A DNA stretch of 64,000 nt, taken from contig JAYOTF010000001.1 of assembly GCA_038150265.1 (NCBI GenBank), positions 3,071 through 67,070 of the forward strand. Reading direction: 5' to 3'. The notes under the pieces were generated by a model. It saw only the letters and a program-made list of their open reading frames with translations, had not been told where the DNA came from and did not search any database. The DNA comes from Deltaproteobacteria bacterium. GTDB taxonomy: Bacteria; SAR324; NAC60-12. Every line of letters begins with the position of its first letter. Position 1 is the first letter of the stretch. The translations under genes and the position numbers were made by a program. Of the stretch, positions 1 to 64,000 are shown one piece after another.

Positions 1-27
1 CCCTCCGGCTTCCAGCTCCCTGGCCAT

Positions 28-55
28 CGTCATCCCAGCGCAGGCTGGGATCCAG
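28..55. repeat. REP-like short palindrome (CGTC-tagged / dRS3-like)
   Basis: CGTCATCCCAGCGCAGGCTGGGATCCAG: ATCCCAGC/GCTGGGAT stem preceded by CGTC, resembling the CGTCATTCCCGCGNAGGCGGGAATCCA class of intergenic repeats. Only one copy seen in the window. Confidence 0.55.
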
Positions 56-316
56 TCCTTGAACAAACGGATTGCCCGCGATTCATTCAGGTGGCCCTGC
101 GGGTGGCTCTCCCTGGAAACCCTGCCGGAAGATTGGCTGGCGCCAGGCTCCCTCCGGGGCCAACCGCTTCCGGACAGAAGCAACGGATCTCCGAGCTGTC
201 AGGTTTGTCAGGTTCGTCAGAAAACGAAACCTTTGTCAACTTTACCCATTTCCCGATTCACCTTTTTAATTATTAAAAATCAGATAGATGCATAAAAAAT
301 TTAAAAACTTCCACGG

Positions 317-331
317 TGGCAAAAAAGTTGT
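317..331 (+). promoter_or_regulatory. possible sigma54 (-24/-12) promoter for the urt operon
   Basis: TGGCAAAAAAGTTGT = GG-N10-GT, one mismatch at -12 to TGGCAC-N5-TTGC. Preceded by an AT-rich tract and lies upstream of a nitrogen-acquisition operon. Confidence 0.4.
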
Positions 332-426
332 AGCAGGGAGCCATGAGAAGCGTCCTCGTGTTTTTTGTTTGGGGGAGCAAGGCCGAGGACGACTTCTCTT
401 GCTCATGACCCCATATCAAGGATTGT

Positions 427-1728
427 ATGTTGACTCGAAAATCATTTTTCAAACGCACGGGAGGAATGCTCGCTTCCCTCGGATTGGTCCTCTCCGGAGT
501 CGGATTGGCGCAGGCTCAGGAAACCATCAAGGTGGGAGTGCTCCACTCCCTCTCGGGAACCATGGCCATCAGCGAGACGACGCTCAAGGACACGGTGATG
601 ATGCTGGTGGATGAGCAAAACAAGAAGGGCGGTCTGCTGGGCAAGCAGCTGGAAGCAGTGGTCGTGGACCCCGCCTCGAACTGGCCCCTCTTTGCCGAGA
701 AGGCCCGGGAGCTGCTGGAGGTGGATCAGGCTTCCGTTGTCTTCGGGTGCTGGACCTCCGTTTCCCGCAAATCGGTGCTTCCGGTGTTTGAGGAGCTGAA
801 CGGCCTGCTCTTCTATCCGGTTCAGTATGAGGGAGAAGAGTCCTCCAAAAACGTCTTCTACACGGGCGCAGCTCCGAACCAGCAGGCGATCCCGGCTGTG
901 GACTACCTGATGAATGAGCTGGGCGTTGAGCGCTGGGTGCTGGCCGGCACCGACTACGTCTACCCCCGGACCACCAACAAGATCCTGGAGCAGTACCTCA
1001 AGGACAAGGGAGTGGCCGAAGAAGACATCATGATCAACTACACGCCGTTTGGGCACTCCGACTGGCAGACCATCGTTTCACAGATCAAGGAGTTTGGTTC
1101 TGCTGGCAAGAAGACCGGCGTGGTCTCGACCATCAACGGTGATGCCAATGTGCCGTTTTACAAGGAGCTCGGCAACCAGGGCATCAAGGCCGAAGACATC
1201 CCCGTGGTTGCCTTCTCCGTGGGAGAAGAGGAGCTTTCCGGATTTGACACCGAGCCCCTCGTGGGACACCTGGCCGCGTGGAACTACTTCATGAGCGTGG
1301 ACTCGGACGCCAACTACGACTTCATCGATAAGTGGCACGCCTACATTGGGGATGAAAAACGAGTCACCAACGACCCGATGGAAGCGCACTACATTGGCTT
1401 CAACATGTGGGTCAAGGCGGTCGAAAAAGCGGGCACCACCGATGTGGACGCCGTCCGGGAAGCCATGTACGGGCTCACCTTCCCGAACCTGACGGGCGGA
1501 ATCGCCGTCATGAACACCAACCACCACCTCACCAAGCCCGTGCTGATTGGCGAGATCCAGGCAGATGGTCAGTTTGAAACCGTCTGGCAGACTCCGGGTG
1601 GCGTGATTGGAGACGCGTGGTCGAACTACCTTCCGGAGAGCAAGGTGATCGTTGCCGACTGGACCGCCCCCATCTCCTGCGGGAACTACAACCTCAAGTC
1701 GGGCGTGTGTTCCGGACAGAACTACTGA
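427..1728 (+). CDS. urtA: urea ABC transporter substrate-binding protein
   Basis: Signal peptide, then IKVGVLHSLSGTMAISE, VFGCWTSVSRKSVLP, YPVQYEG and GAAPNQQ motifs; first gene of an urtABCDE cluster. Alternative start at 466. Confidence 0.95.
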   Translation: MLTRKSFFKRTGGMLASLGLVLSGVGLAQAQETIKVGVLHSLSGTMAISETTLKDTVMMLVDEQNKKGGLLGKQLEAVVVDPASNWPLFAEKARELLEVDQASVVFGCWTSVSRKSVLPVFEELNGLLFYPVQYEGEESSKNVFYTGAAPNQQAIPAVDYLMNELGVERWVLAGTDYVYPRTTNKILEQYLKDKGVAEEDIMINYTPFGHSDWQTIVSQIKEFGSAGKKTGVVSTINGDANVPFYKELGNQGIKAEDIPVVAFSVGEEELSGFDTEPLVGHLAAWNYFMSVDSDANYDFIDKWHAYIGDEKRVTNDPMEAHYIGFNMWVKAVEKAGTTDVDAVREAMYGLTFPNLTGGIAVMNTNHHLTKPVLIGEIQADGQFETVWQTPGGVIGDAWSNYLPESKVIVADWTAPISCGNYNLKSGVCSGQNY

Positions 1729-1744
1729 CCCTTCCCACACCCTC

Positions 1745-1766
1745 CTCCAGCCTCCGGGTTGGAGGA
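1745..1766 (+). other. stem-loop after urtA (mRNA-stabilising or attenuating hairpin)
   Basis: CCTCCAGCC-TCCG-GGTTGGAGG inverted repeat between the binding-protein and permease genes; no U-tract. Confidence 0.4.
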
Positions 1767-1829
1767 ACCCCCTTACTTCTTCATTTCCCAACGAGACGGT
1801 CCTGATTCGTCTCCCATCCGAGGTTTCTT

Positions 1830-3443
1830 GTGAGGCAGAGAACACCGGTGGGACTCCGAATTGTGCTCAGTCTGTTCCTGATCTGGTGGAGCAGCCTGTC
1901 TGGAGTTTCCGCACAATCCCTGGAAAGCCGGCTCCAAGCGTTGGACGCCCGGAGCTTTTCCGCAAAAGAAGTGGCCATTGGGCAACTGGTCGCCCTGGGA
2001 GACGGCCAGGTCCTCCCAGCCCTGCGCGCCATGCTGGATGGCAAGCTGTACGTTCAGAAGTCCAGCAAACGCATCGTCATTGCTGAAGATGCCGAAGGAC
2101 GCAACTATGCGATCCGCGATGCCCTCAGCGAAGAAGACCTGGGCCTGGCCTCCCGGCGGGAGGTCTCGAAAATCCGCATCAACAACACCCTGAGGACCGT
2201 CCTGCGGGGCGCCATTGCCGAGCTTGGCCTGTTCAGCCCCCGTCCGGAAGTCCGCCAGGCCGCAGCGCTTGAAATGCTCAACCAGCCCTCGGCCGAGACT
2301 CTGGAAATGCTGGAGCGGGTTCAACGCCGCGAGCAGGACCCCGACGTACGGGCCACGCTGGAGCTGGGATGGGCCGCATCGGCGCTGGAGTTTGGCACCC
2401 CTGAACAGCAGCTGGAAGCCGCCAGCATCCTCGGAAGCACCCTGGAGCGCGAAGCCTACGTGTTGCTGCAGCAGCACCGGGACCAGGCTTCCGGAGCCCT
2501 GCAGGTGGCCATTGATGACGCCCTGGAGCGCATTGAGCTGAAGCGCTGGTTCAGCAGCATCGTTGAGCTGGGCTTCTTTGGCCTGAGCCTGGGAGCAGTG
2601 CTGCTGCTGACGGCTGTCGGGTTGGCCATCACCTTTGGTGTGATGGGCGTCATCAACATGGCCCACGGCGAGATGATCATGCTCGGGGCCTACACCACCT
2701 TTGTGATTCAGCAGCTGTTTCCCGATTGGATTGATGGGTCGCTGCTGCTGGCCGTTCCTGCCGCGTTCCTCGTTTCCGGAGGCGTCGGCATCCTGATTGA
2801 GCGAACCGTCATCCGGGCCCTCTATGGACGTCCGCTGGAGACCCTGCTGGCGACCTTTGGCATCAGCCTGGTCCTCCAGCAGGCCGTGCGATCGATCTTT
2901 GGACCGCTGAATCAATCGGTCCTCACCCCCAGCTGGATGCAGGGCACCTGGAAGCTCAATGGCGTCCTCGAGTTCACCTTCAACCGCATGGCGATCATCC
3001 TGCTCGTGCCGCTGCTGCTGGCCGGGCTGATGCTCCTGCTCAAGCGCAGCTCGTTTGGGCTGCAGATGCGTGCCGTGACCCAAAACCGTTCCATGGCCGC
3101 CAGCATGGGCATCCGGACCGACTGGGTGGATGCCCTGACCTTTGGGCTGGGTTCCGGAATTGCCGGAGTCGCCGGAGTGGCCATCAGTCAGCTCACCAAC
3201 GTCGGCCCCAACCTGGGGCAGTCGTACATCATCGACTCGTTCATGGTGGTGGTGTTTGGTGGCGTGGGGAACCTCTGGGGCACCCTCGTGGGCGCCCTCA
3301 CCCTGGGTGTGGTCAACAAGCTCCTTGAGCCCCTTTCCGGAGCCGTGATGGCCAAGATCCTGGTGCTGGTCTTCATCATCCTGTTCATTCAGAAACGACC
3401 GCGCGGCCTGTTCGCGCTCAAGGGACGATTCGTGGAGGCCTGA
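1830..3443 (+). CDS. urtB: urea ABC transporter permease with N-terminal periplasmic helical extension
   Basis: GLAITFGVMGVINMAHGEMIMLGAY, RPLETLLATFG and SFMVVVFGGVGNLWG motifs; long N-terminal extension typical of proteobacterial UrtB. Confidence 0.93.
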   Translation: MRQRTPVGLRIVLSLFLIWWSSLSGVSAQSLESRLQALDARSFSAKEVAIGQLVALGDGQVLPALRAMLDGKLYVQKSSKRIVIAEDAEGRNYAIRDALSEEDLGLASRREVSKIRINNTLRTVLRGAIAELGLFSPRPEVRQAAALEMLNQPSAETLEMLERVQRREQDPDVRATLELGWAASALEFGTPEQQLEAASILGSTLEREAYVLLQQHRDQASGALQVAIDDALERIELKRWFSSIVELGFFGLSLGAVLLLTAVGLAITFGVMGVINMAHGEMIMLGAYTTFVIQQLFPDWIDGSLLLAVPAAFLVSGGVGILIERTVIRALYGRPLETLLATFGISLVLQQAVRSIFGPLNQSVLTPSWMQGTWKLNGVLEFTFNRMAIILLVPLLLAGLMLLLKRSSFGLQMRAVTQNRSMAASMGIRTDWVDALTFGLGSGIAGVAGVAISQLTNVGPNLGQSYIIDSFMVVVFGGVGNLWGTLVGALTLGVVNKLLEPLSGAVMAKILVLVFIILFIQKRPRGLFALKGRFVEA

Positions 3444-4615
3444 TGCAACAAAAACGGACTCACCCACCCGAGAGCCTGATGGGGCGTCTCACTCGGGGCA
3501 CCGGCGTGCCCTTCCTGACCGTGCTGGCTGTGGTCACCTTTCTGGTGCCGTTGCTCAACCAGACGGTTCCGCCAGACTCGCTGCTGTACCTCCCCACCTA
3601 TGCCGTCAGCCTGCTGGGGAAGTACCTCTGCTATGCACTGCTTGCCGTGGCGCTGGACCTCGTTTGGGGGTACTGCGGCATCCTCAGCCTGGGGCATGGA
3701 GCCTTCTTTGCCCTCGGAGGCTACGCGATGGGCATGCACCTCATGCGCGAAATCGGTGACCGAGGCGTGTATGGGAACCCCCTGCTTCCGGACTTCATGG
3801 TCTTCCTTAACTGGAAGGAATTGCCCTGGTACTGGTATGGCTTCGACTCCTTTCCCTTTGCGTTGTTGATGACCCTTCTGGTGCCGGGGCTCCTGGCCTT
3901 CGCCTTTGGCTGGCTGGCCTTCCGCTCGCGGGTCACTGGCGTCTACCTCTCCATCATCACACAGGCCATGACCTATGCGCTGATGCTGGCCTTCTTCCGC
4001 AACGACATGGGCTTCGGAGGCAACAACGGCCTGACCGACTTCAAGGACGTGCTGGGCTTCAGCCTGCAGTCTGACGCCACCCGCAACGTCCTCTTTGTGC
4101 TCTCCGCCCTGGCCCTTGCTGGCGGAGTGCTGCTGAGCCGCTTCCTGGTCACGTCCAAACTGGGACGGGTCCTCGTGGGCATCCGGGACGCAGAAAGCCG
4201 GGTCCGCTTCCTCGGCTACCGGGTGGAGCACTACAAGCTGTTTGTCTTTGTGGTCTCGGCCATGCTGGCCGGACTCGCCGGAGCGCTCTACGTCCCGCAA
4301 ATCGGCATCATCAATCCCGGAGAGTTCTCTCCCATCAACTCGATTGAGATCGTCATCTGGGTCGCACTCGGAGGACGCGGCACGCTGTATGGCGCAGCGC
4401 TTGGAGCCTTGCTGGTCAACCTCGCCAAGACCTGGCTCACGGGTGCGGCTCCGGAGGCATGGCTGTTTGTGCTCGGAGGCCTGTTTGTGGGCACCACCCT
4501 CTTCTTCCCCCGGGGAGTGCTGGGCTGGTTTGCCGAAGCCCCCTGGCGTCGCTGGTTCTCGCGGTCGAGCCTCCCTTCCCGCTCAACGGCTTCGGAGAAA
4601 GGGGGCTCATGGTAA
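3443..4615 (+). CDS. urtC: urea ABC transporter permease
   Basis: LDLVWGYCGILSLGHGAFFALGGY, GVYLSIITQA and GGNNGLTDF motifs; TGATG overlap with urtB. Confidence 0.93.
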   Translation: MQQKRTHPPESLMGRLTRGTGVPFLTVLAVVTFLVPLLNQTVPPDSLLYLPTYAVSLLGKYLCYALLAVALDLVWGYCGILSLGHGAFFALGGYAMGMHLMREIGDRGVYGNPLLPDFMVFLNWKELPWYWYGFDSFPFALLMTLLVPGLLAFAFGWLAFRSRVTGVYLSIITQAMTYALMLAFFRNDMGFGGNNGLTDFKDVLGFSLQSDATRNVLFVLSALALAGGVLLSRFLVTSKLGRVLVGIRDAESRVRFLGYRVEHYKLFVFVVSAMLAGLAGALYVPQIGIINPGEFSPINSIEIVIWVALGGRGTLYGAALGALLVNLAKTWLTGAAPEAWLFVLGGLFVGTTLFFPRGVLGWFAEAPWRRWFSRSSLPSRSTASEKGGSW

Positions 4616-5370
4616 CGCTCAAGGAAGACCACACGCCCAACACCATCCTCTACCTCGACGGCGTCAGCGTCAGCTTTGACGGCTTCAAGGCCCTCAACAA
4701 CCTTTCGCTGTACGTTGAGCCCGGGGAGCTGCGGGCCATCATTGGCCCCAACGGCGCTGGCAAGACCACCATGATGGACGTCATTACCGGCAAACTCCGG
4801 CCAGACACCGGCGAAGTCTTCTTCCAGAACCTCAACCTCCTGGAGCTGGATGAGGCCGAGATTGCCAACCTTGGCATTGGGCGGAAGTTCCAGAAGCCAA
4901 CCGTGTTTGAAAGCCTGAGCGTGCTGGACAACCTGGAGCTGGCCCTGAAGATGGACCGAAGCCCATGGGCGGTGCTCCTTCAGCACCGGAGCCCAGAGGT
5001 TCAGGAGCGCATGGACGCCGTGCTGGAACAGATCGGACTCCAGCACCGGCGGCAGGAACTCGCCGGAGCCCTCTCGCATGGCCAGAAGCAGTGGCTGGAG
5101 ATCGGCATGCTGATGATGCAGGACCTGGAGCTGCTGCTCGTCGATGAACCCGTCGCCGGCATGACAGACGCGGAAACCGAACAGACCGCCGCCTTGCTGC
5201 AGCAGGTGTCCGGCGAACGCTCCGTGATTGTGGTGGAACACGACATGGAGTTTGTCCGCTCCCTCGGCGGACGCGTGACCGTGCTGCATGAAGGCTCGGT
5301 GCTCGCAGAAGGCTCTCATGCCGACGTCAGCTCCAATGAGCAGGTCGTCGAAGTTTACCTGGGGAGATAA
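4609..5370 (+). CDS. urtD: urea ABC transporter ATP-binding protein
   Basis: Walker A GPNGAGKTT, GIGRKFQKPTVF, LSHGQKQWLEIGM, LLVDEP. Start moved to ATG 4609, which overlaps the urtC end. Confidence 0.93.
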   Translation: MVTLKEDHTPNTILYLDGVSVSFDGFKALNNLSLYVEPGELRAIIGPNGAGKTTMMDVITGKLRPDTGEVFFQNLNLLELDEAEIANLGIGRKFQKPTVFESLSVLDNLELALKMDRSPWAVLLQHRSPEVQERMDAVLEQIGLQHRRQELAGALSHGQKQWLEIGMLMMQDLELLLVDEPVAGMTDAETEQTAALLQQVSGERSVIVVEHDMEFVRSLGGRVTVLHEGSVLAEGSHADVSSNEQVVEVYLGR

Positions 5371-5373
5371 ACG

Positions 5374-6063
5374 ATGTTGGAAATCAAACAGGTGACCCTG
5401 CACTACGGCGCCAGCCAGGCCCTCCGGGGCGTGGACCTCACCGCTGAAAAGGGACGCGTCACGGCTCTGCTTGGACGCAACGGAGTGGGCAAGACCTCGC
5501 TGCTGCGGGCCATTGTCGGACAGCAGCCCATCAGCGGCGGACAGATCGTCTGGGAGTCGCAGGACCTCGCAGGGAAGCCCACCTTCCGGCGAGCTCGGTC
5601 CGGAATCGCCTACGTGCCTCAGGGCCGGGAGATCTTCCCCCAACTGACCGTGGAAGAGAACCTGCGGTCTGGACTCGGGTGGCAGGCCCAGGGCACCATT
5701 CCGGAACACCTCTATGAGCTGTTCCCGGTGCTCAAGAGCATGCTGCACCGCAAGGGAGGAGACCTCTCCGGAGGACAGCAGCAGCAGCTTGCCATCGCGC
5801 GGGCCCTCACGCTGCAGCCACGCCTGCTCGTGCTCGATGAGCCCACTGAAGGCATCCAGCCCTCCATCATCAAGGACATTGCCGCAGTCATCCGGAAGCT
5901 TCGAGACACAGGCTCCATGGCCATCTTGCTGGTGGAGCAGTACTTTGAATTTGCCCATGAACTGGCAGACGACCTGGCCGTGATGGATCGCGGACAGGTG
6001 GTGCTTTCCGGGAAACGTGAGGCGCTGCAGGAAGCCGAAGTCCGGCGGTTCCTGACAGTCTGA
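5374..6063 (+). CDS. urtE: urea ABC transporter ATP-binding protein
   Basis: GRNGVGKT, YVPQGREIF, LSGGQQQQLAIARAL, LDEPTEGIQPSII. Confidence 0.93.
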   Translation: MLEIKQVTLHYGASQALRGVDLTAEKGRVTALLGRNGVGKTSLLRAIVGQQPISGGQIVWESQDLAGKPTFRRARSGIAYVPQGREIFPQLTVEENLRSGLGWQAQGTIPEHLYELFPVLKSMLHRKGGDLSGGQQQQLAIARALTLQPRLLVLDEPTEGIQPSIIKDIAAVIRKLRDTGSMAILLVEQYFEFAHELADDLAVMDRGQVVLSGKREALQEAEVRRFLTV

Positions 6064-6154
6064 GCCGGCCCCTGAGTCGACGCTTCAACCGCTTCTTTCT
6101 GCCTCCAAGTGGGAGAAGCGTCGGCTCTCTCTCGCCCTCCGGAAAATCCCTGCT

Positions 6155-6184
6155 GACTCTTTCCAGAAGAGAGTCTGGTTTTTT
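6155..6184 (+). terminator. putative intrinsic terminator after urtE
   Basis: GACTCTTT-loop-AGAGAGTC hairpin followed by TGGTTTTTT; a larger hairpin lies at 6074-6127. Confidence 0.4.
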
Positions 6185-6386
6185 GCCTATTTTCTTTGCG
6201 TTTGGTTAGGGAATGATGTTAATTTAGGCAACGTTTTCGCTGACTTGCGGAGGCGAAGGCACCCGTTTTTTTGATTTCCCCCTCACTTCTCAGCCGATTA
6301 GCTCCCTTTCCAAAAGACTGGTCTGGCCGTTGCAGCATGGCTGGGTTTCAGAGAGGACGGATTCCCTTTCATTTTTGTGACTCCCA

Positions 6387-7289
6387 ATGATCCCTATCAT
6401 CGACTTCGCTGACCCACCCGAGACCGTCGCTCGCCAGGCCTATGAGGCGTACACTGGCATCGGTTTTCTTTACGCCGCCAACCTGCTGAATGATGCAGAA
6501 GGCCTGGAGCGCACCTTTGCCGAGGCTCGCAACTTCTTTGCCCTCCCCATGGAGGACAAGCAAGCGTGTGGCTGGACCAGCGAAGCCAGCAATCGCGGCT
6601 ACACCGCCGTTGAGCAGGAAAACCTCGACCCCACGGCCATCGGCGACATCAAGGAAGCCTACAACATGGGACGTGAGGGCGATGAGCGCTACCCGAATCC
6701 CTGGCCTGAGGCGCTGCCAGCCTTCCGGGAAGCCATGACGCACTTCCACGAGCGGTGCCTGCAGATGAGTGTCACCGTGCTGGCCGCCTTTGAACGGGCG
6801 CTGAGCCTGCCGGAAGGGTACCTGCAGGAGCGGCACACCGTCGGCGATTCCAGCATCCTCCGGGTGCTCCACTATCCGGCAATTCCGAACCTCGACCAGG
6901 TCAAGCCCGGACAGCTTCGGGGCGGTGCCCACACCGACTACGGAACCATTACCCTGCTGATGCAAGACGACGTCGGCGGCCTGGAGGTTCAGGGACGCGA
7001 TCAGCAATGGGTCGCCGCTCCTTCGATTCCGGGAACCATTCTGATCAATAGTGGCGACCTGCTGGCTCGCTGGACCAATGATGTCTTCTGCTCCACCCCT
7101 CACCGGGTGGTTCTGCCCCAAACCGAGGAGCAGAACCGCTCCCGACAGTCCCTGGCATTCTTTTGCCACCCGAACTTCGATGCGCAGGTGAGCTGCATTG
7201 AATCCTGTACTGGCCCGGATCACCCGGCTCAGTATCCCCCGATCGGAGCTGGAGAGTACCTGCTCTGGCGCCTCAGTCAATCTTACTGA
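6387..7289 (+). CDS. 2-oxoglutarate/Fe(II)-dependent oxygenase, isopenicillin-N-synthase-like family
   Basis: IPIIDF start, GFLY, NRGY, LRVLHYP, HTDYG (HxD), STPHRV (distal His) and RQS (2OG-binding RxS). Confidence 0.9.
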   Translation: MIPIIDFADPPETVARQAYEAYTGIGFLYAANLLNDAEGLERTFAEARNFFALPMEDKQACGWTSEASNRGYTAVEQENLDPTAIGDIKEAYNMGREGDERYPNPWPEALPAFREAMTHFHERCLQMSVTVLAAFERALSLPEGYLQERHTVGDSSILRVLHYPAIPNLDQVKPGQLRGGAHTDYGTITLLMQDDVGGLEVQGRDQQWVAAPSIPGTILINSGDLLARWTNDVFCSTPHRVVLPQTEEQNRSRQSLAFFCHPNFDAQVSCIESCTGPDHPAQYPPIGAGEYLLWRLSQSY

Positions 7290-7304
7290 ATCAGGAGTTC
7301 CCGA

Positions 7305-8348
7305 ATGAAAAAGCTCTTTCTCACCCTCCTCAGCACGGCTCTCCTCCTGGGAAGCCACGCGCTGGCCAAGCCCTCTGTCGGCTTTGTTTACGTTGGACCC
7401 ATTGGAGACGGCGGCTGGACGCAGGCGCATGACAAGGGACGCCGGCACCTGGAAAGCATGGGCTACAAGACCCAGTACGTTGAGTCGGTCCCGGAGTCTG
7501 ATTCAGAGAAGGTGATCCGCCGCCTGGCACAACGCAACGACATGGTCATCACCACGTCCTTCGGCTTCATGGACCCCACCGAGCGCGTTGCCAACATGAT
7601 GTCCGACAAGAAGTTCCTGCACATCTCCGGGTTCAAGATGAACGACACGAACTTCGGAAATGCCACCTGCCGGCAGTATCAGCCACGCTACCTCGCTGGC
7701 ATTGCAGCAGGCCTGCTGACCAAGAACAACAAGATCGGCTTCGTCGGCTCCTACCCGATTCCGGAAGTCCTCGCTGGCATCAACTCCATGGTCATGGGCG
7801 CCCGCTCCGTCAATCCGGATGTGCAGGCGGAGATCGTCTGGATCAACTCCTGGTTTGATCCGCCCAAGGACCTGGAAGCCGCCAAGGCCCTCGCCAGCAG
7901 CAACAACGACGTCCTCTTCACCACCACGGACTCGCCTTCCGTGATCCAGGTGGCCCAGGAACGCGGACTCTGGGCCGTCGGCAACGACCAGGACATGAGC
8001 GAATACGGCAAGGATGCCCAGATCACCGCGGCCATCTTCGACTGGGCACCGATGTATGAGTACCACCTCACCCGCCTCGAAGCCGGCACCTGGAAGCCTG
8101 AATCCCAGTTCTGGGGCATTGAGACCGGATGTGTGGAGCTCGCTCCGTGGGGTCCCAAGGTGCCTCAGTCCGTCCGCGACCAGGTGGAAGCCGTCAAGGC
8201 CCGCATGGTGGCCAAGGAATTTGACGTCTTTGATGGCGGCGTCACCAAGCAGGACGGCACCAAGGTTCCGGGCCCGTTGCCCCTGGACCAGATCCTGTCC
8301 ATGAACTACTTTGTGGAAGGCATCACTTCGCCGTTCCCGAACAACTAA
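7305..8348 (+). CDS. BMP-family ABC transporter substrate-binding protein (purine/nucleoside type)
   Basis: Signal peptide; VGFVYVGPIGDGGWTQAH, TTSFGFMD, YLAGIAAG, PIPEV and WINSWFDP motifs. Confidence 0.88.
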   Translation: MKKLFLTLLSTALLLGSHALAKPSVGFVYVGPIGDGGWTQAHDKGRRHLESMGYKTQYVESVPESDSEKVIRRLAQRNDMVITTSFGFMDPTERVANMMSDKKFLHISGFKMNDTNFGNATCRQYQPRYLAGIAAGLLTKNNKIGFVGSYPIPEVLAGINSMVMGARSVNPDVQAEIVWINSWFDPPKDLEAAKALASSNNDVLFTTTDSPSVIQVAQERGLWAVGNDQDMSEYGKDAQITAAIFDWAPMYEYHLTRLEAGTWKPESQFWGIETGCVELAPWGPKVPQSVRDQVEAVKARMVAKEFDVFDGGVTKQDGTKVPGPLPLDQILSMNYFVEGITSPFPNN

Positions 8349-8369
8349 TTCTTACTGCTCCGAGTTCCC

Positions 8370-8672
8370 ATGCACCTGACTCCACGTGAAATGGAAAAGC
8401 TGATGGTCTTCACGGCCGGCGAACTGGCGCGCAAGCGCAAGGACCGCGGCCTGAAGCTCAACCACCCTGAAGCCGTCGCCTACATCACCTCCGCGTTGCT
8501 GGAGGAGATCCGCAACGGCAAGACGGTGGTGGAAGTCATGGAGCTCGGACGGCACCTCCTCTCCCGAGAGGAGGTCATGGAAGGAGTTCCGGAGATGATT
8601 CCGGAAATTCAGGTCGAAGGCACCTTCCCGGACGGCACCAAGCTGGTCACCGTCCATAACCCCATTCCCTAA
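8370..8672 (+). CDS. ureA: urease gamma subunit
   Basis: [38 protein letters not shown]. Confidence 0.97.
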
Positions 8673-8681
8673 AAGCCCCCT

Positions 8682-9041
8682 ATGGTTCCGGGAGAATACC
8701 GCATTCAGTCCACCCCCATCGACGCCAACCCGGGCCGCGCCACGATCCGGATGGTGGTTCACAACACCGGCGACCGCCCCATTCAGGTCGGCTCCCACTT
8801 TCACTTCTTTGAAGCCAACCGCTGGCTCCAGTTTGAGCGTGAAGCCGCCTATGGCATGCGCCTGAACCTGGCAGCGGGGACCGCTGTCCGCTTTGAGCCC
8901 GGAGACTCCAAGGAAGTGGAACTGGTCGCCCTCGCGGGAAACCGCCGGGTGTTCGGCTTCAACGGCCTCGTCAATGGAGACCTCGATCACCCGGATGTGA
9001 AGCAACGTGCCCTTGAGGCCGTCCGCGAATTTGCCAAATAA
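8682..9041 (+). CDS. ureB: urease beta subunit
   Basis: [28 protein letters not shown]. Confidence 0.97.
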
Positions 9042-9050
9042 GGAGCCTCC

Positions 9051-10754
<1,704 letters not shown>

Positions 10755-10756
10755 AA

Positions 10757-11215
10757 ATGGATATTGTGGTTCAAGTCCACCCGTGGGAAGAGCTCCGGGC
10801 CCTGCACCCAGACCTTCCCACCCAAACCCTGACGCTTCCCTGGGAAGAGCGGTGCCGCAGCCACGGCAAACACACCACGGACCAGGGCCTGCGCTTTGGG
10901 CTCTCGCTGGAGTCCGGAAGTGCCCTGACCGCTGGAACCGGCTTTCTGCTTCCCCAGTCCCCCCACCTGGTGGAGGTCCGAGAGGCTCCGGAAGCGCTGT
11001 ACCACATTCCGCCGGAGTCGCAGCACGACTGGGCGTACCTCGCCTACCAGATCGGCAACCGGCACCTGGCCCTGATGATTCAGCCTGACGGACTGTTTTG
11101 CCTGGCCGAGCCGGCGTCACGCCTGCTGCTGGAACAGCTCCAGGTCCCCTTCTCTGAAGTCTCCGCTCCCTTTACGCCTGCGTTGAAGTTCAGTGGCCAC
11201 ACCCACTCCCATTGA
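10757..11215 (+). CDS. ureE: urease accessory Ni chaperone
   Basis: LAYQIGNRHL motif, C-terminal GHTHSH, directly after ureC. Alternative TTG start at 10751. Confidence 0.85.
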   Translation: MDIVVQVHPWEELRALHPDLPTQTLTLPWEERCRSHGKHTTDQGLRFGLSLESGSALTAGTGFLLPQSPHLVEVREAPEALYHIPPESQHDWAYLAYQIGNRHLALMIQPDGLFCLAEPASRLLLEQLQVPFSEVSAPFTPALKFSGHTHSH

Positions 11216-11915
11216 CCCTGGAGCGCTGAACCTCGCTCAGCAGCTGCGCCTGCTCCAGCTCTGCGACAGCGCCTTCCCCACAGGGGCCTTTGCCTACTCC
11301 GATGGCCTGGAGACGGCCGTCCAGTCCGGAGCCGTTCAGTCCGCGGCCGACCTTGAGCAGTGGATGGACGACTGGCTCCAGCACACCTTCCGGACTCTGG
11401 AAGGCCCGGCGCTGGTGCAGATCATGCGTGCCTGGCAGGAGCAGGACCTCTCTCGCCTGCAACAGCTGGATGAAGAGCTCACCGCCTTCCGGCCTGCGAC
11501 CGCGACCCGGGTGAGTTCCCTCACCCTTGGCAAACGCCTCCTGAAAGCCGCCTTGCCGCAAGACGCCTCCGGGCAGCTTGAGCAACTGCACCAGCAGCTC
11601 CAGGACTCTCCCCTGCAGGGCAACCACCTGCTCGTCTGGGGGGTGCTGGCTGTCTCCCTTGCCCTTCCGGACGCCACGGCACTCTCCGCCTTTGCCTTCC
11701 AGCGGCTCAACAGCACGGTCTCTGCTGCCCTCCGGCTCTTTGCGATTGGGCAGCAGGCAGGGCAGCAGGTGCTGTCCGACCTCCTCACACGCGTTCCGGA
11801 AGCCGTTGAGGCGGTGCAGGCGCATCCGGACGCCCCCAGGCACACCTTCAATCCCTGGCAGGATGTGGCACAGATGAACCACCGGTTCCTCTACACCCGC
11901 CTCTTTCGTTCCTGA
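11193..11915 (+). CDS. ureF: urease accessory protein
   Basis: LQLCDSAFPTGAFAYSDGLE N-terminus and H...YTRLFRS C-terminus. Confidence 0.93.
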   Translation: MATPTPIDPGALNLAQQLRLLQLCDSAFPTGAFAYSDGLETAVQSGAVQSAADLEQWMDDWLQHTFRTLEGPALVQIMRAWQEQDLSRLQQLDEELTAFRPATATRVSSLTLGKRLLKAALPQDASGQLEQLHQQLQDSPLQGNHLLVWGVLAVSLALPDATALSAFAFQRLNSTVSAALRLFAIGQQAGQQVLSDLLTRVPEAVEAVQAHPDAPRHTFNPWQDVAQMNHRFLYTRLFRS

Positions 11916-11939
11916 TCCCCCTTTCCCCACGAGTCTGAT

Positions 11940-12566
11940 ATGCGTAAACCCGTCAAAATCGGCATCGGTGGCCCTGTGGGCTCCGGGAAGACCGCTCTCC
12001 TCGACCGCCTCTGCAAGGCCATGCGCGACCGCTACCAGCTGGCTGTGGTCACCAACGACATCTTCACACGCGAAGACATGGAGTTCCTCATCCGCAGCGA
12101 AGCCCTCCCCGCTGAGCGCATCCGCGGCGTGGAAACCGGAGGCTGCCCTCACACCGCCATCCGGGAAGATGCGTCTCTGAACTTTGAGGCCATTGAGCAG
12201 CTGATTGCAGACTTCCCGCAGCTGGATCTCGTCTTTGTCGAAAGCGGGGGCGATAACCTCGCCGCCAGCTTCAGCCCGGAACTCGTGGACGCCTCCCTCT
12301 ACGTGATTGACGTTTCCGGAGGAGACAAGGTGCCCCGCAAGGGAGGTCCGGGGGTGACCCGCTCTGACCTGCTGGTGATCAACAAGATCGACCTCGCTCC
12401 CATCGTCGGAGCAAGCCTGGAGGTCATGGACCGAGACGCCCGGAAGATGCGGGGCGAGCGGCCCTTCATCTTCAGCAACCTGAAGTCCGGCGAAGGTCTG
12501 GACGCGATCATCAACTGGATCCGGACCGAGTTGCTCTTTGAAGAACCCACCGGCTCACCCGCATGA
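11940..12566 (+). CDS. ureG: urease accessory GTPase
   Basis: [36 protein letters not shown]. Confidence 0.97.
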
Positions 12567-13369
12567 ACACCGCCCCGTCTCCCGTTGGGCAGCAGGCGAC
12601 CCTTTCGCTGACCTTTGCCGCAAAGCAGGGTCGGACCTTTCTGGAACATGCCCGCATTGAAGCGCCCCTGAAGGTCACTCGCCCTTACTGGCCTGATGAC
12701 ACCGGAGCCGCTCATGTGATCCTGATGAGCCCGGCCCCCGGCATTTTTGGAGGCGACGCGTGGACGCTCCGGGTGCACGTTCGTTCTGGAGCAACGGTGC
12801 GCCTCACGCCACAGGGTGCCCTCCGGGTTCACCCTTCTGCACAACCGGCACCCGCTCACCAGCAGGTGGAGCTGATGGTGGAAGACGACGCGGCACTCAG
12901 CTGGGAAATGGAGCCCGTCATTCCCTTCCGGAACGCTCAGCTCCTGCAGACCGTGCACCTGCAGGTTGCTCCGACCGCCCGACTCCTCTACTGGGATGCC
13001 TTCTGTTCCGGACGGGTGATGCACGGCGAAACCTGGGCGTTTCAGCAGCTTTCCCAAGACCTGCGCTGCCAGCAAGACGAGCGCCTGCTCCTCCGAGATT
13101 GCTTCAACCTGACTCCAGACGTGCATCCGGTTCCAAGCCGAGGCATGCACTGGTTTGCAGGCGCCCTGCTTCACCACCCGGAGGCCGCCGCCTGGCTGCC
13201 CACGCTTCCGGAGCCGTCCTCTGCTGAGGAGGCCGCCTGGGGGCTGGATGCTCCTCATCCATCTCTCATCACACTCCGGGGCCTGGCCGCCTCCGGGGTT
13301 GCCTACCGTTATGGCGCCGATCACTTCCGGCAATCGCTCGCCAGTGCGATCTTCCGGGAATCCCGGTAA
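12563..13369 (+). CDS. ureD: urease accessory protein UreD/UreH
   Basis: [21 protein letters not shown] and SGR..GE.W.F motifs; ATGA overlap with ureG. Confidence 0.85.
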
Positions 13370-13429
13370 CCGGCGCTTCTCTCTTTTTCGGAAAAAATGA
13401 ACCGGCCTCCGGATCGGCGCAAAAAGTCA

Positions 13430-13458
13430 TTGCGTTGCCGAAGGGGATGCAGTAGGGT
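13430..13458 (+). promoter_or_regulatory. putative sigma70 promoter of the GntR-mtnK operon
   Basis: TTGCGT-N17-TAGGGT immediately upstream of a palindromic operator candidate. Confidence 0.45.
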
Positions 13459-13466
13459 TCCTAGGA

Positions 13467-13489
13467 CCTAAGACATCAGACGTCTTAGG
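13467..13489. promoter_or_regulatory. palindromic operator, probably for the adjacent GntR regulator
   Basis: CCTAAGAC-ATCAGAC-GTCTTAGG perfect 8-bp inverted repeat about 40 nt before the GntR start. Confidence 0.6.
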
Positions 13490-13528
13490 AGATACGATTC
13501 TGCCCCCTTTCCGGAGACGACTGAGACG

Positions 13529-14266
13529 ATGCTCCTTCGAGTGGACAAGCCTTTGGTCCGGCGCGTTCAGGACGCCATTTTGCGGCTGATCCGCGAAGAG
13601 AACCTGCAGCCGGGCGACAAGATCCTCAGCGAAATGGAGCTGGGTCAGCTCCTTGGGGTGGGGCGTTCCACGTTGCGTGAAGCCGTGGGGCATTTGGAGG
13701 AGCAGGGCATTCTGCAAAAGTCTCATGGGCGGGGGACCTTCTTGCGTCAGCTCCCGATTGTGCTGGAGAGCGGGCTGGAAAACCTCACCAGCGTTACGGA
13801 GCACATCCGGAAGGTCGGGGCCACGCCCTCGACGCGGCGCATGGAAGTTCGGCAGGTGCCCGCCGATGACACCCTGGCCCAGAAGCTGGCCATTCCTGCA
13901 GGCACCCCCTGCTTCCGCATTGAACGGGTCCGCTTTGCCGACGAAGTCCCGGCTGCGTACTGCATCGACATCATCCCCGAACCCTACCTGCAGAAGCAGG
14001 CCAGCGAAACGGCGTTGCGGGGGTCCCTCTTCGAGCTGCTGGAGGTCAATGAGCACCCGGTTTCCTACACCGAAAGCTACATCTCGCCGACCCTGCTCAC
14101 CCGCAAGGACCTTCCGGAGCTTCCTGATCGGCAGGCGTACTTCCTCCTGTTTGAAGAGATCAACTTTGACACCGGCGGGCTTCCGGTCTGCTACAGCAAC
14201 GACTACTACAGCAGCCAGGTGTTTGAATTCAAAATCATCCGCAAACGTTTCTTTGCGCAACACTGA
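13529..14266 (+). CDS. GntR-family (HutC/UTRA) transcriptional regulator
   Basis: PGDKILSEMELGQLLGVGRSTLREAV..L...G.L...HGRGTF wHTH plus UTRA-like C-terminus. Confidence 0.92.
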   Translation: MLLRVDKPLVRRVQDAILRLIREENLQPGDKILSEMELGQLLGVGRSTLREAVGHLEEQGILQKSHGRGTFLRQLPIVLESGLENLTSVTEHIRKVGATPSTRRMEVRQVPADDTLAQKLAIPAGTPCFRIERVRFADEVPAAYCIDIIPEPYLQKQASETALRGSLFELLEVNEHPVSYTESYISPTLLTRKDLPELPDRQAYFLLFEEINFDTGGLPVCYSNDYYSSQVFEFKIIRKRFFAQH

Positions 14267-14277
14267 CGAGGAGGTTT

Positions 14278-15534
14278 ATGGAATACCGACAGCTGACCGT
14301 TGAAACCGTCCCGGCCTACCTCCAGGAACTTCCGGAAGTTCAGGAGGTGTTCAGCGACTTTCAGAACCTGGAGGTTGAAGAGGTGGGAGACGGCAACCTC
14401 AACTTCGTTTACAAGGTCCGGCATCCGGAACATCCGGCGCAGACTGTGGTTGTGAAGCAGGCGGTGCCGTTCCTGCGCATTGTCGGCGAGTCGTGGCCCC
14501 TCTCGCGGGAGCGCATGAACTTCGAGATTCAGGCGCTGGAGCATCAGGCCCGGTTCTGCCCACAACACGTTCCCCGGGTCTTTCACTCCTCCACCGACAT
14601 GTCGCTGGTGGTGATGCAGAACCTGGATCAGCACGCGGTCTTGCGGGGGGAGATGATTCAGGGAAAGGTCTTCCCGAAGCTGGCGGACCACGTCTCGACC
14701 TTCCTGGCCGACACGCTGTTTCCCACCACCGACTGGTGCCTGAGCGGTGCCGAAAAGAAGGCCATGGTGGCGCGTTTCATCAATCCGGAGCTGTGCAAGA
14801 TTACTGAAGACTTTGTCTTCACCAATCCGTATGAAGACCACGAAACGAACGCCTACCACGACCAGGTCACGCAGGCAGACAAGGACTTCCTGCAGCAGGA
14901 TCCCCAGCTCAAGGTTGCCGTCGCTGAAATGAAGTACCGCTTCATGAACCACGCGGAGGCGCTGATTCATGGAGACCTGCACATTGGCAGCATCATGGCC
15001 AACGAGGAAGAGACCTATGTGATTGATCCGGAGTTTGCCTTCTTTGGCCCCATTGGCTTTGACGTGGGAGCCTTCCTCGGCAACCTCCTGCTCGCCTACT
15101 TTGCCCACGAGGTGCGGCAGCCTCTGCTGGGTCAGGAGCCCTATGCCTACCGGAACTGGATCCTCCGGACCCTGACGAGCACCTGGAACCAGTTTCAGGT
15201 GAAGTTTGATCAGCGCTGGGTGGAGCATGAGGCCCAGCACCCCAGCTCCTACTGGGACTTCCCGGATGGCCGAACCGGCTTTGCGCTGCAGCGAACCCGG
15301 TACCTGCGTCAGATCTTCTCCGACACCCTCGGCTTCGCGGCCTGCAAGATGATGCGCCGCATCTACGGGCTGGCCAAGGTCGCTGACATTGCCGAGCTTC
15401 CCGACCTCACTGCGCGGCTGGACGTGGAGCGCAAGGTGATGCGGATGGCCAAGGTGATGGTTCAGCAGCGTGATCAGTTCCGCAACATTGAGGAGCTGAG
15501 CGCCCTGGCCACTGAAATCTCTCCGCTGCGCTGA
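14278..15534 (+). CDS. mtnK: S-methyl-5-thioribose kinase (MtnK/DrdK family)
   Basis: EVGDGNLNFV, VKQAVPFLRIVGESWPL, LIHGDLHIGS, IDPEFAFFGPIGFD, MMRRI.G.AKVAD. Confidence 0.9.
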   Translation: MEYRQLTVETVPAYLQELPEVQEVFSDFQNLEVEEVGDGNLNFVYKVRHPEHPAQTVVVKQAVPFLRIVGESWPLSRERMNFEIQALEHQARFCPQHVPRVFHSSTDMSLVVMQNLDQHAVLRGEMIQGKVFPKLADHVSTFLADTLFPTTDWCLSGAEKKAMVARFINPELCKITEDFVFTNPYEDHETNAYHDQVTQADKDFLQQDPQLKVAVAEMKYRFMNHAEALIHGDLHIGSIMANEEETYVIDPEFAFFGPIGFDVGAFLGNLLLAYFAHEVRQPLLGQEPYAYRNWILRTLTSTWNQFQVKFDQRWVEHEAQHPSSYWDFPDGRTGFALQRTRYLRQIFSDTLGFAACKMMRRIYGLAKVADIAELPDLTARLDVERKVMRMAKVMVQQRDQFRNIEELSALATEISPLR

Positions 15535-15537
15535 GCC

Positions 15538-17055
15538 ATGACCCAGCCCACGGTTGAAGTCCGGAATGTGGCCAAGTCCTTTGGGGCCACCCAGGCCCTG
15601 CGCGGAGTCTCGTTTGCCTTCCAGCCCGGGGAAATCTTTGCCCTCGTGGGGGCCAACGGCGCTGGCAAGTCAACACTGATCAAGATCATCTGCGGGTATT
15701 ACGAAGACTACGAGGGCGAGATCCGGATCGATGGACAGGTGGCGCACTTTGCCAGTCCGCAAGACGCCTTCCGGCAGGGCATCCGGACCGTTCACCAGAT
15801 CATTGATCAGGGCATTGTTCCGACCATGAGCGTGGCAGAAAACCTGGCCCTGAACGACCTGCTGGACCCCGCCTCGGGCGTCCGCTACCGCCGCTCCCTG
15901 ATTCGGGAACGAGCCGAAGCCATTGCCGAGCCGCTGGAGCTGCAGATTGCCGACTGGGACCAGCCGGTTTCGGAGTTGCCTCAGAGCGAGCGCCAGCTCA
16001 TCAGCATTGCCCGCTCCCTGGTGGGACAGCCCAAGCTGCTGATTCTGGACGAGCCCACCTCTTCTCTGAGCACCCGAGAGGCAGACCGCCTCTTTGAAAA
16101 GCTGGATCAGCTCCGGCAGCGGGGCGTGGCCATCGTTTATGTGTCCCACCGGCTGCATGAGGTGGAGCGGCTGGCAGACCGGGCCGGCGTCATTCGTGAT
16201 GGCCTGAAGAGCGCCGACCTCCTGCGTCCCATCCGCTCACAGGATCTGGTCGAGGCCATGGTCGGCGAGCTGGAGACCGAGCAGGTGAAGCCTTCAGCGC
16301 CAAAGAAGCAGGGGTCGGTGCGGCTGGAGCTGCGGGACCTGGTGGTGCAGCCCGGAAGCCCGCCCTTGAACCTGAAGCTCCGCGGTGGAGAAATTGCCGG
16401 CATCACGGGCTTGATTGGCGCCGGAAAGTCTGAGCTGGCCGAAGTCCTCTATGGCATCCGGACTCCCGTCTCGGGCACCGTGCTGCTCGATGGCCACCCG
16501 CTGCAGCCTGCCTCGATTGCCGATGCCATTGATCAGGGCATCCACCTCGTTCCGGAAGACCGGAGCAACCGCGCCGTCATTCCCCAGTTCAGCGTCAATC
16601 ACAACCTCTCCCTGCCTTTCCTGCGGGCCTTCAGTCAACTCGCTGTGCTGCGTCCACGCCGCGAGCAGGCTGAAGCCGAGCGCATGGTCCGGAACCTGGG
16701 GGTGAAGTGCAGCGGCATTGAAGCCGCCATCAGCAGCCTCTCTGGTGGAAACCAGCAAAAGGTGGTGGTGGCTCGCTGGCTCCAGAAGCGCTACCGGGTG
16801 CTGCTGCTCGACGAACCCTTTCAGGGCGTTGACATCAAATCGCGGCACGACATCATCCACTACCTGCGGGAGCAGCTTCAGGATGAAGTGGTCCTCGTGC
16901 TGGCCGCCGACCTGGATGAGGTCCTGGAAATCGCAGACCGCGTGCTGGTCCTCAACCACGGCCGTCTGATGGGGGAACAGGACCGAGACGCCCTGAACCG
17001 CCCGCAACTGCTGGAATGGATTTCCACCACAACCTTGATTGACACCCATGCCTGA
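15538..17055 (+). CDS. sugar (CUT2) ABC transporter ATP-binding protein, two NBDs
   Basis: GANGAGKST, LDEPTSSL, YVSHRL, VPEDR, LSGGNQQKV. Confidence 0.92.
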   Translation: MTQPTVEVRNVAKSFGATQALRGVSFAFQPGEIFALVGANGAGKSTLIKIICGYYEDYEGEIRIDGQVAHFASPQDAFRQGIRTVHQIIDQGIVPTMSVAENLALNDLLDPASGVRYRRSLIRERAEAIAEPLELQIADWDQPVSELPQSERQLISIARSLVGQPKLLILDEPTSSLSTREADRLFEKLDQLRQRGVAIVYVSHRLHEVERLADRAGVIRDGLKSADLLRPIRSQDLVEAMVGELETEQVKPSAPKKQGSVRLELRDLVVQPGSPPLNLKLRGGEIAGITGLIGAGKSELAEVLYGIRTPVSGTVLLDGHPLQPASIADAIDQGIHLVPEDRSNRAVIPQFSVNHNLSLPFLRAFSQLAVLRPRREQAEAERMVRNLGVKCSGIEAAISSLSGGNQQKVVVARWLQKRYRVLLLDEPFQGVDIKSRHDIIHYLREQLQDEVVLVLAADLDEVLEIADRVLVLNHGRLMGEQDRDALNRPQLLEWISTTTLIDTHA

Positions 17056-18052
17056 AAACTCTCAAACGTCGCAACGGGACCTGAAGCAGTTTGCCATCCG
17101 GTACGGATTCCTGATTGTGCTCTTTGCTCTGTACGGGCTGTTCAGTGTGCTGGAGCCGGCCTTTCTGACGTGGAGCAACCAGTTCTCCATTCTGCTGGGC
17201 ATTGCCATCTACGGCATCCTTGCACTGGGCGTCACCTTCACACTGGTGGTCGATGGCCTCGACCTTTCGATTGGATCGGTCGCAGCGCTGAGTGTGATGA
17301 TTTCCTCGTACTGCATGGTCATTCTGGAGCAGGGAGCGGTGGTGAGCATCCTCATCTGCCTGGCGCTCGGTGCCTTCGTCGGCCTCTGCAACGGCCTGCT
17401 GATTGTGAAGATGAAGGTTCCGGACCTGCTGACCACCCTCGGGATGATGTTCCTGATCCAGGGCATTCAGCTCATTCCTTCAGCCGGACGGACCATCAGC
17501 GAGGGCATGATCATGGAAAATGGAGAGGAAGCCCTGGGGTTCTTTGACTACAGCTTCCTCTACCTGGGACAGGGCCGACTCTTTGGCACCATCCCGATTC
17601 CCGTGATTGTGATGCTCGTCATCGCTCTGCTGGTGTACATCGTCCTCGACCACACCCGCTGGGGTCGGGTGATGTATGCCATCGGAGGCAATCCGGAGGC
17701 CGCCCGGCTCGCTGGGGCCCCGGTCAACACCTACCGCATCATGGCCTACGTCATCAGTGGGACCATCGCCTCGATTGGCGGCATCCTGCTGGTGGCTCGT
17801 GTGGGCGTGGGAGACATCACCAGCGGCACCGGACTGCTGCTGGACGCAGTGGGCGCGGCGCTGATCGGCTTTGCGGTCTTCGGGGTCCGGCGCCCCAACC
17901 CCTTTGGCACCCTCGTGGGCGCCATTTTCATCGGCATGCTGCTCAATGGCCTGACCATGCTCAGCCTGCCGTACTACACCCAGGACTTCATCAAGGGCAC
18001 CGTGCTGGTCCTCTCGTTGATGTTCACCTTTGCGTTAGCCAAGCGTTCCTGA
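17048..18052 (+). CDS. sugar ABC transporter permease
   Basis: LDLSIGS and TRWGR.MYAIGGNPEAARLAG (EAA) motifs; multiple hydrophobic segments. Confidence 0.92.
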   Translation: MPENSQTSQRDLKQFAIRYGFLIVLFALYGLFSVLEPAFLTWSNQFSILLGIAIYGILALGVTFTLVVDGLDLSIGSVAALSVMISSYCMVILEQGAVVSILICLALGAFVGLCNGLLIVKMKVPDLLTTLGMMFLIQGIQLIPSAGRTISEGMIMENGEEALGFFDYSFLYLGQGRLFGTIPIPVIVMLVIALLVYIVLDHTRWGRVMYAIGGNPEAARLAGAPVNTYRIMAYVISGTIASIGGILLVARVGVGDITSGTGLLLDAVGAALIGFAVFGVRRPNPFGTLVGAIFIGMLLNGLTMLSLPYYTQDFIKGTVLVLSLMFTFALAKRS

Positions 18053-18119
18053 ACCCCAAGGTTCCGGAAACCCGGGGGGAGGGTTCTCCCCCATTTGTTC
18101 TCTCAATCAGGAGACTCAC

Positions 18120-19175
18120 ATGAAAAAACTGCTGTCGGCCCTCTGCGTGATGCTGCTCTGGATCACCCCATTGCTGGCGCAATCGCTGGACAAGGCCCCG
18201 CCCCCCTTCAATGGGGACAAGAAGCTCAAGGTCGCGCTGATTCAGCTGTTGGTGGAAGGGGAGTTCATGCAGACCTTCCGCTCTGGCGCACAGCGACAGG
18301 CGGAGATGCTGGGCATGGAGTTCTATGCGCTGAACACCAAGAATGCAGACAACAAGGCTCAGGCAGATGCCGTGGACCGCGCCATCAGCCTCGGGGTCGA
18401 TGGCATCCTGCTCAGCCACGGACGTCCGGAGACGATGCGGGAGCCGATTCAGCGGGCGCTGGATGCCGGCATCAAGGTGGTGGCGTTTGACATCTACTTT
18501 GAGAACCTGACCAACATCGTCACCCACATGGCCCAGGATGACGTGCTGCTGGGCAAGATGGCCCTCGACGCCCTGGTTGCCGACTTCAACGGCAAGGCGA
18601 ACGTCGGGTACATCTACGTTCCGGGCGTGCTGCCCCTCGACAAGCGCGACAGCAGCTTCACCAAGGTCAAGGAAGAGAACTCCGGCATTCAGGAGATCGC
18701 CCGTCACGGCACCCTGGAGTCTCCGATCTCAACCAAGAATGCCGACCAGGTGAAGGCCACCATGCAGGCCAACCGCAACATCAACGCCTACTTTGCGCCG
18801 TATGACGAGTTTGCCAAAGGAGTCGTGATTGCCCTGCGCGAGCTGAACATGAGCGATCAGGTGAAGGTCTACAGCGCCGACATCAGCACCGCTGACATCC
18901 GTCAGATGACGGCTCCGGGGTCTCCCTGGGCCGCTACTGCGGCAACGAATCCGGCGGCCATCGGTGCCACTGGCATCCGCGCCGTGGCCATGAAGCTCAC
19001 CGGCGAGTACCTCCCGAAGGAGATCACCATTCCGCCGATGCTCTTCACCCAGGAAATGCTGCGTGAGAAGAACGTCCAGCGCTTCAACGACCTCTTCGAG
19101 AAGTTCCCCGAGTTCAACACCGTGGACCGCGCCAGCGCGCCGTGGATCCCGCGTGACTCCTCCGGGAAGTTCTGA
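18120..19175 (+). CDS. sugar ABC transporter substrate-binding protein (RbsB-like)
   Basis: Signal peptide; AISLGVDGILLSHG, AGIKVVAFD, YDEFAKG, YSADIS. Confidence 0.88.
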   Translation: MKKLLSALCVMLLWITPLLAQSLDKAPPPFNGDKKLKVALIQLLVEGEFMQTFRSGAQRQAEMLGMEFYALNTKNADNKAQADAVDRAISLGVDGILLSHGRPETMREPIQRALDAGIKVVAFDIYFENLTNIVTHMAQDDVLLGKMALDALVADFNGKANVGYIYVPGVLPLDKRDSSFTKVKEENSGIQEIARHGTLESPISTKNADQVKATMQANRNINAYFAPYDEFAKGVVIALRELNMSDQVKVYSADISTADIRQMTAPGSPWAATAATNPAAIGATGIRAVAMKLTGEYLPKEITIPPMLFTQEMLREKNVQRFNDLFEKFPEFNTVDRASAPWIPRDSSGKF

Positions 19176-19184
19176 TTCCCTCCG

Positions 19185-19207
19185 GACGGGTTCCTCCTGA
19201 ACCCGTC
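19185..19207. terminator. hairpin between convergent genes
   Basis: GACGGGTTC-CTCCT-GAACCCGTC perfect 9-bp stem just after the stop; no clear U-tract. Confidence 0.45.
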
Positions 19208-19267
19208 TCTGGTCCTCCAGGATCTTCCGAGGCGCCGACGCCATGCGGTGCCTCCCTGCCCTGCGTC

Positions 19268-20557
19268 TTACTCGTACCGCAACGGATCCACCGGATTCAG
19301 CCGAGCCGCCTTGGTCGAGGGGTACAGCGTCACCACAAAGCAGATGAGGAACGAGCTGAAGGTGGTCAGGCCGACATCCTGCCAGTCGATGCGAACGGGA
19401 ATGCGGTTGCCTCCGGGATAGACCCCCGGGGGAATGTCGATGAGGTCAAAGGTCTGCAGCACCCAGCAGATGCCCAACCCGATCAGCACACCGCTGAGCG
19501 TCCCCAGCAGCCCAATCACCACCCCCTGAAACATGAAGATCCGGCGGATGCCGCCATCGCTGGCCCCCAGGGCCTTGAGGATGGCCACCTCCCGCGACTT
19601 CTCCAGCACCAGCATCACCAGCGAGCTGATGATGTTGAAGGCTGCCACCACAATGATCAGCGTGAGGATGAGGAACAGGCCGATCTTCTCAAGCTTCATC
19701 ACCTGAAAGAGGCTCTTGTTCTCATCGGCCCAGTTGCTGGTAAACAGGTCGTCTCCCAGGAGCGGACGCAGCGACGTCGCCACCGCGGTGGCCTCTTCCG
19801 GATCCTTGATGCGCAGGCCCACTCCTGTCACTCGGTCCTTGAGGGCAAAGATCTTCTGAACCAGGCGGTAGTCGGCAAACGCCAGCACCTCGTCGTATCC
19901 GGAGATGCCCGATTCAAAAACCCCCACGACCTCTAGCTTCTTCACCCGGGGGACGTCTCCAACCGGAGTCATCCGCTGCTCGGAAGAGACCACCTGGACC
20001 ATGTCGCCAATGCCCACGTCCATCTGCTGCGCCAGCATGGCTCCGAGGATGATGCCGTCTCGCTGTCCCGATTCATGATCGGCGCTGACTCGTGCCAGGA
20101 TGCGTTCCGCGAGGGCCTGCTGCTCCCTGGGACTGTCCGGAGGCAGGCCATAGACGCTGTCTCGGAGGAAATCGGCAATGTTGGTCACCTTGGGCTCCAG
20201 AAGCGGATCAATGCCTCGCAGCAGCGCCCCCTTGGGCTTGCTTCCACCGGTGAGGAGGGCCTGCTTGTAAACATAAGGCGCCGCGCCGGTCACCTCCGGA
20301 TGCTCCAGCAGCTTCTGCCTCAAGGGCTCGAATTCCTTGAGCTGATCGCCCCAGGAAAACACGGTGATGTGCGGCAAGGAGCCGGTCACCGCGTTCTGCA
20401 GGTTGGTCCGGAAGCCGTTCATGACGGAGGTGGAAACCACCAGCGCAATCACCCCAAGGGCGACTCCGCAAATGGAGATCCAGGTGATGAGAGAAATCGA
20501 GCGGTCTCGCCGGGGGGAAAAGAGGTAGCGTCGCCCAATGAAGAGTTCATAACTCAT
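19268..20557 (-). CDS. lolC: lipoprotein-releasing ABC transporter permease LolC/E (LolF-type)
   Basis: GVALGVIALVVSTSVMNGF, LRGID, VAAFNIISSLVMLVLEKSREVAILKALGA, AARLNPVDPLRYE. Confidence 0.9.
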   Translation of the reverse strand: MSYELFIGRRYLFSPRRDRSISLITWISICGVALGVIALVVSTSVMNGFRTNLQNAVTGSLPHITVFSWGDQLKEFEPLRQKLLEHPEVTGAAPYVYKQALLTGGSKPKGALLRGIDPLLEPKVTNIADFLRDSVYGLPPDSPREQQALAERILARVSADHESGQRDGIILGAMLAQQMDVGIGDMVQVVSSEQRMTPVGDVPRVKKLEVVGVFESGISGYDEVLAFADYRLVQKIFALKDRVTGVGLRIKDPEEATAVATSLRPLLGDDLFTSNWADENKSLFQVMKLEKIGLFLILTLIIVVAAFNIISSLVMLVLEKSREVAILKALGASDGGIRRIFMFQGVVIGLLGTLSGVLIGLGICWVLQTFDLIDIPPGVYPGGNRIPVRIDWQDVGLTTFSSFLICFVVTLYPSTKAARLNPVDPLRYE

Positions 20558-20655
20558 GGCTGTTGCCCAAAGAGGTCAGAAAGGAGGTCAAACGGTGAGG
20601 AACCCGGGCAGGCAGGCTGAAGCACAGGGGCTTCAGCCCAAGAGAAGGGGAGGAG

Positions 20656-23283
20656 TCAGCTGAGGCGCTGCTGAGCCAGTTCCGGAGCCTGCTTGAGGAC
20701 CTCCGGGAGCTTGTCGACGGCTTTGATGCCGGCTTGTGCCATCTGCGGCTTGCCGCCGCCTCGTCCATCAGCCAAAGCGGCCACGGCATTGACCAGGTCT
20801 CCCGCCTTGAGGCCCTGCTTGACGAGGTCATCGGTCACCACACAAATCAGGGCGCCCTTGCCGTCCAGCGTCACTCCCAGCCAGGCAATGCCAGACCCCA
20901 GCTGCTCGCGGATGCTGCTTCCCAGGTCCCGGAAGGTCTCCATTGAGTCCACATCGACCATCTCGGCCAGCACCTTCACCCCCGCAATCTCCTGAGCCCG
21001 TTCCAGCAGGCTTCCGAGGTTGCCCCGCGCGGCTTCCTTGCGCAACTGCTGCAGCTCGCGCTCCAGCTGACGCTTTTCCTCCATCAGCTTCTCGACAGAA
21101 GGCGCAATCTGCTCTTCCGGAAGATTCAGGAGCTGACGCAGGTTGCCCACGACCTTCCCCTGATGCCGGGAAAGCGTCTCGGCCTGCTCCCCGGTGACTG
21201 CCGTGATGCGGCGCACACCGGCGGCAATGGCGCCTTCGGACGTGATTCGGAACTGCCCGATCTGCCCGGTGGCCTGCACGTGGCAGCCGCCACACAGCTC
21301 CCGGGAAAACGTTCCCACTTCCACCACGCGCACAACGTCGCCGTACTTCTCGCCAAACATGGCCTTGATGCCGGAGTCAATCGCTTGCTGGTACGGGGAC
21401 TCGAAGATGTGCGACGCAATGTTTTCCCGGATTTTTTGATTGACGATACGCTCAATCGTTTCGAGCTGATCGTCGCTGACCTTCTCAAAGTGCGTGAAGT
21501 CAAAACGCAGGTACTCCGGGTGGACAATGGAGCCCGCCTGGCTGATGTGGTCCCCGAGCACTTCCTGCATGGCGGCATACATCAGGTGGGTGGCGGTGTG
21601 GTTGTTCGTTGCCTGAATCCGGGCGTCTTGATTGATCACGGCACGCGCTGGAGACGCGTCCGGAGTGCCGCCACCGGTGCAGATGTGAACAATGGCGTCG
21701 CCCTGCTTCTGCACATCCACGACCGTCCAGGCACGCTCGCCCTGGGTGATGGTGCCCCGGTCGGCCACCTGACCTCCGGACTCGGCATAAAAGGGCGTCT
21801 GGTCGAGGATCAGCATCCAGCGCTCGTCGGCGTCTTGCGTGTAACGGCGGATGGTCACGTCGGCTTCAAACTCGCTGTAGCCGATGAAGCGCGAGTCCAC
21901 CCCGGGGGTGACCTCGGTCCACTTCTCCAGCGTCAGCTTGAACTTCCCGGCCTCGCGGGCACGGGTCCGCTGTGCGTCCATGTGCTGCTCAAACCCCGCT
22001 TCATCGACAGACAGCTGACGCTCCTCACACATCAGGCGGGTCAGGTCCACCGGAAAGCCATAGGTGTCGTAGAGCTTGAATGCATCTTCGCCTGAAAGCG
22101 TCTGGGATTTCCGTGTTTCCGGAGTGGCGACCATCTGCTCGAAGATCTCCAGCCCCCGATCCAACGTGTGCCCAAAGCTCGTTTCCTCCGACTCAATCAC
22201 GCCCATCACATGGAGCTGCTGCGACTGAATCTCCGGGAACGCCTCGCCCATGACGTCTGCCAGCGTTGGGACCAGCTTGTAGATGAACGGCTCATGCATG
22301 CCCAGCACGCGACCAAAGCGAGTGGCTCGCCGGAGCATGCGGCGGAGGACGTATCCCCGCCCCTCGTTTGAGGGAATTGCTCCATCGGCGACCGCAAAGC
22401 TGACCGCCCGGAGGTGGTCGGCAATCACTCGGAAGGCCACCCCCACTTCACCGCCCGAATCCGGAACCCCGGTCACGTCGTGGATCTTTGCGAGGATCGG
22501 GGTGAAGAGGTCCGTGGCATAATTCGAATCCACCCCCTGCAGCACCCGGCAAACGCGCTCCAGGCCCATTCCGGTGTCCACGTGTTTGGCCGGAAGCGGC
22601 TCCAGGTGCCCGTCCGGGAAGCGCTGGAACTGCATGAAGACGAGGTTCCACAGCTCCACAAAGCGCCAGCAGCCGTCTTGATTGACGCGGCACTCGTGCT
22701 GTTCCGAAAGCGGGCAGGTGCCCTCACCGAGGTCGATGTGCAGCTCGGAGCATGGACCACAGGGGCCGACGTCTCCCATTTCCCAAAAGTTGTCCTTCTT
22801 GTCAAAGCGCTGCACCTGATCCGGGTTGATCTCGGTCACCTGCTTCCACAGGTTCTCGGCTTCTTCATCCGGAGGAACGCCGTCGCCGCCTTCAAAGACA
22901 GTGGCCCACAGCTTGTCCTTCGGCAGGCCCCAGACCTGGGTCGACAGCTCCCAGGCCCAGCGGATGGCGTCTTCCTTGAAGTAGTCGCCGAACGACCAGT
23001 TCCCCAGCATCTCGAAGAAGGTGTGGTGGTAGTTGTCTCGCCCGACGTCTTCGAGGTCATTGTGCTTGCCAGAAGCCCGGATGCACTTCTGCGAGTTGGC
23101 CGCGCGGTTGTAGTCGCGCTTGCCGGTGCCGAGGAAGATGTCCTTGAACTGCGCCATTCCGGAGTTGGTGAAGAGCAGGGTCGGGTCATCCTTGGGCGCA
23201 ACAGGGGCGCTCCGGACGAAGCGGTGACCGCGTTGCTCAAAGAACTCAATGAACTCTTGGCGAATCTGCTGCGACGTCTTCAT
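20656..23283 (-). CDS. alaS: alanine--tRNA ligase
   Basis: DPTLLFTNSGM, HHTFFEMLGNWSFGDYFK, DTGMGLER, editing motifs HTATH and ELCGGCH, C-terminal GGGKPQMAQAG. Confidence 0.98.
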   Translation of the reverse strand: MKTSQQIRQEFIEFFEQRGHRFVRSAPVAPKDDPTLLFTNSGMAQFKDIFLGTGKRDYNRAANSQKCIRASGKHNDLEDVGRDNYHHTFFEMLGNWSFGDYFKEDAIRWAWELSTQVWGLPKDKLWATVFEGGDGVPPDEEAENLWKQVTEINPDQVQRFDKKDNFWEMGDVGPCGPCSELHIDLGEGTCPLSEQHECRVNQDGCWRFVELWNLVFMQFQRFPDGHLEPLPAKHVDTGMGLERVCRVLQGVDSNYATDLFTPILAKIHDVTGVPDSGGEVGVAFRVIADHLRAVSFAVADGAIPSNEGRGYVLRRMLRRATRFGRVLGMHEPFIYKLVPTLADVMGEAFPEIQSQQLHVMGVIESEETSFGHTLDRGLEIFEQMVATPETRKSQTLSGEDAFKLYDTYGFPVDLTRLMCEERQLSVDEAGFEQHMDAQRTRAREAGKFKLTLEKWTEVTPGVDSRFIGYSEFEADVTIRRYTQDADERWMLILDQTPFYAESGGQVADRGTITQGERAWTVVDVQKQGDAIVHICTGGGTPDASPARAVINQDARIQATNNHTATHLMYAAMQEVLGDHISQAGSIVHPEYLRFDFTHFEKVSDDQLETIERIVNQKIRENIASHIFESPYQQAIDSGIKAMFGEKYGDVVRVVEVGTFSRELCGGCHVQATGQIGQFRITSEGAIAAGVRRITAVTGEQAETLSRHQGKVVGNLRQLLNLPEEQIAPSVEKLMEEKRQLERELQQLRKEAARGNLGSLLERAQEIAGVKVLAEMVDVDSMETFRDLGSSIREQLGSGIAWLGVTLDGKGALICVVTDDLVKQGLKAGDLVNAVAALADGRGGGKPQMAQAGIKAVDKLPEVLKQAPELAQQRLS

Positions 23284-23365
23284 GACAAACGGATGGGCGT
23301 GGGGTTGGGGTCAACGAAGGTGCGGGGGTGCCGGCTCGAGGAGCCGGCGGACTGGAAGCGTGCGG

Positions 23366-23980
23366 TTAGCCGCGCGCCATGAACTCGACCACCAGGTGGT
23401 CTTCCACTTGAATCGGGATCTCTTCCCGCTCCGGGATGCGGATCAGCTTGCCGGAAAGCTGCTTGGCGTCACGCTCCACGTAGTCGAGCTTCTGCTCAAA
23501 GAACCCGAACCAGTTCTTGTAGGTCTCAACGCCCTTGCTCTTCTCGCGCAGCGTCACCACGTCTCCCGGGCGCACTTCCAGGCCGGGCTTGGCGGCCTTC
23601 TTGCCGTTGAGGAGGATGTGCCCGTGCACCACCATCTGCCGAGACGCGCGCAGGGTTCCTGCGAAGCCCATGCGGTAGACCATGTTGTCCAGACGGGTCT
23701 CCATGATCTGAATCAGGGCGATGTTGGTCTGGACCTTCGAGCGAGACGCACGGTCGTAGTAGCGGCGGAGCTGCTTCTTGCTGATGCCGTAAAACAGCTT
23801 CAGCTTCTGAGTCTCCTGCAGCTGCAGACCGAACGGGGACACCTTCTGGCGCCGGTTTGCGCCATGCTGTCCCGGACGGTTGGGCCGGCGGCTCAGGGTG
23901 AGGGCCGCACTGGGGCTCCCGATGATGTTGACCCCGAGTGCTCGACAGGCCTTATGCTTGATCGTTGATTTTCCTGGCAT
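23366..23980 (-). CDS. rpsD: 30S ribosomal protein S4 (stand-alone, no Zn-ribbon CxxC)
   Basis: PGQHG, QLQETQKLK..YG, ETRLDNMVYRMGF, ASRQMVVHGH, VVEFM. Confidence 0.95.
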   Translation of the reverse strand: MPGKSTIKHKACRALGVNIIGSPSAALTLSRRPNRPGQHGANRRQKVSPFGLQLQETQKLKLFYGISKKQLRRYYDRASRSKVQTNIALIQIMETRLDNMVYRMGFAGTLRASRQMVVHGHILLNGKKAAKPGLEVRPGDVVTLREKSKGVETYKNWFGFFEQKLDYVERDAKQLSGKLIRIPEREEIPIQVEDHLVVEFMARG

Positions 23981-23999
23981 TTTGTCTCAATTCCATTCA

Positions 24000-24094
24000 G
24001 ATGGCATCTGCAGGCTGTAGAAAGACGGAGGGAGGTTCCCTCAGCGTGGCTACGGCCCTTCCGCCCTGACAGTGCGTCCGGAGGGGATGCCATC
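24000..24094 (-). ncRNA. candidate structured rpsD 5' leader (possible S4 autoregulatory element)
   Basis: 9-bp long-range stem GATGGCATC/GATGCCATC enclosing GCCGTAGCCACGCTGAGGG within a roughly 160-nt untranslated leader. Confidence 0.45.
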
Positions 24095-24144
24095 CCATAA
24101 ATGGGCCTGACCCTGTGGTCGCAGAAGGAGGAAGGAAACGGTAA

Positions 24145-24173
24145 AGAATAGCTGGCGTTGGGGGAACAATCAA
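24145..24173 (-). promoter_or_regulatory. sigma70 promoter for rpsD
   Basis: Minus strand reads TTGATT-N17-TATTCT. Confidence 0.65.
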
Positions 24174-24203
24174 CGCTTATTTGGAGGCGGTTCGGGAAAA
24201 GCG

Positions 24204-24587
24204 CTAGGCGCGCAGGAGGGGCGCCACAGCCACCTGGAGGTCTTCCACGCTGAAGGGCTTGCCAAGGAAGGCGTTTCCACCCGCCTCCCGGACCTCATCT
24301 TCCACCTTCGTGGAGTGCTCAGCCGTGATGATCAGCACCGGAATCGTTGCAATCTCGGGCACCTGACGCAGCTGGCGGACAAACTCCACGCCGTCCATCC
24401 GGGGCATCTGCAAATCAGACACGATCAGGTCCACCTTGGACTGCTTCGCCACTTCCAACGCCTGCTCTCCATCTTCGGCCTCCAAAAAATTCTGGAACCC
24501 CAGGTCCTCAAGCATTTTGATCAGAAGGTGACGCATGAATCGGTAGTCATCAACGACCATCACAGTTGCGTCGGGAAAGCTGGGCAT
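24204..24587 (-). CDS. single-domain CheY-like response regulator
   Basis: VMVVDD, EAEDG, IVSDLQMPRMDG, IITAE, FLGKPF. Confidence 0.9.
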   Translation of the reverse strand: MPSFPDATVMVVDDYRFMRHLLIKMLEDLGFQNFLEAEDGEQALEVAKQSKVDLIVSDLQMPRMDGVEFVRQLRQVPEIATIPVLIITAEHSTKVEDEVREAGGNAFLGKPFSVEDLQVAVAPLLRA

Positions 24588-24718
24588 TTACTGTTTTGGG
24601 GAATGGCTGGAGAATTCCCTCGATTTTTTCGAGGGGGAACCTATGTTAATTCGTAATAGAACCTGATGAAGAGACAAGGTCAATTCATATCCGCCCTCAA
24701 ATTAACCCACAAGGAACC

Positions 24719-25279
24719 GTGTACGAAACATCTGACATCCGCAAAGGCCTCCGCATTGAAATGGACAACGAGCCTTATGCCATCATTGACTTTCAATTCG
24801 TCAAGCCCGGCAAAGGGAACGCCTTCACCCGAACCAAAATCCGGAACCTGATCACCGGCTCGGTTCTGGAACGGACCTTCAAGACGGGCGAAAAGCTGAC
24901 CCCTGCGGACATGGAAGATCGGGACATGCAGTTCCTTTACAACGACGGCAGCTTCCACTTCATGGACACCCGCAACTACGACCAGGTGGCCCTGGAAGCC
25001 GACATGGTTGGAGACGCCGCCCACTACCTGCTGGAAAACATGGAAGTCAACGTGGGCTTCTACAAGGGCCGGGCCGTCAGCCTCGTGCTTCCGAATTTTG
25101 TGAACCTCGAAGTCGTGGAAACGGCTCCGGGCGAAAAGGGCAACACCGTCACCGGTGCGTCCAAGCCGGCAACGCTCTCCACGGGCTACGAAGTGAACGT
25201 TCCGCTCTTCATCAACACAGGTGACCTGCTCCGAGTCGACACACGGACCGGAGAGTACGTTGAGCGCGTCAAGAGCTAA
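24719..25279 (+). CDS. efp: translation elongation factor P
   Basis: FQFVKPGKGNAF loop (Lys at the tip), VPLFINTGD..RVDTRTGEY; GTG start with AAGGA RBS. Confidence 0.97.
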   Translation: MYETSDIRKGLRIEMDNEPYAIIDFQFVKPGKGNAFTRTKIRNLITGSVLERTFKTGEKLTPADMEDRDMQFLYNDGSFHFMDTRNYDQVALEADMVGDAAHYLLENMEVNVGFYKGRAVSLVLPNFVNLEVVETAPGEKGNTVTGASKPATLSTGYEVNVPLFINTGDLLRVDTRTGEYVERVKS

Positions 25280-25305
25280 TCCTCTGTCCCCCGGGTAATC
25301 CAGCA

Positions 25306-28300
25306 GTGCAGGCCGACAATCCGGGGGCACCCTCCGCCCCTTCCTCACCTCAAGCCCTTCAGGTCCGGCAGTGGAAGCGACTGGTCGCCCTCTACCGCCA
25401 GCTTCCTTCCAGTCCGTGGAACCCGGAGGCCCAGCAGGCGCTGCGTCAGGTCTTCAAACGCCTGCAGAGCCACCGCTTTCAGCAGCAACTCCAGTCCACC
25501 TACTCCGCTGAGGAGCAAGAGGCCCTGCAGGCTCAGATTCAGCAAGACGTGGCGGCCTACTGCACCCTCAACCAGGAACGCGTCCAGAGCCTGCTGGAAC
25601 TGGCCACCCCCGAACTCCGGACCTCGGTTCAGGAAGCCCTGACCCTGTTTCACTACAACCTCCCGGAGCTTCCGGAGCAGTTGGTGGAACGCACGGTCGG
25701 GTACGATGACGACGGGCACCCCATCATCGACTCCGGAAGCTTCCACCTCTTTCCAGAACACGCGCCGGCCGGCCTGGAGGGACGAAGCCGCTTCCTGCCT
25801 TCCCACTTCGAGGGACTCGAGCCACTGGCCACGTTTGAGCAGCGTGAGTACCCACCACTCGTCGCTCAGCCACCCACCGATCTGCGCATCAAGGCCATCA
25901 CCACCATCGGCAGCCTCGGCGGCATTGGGCACAAGCCCGACTCCGACATGGACGCCCAGGTGATCGTCAGCACCGACCCGGAGGTTTCGGCTCCGTGGAA
26001 CGACCTCGACTTCCTGCTCGCGTTCCTGGAGCAGGTCCTCAGCCAGGTCCGGACGGTCATCTTTCACCAGGTCCTCAATGACCACGAACGCGAACGCCTG
26101 CAGTCCCTCGCCCGCAAGGAGCTGGAAAAGCGTTATGCCGAAGGACTCCGCGAGGAAGAGCGACTGGTCCTCGAAAGCGTTCTGCCCAGCAGCTACCAGC
26201 ACCTGCTCGATCACCTCCTCTGGAAGGCGGCTCAGGCGCTGCGTCCCGGGCGGCTCCACGAGCTGATTGCCAACGAGCTGCAAGCCTCCCTGCGTCGGTA
26301 CCCGGACTTTGCCCCGTTGTTTGCACCCGTGGTCTGTGTGCTCTTCCCCTTCCTCACCAAGTGGAACCCCAGCGACTTCCAGGCCAATTGCTTTCCGTTT
26401 GCCGGCACCCTGGCGCACCCCAAGGTGCTTCCGGTGCAGCTGGCCCGCTTTTATCGCCGCAACACCCTGGGGTCGAAGCAGTCCCTGAGGCTGCTTTCAG
26501 AGTGGGCTGAGCAGCAAGGGCAGCTGCTGAACGAGATCCCGATGGCCGAGCAGGACGGCTTCCTCTGGGAGCACTTCAAGCAGAACCCGCAGTGGCCCTC
26601 TGTGCTCAAGCAATTCCTGGAAACCCTTTCCGAGCACCTGAGCCTTGCAGAACTCAAGGACCTCCCCTCAGGCGTTGCAGCCCTGCAGCGCCTGCTTCCG
26701 GATCATCCGCAGCTTCCGGACCTGCTTGCCGTGGCTCCCTTCCGGCAGCAGGTGGCCCAGCGCTTCCGGACCCGCATGGCCGAGCTGGTGGAGGCGCACC
26801 GCAACCAGGCCGCTCAGGGGCTTGAGGCACAAGTCGAGTACCCGCTGCACCTGAAGACTCAGCAGGTGGAGGCTTTTTTGGAAAAGAAGCACCCAGAGGT
26901 TGAGACGCACTTCTTCCGGAACCTGCTCCGCCGCATGCGAGCAGGCGAGCACACGCCGTTCCTCGTCTCGCCCGAAGGCAGCCTCGCCTACTCGCACCTG
27001 CTGAACGACTTCCTCCTCAACCCAGCCGTGATGCTCGGAGGCGTGCCTCCCCTTCCGTTTGACCTGCCGGACGACTTCCGAACCCTGGTCGCTGCCGGCG
27101 TGTTCGATGAATCGGCCTGGCAGGTTCCTGACCCGCACAATCCACGAGAACGGTGGCGCCTCAATCAGCTCCCGGACTGGGGCAGTGTTCTCATTCCCCG
27201 CGAGCTGTTCCTGGAACACATCGTCCCCATCTTCCTCCGGGAGAGCGAAAAGGTCAGCCACCGCAACCTCCCCAAGGCCCTCCTCAACTGCTGGTGGGTT
27301 GAGATGCTCTGCCTGGAAGATCGCCCCCAGCTGACCAGCCTCACACGCCTGCTCCTTCATCCGGAACAGCGCGCCTCTGCCGAAGAAGAACTCCGGGATC
27401 CGGACTCGGTCCGGCTGCTGGAAATTGAAGAGCTCTTCCCGCCGCTGGTCCGGGATCCGTGGTGGATCAAGTTTACCGAAATGCTCCTGCGTTCAGCAGA
27501 CCTGAGCACCCGGAAGGACCTGATCTTCTGCTTTGCCCAGCACATGCGCCTCAGTGATGTCATCGACGCTGAAGGGCACCCGCTCTTCATTCAGCCCGAA
27601 GAGCCCTGGCGCCGGCATGCCCTGTCCAAGTTCTATCAGCTCTTCTTCCGAGACGAGGGCTTCCGGCTGGAGCTGGCACGCTTTGCTCAGGGACGCGATG
27701 ACACCGCCTCGCAGTGGGAAGAACGCCTCAAGAACCTCTTCCTCCAGTCCCTGCGGCGGGTGGAGACTTTGATTTGCCATATCAGCAGTGAACAGGCGAC
27801 GGCTCAGGTTTCCGAGTACCTCCAGAGCTGCAGCGCCACGCCCCTGGATCATGAGGAACTGCACGCGCTCCTTGACCCACTGATGCTGCAGGTCCACCAG
27901 CGGGTGGCCATTGAAGACCGGCGCATCCTCAGCAAGATCCGACAAAAGGAGCCCCTCACACCGCTGGAGCGCCTTCAGGCCAGGCACCTGCACAGCGACT
28001 TCCTCCGGGTCCGGAAGGTCGTCCAGGAAATTGCCGATCACTTCAGCGATCTGCCCCTCAACTCCGGAAAGCTGGAGCAGCTCATTACAGGCGCCAAGGT
28101 CCGGGTTGGAGGCGACACCAACGAGAACGTCATCTTCCGTCACCACTTTGAGCGCAACTTCTCCCGGAAGCAGTTTCAGATTCCCCAGCCCATCGCCAAG
28201 AGCCTGAGCATCCCGCGTCCGGGCATTCTGATTCAGTATGCCCCGCAGGAAGGCTGCTGGAGCTTCTTCTCGCGCCTTCAGCGTCGGGATGCCGGACGGG

Positions 28301-29112
28301 ACCACACGCTGCTGATGTTTCAGGAACCGCTGGCCCAGGGCATCGCCCGCTGCGTCTTCAGCGGCTACGTCGGGTTTGGCAGCCGCAACCGCACGGCCTT
28401 CCAGAAGGATCCTTCGCCCGCCCGGGACCCACAGGCGCAGAACCCGTTTGGTCCGGATGACGTGGCGGCGCTTGCGCTTCGGCTCAAGGAAGCCTTCCCT
28501 CCGATGCGGCTCCGGCCCCGCGAGCTACTGGCGCAGCAGCACTACATCCGGGAGCTGTTTCTTGCCGGAAACGTCAACCAGCATGGCACCTGGACCCTGC
28601 TGGTTCGGGATAACCTCAGCGAGTGGTTTGCCATCGACTTCGCCATGCCCGAACCACGCGCCTCTCGACGGGAAGAGGTGCGGCGCTCGCCCCTCGCCTT
28701 TTTTGAGTGGATGAACGCCACGGCGACCCGGCAGCGTTTTCAGGAGACCCTTGCCCAACTCGCGATTCCCCTGGATGCCGACCGGCTGCAGACCTACGAA
28801 ATCTGGCTCAACCCCCGAAGCTTTGAGCTTGCGATCAACCCGGCTTACCGAGGCCTCTACCTCTCGGCCATTGCTGCCCAGATCTGGCCAGCTCAAGGAG
28901 GGCATGCCCCCTGGTCCGACCCGGCTCGCCCTCGACTCCTTGATCACTGGCGAACCTGGGGGCAGCAAGGCATTGAAGCCCACCACAAGGCCCAGGAGGA
29001 AAACCGGCGCAAGCAGCAAAAGCGCATCGCCCGCATCCGGAAGCTCAATGACGCCTACATGGAGAAAATTGCGGCCGAACTCAAGGAACGCGAGCGGGAG
29101 CGGATGCAATGA
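25306..29112 (+). CDS. divergent class I adenylate-cyclase-like nucleotidyltransferase with large insertions
   Basis: Pol-beta-type motif TIGSLGGIGHKPDSDMD plus colinear blocks resembling class I CyaA (LNQER..TLFHYNLPELP, EVETHFF, PDWG, PKALL, DPW, FCF, WRR, LQS). Compared from memory. GTG start uncertain. Confidence 0.7.
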   Translation: MQADNPGAPSAPSSPQALQVRQWKRLVALYRQLPSSPWNPEAQQALRQVFKRLQSHRFQQQLQSTYSAEEQEALQAQIQQDVAAYCTLNQERVQSLLELATPELRTSVQEALTLFHYNLPELPEQLVERTVGYDDDGHPIIDSGSFHLFPEHAPAGLEGRSRFLPSHFEGLEPLATFEQREYPPLVAQPPTDLRIKAITTIGSLGGIGHKPDSDMDAQVIVSTDPEVSAPWNDLDFLLAFLEQVLSQVRTVIFHQVLNDHERERLQSLARKELEKRYAEGLREEERLVLESVLPSSYQHLLDHLLWKAAQALRPGRLHELIANELQASLRRYPDFAPLFAPVVCVLFPFLTKWNPSDFQANCFPFAGTLAHPKVLPVQLARFYRRNTLGSKQSLRLLSEWAEQQGQLLNEIPMAEQDGFLWEHFKQNPQWPSVLKQFLETLSEHLSLAELKDLPSGVAALQRLLPDHPQLPDLLAVAPFRQQVAQRFRTRMAELVEAHRNQAAQGLEAQVEYPLHLKTQQVEAFLEKKHPEVETHFFRNLLRRMRAGEHTPFLVSPEGSLAYSHLLNDFLLNPAVMLGGVPPLPFDLPDDFRTLVAAGVFDESAWQVPDPHNPRERWRLNQLPDWGSVLIPRELFLEHIVPIFLRESEKVSHRNLPKALLNCWWVEMLCLEDRPQLTSLTRLLLHPEQRASAEEELRDPDSVRLLEIEELFPPLVRDPWWIKFTEMLLRSADLSTRKDLIFCFAQHMRLSDVIDAEGHPLFIQPEEPWRRHALSKFYQLFFRDEGFRLELARFAQGRDDTASQWEERLKNLFLQSLRRVETLICHISSEQATAQVSEYLQSCSATPLDHEELHALLDPLMLQVHQRVAIEDRRILSKIRQKEPLTPLERLQARHLHSDFLRVRKVVQEIADHFSDLPLNSGKLEQLITGAKVRVGGDTNENVIFRHHFERNFSRKQFQIPQPIAKSLSIPRPGILIQYAPQEGCWSFFSRLQRRDAGRDHTLLMFQEPLAQGIARCVFSGYVGFGSRNRTAFQKDPSPARDPQAQNPFGPDDVAALALRLKEAFPPMRLRPRELLAQQHYIRELFLAGNVNQHGTWTLLVRDNLSEWFAIDFAMPEPRASRREEVRRSPLAFFEWMNATATRQRFQETLAQLAIPLDADRLQTYEIWLNPRSFELAINPAYRGLYLSAIAAQIWPAQGGHAPWSDPARPRLLDHWRTWGQQGIEAHHKAQEENRRKQQKRIARIRKLNDAYMEKIAAELKERERERMQ

Positions 29113-30311
29113 GCGCCGCCTGGAACACCGGCCGGGTGCTGGCCATGGATCAGTCGGTGTGGCAGGTCCTGGTTGCGGATGAACTGAAACCCGTGCCCTG
29201 CGAGTTGCCGGGCGCTGAAGGTTGGGAGCCCGGAGACCTCGTCTGCTGGAACCACGCGGAAGCCCGCCTGCTCTTTCGTCCCGACGCCTTTGACGCCTCT
29301 GGAGACGCGCTCCGGTGGCGACGCCCGGCCCAGGCACCGAGTCGCATGCACCGCCTCCGGCAACGCCAGTTGCTGCTGAATCAACTCCGGAACTGGTTTG
29401 ACGCCCAGGGATTTCTGGAGATCGAGTCTCCCATCCTGGTGCCGGCCCCCAGCCCGGAGGTTCAGTTTGAACCCGTCTCCGCTGGCTCCGATTTCCTGAT
29501 CACGTCACCCGAGTTTCAGCTGAAGCGGCTCCTGGTCGGGGGCTTCGAGCAGGTCTTTGCGTTGGTCCGTTGCTTCCGCGGACAAGAGGTCAGCCCTCGG
29601 CACAATCCCGAATTCACCCTGCTCGAGTGGTACCGGGCCCACGCGTCGCTGCAGGCCATCACGGCCGATCTGGAAGCCCTGCTGACCACGCTGCGGCAGG
29701 GCCTTCCGGAACCGGCTCTGGCGCTCGAGTCCCTGGACTGGACCCGGCCGTGGCCCCGGAAGACCGTCTCTGAGGTGTTTCGGGATTTGCTGGGAATGGA
29801 GCTGGAGCCTCCGGAGGGTCCGCTGCTCACAGCCAGTGCCCTCCGGCAAGCCGCTCAGGAAGCCGGGCACCAGACGGGCCTGGAAGGCGCCGACACCTTT
29901 GAAGAGGTCTTCTTCCGGCTTTGGGATCAGCTGGAGCCTCAGCTGGGACAAGCAGCGCCCGTTTTTGTGCACGACTGGCCCCTCCCGCTGGCCAGCCTGG
30001 CCCGTCCCTGTCCGGATCATCCCGGCTTTGCCGACCGCGTGGAGCTCTACATCCGGGGACTGGAGTTGGGAAATGGCTTCGGAGAACTGACCGACTCGCA
30101 GGAGCAGCGCCGCCGCTTTCAGCAGGATCTGCAGAATCGTGTGCAGGCCGGGCGCCCGGAGGTGCCGCTGGATGAAGCCTTCCTCGAGGCGCTGGCTCAG
30201 GGCCTGCCCCCGAGCGCCGGCATGGCTGTTGGCGTGGACCGCCTCGTCATGCTCCTCACCGGAGCGCCCCACATCCGGGACGTCCTTGCCTTTGCGTGGA
30301 ACGAGCGGTAA
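29109..30311 (+). CDS. epmA: EF-P lysine aminoacylase (LysRS-like, GenX/PoxA)
   Basis: LITSPEFQLKRLL, CFR..E.SPRHNPEFTLLEWYR, GLELGNGFGELTD, GMAVGVDRL; no anticodon-binding domain; near efp. Confidence 0.92.
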   Translation: MSAAWNTGRVLAMDQSVWQVLVADELKPVPCELPGAEGWEPGDLVCWNHAEARLLFRPDAFDASGDALRWRRPAQAPSRMHRLRQRQLLLNQLRNWFDAQGFLEIESPILVPAPSPEVQFEPVSAGSDFLITSPEFQLKRLLVGGFEQVFALVRCFRGQEVSPRHNPEFTLLEWYRAHASLQAITADLEALLTTLRQGLPEPALALESLDWTRPWPRKTVSEVFRDLLGMELEPPEGPLLTASALRQAAQEAGHQTGLEGADTFEEVFFRLWDQLEPQLGQAAPVFVHDWPLPLASLARPCPDHPGFADRVELYIRGLELGNGFGELTDSQEQRRRFQQDLQNRVQAGRPEVPLDEAFLEALAQGLPPSAGMAVGVDRLVMLLTGAPHIRDVLAFAWNER

Positions 30312-30351
30312 CCTTCCTGCTTCCCGCTTTTCCTTCACGACTCCTCACAGC

Positions 30352-30963
30352 ATGACCCTCATCTCGGCCACCCTGACCCTGCTCCTCATCATGGATCCCC
30401 TTGGGAACATCCCCACGTTCCTGTCGGTCCTGAAGACCATTGAGGACGAAAAGCGACGGCGGCAGGTGCTGATCCGCGAGCTGATGCTGGCCCTGCTGGT
30501 GCTCCTGACATTTCTCTTTGCGGGAAAGTATGTGCTGCTCTGGCTGGGGCTACGCGAGGAGGCGGTCCGGATTGGAGGAGGCATTGTGCTGTTCCTCATT
30601 GCGATCCGGATGATCTTTCCACCCGTCAGTGGCGGAGTGATGGGCGAGCTTCCGGGGGGAGAGCCGTTTCTGGTGCCGCTGGCAGTCCCGATGATCGCCG
30701 GGCCGTCTTCGCTGGCGGTGCTGATTCTGCTCGGAAATTCGGAGCCTGAGCGGTGGCTGACCTGGTTGGCGGCGCTGATGATTGCGTGGGGCGTCACCAG
30801 CACCATCATGATGGGATCCACCCTGCTGTACCGGTTGCTCGGACAAAAAGGGTTGGTCGCCCTGGAGCGCCTGATGGGCATGGTGCTGGTCACCCTGGCG
30901 GTGCAGATGCTGCTGGACGGCACCGCCTCGTACCTGGGGAAGGCCTCGCTGGGGTTGCTCTGA
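30352..30963 (+). CDS. MarC-family membrane protein
   Basis: IMDPLGNIP, IGGGIVLF, VPLAVPMIAGPS, LERLMG; start set at ATG 30352. Confidence 0.9.
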   Translation: MTLISATLTLLLIMDPLGNIPTFLSVLKTIEDEKRRRQVLIRELMLALLVLLTFLFAGKYVLLWLGLREEAVRIGGGIVLFLIAIRMIFPPVSGGVMGELPGGEPFLVPLAVPMIAGPSSLAVLILLGNSEPERWLTWLAALMIAWGVTSTIMMGSTLLYRLLGQKGLVALERLMGMVLVTLAVQMLLDGTASYLGKASLGLL

Positions 30964-30969
30964 CGCGGG

Positions 30970-31245
30970 TCAGGTCCCGAGCGAGAACATGTGCTCGAGG
31001 TCATGCCGGGAGTAGGTCCGGAAGGCAATCAGCGTCTCGGTCGCAGTGATGCCATCCAGGGCGCCAATCTTCTCGGCCATCGTATCTGCAACCGCCTCCA
31101 TCGACTTCACCCGGATCATGCACACCAGGTCAAACCGCCCAGCGACCGAAAACACTTCCGACACCTCCGGCAGGTCCACCAGGGTCTGAGACACGGACTT
31201 GATCTGCGCCCGTTCCACGTTGAGTAACACAATTGCGGTAATCAT
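30970..31245 (-). CDS. stand-alone Lrp/AsnC ligand-binding (RAM) domain protein
   Basis: MITAIVLLNV...VSEVFSVAGRFDL...TETLIAF; no HTH. Confidence 0.85.
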   Translation of the reverse strand: MITAIVLLNVERAQIKSVSQTLVDLPEVSEVFSVAGRFDLVCMIRVKSMEAVADTMAEKIGALDGITATETLIAFRTYSRHDLEHMFSLGT

Positions 31246-31368
31246 AAGCCTTCCTCTTCTCACAAAGGATCAAATTCATCCGGACCCCTTGGCACCGTCG
31301 CCAGCAGGGTCCTGTCGGGTCTGCCTCATCACATCTTGGAGTCCGGGATAAGGCAAGCTGAAGCCGGA

Positions 31369-32160
31369 CTACCAGACCGTCTTGATCAGGCCGCCGTCCA
31401 CGGCAATGGTGCTGCCGGTGAGGTAGCTTGCGGCCTCTGACAGCAGAAAGGCGCCGGCCCGCCCGAACTCCTCAATCGTCCCATAACGTCCCGTCGGAAT
31501 CGTGGCTGCCGAGCGAGCCTGCACTTCTGCCACCGGAATGCCCTGGGCGTTGGCCCGAGCCTGGTCGAGGCTCCGGACCCGGTCGGTGTCAATGCGTCCG
31601 GGCATGAGGTTGTTGATGCGGATGCCCTCCGGAGCCAGCTGATGCGAGAGGCTCTTCACGAGGCTGGTCACTCCAGAGCGCATCACATTCGAGAGCAGCA
31701 GCACGTCAATCGGCTCCTTGACCGAAGACGAGGTCACCGTCAGGATGGAGCCCCCGCCGCGCTCGCGCATCGATGGCAAGGCTCCGCGAATCATCCGGAC
31801 TGCGCTCAGCAGGTTCAGCTCAAAGGCCGCCTGCCAGTCGTCATCAGTAAAGCGGTCAAATGAGCCGGCAGGAGGACCTCCGGCATTGACCACCAGCAGG
31901 TCCACGCCTCCGAACTGCTGCTGCGTCTGGGCAAACCAGTTCTCAATGGAAGCGGGATCAGCGGCATCGAGCACCGTTCCCAGGGTTGCCGCGCCGGTGC
32001 TTTCCCGGAGGTGCCGGGCAGCGGCGGCAATGGGTTCTGCAGACCGGCTTCCCAGCGAAACCGAGGCTCCCTCCCGGGCCAACTCCTGGGCAATGCCAAA
32101 GCCCAGGCCCTTGCTGGAAGCGGCCACCATTGCCACCTTTCCCTTCAATCCTAAATCCAT
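31369..32160 (-). CDS. short-chain dehydrogenase/reductase
   Basis: AASSKGLG, VNAGGPP, LSNVMR (atypical SxxxR active site), PGRIDT, VDGG. Confidence 0.9.
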   Translation of the reverse strand: MDLGLKGKVAMVAASSKGLGFGIAQELAREGASVSLGSRSAEPIAAAARHLRESTGAATLGTVLDAADPASIENWFAQTQQQFGGVDLLVVNAGGPPAGSFDRFTDDDWQAAFELNLLSAVRMIRGALPSMRERGGGSILTVTSSSVKEPIDVLLLSNVMRSGVTSLVKSLSHQLAPEGIRINNLMPGRIDTDRVRSLDQARANAQGIPVAEVQARSAATIPTGRYGTIEEFGRAGAFLLSEAASYLTGSTIAVDGGLIKTVW

Positions 32161-32167
32161 GATCTCC

Positions 32168-33796
32168 TCAAGGTTCTTGGGGTGAGCGGTTCAGGAGGCC
32201 TCCCAAACCGGAGGCGATCAGCAGCACCAGCCACACCAGGGCCACTGCCTCTCGCTGATCGCGATAGATCGAATCATAGGAGCGCAGCGGAATCGTCTCC
32301 ACCAGGGCCCCTTCCGTAAACAGGCCCAGCCGCTCTGACTGAGGACGCCCCGTGACCTCCAGGAAGACGCTCTTTCCGTTGTTCGAGGCCAGCAGAACCG
32401 GGAGGCGGTTCTCAATGGCCCGCCACCGCAAGATCGCTTCCATGTTGTCAGAAGCCGTGGTTTTGCCAAACCACGCCAGGTTGCTCAGGTTCACAGCAAA
32501 GCGGGCGCCATTCTGGCTCAGGCGCCGCAGCGTCTCGGGCGCAAAGATGTCAAAGCAGATCGGCCCGGCCACCGCCTCGCCCGCCAGGGGGAACACCGTA
32601 AACTCGGTTCCGGGCTCAAACTCCGACATGTTTGGAATCTGCTCCCGGAGCCATGCTGCCGCGCCCGGGAACCAGTCGGAAAACGGAATCATCTCGCCAA
32701 ACGGAATCAGGAAGACCTTGCGATACCGTCCCAGCTCCTGACCGTTCGGTCCGAGCAACGCCGAGATGCCATGGAAGCGCCAGCGCCCATCTCGCCGCTC
32801 CCAGTCGATGGACGCCACCATGAGGAACACCTGCTGCTCGCGGAGGAAGGCCCGGACCCGCTGCAAGGGCGCCGCATCTTTGAAGAGGGCCCCCGGATAG
32901 ACCGACTCTGGCCACACCAGCAGGCGCGGCCCCTCAAAGGGGGGGCTCGCCTCGAGGGCCTGGCGGGAGTCGGCCAGCAGGGCCTGCAGGTTGGCTTCAC
33001 GGTCGGAGTGGGCCAGGTCGGGATTGGAGGCGAGCTGACGCAGCGAGAAGTTTGGCTGCAGCGTCACCACCTGCACTTCCGGAGCGGGCTCTGAGGTTGA
33101 CAGGTCAGCCAGCCGCCAGCTTCCGTACGCCCAGGCCCCTCCCCACGCCAGGGCCAACACGAGAGCGGGGGCCACCAGCGCCTTCAGGGGCTGCTGGCCC
33201 TGTTGCCAGCGGAAGACTTCCAGCAGAACCAGCGCTGTGCCCAGGCTCAGGACCCCCATCCCAGGCGCGCCCCAGACGTCAGCCATCTGCTCCACCACCG
33301 GCAGCCCTGAAAGCGAGAGGCTCCCGAGGTTCCAGTGAATCAGCCGCGGCCAGAAGGCGTCCACACCAATTGCCCAGAGCAGCCGGAACGGAAGCCCCCG
33401 GATCGTCCGGAAGCGGGTTCCCAGCAACGGCAGGGCCAGCGCCACCCACAGCAGCACCCCGGCCTCCAGGCCGTACCCCACGCCCGTGACCAGCCAGGCG
33501 ACCGGAAGCGGCAGCCCACCAAAGACATGGGCGCTGTTGGTGATCCAGTGTGCTGCCAGCAGGGCGCCGACGCCACCAACCAACCAGCAGCTCAGGAAGC
33601 TGGTCCGGAGCTGCGCCTGCCACGAAGCCGCCGGTTGTTCCAGCATCCAGAGCAGAAGCGCCAGTGCGCCAATTCCAACCAGTGGAACCGGATAACCCGG
33701 AGAGCCGATTCCCAGCAGGACCCCAGCCAGCAGCAGCCCTCCCCAGCGTCCGGATCGGGTCTGGAGGAACCCGTTTGTGCCCGGTTGCCGCTTCAC
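32168..33796 (-). CDS. lnt: apolipoprotein N-acyltransferase
   Basis: TM N-terminus plus nitrilase-fold triad: VWPES, YRK.FLIPFGE, ICFD; NLAWFG, RAIENR. Confidence 0.9.
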   Translation of the reverse strand: MKRQPGTNGFLQTRSGRWGGLLLAGVLLGIGSPGYPVPLVGIGALALLLWMLEQPAASWQAQLRTSFLSCWLVGGVGALLAAHWITNSAHVFGGLPLPVAWLVTGVGYGLEAGVLLWVALALPLLGTRFRTIRGLPFRLLWAIGVDAFWPRLIHWNLGSLSLSGLPVVEQMADVWGAPGMGVLSLGTALVLLEVFRWQQGQQPLKALVAPALVLALAWGGAWAYGSWRLADLSTSEPAPEVQVVTLQPNFSLRQLASNPDLAHSDREANLQALLADSRQALEASPPFEGPRLLVWPESVYPGALFKDAAPLQRVRAFLREQQVFLMVASIDWERRDGRWRFHGISALLGPNGQELGRYRKVFLIPFGEMIPFSDWFPGAAAWLREQIPNMSEFEPGTEFTVFPLAGEAVAGPICFDIFAPETLRRLSQNGARFAVNLSNLAWFGKTTASDNMEAILRWRAIENRLPVLLASNNGKSVFLEVTGRPQSERLGLFTEGALVETIPLRSYDSIYRDQREAVALVWLVLLIASGLGGLLNRSPQEP

Positions 33797-35167
33797 TTAG
33801 AACGAGACCAGGTGACCAAGATTGAACGTAATGCCCAGGTACACCGTGATGCCGAGGATGTCGTTGGCCGTGGTGATGAACGGTCCGGTGGCCAGGGCCG
33901 GGTCAATGTGGAGCCGCTTGAGCAAAATGGGGACAGACGCGCCAATTGAGGCAGCAATGCAGACAACCGCAATCAGGGCGAGTGAGGCACTGAGCGCCGT
34001 GGTGGGATTCCGGGTGATGAACCAGTTCATGAAGCCCAGCAGCGTGGCACAGATGACCCCATTCACCAGGGCCACCCGCAGCTCCTTCCAGAGCCGGATC
34101 AGCAGGTCGGTCGTCTGAATGGCCCCCGTCGCCAACCCCCGGACCATGATGGAAGAAGACTGGATGCCCACGTTTCCTCCGAACGCGGCAATGAGCGGAA
34201 TGAAGTAGGCCGTCTCCGGCATGGTGGAAAGCGCCTTGCCAAAGCCGTTCATGACCAGCGCCGCAAAGAAGCCCCCGACCATGCTGAGGAACAACCAGGG
34301 CAGGCGCTCTCGTGTGGTCCGGAAGATGGAGGTTTCCATGACCTCCTCACCGCCGGTTCCGGCAAACTGCCCCATGTCCTCATGATGCTCCTCGTAGAGG
34401 ACGTCCACGAGGTCGTCAATGGTGATGCGTCCTGCGAGCCGAAGGTGCTTGTCAATGACGGGCACCACAACGAGGTCATACTCCTTGGCCACCCGCGCAA
34501 CCTCTTCCTGGTCGAGGTCAATGTCCACCGCCACCACGTCCGGATTCATGATCGTGGCAATGGAGACGCTCCGGTCGGCAAGGAGGAGTTCCGTGACGGA
34601 GACGGTGCCAATCAGGTGTTGAAACTCGTCGACCACATAAGCGGTATAGAACATTTCAAAGCCCTCACGCTGCGTGTAGCGCTGGATGCTCCGAATGGCC
34701 TGATCCACCGACTGATCCTTGCGGATGGCGACCACGTAGGAGGTCATCAGCCCGCCGGCGCTCTCCTCATCATACTGCAGGAGGTTGTGGACGTCGGCTC
34801 GGTCTTTGGCAGGGAGCGACTCCAGCAGCGCATCAGCCTGCGTATCGTCGAGGATGGACACGATGTCTGCGGCATCGTCATCATCCATTTCCCCAATGAT
34901 TCCGGAGAGTTGCTCGTGGGTCAACTCTCCCACCAGGTCAGAAAGAACGGCGGAAGAGTCGTGGAGGTTGGAAAGGACGTCGGAGGCCTTCTCAGGCCCG
35001 AGTTGCTCAAAGACCACCAGCTGGTGCTTGAGCTTGAGCTGGAGGAGGATCTGGGCGATCTCCACGGCGTTGAGGGTATCCAGCAGGCTCCGGAGAACCT
35101 GAGGACGCCCTGTGGTAATCAGGCGCTTGACGACCTTGTCATAGCGGGGGTCGTGCGTTTTCGCCAT
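33797..35167 (-). CDS. mgtE: magnesium transporter
   Basis: N-domain, CBS pair, RLPWL, GGNVGIQ, DPALATGPFITTANDI. Confidence 0.95.
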   Translation of the reverse strand: MAKTHDPRYDKVVKRLITTGRPQVLRSLLDTLNAVEIAQILLQLKLKHQLVVFEQLGPEKASDVLSNLHDSSAVLSDLVGELTHEQLSGIIGEMDDDDAADIVSILDDTQADALLESLPAKDRADVHNLLQYDEESAGGLMTSYVVAIRKDQSVDQAIRSIQRYTQREGFEMFYTAYVVDEFQHLIGTVSVTELLLADRSVSIATIMNPDVVAVDIDLDQEEVARVAKEYDLVVVPVIDKHLRLAGRITIDDLVDVLYEEHHEDMGQFAGTGGEEVMETSIFRTTRERLPWLFLSMVGGFFAALVMNGFGKALSTMPETAYFIPLIAAFGGNVGIQSSSIMVRGLATGAIQTTDLLIRLWKELRVALVNGVICATLLGFMNWFITRNPTTALSASLALIAVVCIAASIGASVPILLKRLHIDPALATGPFITTANDILGITVYLGITFNLGHLVSF

Positions 35168-35190
35168 GGGAACTCGTCGGCGAAGGAGGC

Positions 35191-36684
35191 TCAGTTCCAG
35201 CGAGAGACGAGATCAGTGAGGAGCCGTACCCCGACTCCGGTGGCCGAACCGCTGGGGTGGTAGTCAACGTGCTTGACGCTCCAGGCGGCTCCGGCGATGT
35301 CCAGGTGCACCCATGGCGTGTCGCCCACGAAGTGCTCCAGGAAGGCGCCCCCGATGATGGTTCCGGCATCTCCGTCTCCGATGTTCCGGAGGTCCGCGTG
35401 CTTGCCTTTGAGAGACTCGGCATATTCCGGATAATTCGGAAGCTCCCAGACCCGTTCGCCACTGACGGAAGCGGCCGCCCGGACCTGATCCATGAGCGCC
35501 GCGTTGTTGGTCACGGCTCCACAGGCCTGGTGGCCCAATGCAATGATGCAGGCTCCGGTCAGGGTGGCCAGGTCCACAACGGCCTGAGGCTTGTACTGAT
35601 CCACCACATACGCCAGGGCATCTCCCAGCACCAACCGGCCTTCCGCATCGGTATTGAGGATTTCCACCGTCTTGCCGTTGTAGGCCTTCACAATGTCTCC
35701 GGGACGCTGGGCCTTGCCGTCGGGCATGTTTTCCGAGGCAGCCACAATGCCAATCACGTTTACCTTGGGCTTGACCTGCGCAATGGCCTGCATGGCGCCA
35801 ATGACCGCTGCGGAGCCACACATGTCAAACTTCATCTCGTCCATGCCCTTGCCCGGCTTCAGCGAGATGCCACCGGAGTCAAAGGTGATGCCCTTGCCCA
35901 CCAGCGCCACGGTTTCTTCCGCCTTTTCGTGGTGGTACTCCATGATGATCAGCTTCGCCGGCTCTTCTGCGCCCTGGCTGACTCCCAGCAGCATGTTCAT
36001 GCCGAGCTTCTTCATGTCCGATTCTTCCAGCACACTGAACTTCAGCTTCTGCTTCTTGGCCATCGCTTCAGCGCGCTTGGCCAGCTCCTTTGGCGAGAGC
36101 ACATTCGGCGGCGTGTTCCCCAGGGTCCGGGCAAAGTTGGTGGCTTCTGCACGAATCCCTCCGTTCTTGACCGCCTTCGCATCCGTGGTGCCTTCCGGAT
36201 CCACCAACCGCACCTTGACGCTCTTTGGCGCGTCTCCCGAGTCACCGGTCTTGTACTCGGTAAACTCATAGGCGCCCAGGCTCAGGCCTTCGGCAATGAT
36301 CTCTCCCACGGGCTTGGCCGTCACCAGCCCCAGAAACTCCGGAACCGGCGTCACGACTTCCGCCACCTTCAGGGCGCCCAGTTGCTTCCCGGCCTTTCCG
36401 GCGGCTCGGCGCAGCGCTTCGGCGTCCAGGTCCTGCTTGGGTCCCAGCCCCACCAGCAGCACCTGCCCCAGGGCCTTGGCAGCGGTCACAACCTGATGCG
36501 TGCTCCCTTTCTTGCCAGAGAAGACCTTGAGCTTCTTGGCAGCGTCCAGCTGGCTGAGCACCTCTTCCGGAAGTCCTCCCAAGCCACATGCGGTCCAATC
36601 CAGGTCTTCGGCCACAAAGGCCAGGAGCGCCCCGGCTTTTTCCTGAGCCAGTTCTTTTGTGCTGTAGTCGAGTTTCAGTTCCAT
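35191..36684 (-). CDS. pepA: leucyl aminopeptidase (M17)
   Basis: GKGITFDSGGISLKP, MKFDM, NTDAEGRL, ATLTGA, HLDIAG; start set at ATG 36684. Confidence 0.95.
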   Translation of the reverse strand: MELKLDYSTKELAQEKAGALLAFVAEDLDWTACGLGGLPEEVLSQLDAAKKLKVFSGKKGSTHQVVTAAKALGQVLLVGLGPKQDLDAEALRRAAGKAGKQLGALKVAEVVTPVPEFLGLVTAKPVGEIIAEGLSLGAYEFTEYKTGDSGDAPKSVKVRLVDPEGTTDAKAVKNGGIRAEATNFARTLGNTPPNVLSPKELAKRAEAMAKKQKLKFSVLEESDMKKLGMNMLLGVSQGAEEPAKLIIMEYHHEKAEETVALVGKGITFDSGGISLKPGKGMDEMKFDMCGSAAVIGAMQAIAQVKPKVNVIGIVAASENMPDGKAQRPGDIVKAYNGKTVEILNTDAEGRLVLGDALAYVVDQYKPQAVVDLATLTGACIIALGHQACGAVTNNAALMDQVRAAASVSGERVWELPNYPEYAESLKGKHADLRNIGDGDAGTIIGGAFLEHFVGDTPWVHLDIAGAAWSVKHVDYHPSGSATGVGVRLLTDLVSRWN

Positions 36685-36803
36685 GAACAATCCTTGAAAG
36701 ACAGTGCCGGGAGCACTCGTGGTTGTGTTGTCTGTAAAAACCGCCAAAATAGAAGAAAGGAGCTGGAACGCTCAAGCCAAATTCCCTTTTGCTGCAAATC
36801 GAC

Positions 36804-37631
36804 ATGCCTGAAGGCCCTGAAATTCGGCAAGCTGCCGATCGGCTGGACCGAGCGGTGGGAAAGCGGATCTGCACGGAGCTCTTCTTTGAGTTTGAGCGAC
36901 TCAAGGTGTATGAGCCCGAGCTGACTGGACAGACCATCACGCAGGTGACGTCTCGGGGAAAGGCGTTGCTGACGCGCTTTGCCAACGGCTGGAGCATTTA
37001 TAGCCACAACCAGCTTTACGGACGCTGGATGGTGCGGCGGCCGTATGCGTTTCCGCAGACGAACCGGCAGCTCCGGCTTGCTCTTCACACCGACCACCGC
37101 TCCGCGTTGCTCTACAGCGCCTCTGACATTGAGGTCCTCCGGACCGATGAAGAGGCCCAACACCCGTTTCTGCAAAAGCTGGGGCCCGACCTGCTGGACG
37201 AAACCTGCACCGTGGAAGAAATTGAGGACCGCCTGCAGGCCCCTTCCTTCCGGCGCCGGCAACTGGGAAGCCTGCTGCTCGACCAGGGCTTCCTGGCAGG
37301 GCTGGGCAACTACCTCCGGAGCGAAGTCCTCTTTGTTGCCGGCCTGGCCCCTCAGCAGCAACCGCAGCACTGTGTCCCGGAGTCGCTCCGGCGCCTGGCC
37401 ACCGCCTGCCTGGACCTCACCCGGCAGTCGTACCAAACGGGCGGCATCACCAACGACCTCAACGCGGCTCAAGCCCTGCAGGCCCAGGGACAGCCCCGGA
37501 ATCAGTACCGGCATTGGGTGTTTGCCCGCGAGCATCGCCCCTGCTGGATCTGCGCAACCCCCATCGTCCGGACGAACTCCGCGTCTCGCCGGCTTTACTT
37601 CTGCCCCTCCTGCCAACCCGCTGCCGCATGA
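36804..37631 (+). CDS. nei: endonuclease VIII (Fpg/Nei DNA glycosylase)
   Basis: N-terminal MPEGPE, GKALL, HNQLYGRW, H2TH LLDQ..AGLGNY.RSE, C4 zinc finger. Confidence 0.92.
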   Translation: MPEGPEIRQAADRLDRAVGKRICTELFFEFERLKVYEPELTGQTITQVTSRGKALLTRFANGWSIYSHNQLYGRWMVRRPYAFPQTNRQLRLALHTDHRSALLYSASDIEVLRTDEEAQHPFLQKLGPDLLDETCTVEEIEDRLQAPSFRRRQLGSLLLDQGFLAGLGNYLRSEVLFVAGLAPQQQPQHCVPESLRRLATACLDLTRQSYQTGGITNDLNAAQALQAQGQPRNQYRHWVFAREHRPCWICATPIVRTNSASRRLYFCPSCQPAAA

Positions 37632-38074
37632 AGATCTACCTGGAAACCCCGGTTGCCGGCCACTTCCGGGACGTGTTTGCCCAATTCGACCAGTCCCTCT
37701 TTGTGAAGCTGACCCCACCCTTCCCGCCAGTGGAGCTGCAGCGCTTTGACGGCAGCCGCGTCGGCGATCAGTATCACATCGACCTCAAGCTTCCGTTCCT
37801 GCGCCAAACGTGGCAAGGTCACATCACTGAAGCCGGAGAGACCGAGACCGAGTGCTGGTTTGTCGATGAGGGCCTCCAGCTTCCCTTCTTTCTCCAATCC
37901 TGGCACCACCGTCACACGGTCCGGCAACAGGGAGACCACTGTGTCATCATTGACGACATCACCTACGAGGCCCCGTTTCGCTGGCTCACGTACCTCCTGC
38001 ACCCCAGCATGTGGCTCCAGTTTGCGTACCGAAAGCCCCTCTACCGTAAAGTCTTCGGCGCCCCGCCCCGCTGA
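37628..38074 (+). CDS. SRPBCC/START-like ligand-binding protein
   Basis: LTPP, FVDEG..LPF..WHH.H, IIDDI.Y, F.YR pattern; ATGA overlap with nei. Confidence 0.75.
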   Translation: MKIYLETPVAGHFRDVFAQFDQSLFVKLTPPFPPVELQRFDGSRVGDQYHIDLKLPFLRQTWQGHITEAGETETECWFVDEGLQLPFFLQSWHHRHTVRQQGDHCVIIDDITYEAPFRWLTYLLHPSMWLQFAYRKPLYRKVFGAPPR

Positions 38075-38131
38075 CCCCTCAAAGGGACTCGTTTGAATTT
38101 TGCTATCCTTAACTTCATTGAAGGCATCCTC

Positions 38132-40819
38132 ATGAAAGCAGAAGCCCCCAAGGCCATCCGACTCGCCGACTACACCCCCCCGGCTTTTGAAGTCGAGTTC
38201 ATCGACCTGTACGTGGAGCTGCACGACAACGAGACCCTGGTCACCGCGACCCAGAAGCTCCGGAGGCTCGGCGATCAGCCTGCCCCGCTGGTGCTCAATG
38301 GACAGGAGCTGGAGCTGCTGGAGGTCGCTCTGAACGGAGAACCCCTTGCTAGGGGCGCCTACCAGGTCAGCGACGACGCCCTCACGATTCCGGAAGCGCC
38401 AGCTGAGCTGACCCTGCAAACCGTGGTGCGGATTCATCCGGAAAAGAACACGGCGCTGGAAGGCCTCTACCGCTCCGGGAGCATGTTCTGCACGCAGTGT
38501 GAGGCAGAGGGCTTCCGCAAGATCACCTACTTCCAGGACCGTCCGGACGTCATGACCCTCTTCACCACCACGGTGGAGGCGGATGCCACGAAGTACCCCG
38601 TGCTGCTTTCCAACGGCAACCCCGTCGATTCCGGAACCCTCGAGGAAGGCCGGCACTGGGTCCGCTGGGAAGACCCGTTCCGCAAACCAGCCTACCTCTT
38701 TGCTCTGGTCGCCGGAGACCTCGGTGTGCTGGAAGCCGCCTTCACCACCGCGTCCGGACGCTCGGTGGCGCTGCGCATCTACTCTGAGCACGAAAACGTC
38801 CCGCGCCTCGGGTATGCCATGGAGTCCCTCAAGCAGTCCATGAAGTGGGACGAAGAGCGCTTCGGGCGTGAGTATGACCTCGACATCTACATGATTGTCG
38901 CCGTCAACGACTTCAACTTCGGCGCCATGGAGAACAAGGGCCTCAACCTCTTCAACGCCAAGTACGTGCTTGCCGATCCGGAGAGCGCCACCGACAGCGA
39001 CTTCTACCACATCCAGGCCGTGATCGCGCATGAGTACTTCCACAACTGGACCGGGAACCGTGTCACCTGCCGGGACTGGTTTCAGCTCAGCCTCAAGGAA
39101 GGCCTCACCGTGTTCCGGGACCAGGAGTTCAGCTCCGACCTCAATAGCCGACCCGTCAAGCGCATTGACGATGTGAACGTGCTCCGGAACCATCAATTCC
39201 CGGAAGATTCCGGCCCCATGAGCCACCCGGTCCGTCCAGATACCTACCAGGAGATCAACAACTTCTACACGGCCACCGTCTATGAAAAAGGCGCCGAGGT
39301 CATCCGGATGATGTACAACCTGCTCGGACGTGACGGCTTCCGCAAGGGCATGGACCTCTACTTTGAGCGGCATGACGGCCAGGCGGTGACCTGCGACGAC
39401 TTTGCAGCAGCGATGGAAGCCGCCAACGCGGTGGACCTGCAGCAGTTCCGGCGCTGGTACTCCCAATCCGGAACCCCGGAGTTGAAGGCATCCGGCCACT
39501 ACGATGCCACCGCCCAAACCTACACCCTCACCGTGGAACAGTCGGTCCCGGATACCGTTGGGCAAAACGGCTTTGGCTTTGCCGCCAAGCAGGCAGCAGG
39601 TGCGGAGGCTCTGCAGAAGCAGCCCTACCACTTTCCGCTGGAAGCCGGCCTGCTCGGCGCTTCCGGAAACCCGCTTCCGCTCTTTGTGGCAGGCGCTGCT
39701 GACGGCCAGGAAACGGCGGTTCTCGAAGTCCGGGAGGCGCAGCAGGAATTCGTCTTCACACAGGTTCCGGAGCCGCCCATTCCCTCGCTGCTGCGTGGCT
39801 TTTCCGCTCCGGTCAAGCTGCACTTCGACTACACGGATGCCCAGCTTGCCTTCCTCATGGCGCATGATGCCGACCTCTTCAACCGCTGGGAAGCCGGCCA
39901 GACGCTGATGGTCCGGATCGCCCTCCAGCAGGTGGAGCGCCTCCGAAACGGCGAGCCCGTGGCGCTTCCGGAGGTCCTGCAGGCCGCCTTCGGAAGCCTG
40001 CTGGCTGATGCGGCCACCACCGACGCTGCGCTGCTGGCCCAGGCCCTGACCTTCCCGGATGAGCGGTACCTTGGCGAGCAGATGGACGTGGTGGCCGTGG
40101 AGGAAATCCACCAGGTCCGGACCCGGCTGCTTCAGCAACTCGCCGAGGCCTTCTCGGAGCCACTGTGGCAGCTGTACCACCGGTTGAACACTCCGGAACC
40201 CTACCAGCCCGATGCAGCCAGCATGGGACGTCGGGCGCTGAAGAACCGCTGCCTGTCGTACCTGACCTGCCTTGAAACCAAGGAGGCTCGGCAGCAAGCG
40301 TACACGCAGTTCCGTGAGGCCACCAACATGACCGACGTGTCCGGAGCCCTTGCGGCGCTCATTCATCAGCCCTGCCGGGAGCGCGAGCAGGCCCTTGCGC
40401 TCTTCTACGAGCGCTGGCAGAACGACCCGCTGGTCATCACCAAGTGGTTCACCTTGCAGGCCATGTCGTCGCTGCCCACCACGCTGGAGACGGTCCGGAC
40501 CCTGCTGGCACATCCAGCGTTTGACCTCAAGAACCCGAACAAGGCCCGGGCCTTGATTGGGGCCTTTGTGCACTCCAACCCCACTCAGTTCCATGAAGCC
40601 TCCGGAAAGGGGTACCGCTTCCTCACGGAGCAGGTCAAAACCCTCAACCGCCTCAACCCGACGATTGCAGCGCGGCTGGTGGGCGCCTTCAACGCGTGGA
40701 AACGCTACGATGCCGATCGGCAGGCCATGATGCAGGCTCAGCTGGAGGAGATCAACCAGATCTCCAACCTCTCCGGAGAAGTCCAGGAAGTCGTCTCCCG
40801 GGCGCTGGCTCAGGCATGA
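38132..40819 (+). CDS. pepN: aminopeptidase N (M1)
   Basis: TQCEAEGFR, GAMENKGLN, HEYFH..18..E, YEKGAE, NPNKARAL; start set at ATG 38132. Confidence 0.97.
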   Translation: MKAEAPKAIRLADYTPPAFEVEFIDLYVELHDNETLVTATQKLRRLGDQPAPLVLNGQELELLEVALNGEPLARGAYQVSDDALTIPEAPAELTLQTVVRIHPEKNTALEGLYRSGSMFCTQCEAEGFRKITYFQDRPDVMTLFTTTVEADATKYPVLLSNGNPVDSGTLEEGRHWVRWEDPFRKPAYLFALVAGDLGVLEAAFTTASGRSVALRIYSEHENVPRLGYAMESLKQSMKWDEERFGREYDLDIYMIVAVNDFNFGAMENKGLNLFNAKYVLADPESATDSDFYHIQAVIAHEYFHNWTGNRVTCRDWFQLSLKEGLTVFRDQEFSSDLNSRPVKRIDDVNVLRNHQFPEDSGPMSHPVRPDTYQEINNFYTATVYEKGAEVIRMMYNLLGRDGFRKGMDLYFERHDGQAVTCDDFAAAMEAANAVDLQQFRRWYSQSGTPELKASGHYDATAQTYTLTVEQSVPDTVGQNGFGFAAKQAAGAEALQKQPYHFPLEAGLLGASGNPLPLFVAGAADGQETAVLEVREAQQEFVFTQVPEPPIPSLLRGFSAPVKLHFDYTDAQLAFLMAHDADLFNRWEAGQTLMVRIALQQVERLRNGEPVALPEVLQAAFGSLLADAATTDAALLAQALTFPDERYLGEQMDVVAVEEIHQVRTRLLQQLAEAFSEPLWQLYHRLNTPEPYQPDAASMGRRALKNRCLSYLTCLETKEARQQAYTQFREATNMTDVSGALAALIHQPCREREQALALFYERWQNDPLVITKWFTLQAMSSLPTTLETVRTLLAHPAFDLKNPNKARALIGAFVHSNPTQFHEASGKGYRFLTEQVKTLNRLNPTIAARLVGAFNAWKRYDADRQAMMQAQLEEINQISNLSGEVQEVVSRALAQA

Positions 40820-41202
40820 AGGCGCTGCTGACCAGCCTCTTGCTGCTTGTGCCCCTTCTCGCATCAGCAGAGGTGCGCTTCACGCTGCAAAAGGGGCGGC
40901 TGCCGCAAGGGCCAATGGAGGACTTCTCCACCCGCGTTCCCCCCAAGGCGGGCGACCTGGGTTTTGTGCAGGTCGGAGACTTCGGGTGTGAGCTGGAGCG
41001 CCTGACGGAGCTGTATGACGAGGTCATCTGGGTGCATCAGGTCCGGGTGCGGTGCACGCTGCCGCAGGAACCGGCTCATGCCATTGGCTTTGGGGTCGTC
41101 TGCAACACCGGCTCCGAGAACCGCGACAAGGCCCACCTGACCCTCCGGAGTCCAGACGCCGAGTGGCTGCTCAACCTGCGGTGCGAAAACCAGGAGCCCT
41201 GA
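40816..41202 (+). CDS. small exported hypothetical protein (4 Cys)
   Basis: ATGA overlap with pepN; signal peptide MKALLTSLLLLVPLLASA; typical codon usage. Confidence 0.7.
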   Translation: MKALLTSLLLLVPLLASAEVRFTLQKGRLPQGPMEDFSTRVPPKAGDLGFVQVGDFGCELERLTELYDEVIWVHQVRVRCTLPQEPAHAIGFGVVCNTGSENRDKAHLTLRSPDAEWLLNLRCENQEP

Positions 41203-41281
41203 ACCCGTTCAACGGAGCTTGCAGGTTTGCCTCGACTCCCGGAGAATCGGTGCACCTGATTCCCGTCCCTGTAGAGAACTG

Positions 41282-41767
41282 ATGCGAGACCTGACGTTAC
41301 GCGAACAGATTTTGATTGCCATTATGCTGGCCCTGATGGTGGGGCTGGTCGGGACCTGGCTGAACCAGCAGGTGCTGCAGGAGCAGACCCGGCTGGAGGA
41401 ACAGCTCGCGTCTCGCAAGCAGCAGCTGAATGAAATTCGGCGGCTCAGCGACGAATGGCAGGGGCTCCAGCAAGAACCCACAGCTCCCCTGATGAAGCAG
41501 CCCCTCAGCTCGTTTGTCGAGGGCATTGCGCGAGACATTCGGGTTCAGGACCACCTGCAGATCAATGCCCTCAGCAACCCTCCGGAGGGCACCGAAGGCG
41601 TGCAGGTGCTGCTGGACCAGCTGCAGCTGGATGACCTGATGGCGGTCCTCTACCGGCTGGAGAACAACCGTCCGGTGCTGCGTCTCTCTCAGCTGGACCT
41701 CAGTGTTGCCCCCGGAAGTCGCCTGGTTCGGGCTTCGTTTCAGGTCCACAAGCCCTCTGGAAGCTGA
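41282..41767 (+). CDS. type II secretion GspM-like protein
   Basis: LTLREQ + single TM + coiled coil + ferredoxin-like C-terminus (L..VLYRLE); start set at ATG 41282. Confidence 0.65.
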   Translation: MRDLTLREQILIAIMLALMVGLVGTWLNQQVLQEQTRLEEQLASRKQQLNEIRRLSDEWQGLQQEPTAPLMKQPLSSFVEGIARDIRVQDHLQINALSNPPEGTEGVQVLLDQLQLDDLMAVLYRLENNRPVLRLSQLDLSVAPGSRLVRASFQVHKPSGS

Positions 41768-41794
41768 CGTGGCTTCTCTTCCTGCAAGGTCCTC

Positions 41795-42694
41795 ATGCGC
41801 TGGCTGAAACGTCTCCTCATCACCCTCCTGATCCTCATCCTGCTTCCTGCAGCGGCGTTTTGGGGGCTCAAGCAAAACTTTCCCGGAGACAACGTGGCGC
41901 AGGTGCTCGAAGCCCAGGCGCTGAGCCAGGCGGGCCTGCCCCTCAAGGTGGCTCCCCTGCAGCTCGGGTGGACGCAGCTGGAGCTTCCGGAGGTGGCCCT
42001 GCTGCCACCGGCTACGTGGCGTCAGGCCCCGCAGGTGAAGCTGGTGGTGCTGGAGCAGCTGCGGGCGCCCTTCCTTCCGTTGCTTTCTCAGGAGGCTCGT
42101 TTGGAGGGAGAAATGCATGGCGGAGCCTTGAAGCTCACCGCCTCCGGACTGCCTCAGCCGCATCAGGTTCGGGCTCAGCTGGAGGGCCTGCAGCTCAACC
42201 GGATGCCGCTGGTGGCGCTCTTTCCGTATGGGACCCTTTCCGGAACCGTCTCCACCGAGGTTGAGGTCCGGAACGTCACCCCACTGCTCCGCCGGCAGAC
42301 CTCGCTTCCGGAAGGGGACTTGAAAGGGAATATCACCAATCTCCGGGTCCGGCTTTCCGGGCTGGACCTGATCCTTCCCGGCATGGTGGTTCCGGACCTC
42401 GTCTGGCCGCTCATTCGCTACGACGTCACCCTCGGCGAGCAGTGGGTGTTGAACGAGTTGACGCTGCAGGGAAGCGTCAACGGTACAGTGACGGGCACAA
42501 TCCGTCCGAATGTCCAAAAACCGGCAGACTCGCAGCTGGACCTCCGGGCCCAGATCACGCTGCCGGCAGAGATTCTGCAAACTTTGGGACCGCTGGCGCT
42601 CATGCTGCGGCCCTATCAGTGTGGTGTGGAACTTCGGGTTCGCCTGCAAGGCACCCCGGCCCGGCCCATCACCCGACCTGGAGCTTGCTCATGA
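41795..42694 (+). CDS. type II secretion GspN-like protein
   Basis: N-terminal TM then FP, beta-rich body, C-terminal L.GT.ARP; follows the gspM-like gene. Confidence 0.6.
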   Translation: MRWLKRLLITLLILILLPAAAFWGLKQNFPGDNVAQVLEAQALSQAGLPLKVAPLQLGWTQLELPEVALLPPATWRQAPQVKLVVLEQLRAPFLPLLSQEARLEGEMHGGALKLTASGLPQPHQVRAQLEGLQLNRMPLVALFPYGTLSGTVSTEVEVRNVTPLLRRQTSLPEGDLKGNITNLRVRLSGLDLILPGMVVPDLVWPLIRYDVTLGEQWVLNELTLQGSVNGTVTGTIRPNVQKPADSQLDLRAQITLPAEILQTLGPLALMLRPYQCGVELRVRLQGTPARPITRPGACS

Positions 42695-43755
42695 ACTGGA
42701 AAAAATGGATCCTTACCGGCCTCGCAGTAGTTCTTGCTGGAGCCGGACTCACAGGTGGCTACGCCTGGCACCTCTACCACAGCCCGGCCAGCACCGTCTT
42801 TTCAGAAGAACCCGCCCGCATTCTGGTCCCACGCGGGACCGTCTTTTCGGAAGTCACCGACCAGCTCCGGGAGCAGCAGATGCTGGCCCACCCGCAGCTT
42901 TACAGCTTCCTTGCCAACTGGATGAAGGCTCCGGTCCGCCTCCAGATCGGAGAGTTTGAGCTCTCCCGGAACATGACCACCGCTCAGGTTCTGGAACACC
43001 TCATCACCGGACGGGGCATCCTGAGACGCGTCACCATTCCAGAGGGAAAGACCTTCCGGGAAATTGCCCAGCGCCTGGGCTCGGCAGGCCTGGGTGACCA
43101 TGACCAGTTCCTCGCCCTCAACAGCGATCCGGACCTGCTCGACAAGACCGGCGTCCCTGAGGTGACCTCGCTGGAAGGCTTCCTCTTCCCCGAGACCTAC
43201 TTCTTCTCCCGGGCTCAAAGTCCACGGGAGATCCTCGGGGTGATGATCGATCACTACCGGAACGTGGTCACCGATTCGATGCGGGAACGGGCGCAGGAGC
43301 TTGGACTGAACGAGTACCAGCTGCTCACCCTGGCCTCCATTGTGGAGAAGGAAACCGCCAATCCGCGGGACCGCGACAAGATTTCCGCCGTCTTTCACAA
43401 TCGCCTCCGCAAGCGCATGCGCCTCGACAGCGACCCCACCGTGATTTACGGCATCCCGGACTTCAACGGCAACCTCACCCGCAAGGACCTGCGGCAGGAT
43501 CATCCGCACAACACCTACACCAATTACGGGCTGCCCCTCACGCCCATCAGCAATCCGGGCCTGGATGCCATCATGGCCACCCTCTACCCGGCGAAGGTGG
43601 ACTACCTGTACTTTGTCGCCCGTGGAGATGGAACCAGCCACTTCTCGAAAACCCTCCGGGAGCACAACCGAGCGGTCTCGTACTACCAAAAGAACCGACG
43701 CAACCGGCAGCTGATGCGCGACAACAAACTCAAGCTGCTGAAACAGGACACCTGA
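42691..43755 (+). CDS. mltG: endolytic transglycosylase
   Basis: VTIPEG, LEGFLFPETY, LASIVEKE, SDPTVIY, GLPLTPISNPG, YLYFV. Confidence 0.95.
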   Translation: MNWKKWILTGLAVVLAGAGLTGGYAWHLYHSPASTVFSEEPARILVPRGTVFSEVTDQLREQQMLAHPQLYSFLANWMKAPVRLQIGEFELSRNMTTAQVLEHLITGRGILRRVTIPEGKTFREIAQRLGSAGLGDHDQFLALNSDPDLLDKTGVPEVTSLEGFLFPETYFFSRAQSPREILGVMIDHYRNVVTDSMRERAQELGLNEYQLLTLASIVEKETANPRDRDKISAVFHNRLRKRMRLDSDPTVIYGIPDFNGNLTRKDLRQDHPHNTYTNYGLPLTPISNPGLDAIMATLYPAKVDYLYFVARGDGTSHFSKTLREHNRAVSYYQKNRRNRQLMRDNKLKLLKQDT

Positions 43756-43789
43756 CCTCGGGTTTCCCTCACCTTTTCAAGGAGCCAAC

Positions 43790-44518
43790 ATGAGCCTTCA
43801 GACCCAGACCCTTCCCTACTCAGCCGGATCGGCCTCGATGCACGGCTACCTCGCTCACAGCGACTCGCTTTCCGGACCAGCCCCCGCCGTGCTCGTGTTC
43901 CCCGAGTGGTGGGGCCTGAACGACTACATCCGGTCCCGGACCGAACAGATGGCAGAACTCGGCTACGTGGCCCTGGGGGTGGACATGTATGGAGAAGGCC
44001 AGACCGTGGACCATCCGGAGCAGGCTGCCGCACTCATGAACGGCGTCCTCAATGATCCGGACGCCCTCAAGGAGCGCTTGCAGCAGGCGTACGCCACACT
44101 GGCGAGCCACCCGGCAGTGGATCCGAACCGAATCGGGGCCATCGGCTACTGCTTCGGAGGCGCGCTGGTGCTCAACATGGCTCGCTTCGGCATGCCCCTC
44201 AAAGCGGTCACCAGCTTCCATGGCGCACTGGATTCGGCTCACCGGCCAGCCCCCGGAAGCGTTCAGGCCAAGATTCTCGTTTGCCACGGCGCTGCTGACC
44301 CGTTTGTTGGAGAAGAGTCGGTGGCCGCGTTCAAGGCAGAGATGGAGGAGGCCCAGGCTGATTACGAGTTCATCGCGTATGACAACGTGGTCCATGGCTT
44401 CACGAACCCGGCAGCGACGGAGCGTGGAGAGAAGTTTGGGCTGCCTCTGAAGTATGATGCCGACGCCGACCAGGCCTCGTGGAACTCCATGAAGGCCCAC
44501 TTCACCAAGCACCTGTAG
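43790..44518 (+). CDS. dienelactone hydrolase family protein
   Basis: PEWWGLN, GYCFGG nucleophile elbow, HG..DP, HGFTNP. Confidence 0.92.
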   Translation: MSLQTQTLPYSAGSASMHGYLAHSDSLSGPAPAVLVFPEWWGLNDYIRSRTEQMAELGYVALGVDMYGEGQTVDHPEQAAALMNGVLNDPDALKERLQQAYATLASHPAVDPNRIGAIGYCFGGALVLNMARFGMPLKAVTSFHGALDSAHRPAPGSVQAKILVCHGAADPFVGEESVAAFKAEMEEAQADYEFIAYDNVVHGFTNPAATERGEKFGLPLKYDADADQASWNSMKAHFTKHL

Positions 44519-44521
44519 GCT

Positions 44522-45385
44522 TCAGTCCAGGCGCTCGAAGAGGACGTTCCGGAACTGGATGGTCCACTGGAACACGTTGCTTCCGCAGCTTCCGGGGAAG
44601 GTGGCCATCGACTCGGTGGTAAGCGTCCAGGTCAGGTCACGGCCCCAGTCCGGGTGGGGCAGTTCGAGAAGGGGAATCTCGCTCAGGTCAAAGGTGGTCC
44701 CATCCAGGCTGAGGGAAACGTAACGTCGGGCTTCGAGATCGGCCACCAGCTGCAGCGTGTGCCAGTCCAGATCCGGTGTCAGGTGCGCCTCCGTGCTTTC
44801 CAGTCGCAGGTAGCTGGGGGCTTCGGCACTTGTGTACACCCGGAACCGTCCAAAGTCAGCGGCCCACGGGTTGAGATCCCAATAAATGGCCGCTTCCAAC
44901 GACACCTTTTCGGTGTTGTCCCACACCTCATTTCGCCCATCCCAAAACTGAATCATCTGGTGCATCGCGTCCCCGTTTTGTACCTGACTCACAACCGGAC
45001 GGGGGAGTTCCTTCAAACGGAACTGATACGTGTAGCGGTAGGTCCCCAGCGCAAACGAGGCGTTATCGGAGAAGCGGTCGACAAACTGCTTCCCGCCAAT
45101 GGCGTTGACGTACAGCCCTTCCCCCCGGACGTTGCTGGTCACCTCACCGTAGTCGGCAAAGGATTCAATCGCCACATCCTCTGCCGAGCAGGTGCAGCTC
45201 AGCGTGCCGCCAGGGTTGCACTCGGGAAAGACGGTGTGTCCAGACAGGTTGGACGATTGATAGAGCGGCGTCCAGGAGGATGCAGGGGGGTCTTCAGCAG
45301 GGGGGCTGCAGGCGAGCAGGAAGGCCAGCCCTCCCCCAAGGAGAAAGAGACGGAGCGAAGCATTGAGCTTCTGCCAGTGCAGCAT
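44522..45385 (-). CDS. hypothetical lipoprotein, possibly ConA-like beta-sandwich
   Basis: Lipobox FLLA-C; aromatic/beta-rich; WHTLQLVADL...YVSLSLDG pattern reminiscent of lectin/glucanase folds. Confidence 0.6.
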   Translation of the reverse strand: MLHWQKLNASLRLFLLGGGLAFLLACSPPAEDPPASSWTPLYQSSNLSGHTVFPECNPGGTLSCTCSAEDVAIESFADYGEVTSNVRGEGLYVNAIGGKQFVDRFSDNASFALGTYRYTYQFRLKELPRPVVSQVQNGDAMHQMIQFWDGRNEVWDNTEKVSLEAAIYWDLNPWAADFGRFRVYTSAEAPSYLRLESTEAHLTPDLDWHTLQLVADLEARRYVSLSLDGTTFDLSEIPLLELPHPDWGRDLTWTLTTESMATFPGSCGSNVFQWTIQFRNVLFERLD

Positions 45386-45434
45386 GGGGAAGGAGCGGAA
45401 AAGAGGCGAGGCCCCGGAAGGGGCCAGGGGGGAG

Positions 45435-45719
45435 TCAGGACTTGGGCGTCATCTGCTCAATATTGTGCATCCATTCTTCCGTCATCTTGCGCATCTCGGC
45501 CATCATCTGATGGGTGTTGCGGAACATCTCGTCCACCATGTTGAGGTGAACCTCCTTGATGCCCTTGACCGTTGACCCCATGGGGGTGTGCTCAATGGCC
45601 GAGTAGGCGGACTCCAGGGCCTGACGCTGGAAGGATTCAATCTCCTCCAAATTCTTCTGGTACTGGTCGGCCCAGCTTTGGAAGGACTGCTTCATGGTAT
45701 CCATTGGTTGATTGCTCAT
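45435..45719 (-). CDS. small Met/Gln/Glu-rich helical protein, phasin-like
   Basis: AGAGG RBS before ATG 45719; 94 aa, amphipathic, Cys-free; followed by a GGCCCC-TTCC-GGGGCC hairpin. Confidence 0.65.
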   Translation of the reverse strand: MSNQPMDTMKQSFQSWADQYQKNLEEIESFQRQALESAYSAIEHTPMGSTVKGIKEVHLNMVDEMFRNTHQMMAEMRKMTEEWMHNIEQMTPKS

Positions 45720-45830
45720 TTTACCTCTACGGAAAGTGGACAGGAGCGGGATGGACAACGAACTGGGCACTACAAATATAGGAGCTCCGCACAAAACGCA
45801 AGGGTCGATCCCGCTGGATACCTTAGGGTT

Positions 45831-48131
45831 TCAGTGATTTAGGGCGGCCCAAACGCGCTGTGGGGTCAACGGCATCTCCAGATGCGTCACCCCCTGCTCT
45901 CGCAAGGCGTCCAGCACTGCGTTCACAATGGCCGGAGTCGCCCCCACGGTCCCCAACTCTCCAACGCCCTTGGCGCCCAATGGATTGGTTTCGCACGGCA
46001 CGCCTGGGTGCAGTTCCGTCTGCAGCGAAGGCAGGTCATCTGCACGGGGAAGTGCATAATCCAGAAAGGTGGAGTTGACGAACTGTCCGGATTCGTCATA
46101 CACCGCATCCTCCAGCAAGGCCTGCCCCAGCGCCTGCGCCATGCCACCATGCACCTGCCCGGCAATGATCATCGGGTTGATGGCGTTGCCCACATCGTCA
46201 ACCGCCACAAGGCTCTGCAGCTGGATTTTTCCAGTTTCCGGATCAACCTCGACTTCCGCGACCTGGGCGCCATTGGGCCAGCTTGGCACCGGAATCCTGG
46301 TGCTGGAAGTGGTTGAGATCGTTTGGTCCGGCTGCTGCTCCGCCAGTTCCAGCAGGCCCACGCCAATGTCGGTTCCGGTCACCGTGAAGCGTCCGTCCTG
46401 ATAGATCAGGTCCTCCGGAGCGGCCTCCAGTGCCTCGGCAGCCAGTTTGCGGGCTTCCTCCAGAAACACTTCTGCGCCTTCCTTCACAGCAGAGCCGCCA
46501 ATGTAGAGCGAGCGAGAGGCGTAGCTTCCCATGCCCTGCACCCGATCCGTGTCTCCCTGAAGCACCTGAAGCTGCTCCAGCGGCAGGTCGAGGGATTCGG
46601 AGAGCAGCTGCAGGTACGTGGTGATGATGCCCTGCCCCATGGCCTGGGTTCCCGAGTAGCAGGTCAGGCCCTGAGGCGTGGCTTCCAGGCGGACCTCTTC
46701 TTTCCACTCCGCCCCAGTCCATTCGATGTAGCACGACAGCCCGCGTCCCCGGAGCTTTCCCGTCGCCTGTGACTGGGCCTGCCGCGCGGCAAAGCCGTTC
46801 CAGTCCGAAACCTCAATGCAGCGATCCAGCACCTCGCCAAACTTGCCGCTGTCGTACACCTCCTTCATGGGGGTCGTGTAGGGGAAGGCATCAGCGGCAA
46901 TGAAGTTCCGGTGCCGCATCTCCACGGGGTCGATGCCCATCTCACGAGCCGCCTGGTCCATGAGCCGTTCCATGAGGTAGATCGACTCCGGACGTCCGGC
47001 CCCACGGTAGGCGCCCAGCGGAGCCGTGTTGGAGGCATAGGCGGTGGCCTGCAGGTGAAACGCCGGGACGTGGTACAGCGAGGTTGCCACCTTGGGACCA
47101 ATCATCAGTGGAATCGCCAAACCAGCTCCGGTGGGGTAGGCGCCCACGCTGCCTTGGGTCTCAATCCGGAGGCCCAGCACCCGCCCATCTGCAGCACAGG
47201 CCAGCTCGGCATGGCTGATCTGGTCCCGTCCGTGGACTGTGGCCACAAACTCCTCGCTCCGGGTCCCCCGCCACCGGATCGACCGCTTCAGCTTGGCGGC
47301 GGCATAGGCCACAATGACGTCTTCCGGATAGAGCCCGGACTTGATGCCAAAGGCTCCTCCGACGTCTTCCACAATCACCCGCAACGTCTCCTTGGGCACG
47401 CCCAGCGTCGCGGACAGTCCACCGAGGAGGCCATGAACGTTTTGGCTCCCAAGCCGCAGGGTGCGCCGTCCGGTTTCCGCATCATACTCGCACAGCACCG
47501 TCCGGGGCTCGAGGGCATTGCCCACCAGCCGGTTGTTCCGGAGGTCCAACTTGCTCACATGAGCCGCTTGGGCAAAGGCCTGCGCCACGGCTTCGGCATC
47601 ACCAAATTCCTTGTAGGCCACTGCGTTGCTGGGGCAGCCTTCCCAAATCGCAGGCGTGTTGGCTTCCACCGCCTGTTCCAGTGAACCCGTCACCGGCAGC
47701 TCGTCGTAATCCACCTCGACCAGGCTGGCTCCATCGGCGGCCTGGGCCTGCGTCTCTGCCACCACAGCCGCCACGATTTCACCGACGTGCCGGACGACAT
47801 CCCCAGCGATGGCATGCCGGTCCGGGTGCACCATCGGCTCCCCATCCGGACGCGTGAAGCCCTTCACGGCCGGAAAGGGGTTGACCCCATCGGCGGCCAA
47901 ATCCGCTGCCGTGTACACGGCCACCACGCCGGGACTCTGTCGTGCGGCCTCCAGGTCAAGGGACGCCACACGGGCATGCGCAACGTAGGAGCGCACCAGG
48001 TGCACATGCAGCTCCCCAGCCGATGCGCGATTATCCGTAAATTTGCCTTTTCCCGTAATCAGGCGATCATCTTCAACACGACGGAGGGAATCTCCGGCTC
48101 GCGACTTTCCACGGGTAACGGCTTCAGTCAT
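45831..48131 (-). CDS. xanthine dehydrogenase family molybdopterin-binding subunit (CoxL form II-like)
   Basis: RVEDDRLITGKG, DVGGAFG.K, AYRGAGRPE, GQVHGG..Q, GAKGVGE. Confidence 0.92.
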   Translation of the reverse strand: MTEAVTRGKSRAGDSLRRVEDDRLITGKGKFTDNRASAGELHVHLVRSYVAHARVASLDLEAARQSPGVVAVYTAADLAADGVNPFPAVKGFTRPDGEPMVHPDRHAIAGDVVRHVGEIVAAVVAETQAQAADGASLVEVDYDELPVTGSLEQAVEANTPAIWEGCPSNAVAYKEFGDAEAVAQAFAQAAHVSKLDLRNNRLVGNALEPRTVLCEYDAETGRRTLRLGSQNVHGLLGGLSATLGVPKETLRVIVEDVGGAFGIKSGLYPEDVIVAYAAAKLKRSIRWRGTRSEEFVATVHGRDQISHAELACAADGRVLGLRIETQGSVGAYPTGAGLAIPLMIGPKVATSLYHVPAFHLQATAYASNTAPLGAYRGAGRPESIYLMERLMDQAAREMGIDPVEMRHRNFIAADAFPYTTPMKEVYDSGKFGEVLDRCIEVSDWNGFAARQAQSQATGKLRGRGLSCYIEWTGAEWKEEVRLEATPQGLTCYSGTQAMGQGIITTYLQLLSESLDLPLEQLQVLQGDTDRVQGMGSYASRSLYIGGSAVKEGAEVFLEEARKLAAEALEAAPEDLIYQDGRFTVTGTDIGVGLLELAEQQPDQTISTTSSTRIPVPSWPNGAQVAEVEVDPETGKIQLQSLVAVDDVGNAINPMIIAGQVHGGMAQALGQALLEDAVYDESGQFVNSTFLDYALPRADDLPSLQTELHPGVPCETNPLGAKGVGELGTVGATPAIVNAVLDALREQGVTHLEMPLTPQRVWAALNH

Positions 48132-48442
48132 GAATCTCCATGAGGGTCAAATTGAATCGATAAGCTGATCGAGTGTATCAAAAGGAACTTCAGCACCTTA
48201 GCGACCTGACTCAGTCAAGTCAACACCGCCCTGCGTGTCTCCGGACCCGCTCCCGCTCCTCCTGCTTCCGGGGAATCCGGGCAGCCTGGGTCTGGTGCTG
48301 GCAGTCTGATGAAAAAATACCATTCAATTTGAGTCAGTTACCTGAACCACCGGATTCCGGCATTCTTGCTTTACTTCCCCTCTGGGTCCGGTAAGCTGAC
48401 GGTTCCGCCACCCTGAATTTTCCTGCTCACCGAGGAAACCGG

Positions 48443-49090
48443 ATGAAGGCTCGACTCGCCCTGCTGCTGACTTTTCTTTCCAGTTCCGTTCTGGCCCAGA
48501 CTCCGGAGCTGCTTGGCAACGAATCCATGCATGGGGTCAGCTTCGGACTCGAAGCCCCCGGAATTGCGCTGTCTTACGACCTCACCCTGGGCCCCCCACT
48601 GCAGCTTCACTTCTTTGGCGCCCTCAATACCGACCGCTCCTCCTCGCTCCTGAACGGCACCGACATCCAGACCACCCGGAGCCTGGTTGGCGCCTCCGTC
48701 CGCTTCTTTCCCAGCGACGAGTGGGGGGTGTTCATTGGAGGAGGAGGCGGGAGCTTTTCGGCCAGGCAAACCGTTGATCAGAGCATTACCTGCTTCACCC
48801 TGACCGCGCTGAATCCCAGCATCTGCACCGGGAAGGAAGGCTCCACGCTTGCGCAAACCACCACCTCGGAACTTTCTGGAACGGCCGTCTTCGGAGAGGT
48901 GGGCTGGCAAGGTGGGAACGGGCTTTACTTCACGCTGGGAGCACGAGCAGGAAGCGTCTCCGTCGCTGAAGAAACCGACCGGACGGATGAAGTGCTGGAT
49001 GTTTCGGATGACCGCCAAACCGCCGATGACCAGTGGGCCAACGCCCGAGCCCTCAGCGGGGCTGTGGTGACGATGGGGGTTCACTTTTGA
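48443..49090 (+). CDS. hypothetical outer-membrane beta-barrel protein
   Basis: Signal peptide (SSVLA-Q), alternating beta-strands, C-terminal MGVHF. Confidence 0.7.
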   Translation: MKARLALLLTFLSSSVLAQTPELLGNESMHGVSFGLEAPGIALSYDLTLGPPLQLHFFGALNTDRSSSLLNGTDIQTTRSLVGASVRFFPSDEWGVFIGGGGGSFSARQTVDQSITCFTLTALNPSICTGKEGSTLAQTTTSELSGTAVFGEVGWQGGNGLYFTLGARAGSVSVAEETDRTDEVLDVSDDRQTADDQWANARALSGAVVTMGVHF

Positions 49091-51054
49091 GCAAAAGGCG
49101 CCTGCCGAGGGGAGGACTGAAACGGGGCCAGCAGTTCCGGAATGCGAGCAGCACGGTTGCTGTACACCGCCTCTCGCACCGCGAACGCCAGGGCCTGCAG
49201 CGGTGTGTCGTACCCCTGACAGAGACGCCCCAGCTGCTCCGCAGCGTCCACCAACTCTGCTGATTGATACCGTGGCAACGTTTGCAGCACCTCCAGCAAG
49301 CGCTGGGCTTCCTGCTGCTGCTCCGGAGGCAACGGACCTAAACCTGACTCCCTGCCCGGCAGAAGATCGGCCAGGGTCTGCTCCAATGCTTCGAGTTGCA
49401 GAGGCTTCGGCAAAAACGCATCCGCGCCTGCCCGCTGTGCTCGCAGTTGAGCTTCTGGAAACACGTCGGCACTGCACGCAATGATGGGGGTCGTGTGCCC
49501 GGCGGCACGAATCTGTCGGATGGCTTCCCAGCCATCCAGTTGTGGCAGGTGCAGATCCATCAAAATCAGATCGAACGTACCTTCCCGAGCCCGCTGAACA
49601 CCAGCCCGGCCGTCCTCCGCCAACACCACTTCGTTTCCGGATTCCTCCAAAAATTGCTGCACGAGCACCTGGTTGACCGCGTGGTCCTCCACCACCAGGA
49701 TGCGCACTCCGGACACGCGTCCGCTCAACGGCCTTCCCGGCGCCGGCTGAGGTGCCTGTTCGTTCAGGCAAGGGAGGGTCACCGTGAAGACCGTCCCCGT
49801 CTCGGGGGTGCTGTGCAGGGCCACGTGCCCTTGCAGCAAGAGGCACAGTTCTCTGACAATCGCCAACCCCAGCCCGACGCCTCCATGTTCGCGTCGCACA
49901 GAACCATCCCCCTGCACAAATGGCTGGAAGATCGCCCGCTGCTGAGCTTCTGGAATGCCGGGCCCCTCGTCTCGCACTCGCACCACCAACTGATCCGGTT
50001 GCCATTCGGCTTCCAGCCACACCGGGGTCTGCGGGTGTGTGAACTTGATGGCGTTGCCCAGCAGGTTGGAAAAGATCTGGTGCAGTTTCAGACGGTCGGA
50101 GTACACCACCTCCGGAACCTTCGCACTGAGAGTGTAGTGCAGCTGAACTCCATGCGCTTGGGCCAAATTCTGGTGCGAGTGATAGAGATGCCGCAGGAAG
50201 TCTGCCATCCGGATAGGCTCATGCTGAACCTCCATGCGTCCAGACTCAATGCGCGACAAATCCAAAACGTGGTCGACCAATTCACGCAGGGTGGCACTGC
50301 TGCTGAGGATGTTCTCAAGCGGTGATACCAGCTCAGGATGGTTCCGGATTTCAGGGCGACGCAGGAGCAGCTGGGCAAATCCGGAGATGGCATTGAGCGG
50401 GGTCCGGAACTCGTGACTCATGTTTGCCAGAAAGCGGGTTTTGCTGGCATTCGCCTGCTCGGCCGCCTCCTTTGCCTGGGCCAGGGCCACCTCGGCCCGT
50501 TGCCGCTCTGCCAGTTCCAGCTGAAACTGTTCACGCAGCACTTCAATCTCTTGGGGCTCTGGACTGGAGAAGGCGGGCTCTTCTGGTTTCCCCTGACGCT
50601 CCTGCTCCGCCAGCTTCCGGACGTACGCGACCGCTTGCGCTTCATCCGGATGAAAACTGATGTTCAGGTCGGGAGTGAAGAGGGTGACAAACCGTCCAAG
50701 GCCCCGCCAGACACCAGAGGCTTCAATGAAGGCAATGCCTCCTAGGCGGTCTTGGGTTAACTCCGCTTCCTGCTTCATGCGCTTGCGTGCTCCTGAGGCG
50801 AAGGTAACGCTTCCGGAAACGACCGTGTAGCAGCGGCACGGTGCCTGATGCTCAGCCAAGGCGTCCAGCACGCGATCTCGGATGGCAAACTCGCCTCGGA
50901 GCGCCTCTTCATCGATGTGCCCGGAGATGCGGATGCGAAACAGAGTGCCTTCCAGATGCTCCGTCTCGGTGGTGTAGCTCCCGTTTGAGTGACAATATCT
51001 TAATTCATCAGGCTGGATGCCGAGGCGTTCCAGCGTAATCTCATCCCAGCGCAT
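49081..51054 (-). CDS. soluble hybrid sensor histidine kinase (N-terminal STAS/SpoIIAA-like sensor, HisKA, HATPase, REC)
   Basis: FLANMSHEFRTPLNAI, NLLGNAIKFT, DEGPGI, GGVGLGL; REC ILVVED..LILMDL..KP; no TM segment seen. Confidence 0.9.
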   Translation of the reverse strand: MRWDEITLERLGIQPDELRYCHSNGSYTTETEHLEGTLFRIRISGHIDEEALRGEFAIRDRVLDALAEHQAPCRCYTVVSGSVTFASGARKRMKQEAELTQDRLGGIAFIEASGVWRGLGRFVTLFTPDLNISFHPDEAQAVAYVRKLAEQERQGKPEEPAFSSPEPQEIEVLREQFQLELAERQRAEVALAQAKEAAEQANASKTRFLANMSHEFRTPLNAISGFAQLLLRRPEIRNHPELVSPLENILSSSATLRELVDHVLDLSRIESGRMEVQHEPIRMADFLRHLYHSHQNLAQAHGVQLHYTLSAKVPEVVYSDRLKLHQIFSNLLGNAIKFTHPQTPVWLEAEWQPDQLVVRVRDEGPGIPEAQQRAIFQPFVQGDGSVRREHGGVGLGLAIVRELCLLLQGHVALHSTPETGTVFTVTLPCLNEQAPQPAPGRPLSGRVSGVRILVVEDHAVNQVLVQQFLEESGNEVVLAEDGRAGVQRAREGTFDLILMDLHLPQLDGWEAIRQIRAAGHTTPIIACSADVFPEAQLRAQRAGADAFLPKPLQLEALEQTLADLLPGRESGLGPLPPEQQQEAQRLLEVLQTLPRYQSAELVDAAEQLGRLCQGYDTPLQALAFAVREAVYSNRAARIPELLAPFQSSPRQAPFAQK

Positions 51055-51935
51055 CAGGATTGCCGGAGGAAGGTTTCCAGTTCCTCCAGCTTCAGGCGCA
51101 GGCGCAGGTCCATGTCAGGATCCGGAAGCTTGAGGCGTAGGACAAAGGTGGCGGTCTGCACCACGTTTCGCCAACGGGGATGGCGTGGAAGGCGTTCGAG
51201 GGAGAGGTACTTTTCGAGGGTACGGGGGTAGGCCCCGCCGTCCGGATCACGCGAGACGGTCCAGAGTCCACTTGCTTCTGCAAGCTCGACCACCCCGGCA
51301 CCGGTCCCAGATTCCCACAGCCGGACTGCCAGCTGTAGGGTTTCCACCAGGGCTCGGCGCACAGAAGGTGGCTCGGTTGCCGAAGAGGAAAGCAGCTCCG
51401 GAAGCTCGGCAAACACCTCAGCCGATGCTTCCGTCAACAGAGATGGACTGCGATGAAACAGTCCTTGGACTTCATGGACCATCTGATCCATCTGCCCCAG
51501 TCGTTGCTGAAGTACCAGATGCAGCTTCCGTTGAGTTCCCAGCTCCTCTAGCAGCCGGCGCTGAACTCGCTCCAGTCGCAAGGCCGCTCCCACCCGGGCT
51601 CGGAACTCCACAGCCCCAACCGGTTTGCGCAGAAAATCCCGGGCGCCAGCATCCAGGCATTCAGCAAGGAGGCTTTCCGAATCATCAGCGGTGATCATGA
51701 TCACAGGCAAGCGACGGTGCTGTGGGTGCCCCTGCAGACGCTTCAGCAGTTCCAGTCCCCCACCTTCCGGAAAGTGGACATCCAACAACAGCAGCTCAAT
51801 CGGCTCCTGCGCCAGAATGTTGCCGACAAACTCCAGTCCCAGCGCAAACTGGCAGGTGTGCCCCGACTGCCGAACCAGCGCCTGAAGCTGCTGCACCGTC
51901 GCTGCGTCGTCATCGACAATCAGAAGTTTGGCCAT
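51054..51935 (-). CDS. response regulator with ChiS-like C-terminal DNA-binding domain
   Basis: REC (IVDDD, LLLD, ITA, KP) plus C-terminal LAEASGLW.V...RTLEKYL...LP..PRWR.V motif. Confidence 0.75.
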   Translation of the reverse strand: MAKLLIVDDDAATVQQLQALVRQSGHTCQFALGLEFVGNILAQEPIELLLLDVHFPEGGGLELLKRLQGHPQHRRLPVIMITADDSESLLAECLDAGARDFLRKPVGAVEFRARVGAALRLERVQRRLLEELGTQRKLHLVLQQRLGQMDQMVHEVQGLFHRSPSLLTEASAEVFAELPELLSSSATEPPSVRRALVETLQLAVRLWESGTGAGVVELAEASGLWTVSRDPDGGAYPRTLEKYLSLERLPRHPRWRNVVQTATFVLRLKLPDPDMDLRLRLKLEELETFLRQS

Positions 51936-52115
51936 GATTTCTCCCAGGTTGATTGCTACAAGCCCGTTCTAGGCACTCCCCCTCTGAGTTGCAAGCGTTG
52001 GTCACGCTTTTACAGGTTTTGACAGAAGCGAACAGGCAAGGAGATTGTGCTTACAGATCCTTTTCTTGACAATGGCTTTTTTGCCCCGAACTCCCCTTCT
52101 TTCAGCAAGGTGATC

Positions 52116-53300
52116 ATGAATAAGCTCTTCCTCGTTTTTGTCTTGGGAACCAGCCTAGCCCTTTTCGGTTGCAGTGACAGCAACAACGGTTCAACCGCCT
52201 CAGCAGATTCCTCCGGGTCGGCCATGACCATGGCTTTTGTGCAGACGACAACGGCCATGGAAACGGTTACAGACCTGCAACCGGCTGCTCGCTCTGCCGG
52301 AAAGGCATTTAGCGACAACGGCACCGACCTCTGGAACGCGACCGCCTCGGAAGTCTTCTGGGACGACACAGCCAGCTCCCCAACGTTGATCAGCCCGAAA
52401 GCATGGATGCGGATTCAGCTTGATGCAGATGCGCAGCGGAGCAATGGCTCGAAGATTTCCATCTTCGGTCGGTTCCGGGAAGCCCTGACCTTCTTTTGTG
52501 CCGTGGGTCTGGGGTTGGACAGCAGCCAACTGGACGCTGACAACTACCCCGAAGATGGTACCCTGACCATGAGCATTACCACTGAAACCGCAACCGCGTT
52601 CCGTTCCTCCTGCGGCATTGAAGACGCGATGAATTATGTCGGTGGTGATCTGAAGATGATTGTGACCACACCGAGCGACACCACGGCCTACGACAAGCAG
52701 GTGGTTCTGACCCTACCAACTGGAGGGACCCAGACTTTTCTGTTGCGTTCCGACGGCAGTGAGATCAATGTGGCCACTCTGGAGGTCAACAGCTACGGAA
52801 TCAGCCGCACCGTTGTCGATTACGACTTAAGCAACCTTTTGCTGAAAGTCGAGTACCTCTCGGCTCCGGACAACAGTACGCTTGGGGAGAGCGACACCCT
52901 TTACACCTACCGCTTGCTTGTTGATCAGGCCAACGATGAGGCGCACCTGATGATGGGCTTTCATGAAGAGCATCCATCCGGCAGCGATAAGGACGTGCGC
53001 TACATCCTGGCCGGGAAACCTGTGCTGGGCAATCAGTACTCGCTGACCTTGGAATCGACCGCCTTGAATTCCGGGCAGTACGAAGCGTGTGTCAGTGCTA
53101 CTAACGGCACCCTGGTGTCAGACAACAGCAGCTGTGGCGATGGTCTGACCACCGTTGCAGGAATCGATGTGGACGGCTCCGTCGTGGATGGCTTTGCCGG
53201 TAGTTGGAACCCTGGCCATTACAACACCGTCGGTGCCGCGACGACCCGACTGAGCTTCACCAAAGCAACTTTCGCTTCGGCCTCCTTCAGCCAGGACTGA
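52116..53300 (+). CDS. hypothetical lipoprotein
   Basis: MNKLFLVFVLGTSLALFG-C lipobox; Ser/Thr/Asp-rich; start set at ATG 52116. Confidence 0.75.
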   Translation: MNKLFLVFVLGTSLALFGCSDSNNGSTASADSSGSAMTMAFVQTTTAMETVTDLQPAARSAGKAFSDNGTDLWNATASEVFWDDTASSPTLISPKAWMRIQLDADAQRSNGSKISIFGRFREALTFFCAVGLGLDSSQLDADNYPEDGTLTMSITTETATAFRSSCGIEDAMNYVGGDLKMIVTTPSDTTAYDKQVVLTLPTGGTQTFLLRSDGSEINVATLEVNSYGISRTVVDYDLSNLLLKVEYLSAPDNSTLGESDTLYTYRLLVDQANDEAHLMMGFHEEHPSGSDKDVRYILAGKPVLGNQYSLTLESTALNSGQYEACVSATNGTLVSDNSSCGDGLTTVAGIDVDGSVVDGFAGSWNPGHYNTVGAATTRLSFTKATFASASFSQD

Positions 53301-53470
53301 AACCAGGAAGGCGCCCGCTTGCAGGTCCCAGATGCTCGGGTGCCCCACCGAGCCATCTGGCTTCCACTCGGGTGACAGGCCCCACTTTTTTCCGAATTGT
53401 TTGGAGTCTTTGGGGCAAACTCACTATCCTTTAGGTTCGTTGCCCGCTGCCCTAGATTCAGGTTTGAGCC

Positions 53471-54106
53471 ATTTTTCGTCGATCCGTTTTTGTTCTCCTT
53501 CTGGCACTGTTCCTTGTTTCCGGAACCCTTTCGGCTCAGGATGCGGTTGAGCTTCTGAGCGGACGGGCCGAGCTGCAACGGGGCAGTCGCCTGCTAGAGG
53601 TGACTGCTCGTCCGGAACCCCTGGAAGCCGGAGACGTGCTGAGGACCTTTGAGGAAGGACGCCTGCAGCTGCAGTTCCGCAGTGGAGACACCCTCACCCT
53701 TGCGCCTGACACCGAGGTTCGTTACGAGCCGTCGGCGCGTGAACCCCAGTCCTTCACCCTCACCCTCAAGGGCCAGGTTCTGGCTCGCATTGCCCCATTG
53801 CAGGGGGCACGACGGGTGATCCTCCGGACCCCCAACGCAGCCGTTTCGGTGCGGGGAACTGAGTTTGTGGTTCAGTTTCTTCGTCAGGAAACTGCCGTTG
53901 GCACCCTGGAGGGCCTGGTGGAGTTGACCGCGTTAGGAGGAGGCTCCATTGAAGTCCCTGCCGGAAGCCGCTCTGGAGTCAACGCCTCCGGAACCGTGCT
54001 GCCGCTCTCCGAGTTTGCCGGAGAGATGCTCAAGGACTTCGAGTTTGCCGGAGAACAGATGGACCCCAGTGGCGCTGCAGGAGAACGCATTGACCTGAGT
54101 CGCTAA
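53471..54106 (+). CDS. exported FecR-domain protein (true start non-canonical or frameshifted)
   Basis: GDVLRT, TPNAAVSVRGTEF, LEG.V FecR motifs. The frame is open upstream of GTG 53600 through a signal peptide beginning at ATT 53471. Confidence 0.75.
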   Translation: MFRRSVFVLLLALFLVSGTLSAQDAVELLSGRAELQRGSRLLEVTARPEPLEAGDVLRTFEEGRLQLQFRSGDTLTLAPDTEVRYEPSAREPQSFTLTLKGQVLARIAPLQGARRVILRTPNAAVSVRGTEFVVQFLRQETAVGTLEGLVELTALGGGSIEVPAGSRSGVNASGTVLPLSEFAGEMLKDFEFAGEQMDPSGAAGERIDLSR

Positions 54107-54126
54107 CCCTCAGCCGAGGTTTTGCC

Positions 54127-55362
54127 ATGTTGATGCGCGCGTGGCTGGCGTTCCTGCTGGCCTTCTCCCTGTCCCTTCCCCTCTCTGCAGCCGATCTCTT
54201 TCAGCTGACGGTCACTTCCGGGGGCACTTCCGAACAGCAAAGCTACAGCTCTGCAGGAGACCTTCCCAACTACGATACCATTCAGCAGCAGTTCACCAAT
54301 GTGAGCGACTGGAACACCAGCGCGCTCGACCTCACCCTGAACTACCGGGGCATCGACCTGGTGGCCACCTATGCCCAAAACAGCACCACCGTCTCCTTTG
54401 AGATTCCGGAGCTGAATCGCTCCTGGACCTTCACCGGGACTTCCCGGACCAGCAGCTGGGATCAGCTTTCGGATGCCCTCGCCCAGCAAGAGGACCTGGT
54501 CAACGAGCTGCTGCGGCTAATGGCCAAAACGACGCCCAATGATCCGGTCGCAGGGAATCCTTCCAGCCTGATGGATGGGTTGGTGACCACCGACTTCAAT
54601 GCCGTCTTCCTTGCTGAAGACCCTGCGCCTGTTTCGCCTGTCAGCTCAGGCGTCACCAGCGTCAGCGCAGACACCACGGAACAGGCCGAGGCGCCGAATA
54701 CCGCTGGAATCGGACTCGGCTACAGCAGCTACGAGCAGGGCAGCTCCAGCGTCAACACGACGCTGCTGCCCCTTTCGTACACGTGGATGCTCGATGCGCA
54801 GGGCGACCGCAAGCTCACCTTCCGCTTTCCGCTTTCCCAGGTTGAAGTGGATGGCGTCTCTGGCTATGCGGTGGGACTCGGCCTGAGCTACTTTCACACC
54901 ATGAACCCGAACTGGTCACTGACCCCCGCCTTCAACTACGGCGTCACAGCCTCGGAAGGCCTTGGTTCCGGAGGGGCCCTCATCAGCCTCGCCGTGACCA
55001 GCATCTATGACCTGGAACTCAGCCCGGTGACCCTGCGATTCGGCAACCAGGTGGGCCAGTATCAGTCGCAGCCCCTCAGCGTGGGCGGCACCACTTACGA
55101 TGCCAACCTCTCCAACGTCGCCTTCCGGAACGGCCTCATCGTCCAGTTCTCCACAGACCAGTGGGTCGCCAACTCACAGCTGGAGCCCTATGTGATCGAC
55201 ACCCGCTACACCGGCACCGAGCTTTACATCATGCAGTACTACGAGTTTGGCCTGACCTTCAATGGGTGGCTCTTCCCTGGCTCCTTCCTGACGCTCAATC
55301 AGCTCAGCGCCGAGGACGGCAAGGCCAGCGGCACCAGCCTTCTCTTCCGTGCCCTCTTCTAA
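54127..55362 (+). CDS. hypothetical outer-membrane protein (N-terminal domain plus C-terminal beta-barrel)
   Basis: Signal peptide (PLSA-A), DPVAGNPSSLM linker, amphipathic beta-strands, C-terminal Phe. Confidence 0.7.
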   Translation: MLMRAWLAFLLAFSLSLPLSAADLFQLTVTSGGTSEQQSYSSAGDLPNYDTIQQQFTNVSDWNTSALDLTLNYRGIDLVATYAQNSTTVSFEIPELNRSWTFTGTSRTSSWDQLSDALAQQEDLVNELLRLMAKTTPNDPVAGNPSSLMDGLVTTDFNAVFLAEDPAPVSPVSSGVTSVSADTTEQAEAPNTAGIGLGYSSYEQGSSSVNTTLLPLSYTWMLDAQGDRKLTFRFPLSQVEVDGVSGYAVGLGLSYFHTMNPNWSLTPAFNYGVTASEGLGSGGALISLAVTSIYDLELSPVTLRFGNQVGQYQSQPLSVGGTTYDANLSNVAFRNGLIVQFSTDQWVANSQLEPYVIDTRYTGTELYIMQYYEFGLTFNGWLFPGSFLTLNQLSAEDGKASGTSLLFRALF

Positions 55363-55411
55363 CCCGATCCAGCCGTTGCTCTGAAGCAGCGGCTGCCCTC
55401 TGCTGGATGCC

Positions 55412-55795
55412 ATGAGCCGCTGGATGTTCCTGATGCTGATGACCCTGGGAGCAGGCTTGCCCCTGGCTCAGTCCCCTCCGGTCGGCTCAGCAAGTGGTGG
55501 CGGATTCTTTCTGTACCGAGAGCCAGTTGAGCAGTACTGGAACGACTGGGCCGCATTTCCACTGCTGGACCCGGCGGAGCTTCCTGCCTCCGGACAGGTT
55601 CGGATCACGATCACCGGCGAGGGCAAGACGGCGTCCTTCATTGGCAACCTCAGCCTCAACTGTGCAAATGGCCGGTTCTTTTGGGAAAGCGCCGGTGCGG
55701 AATCGACCTTTCTGACCGGAGTCGATCAAATCAACGCGAGGGTGCCAGCCCCCGTCCTCCGCAACGCCGTAACGCTCTTCTGCCAACCTCGCTGA
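55412..55795 (+). CDS. small exported hypothetical protein
   Basis: Signal peptide, two Cys, same strand as neighbours. Confidence 0.65.
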   Translation: MSRWMFLMLMTLGAGLPLAQSPPVGSASGGGFFLYREPVEQYWNDWAAFPLLDPAELPASGQVRITITGEGKTASFIGNLSLNCANGRFFWESAGAESTFLTGVDQINARVPAPVLRNAVTLFCQPR

Positions 55796-55865
55796 GGTCT
55801 CCCTCCCCCAAACGCCCCTCCGGAAGCGTCTGCATTTTTTCCTTGCAGGGTTTTGCCAACTCGAT

Positions 55866-55885
55866 AAATTAGTATTTACTAATTT
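55866..55885. promoter_or_regulatory. palindromic operator upstream of the Fe3+-binding protein gene
   Basis: AAATTAGTA-TT-TACTAATTT perfect 9-bp inverted repeat in an AT-rich promoter region. Confidence 0.65.
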
Positions 55886-55906
55886 TTTAATTAACCCACC
55901 CTAAGG

Positions 55907-56941
55907 ATGAACGTCATGTGGAAAAAATGGGCCGGTGCCTTGGCAGCGCTGTTGGTCGGAACCTCTGTTTGGAGCGCCGAAATCAATGTTCTCTCAGAGC
56001 GTCAGGAGTTTCTGCTCCGGCCATTTCTGGAGCGCTTTGAGCAGGAGACCGGAATTGAGGTCAACGTTTCGTACCTGGGGAAGGGAATGCTGGAACGGCT
56101 TCAGCAGCAGCCAGGCGCCATTGACCTGGTTCTGACCACGGACATTGCCAACCTGAACGCCATGGCAGAGGCCAACCTGTTTGAGCCGTTTGACTCGGCG
56201 GTAATCGAGCAAAACGTCCCCGCGCAGTTTCAGGATGCAGAAAACCGCTGGACGGCGCTGACGGCACGCGCCCGGATCCTTTACTACTCCCTGGAGCGGG
56301 TCAAGCCAGAGGAGCTGGACCGCTACGAAGACCTCGCCGACCCAAAGTGGAAGGAGCGCATCTGTGTCCGCTCTGGGTACCACAACTACAACGTGGCGCT
56401 GGTGGCTTCCTTGCTGGAACACCATGGCGTTGAAGAAACTCGGGCGTGGCTGCAGGGCCTCAAGGACAACCTCGCCCGGCGGCCTCAAGGGAACGACCGG
56501 GGACAGGTGAAGGCCATTTATGAAGGGCTCTGTGATGTTTCTTTGGGGAACACCTATTACATGGGCGCCATGCTCGCCGATCCGGAGCAGCAGAGTTGGG
56601 CGCAGGCGGTGGGCATCTTCTTCCCCAACCAGCAAGACCAGGGCACTCACATGAACATCTCTGGCGGTGCGCTGGTTCGAGACGGACAGCACCTTCCGGA
56701 AGCTCAGCAGCTGCTCGAGTTCCTGGTGCAGAAAGAAGCGCAGTACCTCTATGCCCAGGCCAACCACGAGTATCCGGTGCGACCCGGCACGCCGCTCTCC
56801 GAAATCGTCCGGAACTTCGGGAGGGAGCAGCCGGGCGTGCAGGAGGGGGTGTTCAAGCAGGACGACCTTGCGCTGAGCAAGGTCGCACATCGACGTGCCG
56901 ACGCCATCCGGTTGCTGGACGAAGTCGGCTTCGACCAATAA
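55907..56941 (+). CDS. Fe(III) ABC transporter substrate-binding protein (FutA/FbpA-like)
   Basis: YEDLADPKWK..IC.RSG.H.YN, PQGNDRGQ, NTYY (Tyr-Tyr iron ligands), HMNISG, NHEYP. Confidence 0.9.
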   Translation: MNVMWKKWAGALAALLVGTSVWSAEINVLSERQEFLLRPFLERFEQETGIEVNVSYLGKGMLERLQQQPGAIDLVLTTDIANLNAMAEANLFEPFDSAVIEQNVPAQFQDAENRWTALTARARILYYSLERVKPEELDRYEDLADPKWKERICVRSGYHNYNVALVASLLEHHGVEETRAWLQGLKDNLARRPQGNDRGQVKAIYEGLCDVSLGNTYYMGAMLADPEQQSWAQAVGIFFPNQQDQGTHMNISGGALVRDGQHLPEAQQLLEFLVQKEAQYLYAQANHEYPVRPGTPLSEIVRNFGREQPGVQEGVFKQDDLALSKVAHRRADAIRLLDEVGFDQ

Positions 56942-57022
56942 CCGAGCCTCACCCGATCAGCACATCCGGGGCGGCTGCGTCCGTCCATGACGAACAGCAA
57001 ACGCAATGGACGGAAGAGGGCC

Positions 57023-57991
57023 TCAAATTTCAGCCGTCACCAGGGCTTCGGCTTCCTGACGGGCCACATCGGCCAGCGGGGTGCTCAGGTAGCGCTCCGC
57101 AAAGCTGGCGCAGATGACCACGATCTTCTTGCCCGCCATCTCCGGACGCGCTCCCACCTGCAAGGCGGCCCAGATCGCGGCTCCGGAGGAAATCCCCACC
57201 GGAATGCCTTCCACGACTCCCATGCGACGCGCAGTTGCAAAGGCGTCCTCATTGGTCACCTGCACGACCTCATCAAGGAGGTCCACGTTCAGGTTTTCAG
57301 GAATGAACCCGGCCCCGATTCCCTGAATTTTGTGGGGTCCGGGCTGCCCTCCACTGATGACCGGGCTGGCGGCGGGTTCCACCGCAATGGCCTGAAAGGA
57401 CGGCTTCCGAGACTTGATCACGTCGGCAACTCCGGTGATGGTTCCCCCCGTTCCCACGCCAGCGATCAGGGCATCCACCTCGCCCTCGGTGTCGTTCCAG
57501 ATCTCCAGCGCCGTCGTCTGACGGTGCACCTCCGGATTGGCGGGATTGTTGAACTGCTGAGGCATGAAGCCCCGCGCGCCCTGCTCCGCGACAATCTGCT
57601 CGGCTTTCGCAATCGCGCCCCCCATGCCCCGTGCGCCCGGAGTCAACACGATCTCGGCCCCCAGCATCCGGAAGAGGATCCGTCGCTCCACCGACATCGT
57701 CTCTGGCATCGTCAGAATGAGCCGATAGTTTCGGGCCGCACAGGCAAAGGCCAGCCCGATTCCGGTGTTTCCAGAGGTGGGCTCCACAACCACACCATCC
57801 GGAGGCAGCAGGCCTTCCGCCTCGGCCGCGTTGATCATCGCGACCCCAATGCGGTCCTTCACACTGGACATTGGGTTGAAAAACTCGCACTTGGCATACA
57901 CCTCGGCCGCCAGACCTTCCGTTACTTTATTCAACCGAATCAAGGGGGTATTCCCGACACTTCGGGTCACATCCGTTACCAGCATACGCAT
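57023..57991 (-). CDS. cysK: cysteine synthase A
   Basis: [13 protein letters not shown] (PLP Lys), [30 protein letters not shown]. Start could be 57985. Confidence 0.96.
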
Positions 57992-58095
57992 CCACTCCAG
58001 CTATAGGTCCAATCAAACAACGGGAAACAGGCCTCCATTTTCAGCGAACGCCCTTCAATTTTCAATATATTAAAATAATTCCAATTTAAGATAAT

Positions 58096-59208
58096 TCACT
58101 CAAATGGGTCCAGTGGGCTCCCGCTGGTGCCGACGTCCCGCTGCGCAATGGCAACGGATTTGATGATGGCAAAGCAGAGCGTGCCCGGAGCCAACGCCAG
58201 CGCTTGAGCAGACCGTCGGGTCAGGCGCGCCAGCAGTCGGTCGGTCCCGGACTGCAGCACCACGATCACACCGGGTCCGGACCCTTCATGGATGCTGATG
58301 ACCGTCGCCGGGAGCTGATTCAGGGCGCTGATCTGTTCCGGAGGTTTCAGGGAAAGAATGACCTCATGGGCCAGAATGCGCAGGCGGAGCTCGCTTCCGG
58401 GAGCCGCCTGGCACTGAGGAAGCAGCAGGCGTCCGGAACTGACAGACAGCTCGGTCAGACCGTCGTCGTGGTGCTGGAGGACCTTTGCCGCAACCACGGC
58501 CCCGGCTTCTCGGATGCCAAGCGTGGGCACCACCTCGGGATCCGAAAGCACCTCGGCTGCCGGTCCGGAACGCACAATTTTGCCGTTTTCCAAAATCACC
58601 ACCGTGGTGGCGAGGCGTCCGACCTCGGCCAGGGAGTGGCTGACGTAGAGGATCGGGATGCGTGTTTCATCCCGGAGGCGCTCCAGGTAAGGCAGAATTT
58701 CCGCTTTCCGGGGCTCATCCAGCGCTGCCAGGGGCTCATCCATCAGCAACAGGCGAGGTCCACTCAGCAGCGCCCGACCGATCGCGACCCGTTGCTTTTC
58801 TCCTCCTGAGAGCGCCCCGGGCTTCCGTTTGAGGAGGTGCTCAATGCCAAGCAGCGTCACCACCCGTTCCACCGGGACCAGGTCTGCGTCCCGTGGGGCA
58901 AACCAGCGCCCAAACTTCAGGTTTTGCTGCACGGTCAGGTGCGGAAAGAGCCGACCTTCTTGAAAAACGTACCCCATTCGGCGACGGTGGCTCGGCACCG
59001 TGAGCCGCTGCTGACTATCAAAGAGGCATTCCCCCTGAAGCACCAGGCGTCCGGACTGAGGCCGAAAGAGTCCGGCCACGGCATTCACAACCGTGGTCTT
59101 GCCCGAGCCGGAGCGTCCGAACAGCACCGTGACGCCTTCCGGAGCAGAAAAGGAGACATCGAGCGCAAAGCGGGGAAACTGATGCTGCAGGGAAACCTCA
59201 AGGCTCAT
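58096..59208 (-). CDS. modC: molybdate ABC transporter ATP-binding protein
   Basis: GRSGSGKT, VFQEGRLFPHL, LSGGEKQRVAIGRAL, C-terminal TOBE (SALN..AIIKSVA); start set at ATG 59208. Confidence 0.95.
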   Translation of the reverse strand: MSLEVSLQHQFPRFALDVSFSAPEGVTVLFGRSGSGKTTVVNAVAGLFRPQSGRLVLQGECLFDSQQRLTVPSHRRRMGYVFQEGRLFPHLTVQQNLKFGRWFAPRDADLVPVERVVTLLGIEHLLKRKPGALSGGEKQRVAIGRALLSGPRLLLMDEPLAALDEPRKAEILPYLERLRDETRIPILYVSHSLAEVGRLATTVVILENGKIVRSGPAAEVLSDPEVVPTLGIREAGAVVAAKVLQHHDDGLTELSVSSGRLLLPQCQAAPGSELRLRILAHEVILSLKPPEQISALNQLPATVISIHEGSGPGVIVVLQSGTDRLLARLTRRSAQALALAPGTLCFAIIKSVAIAQRDVGTSGSPLDPFE

Positions 59209-59900
59209 GATCCGGAAATCCTCCGGGCCACTGACTGGGCAAGCCACTCCGAAGCAGCCAGCGCCCCAAAGGCGATGAGCACCGAAACCAGCACCAGGCG
59301 CAGGGCTCCGCTTTCTCCTCCTGGCACCTGCAGGAGGGCGTAGATTGCAGAGGGCAGGGTCTGGGTTTCTCCCGGAATGCTGGAGACAAAGGTGATGGTG
59401 GCCCCAAACTCCCCCATGGCCTTGGCAAAGGAGAGGATCGCGCCAGCCACGATTCCGGGCAGAATCAACGGAAGCGTCACCAGCACAAACGTCAGGAACC
59501 GGTTGGCCCCCAGCGTCTGGGCCGCCTGCTCCAGCTTCGGGTCCACGGCCTCCAGTGCGAGGCGAATGGCCCGGACCATCAGCGGAAAGCCCATCAGGCC
59601 ACACGCCAGAGCTGCACCGGTCCAGCGAAAGGCAATCACCACCCCGAAGGCTTCTTCAAGAAAGGCCCCCAACGGTCCGCGTCTTCCAAACAGCATGAGC
59701 AGCAGGTAGCCCGTCACCACCGGAGGCAGAATCAGCGGCAGGTGGACGAGTCCGTTGAGCAGCTGCTTGCCACGGAAGTGGGTTCGTGCCAGAAGCACCG
59801 CCACGCCAATGCCCAGCGGGAGGCTCACCAGTGTGGCCCACAGCGCCACCTGGAGCGACAGCCGAACCGCCTCCCATTCTTCCGGACTCAACCCGTTCAC
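59205..59900 (-). CDS. modB: molybdate ABC transporter permease
   Basis: LPLILPPVVTGY, FPLMVR, AKAMGEFGATI, TQTLP. Confidence 0.95.
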   Translation of the reverse strand: MNGLSPEEWEAVRLSLQVALWATLVSLPLGIGVAVLLARTHFRGKQLLNGLVHLPLILPPVVTGYLLLMLFGRRGPLGAFLEEAFGVVIAFRWTGAALACGLMGFPLMVRAIRLALEAVDPKLEQAAQTLGANRFLTFVLVTLPLILPGIVAGAILSFAKAMGEFGATITFVSSIPGETQTLPSAIYALLQVPGGESGALRLVLVSVLIAFGALAASEWLAQSVARRISGS

Positions 59901-59902
59901 AG

Positions 59903-60727
59903 CTATTTGATCTCCGGTTGCATGGGTGGAGGAAGGACCGTGAAGCCCTGGGCCTCAAAGAGCGCCTGGGCGGCAGAGGAACTCAAAAACGCCAGAAAGT
60001 CGGCGGCTCCTGCGGTGGTACTCTCGGCCAGTTGGGCCACCGGGTAGACAATCGGTGGATGCGTGTCGGCAGGAAAGGTGGCCAAGACGCTCACCCGAGG
60101 CTCCGCCCGAGTATCCGTCTGATAGACCACGCCCAAGGGGGCCTCCCCTCGGGCCACCAGCGCCAGGGCCGACCGGACGTTATCCGACTGCACCACCTGG
60201 CGCTTCACCGACTCCCAAAGCCCCAGCGACTGCAGGGCGGCTTTTCCGTAAATACCCGCTGGAACCGAATCCACCAACGCCATTGCCAGGCGTTCCTCAC
60301 CCAGACGCGCCGGGAGGGCCTGCGGATCCTCCAGCGCCAGCGGTTCCGAAGCTCCGGACCCGATCAGCACCAGCTGATTGCTCAGCAGGTTCCGGCGAGT
60401 GCCCGCCTGGAGCAGGCCTTCCTGATCCAGCACCTCCATCCAGCTGAGGTTGGCCGAGATGAAGAGATCGGCCGGTGCCCCGCGTTGAAGCTGTCGGGCC
60501 AGCGCAGAACTTCCCGCATACGAAAGGGCCACCGGCTGGCCGGTCTCGGCTTCCCAGTTTGCAGCAACGGCATCCAGGGCATTCTTCAGGCTGGCTGCAG
60601 CAAACACCAGCAGCCGCTCCTGCGCCGCAAGGGGCGTCGCTCCAATCAGCAGCCCCAGCAGCAGCAGCCAAAGGGGTCGGAAGCGGAGGCGAGTGGGGGG
60701 TGAGTCAGAAGCAGGTGGCATGGTCAT
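59903..60727 (-). CDS. modA: molybdate ABC transporter substrate-binding protein
   Basis: VFAAASL, AGSSALARQ, ADLFISAN, VPAGIYG, VYQTD. Start uncertain (60721-60766). Confidence 0.93.
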   Translation of the reverse strand: MTMPPASDSPPTRLRFRPLWLLLLGLLIGATPLAAQERLLVFAAASLKNALDAVAANWEAETGQPVALSYAGSSALARQLQRGAPADLFISANLSWMEVLDQEGLLQAGTRRNLLSNQLVLIGSGASEPLALEDPQALPARLGEERLAMALVDSVPAGIYGKAALQSLGLWESVKRQVVQSDNVRSALALVARGEAPLGVVYQTDTRAEPRVSVLATFPADTHPPIVYPVAQLAESTTAGAADFLAFLSSSAAQALFEAQGFTVLPPPMQPEIK

Positions 60728-60829
60728 TTCAAGCAGGTCGGGGGAGCCGGTGGCGTTTTTCCACACATGCTACCCAACTTTGTCCGCAAAGAAAAAACGA
60801 TATGAGGGGAGTCATCGGTTTCGGGCCTG

Positions 60830-60845
60830 TGGTACGCGCTTTGCT
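60830..60845 (+). promoter_or_regulatory. sigma54 promoter of the flgFGAH operon
   Basis: TGGTAC-GCGCT-TTGCT, exact GG-N10-GC spacing, about 50 nt upstream of flgF. Confidence 0.8.
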
Positions 60846-60896
60846 TTGCTGTGAGAAAGTTATTCGCACTGTAACCTGAAACCTGAAAGCCCCGCG

Positions 60897-61670
60897 ATGA
60901 CGTCCATTAACAGCCTCGTAAATGCCGCTGGCGCCCTGGAGCGACAACTGGATACGGTTGCCAACAACCTGGCCAACGCCAGCACCACTGGCTTCAAGGC
61001 CGACCAAGCCGCTTTCAAGGAAGTGCTGGCCACGGTGCAGCGGGTGGCTCCTGAGTCCACTGAGGAATCCTTCCTTTCACACGAGTACCTGGACCAGTAC
61101 GTGGGCATGGACCGTTCCTCGGTGCAGGTGGATGAGATTGGCAAGGACTTCTCTGTGGGTCGCCTCCGCCAGACCGGCAACAAGCTGGACCTGGCTCTGG
61201 AAGGCACCGGGTTCTTCACCCTGGAGACGCCGCAGGGCATGCGCTACACCCGCGCCGGGAGCTTCAAGCTGGACAACGAGGGACGCATTGTCACCTTCGA
61301 AGGCAACCGGCTCATGGGCGAAAACGGCGCGATCCGGGTGAATGGCTCTCAGGTGCAGATCAGTGACGCTGGACAGGTTTCGGTAGACGGCGAGGTCGTG
61401 GACACCCTCCGGCTGACCGAGTTCCGACGCCCGCAGAACCTGCAGAAACTCGGAGGGAACCTCTATGCCCCCCTCCACCAAGACGACGTTCCCATCCCCG
61501 CTCAGAACACCGCTGTCAAGCAGGGGATGCTTGAGGACTCAAACGTGAATACGGTTTTGGAGATGACCCGAATGATCTCCGCGCAAAGGGCCTATGAATC
61601 CGTTCAGCGGGCCATGAGCAACGTAGACAAACTCAACGAACGTGCCATTTCTCTGGCACGGGTCGGCTGA
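60897..61670 (+). CDS. flgF: flagellar basal-body rod protein
   Basis: ANNLANASTTGFK, TGNKLDLAL.G.GFF, YTRAGSF, LEDSNVN; precedes flgG. Confidence 0.9.
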   Translation: MTSINSLVNAAGALERQLDTVANNLANASTTGFKADQAAFKEVLATVQRVAPESTEESFLSHEYLDQYVGMDRSSVQVDEIGKDFSVGRLRQTGNKLDLALEGTGFFTLETPQGMRYTRAGSFKLDNEGRIVTFEGNRLMGENGAIRVNGSQVQISDAGQVSVDGEVVDTLRLTEFRRPQNLQKLGGNLYAPLHQDDVPIPAQNTAVKQGMLEDSNVNTVLEMTRMISAQRAYESVQRAMSNVDKLNERAISLARVG

Positions 61671-61703
61671 ACCCTGGATGATTGATTGAGGAGATAGAAC
61701 GCC

Positions 61704-62492
61704 ATGATGCGAGCACTCTACACGGCCGCCTCCGGAATGGGCGCCCAACAGCGACACATTGACACGGTGGCCAACAACCTGGCCAACGTCAACACCACTG
61801 GCTTCAAGAAGAGCAAGGTCCACTTCCAGGACCTGCTTTATCATAACGAGCGCTCTGCTGGAGTGCCGTCCTCTCTGTCTACTCAGGTCCCCGTTGGCCT
61901 GCACGTCGGACACGGGGTGAAGTATGTGGCCACGGAAAAGGTTCACACGCAGGGGAGCGTTCAGAACACTGGAAACGACCTGGACCTGAGCATTGATGGC
62001 ATCGGGTACTTTCAGATCCTGCAGCCCAATGGCATTGTGGCCTACAGCCGCGATGGTCACTTCAACATCGACGGCCTCGGACGCCTGGTGACCAATGACG
62101 GCATGATCCTCGATCCGGAAATCAACATTCCGCAAGACACCCGGAAGATTGAGATCGGTTTCGATGGCACCGTGTCGGTTTACCTGCGTGATGAGACTCA
62201 GCCGGAAGCAATCGGCAGCATTCAGCTCGCCCGCTTCACCAATCCAGCAGGACTGACGCCAATCGGCAAGAACCTCTACATCCCGACCCCGGCATCGGGG
62301 AACCCGATTGTCGATGCCCCCGGATCCAACAGCATGGGCAAGCTCAACCAGGGCTTCCTGGAAATGTCCAACGTCTCCCTCGTTGAGGAAATGGTGGACA
62401 TGATTACGGCGCAGCGGGCCTATGAGGTCAACTCAAAAGCCATTCAGGCATCCGACGAGATGCTGCAGACCGCCAATAACCTGACCCGCTAA
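61704..62492 (+). CDS. flgG: flagellar distal rod protein
   Basis: MMRALYTAASGM.AQQ, ANNLANVNTTGFKK, FQDLLY, LEMSNV, AQRAYEVNSKAI. Confidence 0.95.
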   Translation: MMRALYTAASGMGAQQRHIDTVANNLANVNTTGFKKSKVHFQDLLYHNERSAGVPSSLSTQVPVGLHVGHGVKYVATEKVHTQGSVQNTGNDLDLSIDGIGYFQILQPNGIVAYSRDGHFNIDGLGRLVTNDGMILDPEINIPQDTRKIEIGFDGTVSVYLRDETQPEAIGSIQLARFTNPAGLTPIGKNLYIPTPASGNPIVDAPGSNSMGKLNQGFLEMSNVSLVEEMVDMITAQRAYEVNSKAIQASDEMLQTANNLTR

Positions 62493-62507
62493 CTTTAGTG
62501 AGTTGAC

Positions 62508-63482
62508 GTGATGAACCGGATGCTTCGTGCCCTTGCTCTCTTCCTGCTGATCCCTGGGGTCCTCCTTGCTCGTGAGTACACCGAGGAGCAACAGATTCGA
62601 GTCGTGTTTCAAGACTCGGCCGTTGTGGAAGGAGACGAGTACCAACTGAACGAGGTGGCCACCCTGGAGGGCATCGACTACGGTTTGATTGAGCGCTTTG
62701 GCAAAATCAAGGTCGGTCGGTCCCCACTACCAGGACGAAGCCTGACGGTGACCCGGTCGCTCATCGAATCCCGTCTGCGGGCAGCCAAGCTCGACACCAA
62801 GCGCCTCACGTACCCGAGCGGACAGTCCACCAAGGTCACTCGTGCCGCTCTGAAGATTCCGGGGGAAGACCTGGACCAGGTGGTGCTGCAGTACATTGAG
62901 GACCAGCATCCGGATGAAGAAGTGAAGCCCCGCTTGCTCTCCAAGAGCCGCGATGTCTTCCTTCCCCGTGGAGAGGTCAGCTACGAAATCAAGGAAAAGG
63001 GCACCTTCGTCAAGGAAGCCGGCTACCGGACTTATGACATTCAGCTGAGCATCAACGGTGAGCTGGAAAAGACCGTTCCGGTGCGGGTGTACCTGAAGAT
63101 GTACAAGGAAGTCTTTGTAGCCAAGGACACCATCAAGCGAGACGAGGTGATCGAAGAAGCCGACCTCATCAAGGTCCGCCGCAATGTCGACCGCCTGACT
63201 TCGACTTATGTAACCGACAAGCAGCAACTGGTGGGCAAGGTCGCCTCGCGTGCGATTGGCTCCAACCAGGTCATCTCCGGAAACAGCGTGGTCATTCCTC
63301 CGGTTGTGAAAGAGGGAGACCGGCTGCTGATCGTCTATGAAACCGAAAACCTCGTCCTCTCGGCCCAGGGGGTTTCCATGGCCAAGGGTCGAGTTGGCGA
63401 CCGAATTCCTGTCCGCAATGTGGACAGCAAGACCGTTGTGTACGCGCAGGTACGCGATAAAAACACTGTTCAGGTAAACTGA
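62508..63482 (+). CDS. flgA: flagellar P-ring formation chaperone
   Basis: Signal peptide, C-terminal SAF domain and G..GD.I.VRN..SK motif; position in the operon. Start 62508 or 62511. Confidence 0.88.
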   Translation: MMNRMLRALALFLLIPGVLLAREYTEEQQIRVVFQDSAVVEGDEYQLNEVATLEGIDYGLIERFGKIKVGRSPLPGRSLTVTRSLIESRLRAAKLDTKRLTYPSGQSTKVTRAALKIPGEDLDQVVLQYIEDQHPDEEVKPRLLSKSRDVFLPRGEVSYEIKEKGTFVKEAGYRTYDIQLSINGELEKTVPVRVYLKMYKEVFVAKDTIKRDEVIEEADLIKVRRNVDRLTSTYVTDKQQLVGKVASRAIGSNQVISGNSVVIPPVVKEGDRLLIVYETENLVLSAQGVSMAKGRVGDRIPVRNVDSKTVVYAQVRDKNTVQVN

Positions 63483-64000
63483 TGCGCTCCCTTTCCCATC
63501 CCATCCGTCGTTTTGCCGCATTCAGCCTGCTGGTGGCCGTGACCCTGGGAGGGTGCCGGACGGCAGCCCCGCCTCAGATGCAAGCGGATACCAAGGCCAA
63601 TGAAGCGCTTCGTCAACGCCAGGAACAGCTGGCCAGTGACCCGATGCGACAGCAGCGCCGTCGTCCGGTCAACACTGCTGCCAATCCGTATGAAGGGTCT
63701 TTGTGGACGCATGAGTCTTCCTTCGGGAACCTCTTCCGCGATCACCGGGCTCGGTTCCGAGGAGACCTCCTGAGCATCCGGGAACTGGCCTCCATTGTGA
63801 GCGTGCCTCCTGCTCAGGGGCAGCCCCAACAGGCCGCCGCCGATGCTCAGGGCGCACCGACCCCTGCTGGTCAGGCCAACACGGTGCTGGAAGCCATGAC
63901 CCTCCGGGATCAGATCGAGCAGGAACAAAACGACATCCTGCGCTCCCTCGACACCATCTCCGCCCGTGTCGTTCGGGTGCTCTCTGACGGCAACATGCTG
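63482..64000 (+). CDS. flgH: flagellar L-ring protein, truncated by the window end
   Basis: Translated by hand (not in the ORF track): lipobox TLGG-C, GSLW, LFRDHRAR..GD, ISARVVRVLSDGNML. Confidence 0.8.
   Translation, partial: MRSLSHPIRRFAAFSLLVAVTLGGCRTAAPPQMQADTKANEALRQRQEQLASDPMRQQRRRPVNTAANPYEGSLWTHESSFGNLFRDHRARFRGDLLSIRELASIVSVPPAQGQPQQAAADAQGAPTPAGQANTVLEAMTLRDQIEQEQNDILRSLDTISARVVRVLSDGNML

Follow-up and report, generated by a model that had tools for sequence, protein, structure and literature searches.

The window, the whole 64,000-nt stretch of DNA analysed here, contains an efp gene and an epmA gene with a single large open reading frame, here called X, between them (Table 1). 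The three genes lie head to tail on the forward strand, with 26 nt separating the efp TAA from the X GTG and a 4-nt overlap of the X TGA and the epmA ATG (ATGA, 29109–29112). Both junctions and the coordinates of the 1268-aa ORF had been called in the original prediction and were verified. The GTG at 25306 is the sole ATG, GTG or TTG upstream of the conserved Gln22 in the X frame, and an identical 1268-aa protein is already on record. As the nearest upstream genes (24204–24587, 23366–23980 and 20656–23283) are all on the reverse strand, efp opens the forward-strand run. The first of these encodes a CheY-like regulator, whose top NCBIfam match is CheY at 83.6 bits, under the cut-off of 189. Downstream of epmA, the PF01914 match of the MarC-family ORF begins at ORF residue 74; the real start is probably later than 30139, and the unit may end with this ORF. 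Terminator-like sites are not above chance (5 found, 6.6 expected). We infer from the sequence that efp, X and epmA are co-transcribed.

Table 1. Genes around efp and epmA and the predicted segments of X (window coordinates; aa, residues of X).
Feature	Position	Strand	Basis
Single-domain CheY-like response regulator, divergent from efp	24204..24587	-	PF00072, 98.8 bits
efp (EF-P, 186 aa)	24719..25279	+	TIGR00038, 251 bits (cut-off 185.8)
X (class-I-adenylate-cyclase-like nucleotidyltransferase, 1268 aa, GTG start)	25306..29112	+	ORF, translation, PF12633
X, N-terminal pair of long helices, aa 68-116	25507..25653	+	AF2 helices 9-40, 43-57 (offset +59)
X, nucleotidyltransferase core, first half, aa 174-221	25825..25968	+	Model strands 136-141, 156-162
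X, all-helical insert of ~300 aa, aa 233-528	26002..26889	+	Model helices 174-469
X, catalytic core, second half, aa 534-618	26905..27159	+	Model strands 475-481, 517-520, 547-550, 553-559
X, helical domain, KNTase-C/HEPN-like, aa 632-830	27199..27795	+	
X, C-terminal alpha/beta domain, aa ~950-1200	28153..28905	+	AF2, pLDDT 84.7
X, C-terminal long charged helix, aa 1215-1267	28948..29109	+	Model helix 376-428 (offset +839)
epmA (EF-P lysine aminoacylase, 400 aa)	29109..30311	+	TIGR00462, 307.8 bits (cut-off 286.9)
MarC-family membrane protein ORF, downstream of epmA	30139..30963	+	PF01914, 167.9 bits

The N-terminal helix pair of X carries three invariant residues (Asn89, Arg92 and Leu96). 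The first half of the core is built from a helix, a strand, the GS loop and the DxD strand and includes the motif GSLGGIGHKPDSDMD at 25909–25953 (residues 202–216), the position originally given for it; Gly202, Ser203, Asp214 and Asp216 are invariant in all 24 aligned family members. The core is then divided by the helical insert, which is poorly conserved, is spanned by the aligned ANT and MNT structures, and is partly missing (aa ~352–493) from the copies of genus g12, which match aa 24–351 and 494–1255 only. Glu533, His535, Phe537 and Asn539 are invariant in the second half, as is the stretch HTPFLVSPEGS...LNDFLLNP, which is modeled with low confidence (pLDDT < 50 at model residues 491–512). 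Glu533 heads model strand 475–481 and is a candidate for the third catalytic carboxylate. The following helical domain carries an invariant block (Arg645–Met667) and the sequence DPWW (717–720). The C-terminal alpha/beta domain has no recognised fold or family: Foldseek gave no match at E ≤ 0.001, Pfam none at E ≤ 10 and the ESM Atlas no usable match, and the VIA rows span only model residues 2–93. The ~950-aa relatives described below carry a homologous C-terminal part (probability 99%). The terminal helix occurs in only some family members, with alignment columns 1401–1442 filled in about half of the rows.

The model of X shows a Pol-β-type alpha/beta nucleotidyltransferase fold with hG[GS]...DxD on two adjacent strands. 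This fold agrees with the original assignment of GS...DxD to the Pol-β superfamily, and the motif matches the Pfam class I cyclase N-terminal domain. PF12633 (Adenyl_cycl_N) is the sole Pfam match of X, at 37 bits compared to a cut-off of 27, and covers only profile positions 85–120 of 199 (aa 188–223), whereas the control, E. coli CyaA, aligns over positions 2–198 with 277.6 bits. Of the class I profiles against which a check had been proposed, this is the one that X reached; PF01295, the class I core, was not matched by the whole protein at E ≤ 0.01 or by aa 500–850 and 840–1268 at E ≤ 10 (control: E. coli CyaA, 858.7 bits), and the NCBIfam class I equivalog NF006981 gave 20 bits against a cut-off of 802. 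A six-frame search of the whole genome also found no PF01295. The further CyaA-like blocks, in matching order, that had been claimed earlier shrank in profile-profile comparison, for which the CyaA alignment is shallow (84–100% identity), to 40–67 columns round the motif (family alignment A1 against CyaA or alignment A4, E 0.016–0.042) and one weak collinear block (aa 531–605 with CyaA 148–229, E 0.03–0.07); outside the motif the similarity to CyaA is not significant. The N-terminus of the ~950-aa relatives aligns with CyaA residues 5–120 (E 5.6e-4, probability 30%), and through these relatives the N-terminal helix of X with its N..R pattern is placed on CyaA residues 5–50. A profile of aa 60–850 run against 1.84 billion proteins returned no canonical cyclase among 100 matches at E ≤ 0.001. 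In the ESM Atlas, each of the 30 matches to the features of X is a class I adenylate-cyclase cluster (best score 0.94, with 186 features in common); this is weak evidence, as the recognition value is 1705, compared to 2300 reached by 91 of 100 known-family proteins.

X thus shares with CyaA the motif G-S-x8-10-S-D-x-D after a hydrophobic strand, and, like it, is a large cytoplasmic protein of several domains whose C-terminal part is not catalytic. It differs in its length (CyaA has 848 aa), its insert-split core, a C-terminal domain unrelated by sequence, and its genomic context, which for E. coli cyaA is hemC and cyaY. Moreover, the residue after DxD is an invariant Gln in X and a Trp in CyaA (SDLDIW), a residue that we take to matter in CyaA.

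The X family is small, with 100 matches at E ≤ 0.001 among 1.84 billion representatives, the named ones being SAR324; full-length homologues have 1170–1321 aa. Over its whole length X is also homologous to uncharacterised SAR324 proteins of about 950 aa (range ~900–1050; L035, L036, L038, L039, L175–L194; alignment A5), the N-terminal, catalytic, helical and C-terminal parts each aligning with an hhalign probability of 96.6–99.8%. These relatives show the same weak PF12633 match (26.6–31.3 bits) and lack the X-specific insert segments. They occur phylum-wide in several copies per genome, never beside efp/epmA in the loci examined. Some of their genes are in operons with a FecR-domain protein and a ~500-aa protein without a Pfam match, and others with cNMP_binding histidine kinases: in 3 of the 20 loci examined (L181, L183 and L184) the gene immediately upstream, in the same orientation, encodes a cNMP_binding-PAS-histidine kinase. 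Among five non-flagellar loci of free X paralogues that were scanned, three have the following neighbours: a cNMP_binding-GGDEF protein (L159), a cNMP_binding histidine kinase with a response regulator (L160), and an MBL hydrolase (L161) that exceeds the Pfam Apyc1 threshold (121 bits, threshold 50), looks partly RNase-Z-like and scores 28 bits against the cut-off of 400 for the NCBIfam cyclic-nucleotide phosphodiesterase. The free paralogue clade directly follows flgH, a typical setting for a signalling enzyme, in seven of eight loci, the eighth having no upstream flank. The presence of paralogues and relatives beside cNMP-binding kinases, a cNMP-binding GGDEF protein and a flagellar cluster favours a nucleotide cyclase. 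Two points run against a cyclase: no cNMP-related gene accompanies the efp-linked copies, and the source genome already encodes eight class III cyclase domains and only two cNMP_binding proteins.

Most of what is known of class I adenylate cyclases comes from E. coli and related bacteria. With moderate confidence, we propose that X belongs with these CyaA-type enzymes as a lineage-restricted and greatly enlarged relative, in which a helical domain for substrate binding comes after the Pol-β-fold nucleotidyltransferase, and that it occupies the middle of an efp-X-epmA unit and cyclises an NTP. The original prediction had offered a choice between a cyclase and a repurposed nucleotidyltransferase that might act on EF-P or EpmA; the paralogue context favours the first, and action on EF-P or EpmA gained no support. 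In the proposed mechanism, X would bind NTP and Mg2+ through the Gly202-Ser203 loop and Asp214/Asp216, with Glu533 as the likely third carboxylate, and would convert the NTP to a 3′,5′-cyclic nucleotide, most likely cAMP. Regulatory or docking roles could fall to the X-specific ~300-aa insert, the terminal helix and the alpha/beta domain of the C-terminus. As X would be transcribed as the middle gene of the unit, its dose would track that of EF-P and EpmA. The cyclase chemistry, the cyclic product and any functional tie of X to translation are all putative.

The neighbourhood survey suggested with the original prediction found that 24 of 45 genomes, from 9 of 12 genera, of the source's family of marine bacteria have an X homologue next to efp/epmA, ordered efp-X-epmA in 18 genomes and X-efp-epmA in six. 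In a tree of 45 X sequences the deepest branches are linked copies, and four to five changes between linked and free are needed, with free duplicates and paralogues elsewhere; the cluster and the X family are of equal age. A single ancestral linked gene can account for every linked copy, so the 24 genomes do not count as independent events. Outside the family, efp and epmA are adjacent without X in 12 of 12 loci examined, so that their adjacency predates X. The tie is also breakable, since genus g2 (18 genomes) keeps efp-epmA and has no linked copy, and free duplicates and paralogues exist elsewhere. It is therefore possible, if somewhat doubtful, that the position of X is a historical accident, a signalling enzyme having been born or inserted beside efp-epmA and never moved, with no functional tie to EF-P. 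Against such an accident, however, the trio has stayed together through reordering and while X diverged to 34–53% identity, and its junctions in the source genome are tight. Of the testable outcomes that could have told against the original prediction, none was observed: the homologues are syntenic, epmB was not found elsewhere in the genome and the Pol-β fold is present in the model.

We consider it unlikely that X is instead an NMP transferase, an AMPylase or similar enzyme akin to GlnE, DrrA or the aminoglycoside nucleotidyltransferases, with a small molecule or a protein as its target, perhaps EF-P, EpmA or some other component of translation. Such an activity would account for the place of X in the efp-epmA cluster, and the closest solved structures to X are indeed NMP transferases: 225 of 257 residues of 7uy4_B align over model residues 39–764, HEPN and ANT C-terminal domains align on model residues 568–779, and a helical substrate-binding domain after the nucleotidyltransferase domain, as in X, is the arrangement seen in ANT/GlnE/DrrA-type enzymes. 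A sequence search of the PDB gave no class I cyclase structure, which explains why no cyclase is among these structural matches. The ANT(3'')(9)/AAD(9) and ANT(4') aminoglycoside nucleotidyltransferases and the MNT-HEPN modules, enzymes of ~100–260 aa that transfer NMP to a substrate hydroxyl, have 11–15% sequence identity to X and no family match by sequence; X is five times their size and has an insert in its core. The GlnE adenylyltransferase and the Legionella DrrA AMPylation domain are further systems comparable to X. By sequence, the cyclase N-domain is matched by X, whereas Pfam and NCBIfam gave no match at E ≤ 0.01 to a transferase family such as NTP_transf_2, GlnE or GlnD. In addition, the paralogues and ~950-aa relatives accompany cNMP receptors and flagellar genes rather than translation genes, and both g2 and the 12 outside loci have efp-epmA without a linked X. 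The PADLOC anti-phage models (CBASS and the like) matched no family at E ≤ 0.01 for X, a paralogue or a ~950-aa relative.

The source genome has a single efp match, whose product shares 49% identity with its E. coli counterpart; the PGKG loops align, and Lys32 takes the position of E. coli Lys34. Residues 70–398 of EpmA are 35% identical to E. coli EpmA, which lacks the N-terminal extension of ~70 aa. The locus thus resembles the EpmA/EpmB/EpmC β-lysylation system in having efp with the target lysine and an adjacent epmA over the NCBIfam cut-off, but differs from it in the extra N-terminus of EpmA, in holding a nucleotidyltransferase foreign to the described pathway, and in the lack of a detected EpmB. 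As originally noted, the window contains no epmB, and three queries of the whole genome (97.8% complete) likewise found none: the best TIGR03821 score was 25.7 bits (cut-off 369.3), and neither the E. coli EpmB protein nor PF12544 gave a match. An EpmB/KamA-family gene (E ≤ 1e-20) is present in 7 of 44 other genomes of the source's family, compared to 15 and 16 of 19 in families f2 and f7, respectively. A 2010 survey of 725 genomes records yjeA without yjeK in just two (PMC2821294). Genus g2, which keeps efp-epmA without a linked X, also has no EpmB/KamA-family gene, a combination that argues against X being required for, or replacing, the EpmB step.

In a lineage mostly without EpmB, X might be a dedicated partner of the EF-P/EpmA system, a nucleotidyltransferase or a cyclase wired to EF-P that nucleotidylates EF-P or EpmA or converts the state of EF-P modification or ribosome pausing into a nucleotide signal; we regard this as improbable. 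That X compensates for the absent EpmB, whether it provides or activates the group that EpmA adds to Lys32 or completes the pathway in some other way, would fit the scarcity of KamA-type genes in the family and the rarity of yjeA without yjeK in that survey, but is very improbable, as the phyletic patterns are not complementary (g2 has EpmA and neither a linked X nor a KamA-like gene, while g5, g6, g8 and g9 carry both of the latter). Furthermore, no route is known by which a Pol-β nucleotidyltransferase could make a β-amino acid, and EpmA, a class II synthetase paralogue, forms its own aminoacyl-adenylate.

As a cyclase relative, the X family would be a newly defined, very small and uncharacterised sister group of the class I enzymes, in which an insert splits the catalytic core, the C-terminal domain is unrecognised and paralogues lie by cNMP-binding kinases and the flagellar basal-body cluster; its founding member lies within the efp-epmA cluster. 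The source's family keeps EpmA while the EpmB/KamA-type aminomutase is mostly missing, a combination present in just two of the 725 genomes of the 2010 survey. A functional tie between X and EF-P would connect EF-P with nucleotide signalling or protein nucleotidylation and could help to answer what EpmA attaches without β-lysine synthesis; an X wired to EF-P would add a new component to EF-P biology and give class-I-like cyclases a new output. Without such a tie, X would still be a new cyclase-like family that lends itself to assay.

The efp and epmA genes of the window flank a 1268-aa ORF (hereafter X), whose most likely reading, which we hold with middling confidence, is that of a predicted divergent, enlarged class-I-like nucleotide cyclase co-expressed with both genes. 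The cluster is unexpected and long-conserved, and the EF-P modification pathway of the host lineage is itself atypical. The arrangement is as originally predicted, with the coordinates, the 26 nt between the efp stop and the GTG of X, the overlap of its TGA with the epmA ATG, and the position of the motif all matching. No possible start other than the GTG lies upstream of the conserved Gln22, and a database record exists of a protein identical to X in length and sequence. Since the genes upstream all lie on the reverse strand, efp is the first gene of a forward-strand run, and a MarC-family ORF may be the last. Simple scans for promoters and terminators around efp-X-epmA yielded none above chance. 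A role for X as an EF-P-dependent client was discarded, as its PP pairs are not conserved, by eye, in the family alignment consensus.

Features discussed, in window coordinates unless a genome (G; G000, genome of the window) and contig (C) or a fetched locus (L) is given
Feature	Position	Strand	Remark
alaS, rpsD		-	upstream of efp
CheY-like response regulator	24204-24587	-	upstream of efp and divergent from it; single domain
efp	24719-25279	+	TIGR00038, 251 bits against a cut-off of 185.8
X	25306-29112	+	1268-aa ORF; GTG start at 25306
Motif GSLGGIGHKPDSDMD	25909-25953	+	X residues 202-216
Stop of X and start of epmA	29109-29112	+	overlapping as ATGA
epmA	29109-30311	+	TIGR00462, 307.8 bits against a cut-off of 286.9
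N-terminal extension of EpmA	29109-29320	+	EpmA aa 1-70
flgF/G-like genes, flgA, flgH	60897-63482		the region continues past the right end of the window, to the X paralogue
X paralogue	G000:C1:67474-71256 = L037:5436-9278		1280 aa; 39% identity to X
Paralogue match in a g2 genome	G035:C1:399243-402839		in-frame stops

The general state in the phylum is epmA directly after efp, and beyond the window's family the two are neighbours, with no X, at all 12 loci examined. The survey within the family took in 45 genomes of 12 genera (g1-g12), that of the window among them, and compared where X and epmA lie on their contigs, together with fetched loci. The expectation that homologues would share the linkage was borne out: an X homologue lies within the efp/epmA cluster in 24 of the 45 genomes and 9 of the 12 genera, in two gene orders. 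The order efp-X-epmA occurs in 18 genomes (three each of g1, g11 and g12, and nine of g10) and X-efp-epmA in six (two of g5 and one each of g6, g7, g8 and g9). The unlinked genomes comprise 18 of g2, 13 of them with the paralogue type only, on another contig, and the remaining five (completeness 51-74%) with no X match; two of g3, without X and without EpmA above the cut-off; and one of g4.

A maximum-likelihood tree (LG+G4, quick search, SH-aLRT) was built from 45 X sequences no shorter than 1100 aa and four outgroup sequences, omitting the partial copies at L027, L028 and L030 and three loci without an ORF by the motif filter. The linked copies, i.e. those in the efp/epmA cluster, of g1, g12, g11 and g10 branch off deep in the tree one after another (support 80-100), and 15 unlinked copies (g1, g2, g11 and g12) form one clade nested among these linked copies with a support of 100. 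The tree requires 4-5 changes of the linked/free label. The root is insecure because the midpoint root coincides with the long outgroup branch. Under either plausible rooting, all linked copies trace back to one linked ancestor, so that the linkage is old and was kept through one reordering. It represents one origin, not 24, and it was kept while X diverged to 34-53% identity. That the placement is a retained accident without a functional tie to EF-P, a question separate from that of the chemistry, is a doubtful but serious alternative, to be set beside both this single origin and this persistence.

Profile searches upheld the assignment to class I cyclases at the motif, where the sole Pfam match of X, PF12633 (Adenyl_cycl_N), covers 36 residues with 37 bits against a cut-off of 27, and not at the level of the family, as the class I cyclase equivalog of NCBIfam gave 20 bits, far below its cut-off of 802. 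As a control, E. coli CyaA scored 858.7 bits with PF01295 and 277.6 bits with PF12633 in the same library. Searching pieces of X against Pfam at E ≤ 10 gave no further match. Of the several blocks said to align in order with CyaA, profile-profile comparisons gave the motif region (40-67 columns, E 0.016-0.042) and, beyond it, only one weak block in the same order (X residues 531-605 with CyaA 148-229, E 0.03-0.07), the X family alignment being set against CyaA of E. coli or a shallow alignment of CyaA sequences. Homologue searches with E. coli CyaA gave relatives of 84-100% identity only, which lack the depth that a good profile needs. All 30 neighbour clusters of X by ESM Atlas features belong to class I adenylate cyclases (best score 0.94, with 186 features shared), at a recognition value of 1705, which is below the tool's level for strong hits. 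X thus appears to possess a class-I-like catalytic core, yet lies outside the CyaA family as curated models define it. Literature searches found no paper related to a SAR324 adenylate cyclase, no such gene by title or abstract for EpmA, adenylate cyclase and elongation factor P combined, and nothing usable on class I cyclase structure or catalytic residues.

X is homologous over all parts (profile-profile probability 96.6-99.8%) to a family of uncharacterised SAR324 proteins of ~900-1050 aa, referred to here as the ~950-aa relatives, which occur in several copies per genome throughout the phylum. Their N-terminus aligns with CyaA residues 5-120 (E 5.6e-4, probability 30%). A profile of X residues 60-850 matched 100 of 1.84 billion representative proteins at E ≤ 0.001 (80 at 1e-10 and 47 at 1e-30), comprising about fifteen full-length X-type proteins, about two dozen of 860-1060 aa, and fragments; canonical cyclases were not reached among these representatives. 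The named homologues are each a 'hypothetical protein', from SAR324 cluster bacteria and one 'Deltaproteobacteria bacterium TL4'.

AlphaFold2 models of X were built from 20-row alignments for residues 60-850 (pLDDT 85.1, pTM 0.82) and 840-1268 (pLDDT 84.7). The first begins with two long helices and a β-hairpin, followed by a helix-strand-loop-strand unit carrying the GS and DxD, an all-helical region of about 300 residues (233-528), more strands (534-618) and a helical domain (632-830). Based on this order of elements, X is a Pol-β-type nucleotidyltransferase with a KNTase-C/HEPN-like helical domain, and a large helical insert divides its catalytic core. The g12 copies lack residues ~352-493 of the insert. 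Residues 550-571 (HTPFLVSPEGS...LNDFLLNP) are the family's most conserved stretch after the motif and mostly invariant. They are also the sole part of the catalytic region with a model pLDDT below 50, and may form a mobile active-site lid. R645-x6-H652 resembles the HEPN RNase motif, and was rejected as a HEPN active site since it stands where the helical domain begins and the ~950-aa relatives lack it.

No solved structure matched X or E. coli CyaA by sequence, and Foldseek against the PDB gave no match at E ≤ 0.001 for either model, the 791-residue model returning helical-repeat proteins only. A Hsp70/PPX-like likeness of the C-terminal model in Foldseek was not trusted (weak rows, probability ≤ 0.35). 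The C-terminal α/β domain (residues ~950-1200) had no match by Foldseek, VIA, Pfam or ESM Atlas; VIA-align rows on this model span its first 93 residues (helices) only, and residues 930-1215 had no usable match in ESM Atlas. The domain is accordingly not put forward as a new fold. None of the defence-system models matched.

The X paralogue of this genome starts about 365 nt past the right end of the window, directly after the flagellar genes, and a position after flgH is found at 7 of 8 loci of its clade (g1, g2 and g11), the eighth being without an upstream flank. Downstream lies a conserved ORF of 408-415 aa that matches nothing in Pfam or NCBIfam. The paralogue match in one g2 genome (G035) contains 2 TGA and 1 TAA in one half, and 1 TAG and 1 TAA in the other, which may point to a pseudogene or to an error in the sequencing.

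Five other free paralogue loci, lying outside the efp/epmA cluster, were scanned for neighbours. Among these, L159 adjoins a cNMP_binding-GGDEF protein, L160 a cNMP_binding histidine kinase and a response regulator, and L161 an MBL hydrolase (Pfam Apyc1, 121 bits against a threshold of 50; cyclic-nucleotide phosphodiesterase model of NCBIfam, 28 bits against a cut-off of 400). A cNMP_binding-PAS-histidine kinase lies directly upstream, on the same strand, of the ~950-aa relative at 3 of 20 loci (L181, L183 and L184). At these loci and at L038, the relative and the cNMP_binding-PAS-HisKA-HATPase kinase form an apparent operon, and could be a cyclase-receptor pair. Another three of the 20 loci (L175, L176 and L178; L193 is similar) carry a recurrent cassette of a FecR-domain protein upstream, a ~915-933-aa relative, and a ~500-aa protein without a Pfam or NCBIfam match downstream; the remaining loci have housekeeping neighbours. 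Because cNMP_binding domains are scarce (two in this genome) and the architectures differ, their repeated adjacency genuinely, though indirectly, points to a superfamily with cyclic-nucleotide chemistry. Two observations limit how far this can be taken: the efp-linked copies themselves have no cNMP-related neighbour, and the search for other cyclases suggested with the original prediction found 8 class III cyclase domains in this genome. It is conceivable, though unlikely, that X is instead an NMP transferase of the GlnE/DrrA/ANT kind, for which EF-P or EpmA would be possible targets.

The absence of epmB, noted for the window, extends to the genome (97.8% complete, with one efp only), in which three queries found no EpmB/KamA-family gene. 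Of the 44 other genomes in the family, 7 have a match to the EpmB model at E ≤ 1e-20 and 37 have none; the counts of genomes with a match are 15 of 19 in family f2 and 16 of 19 in family f7 of the same phylum. Across the phylum, the EpmB cut-off is exceeded in 4 of 88 genomes and the EpmA cut-off in 58 of 88. As a rule, then, members of the window's family carry EpmA but no EpmB/KamA-type aminomutase. According to a 2010 survey, just 2 of 725 genomes have yjeA but lack yjeK (PMC2821294). That X stands in for EpmB is highly improbable, since the distribution of linked X does not complement that of KamA-like genes, g2 having neither and g5, g6, g8 and g9 both.

EpmA of the window has a ~70-aa N-terminal extension that is missing from E. 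coli EpmA. The open frames around EpmA matches are about 370-520 aa in the window's family and f2, and about 300-345 aa in most loci of families f4, f6 and f7.
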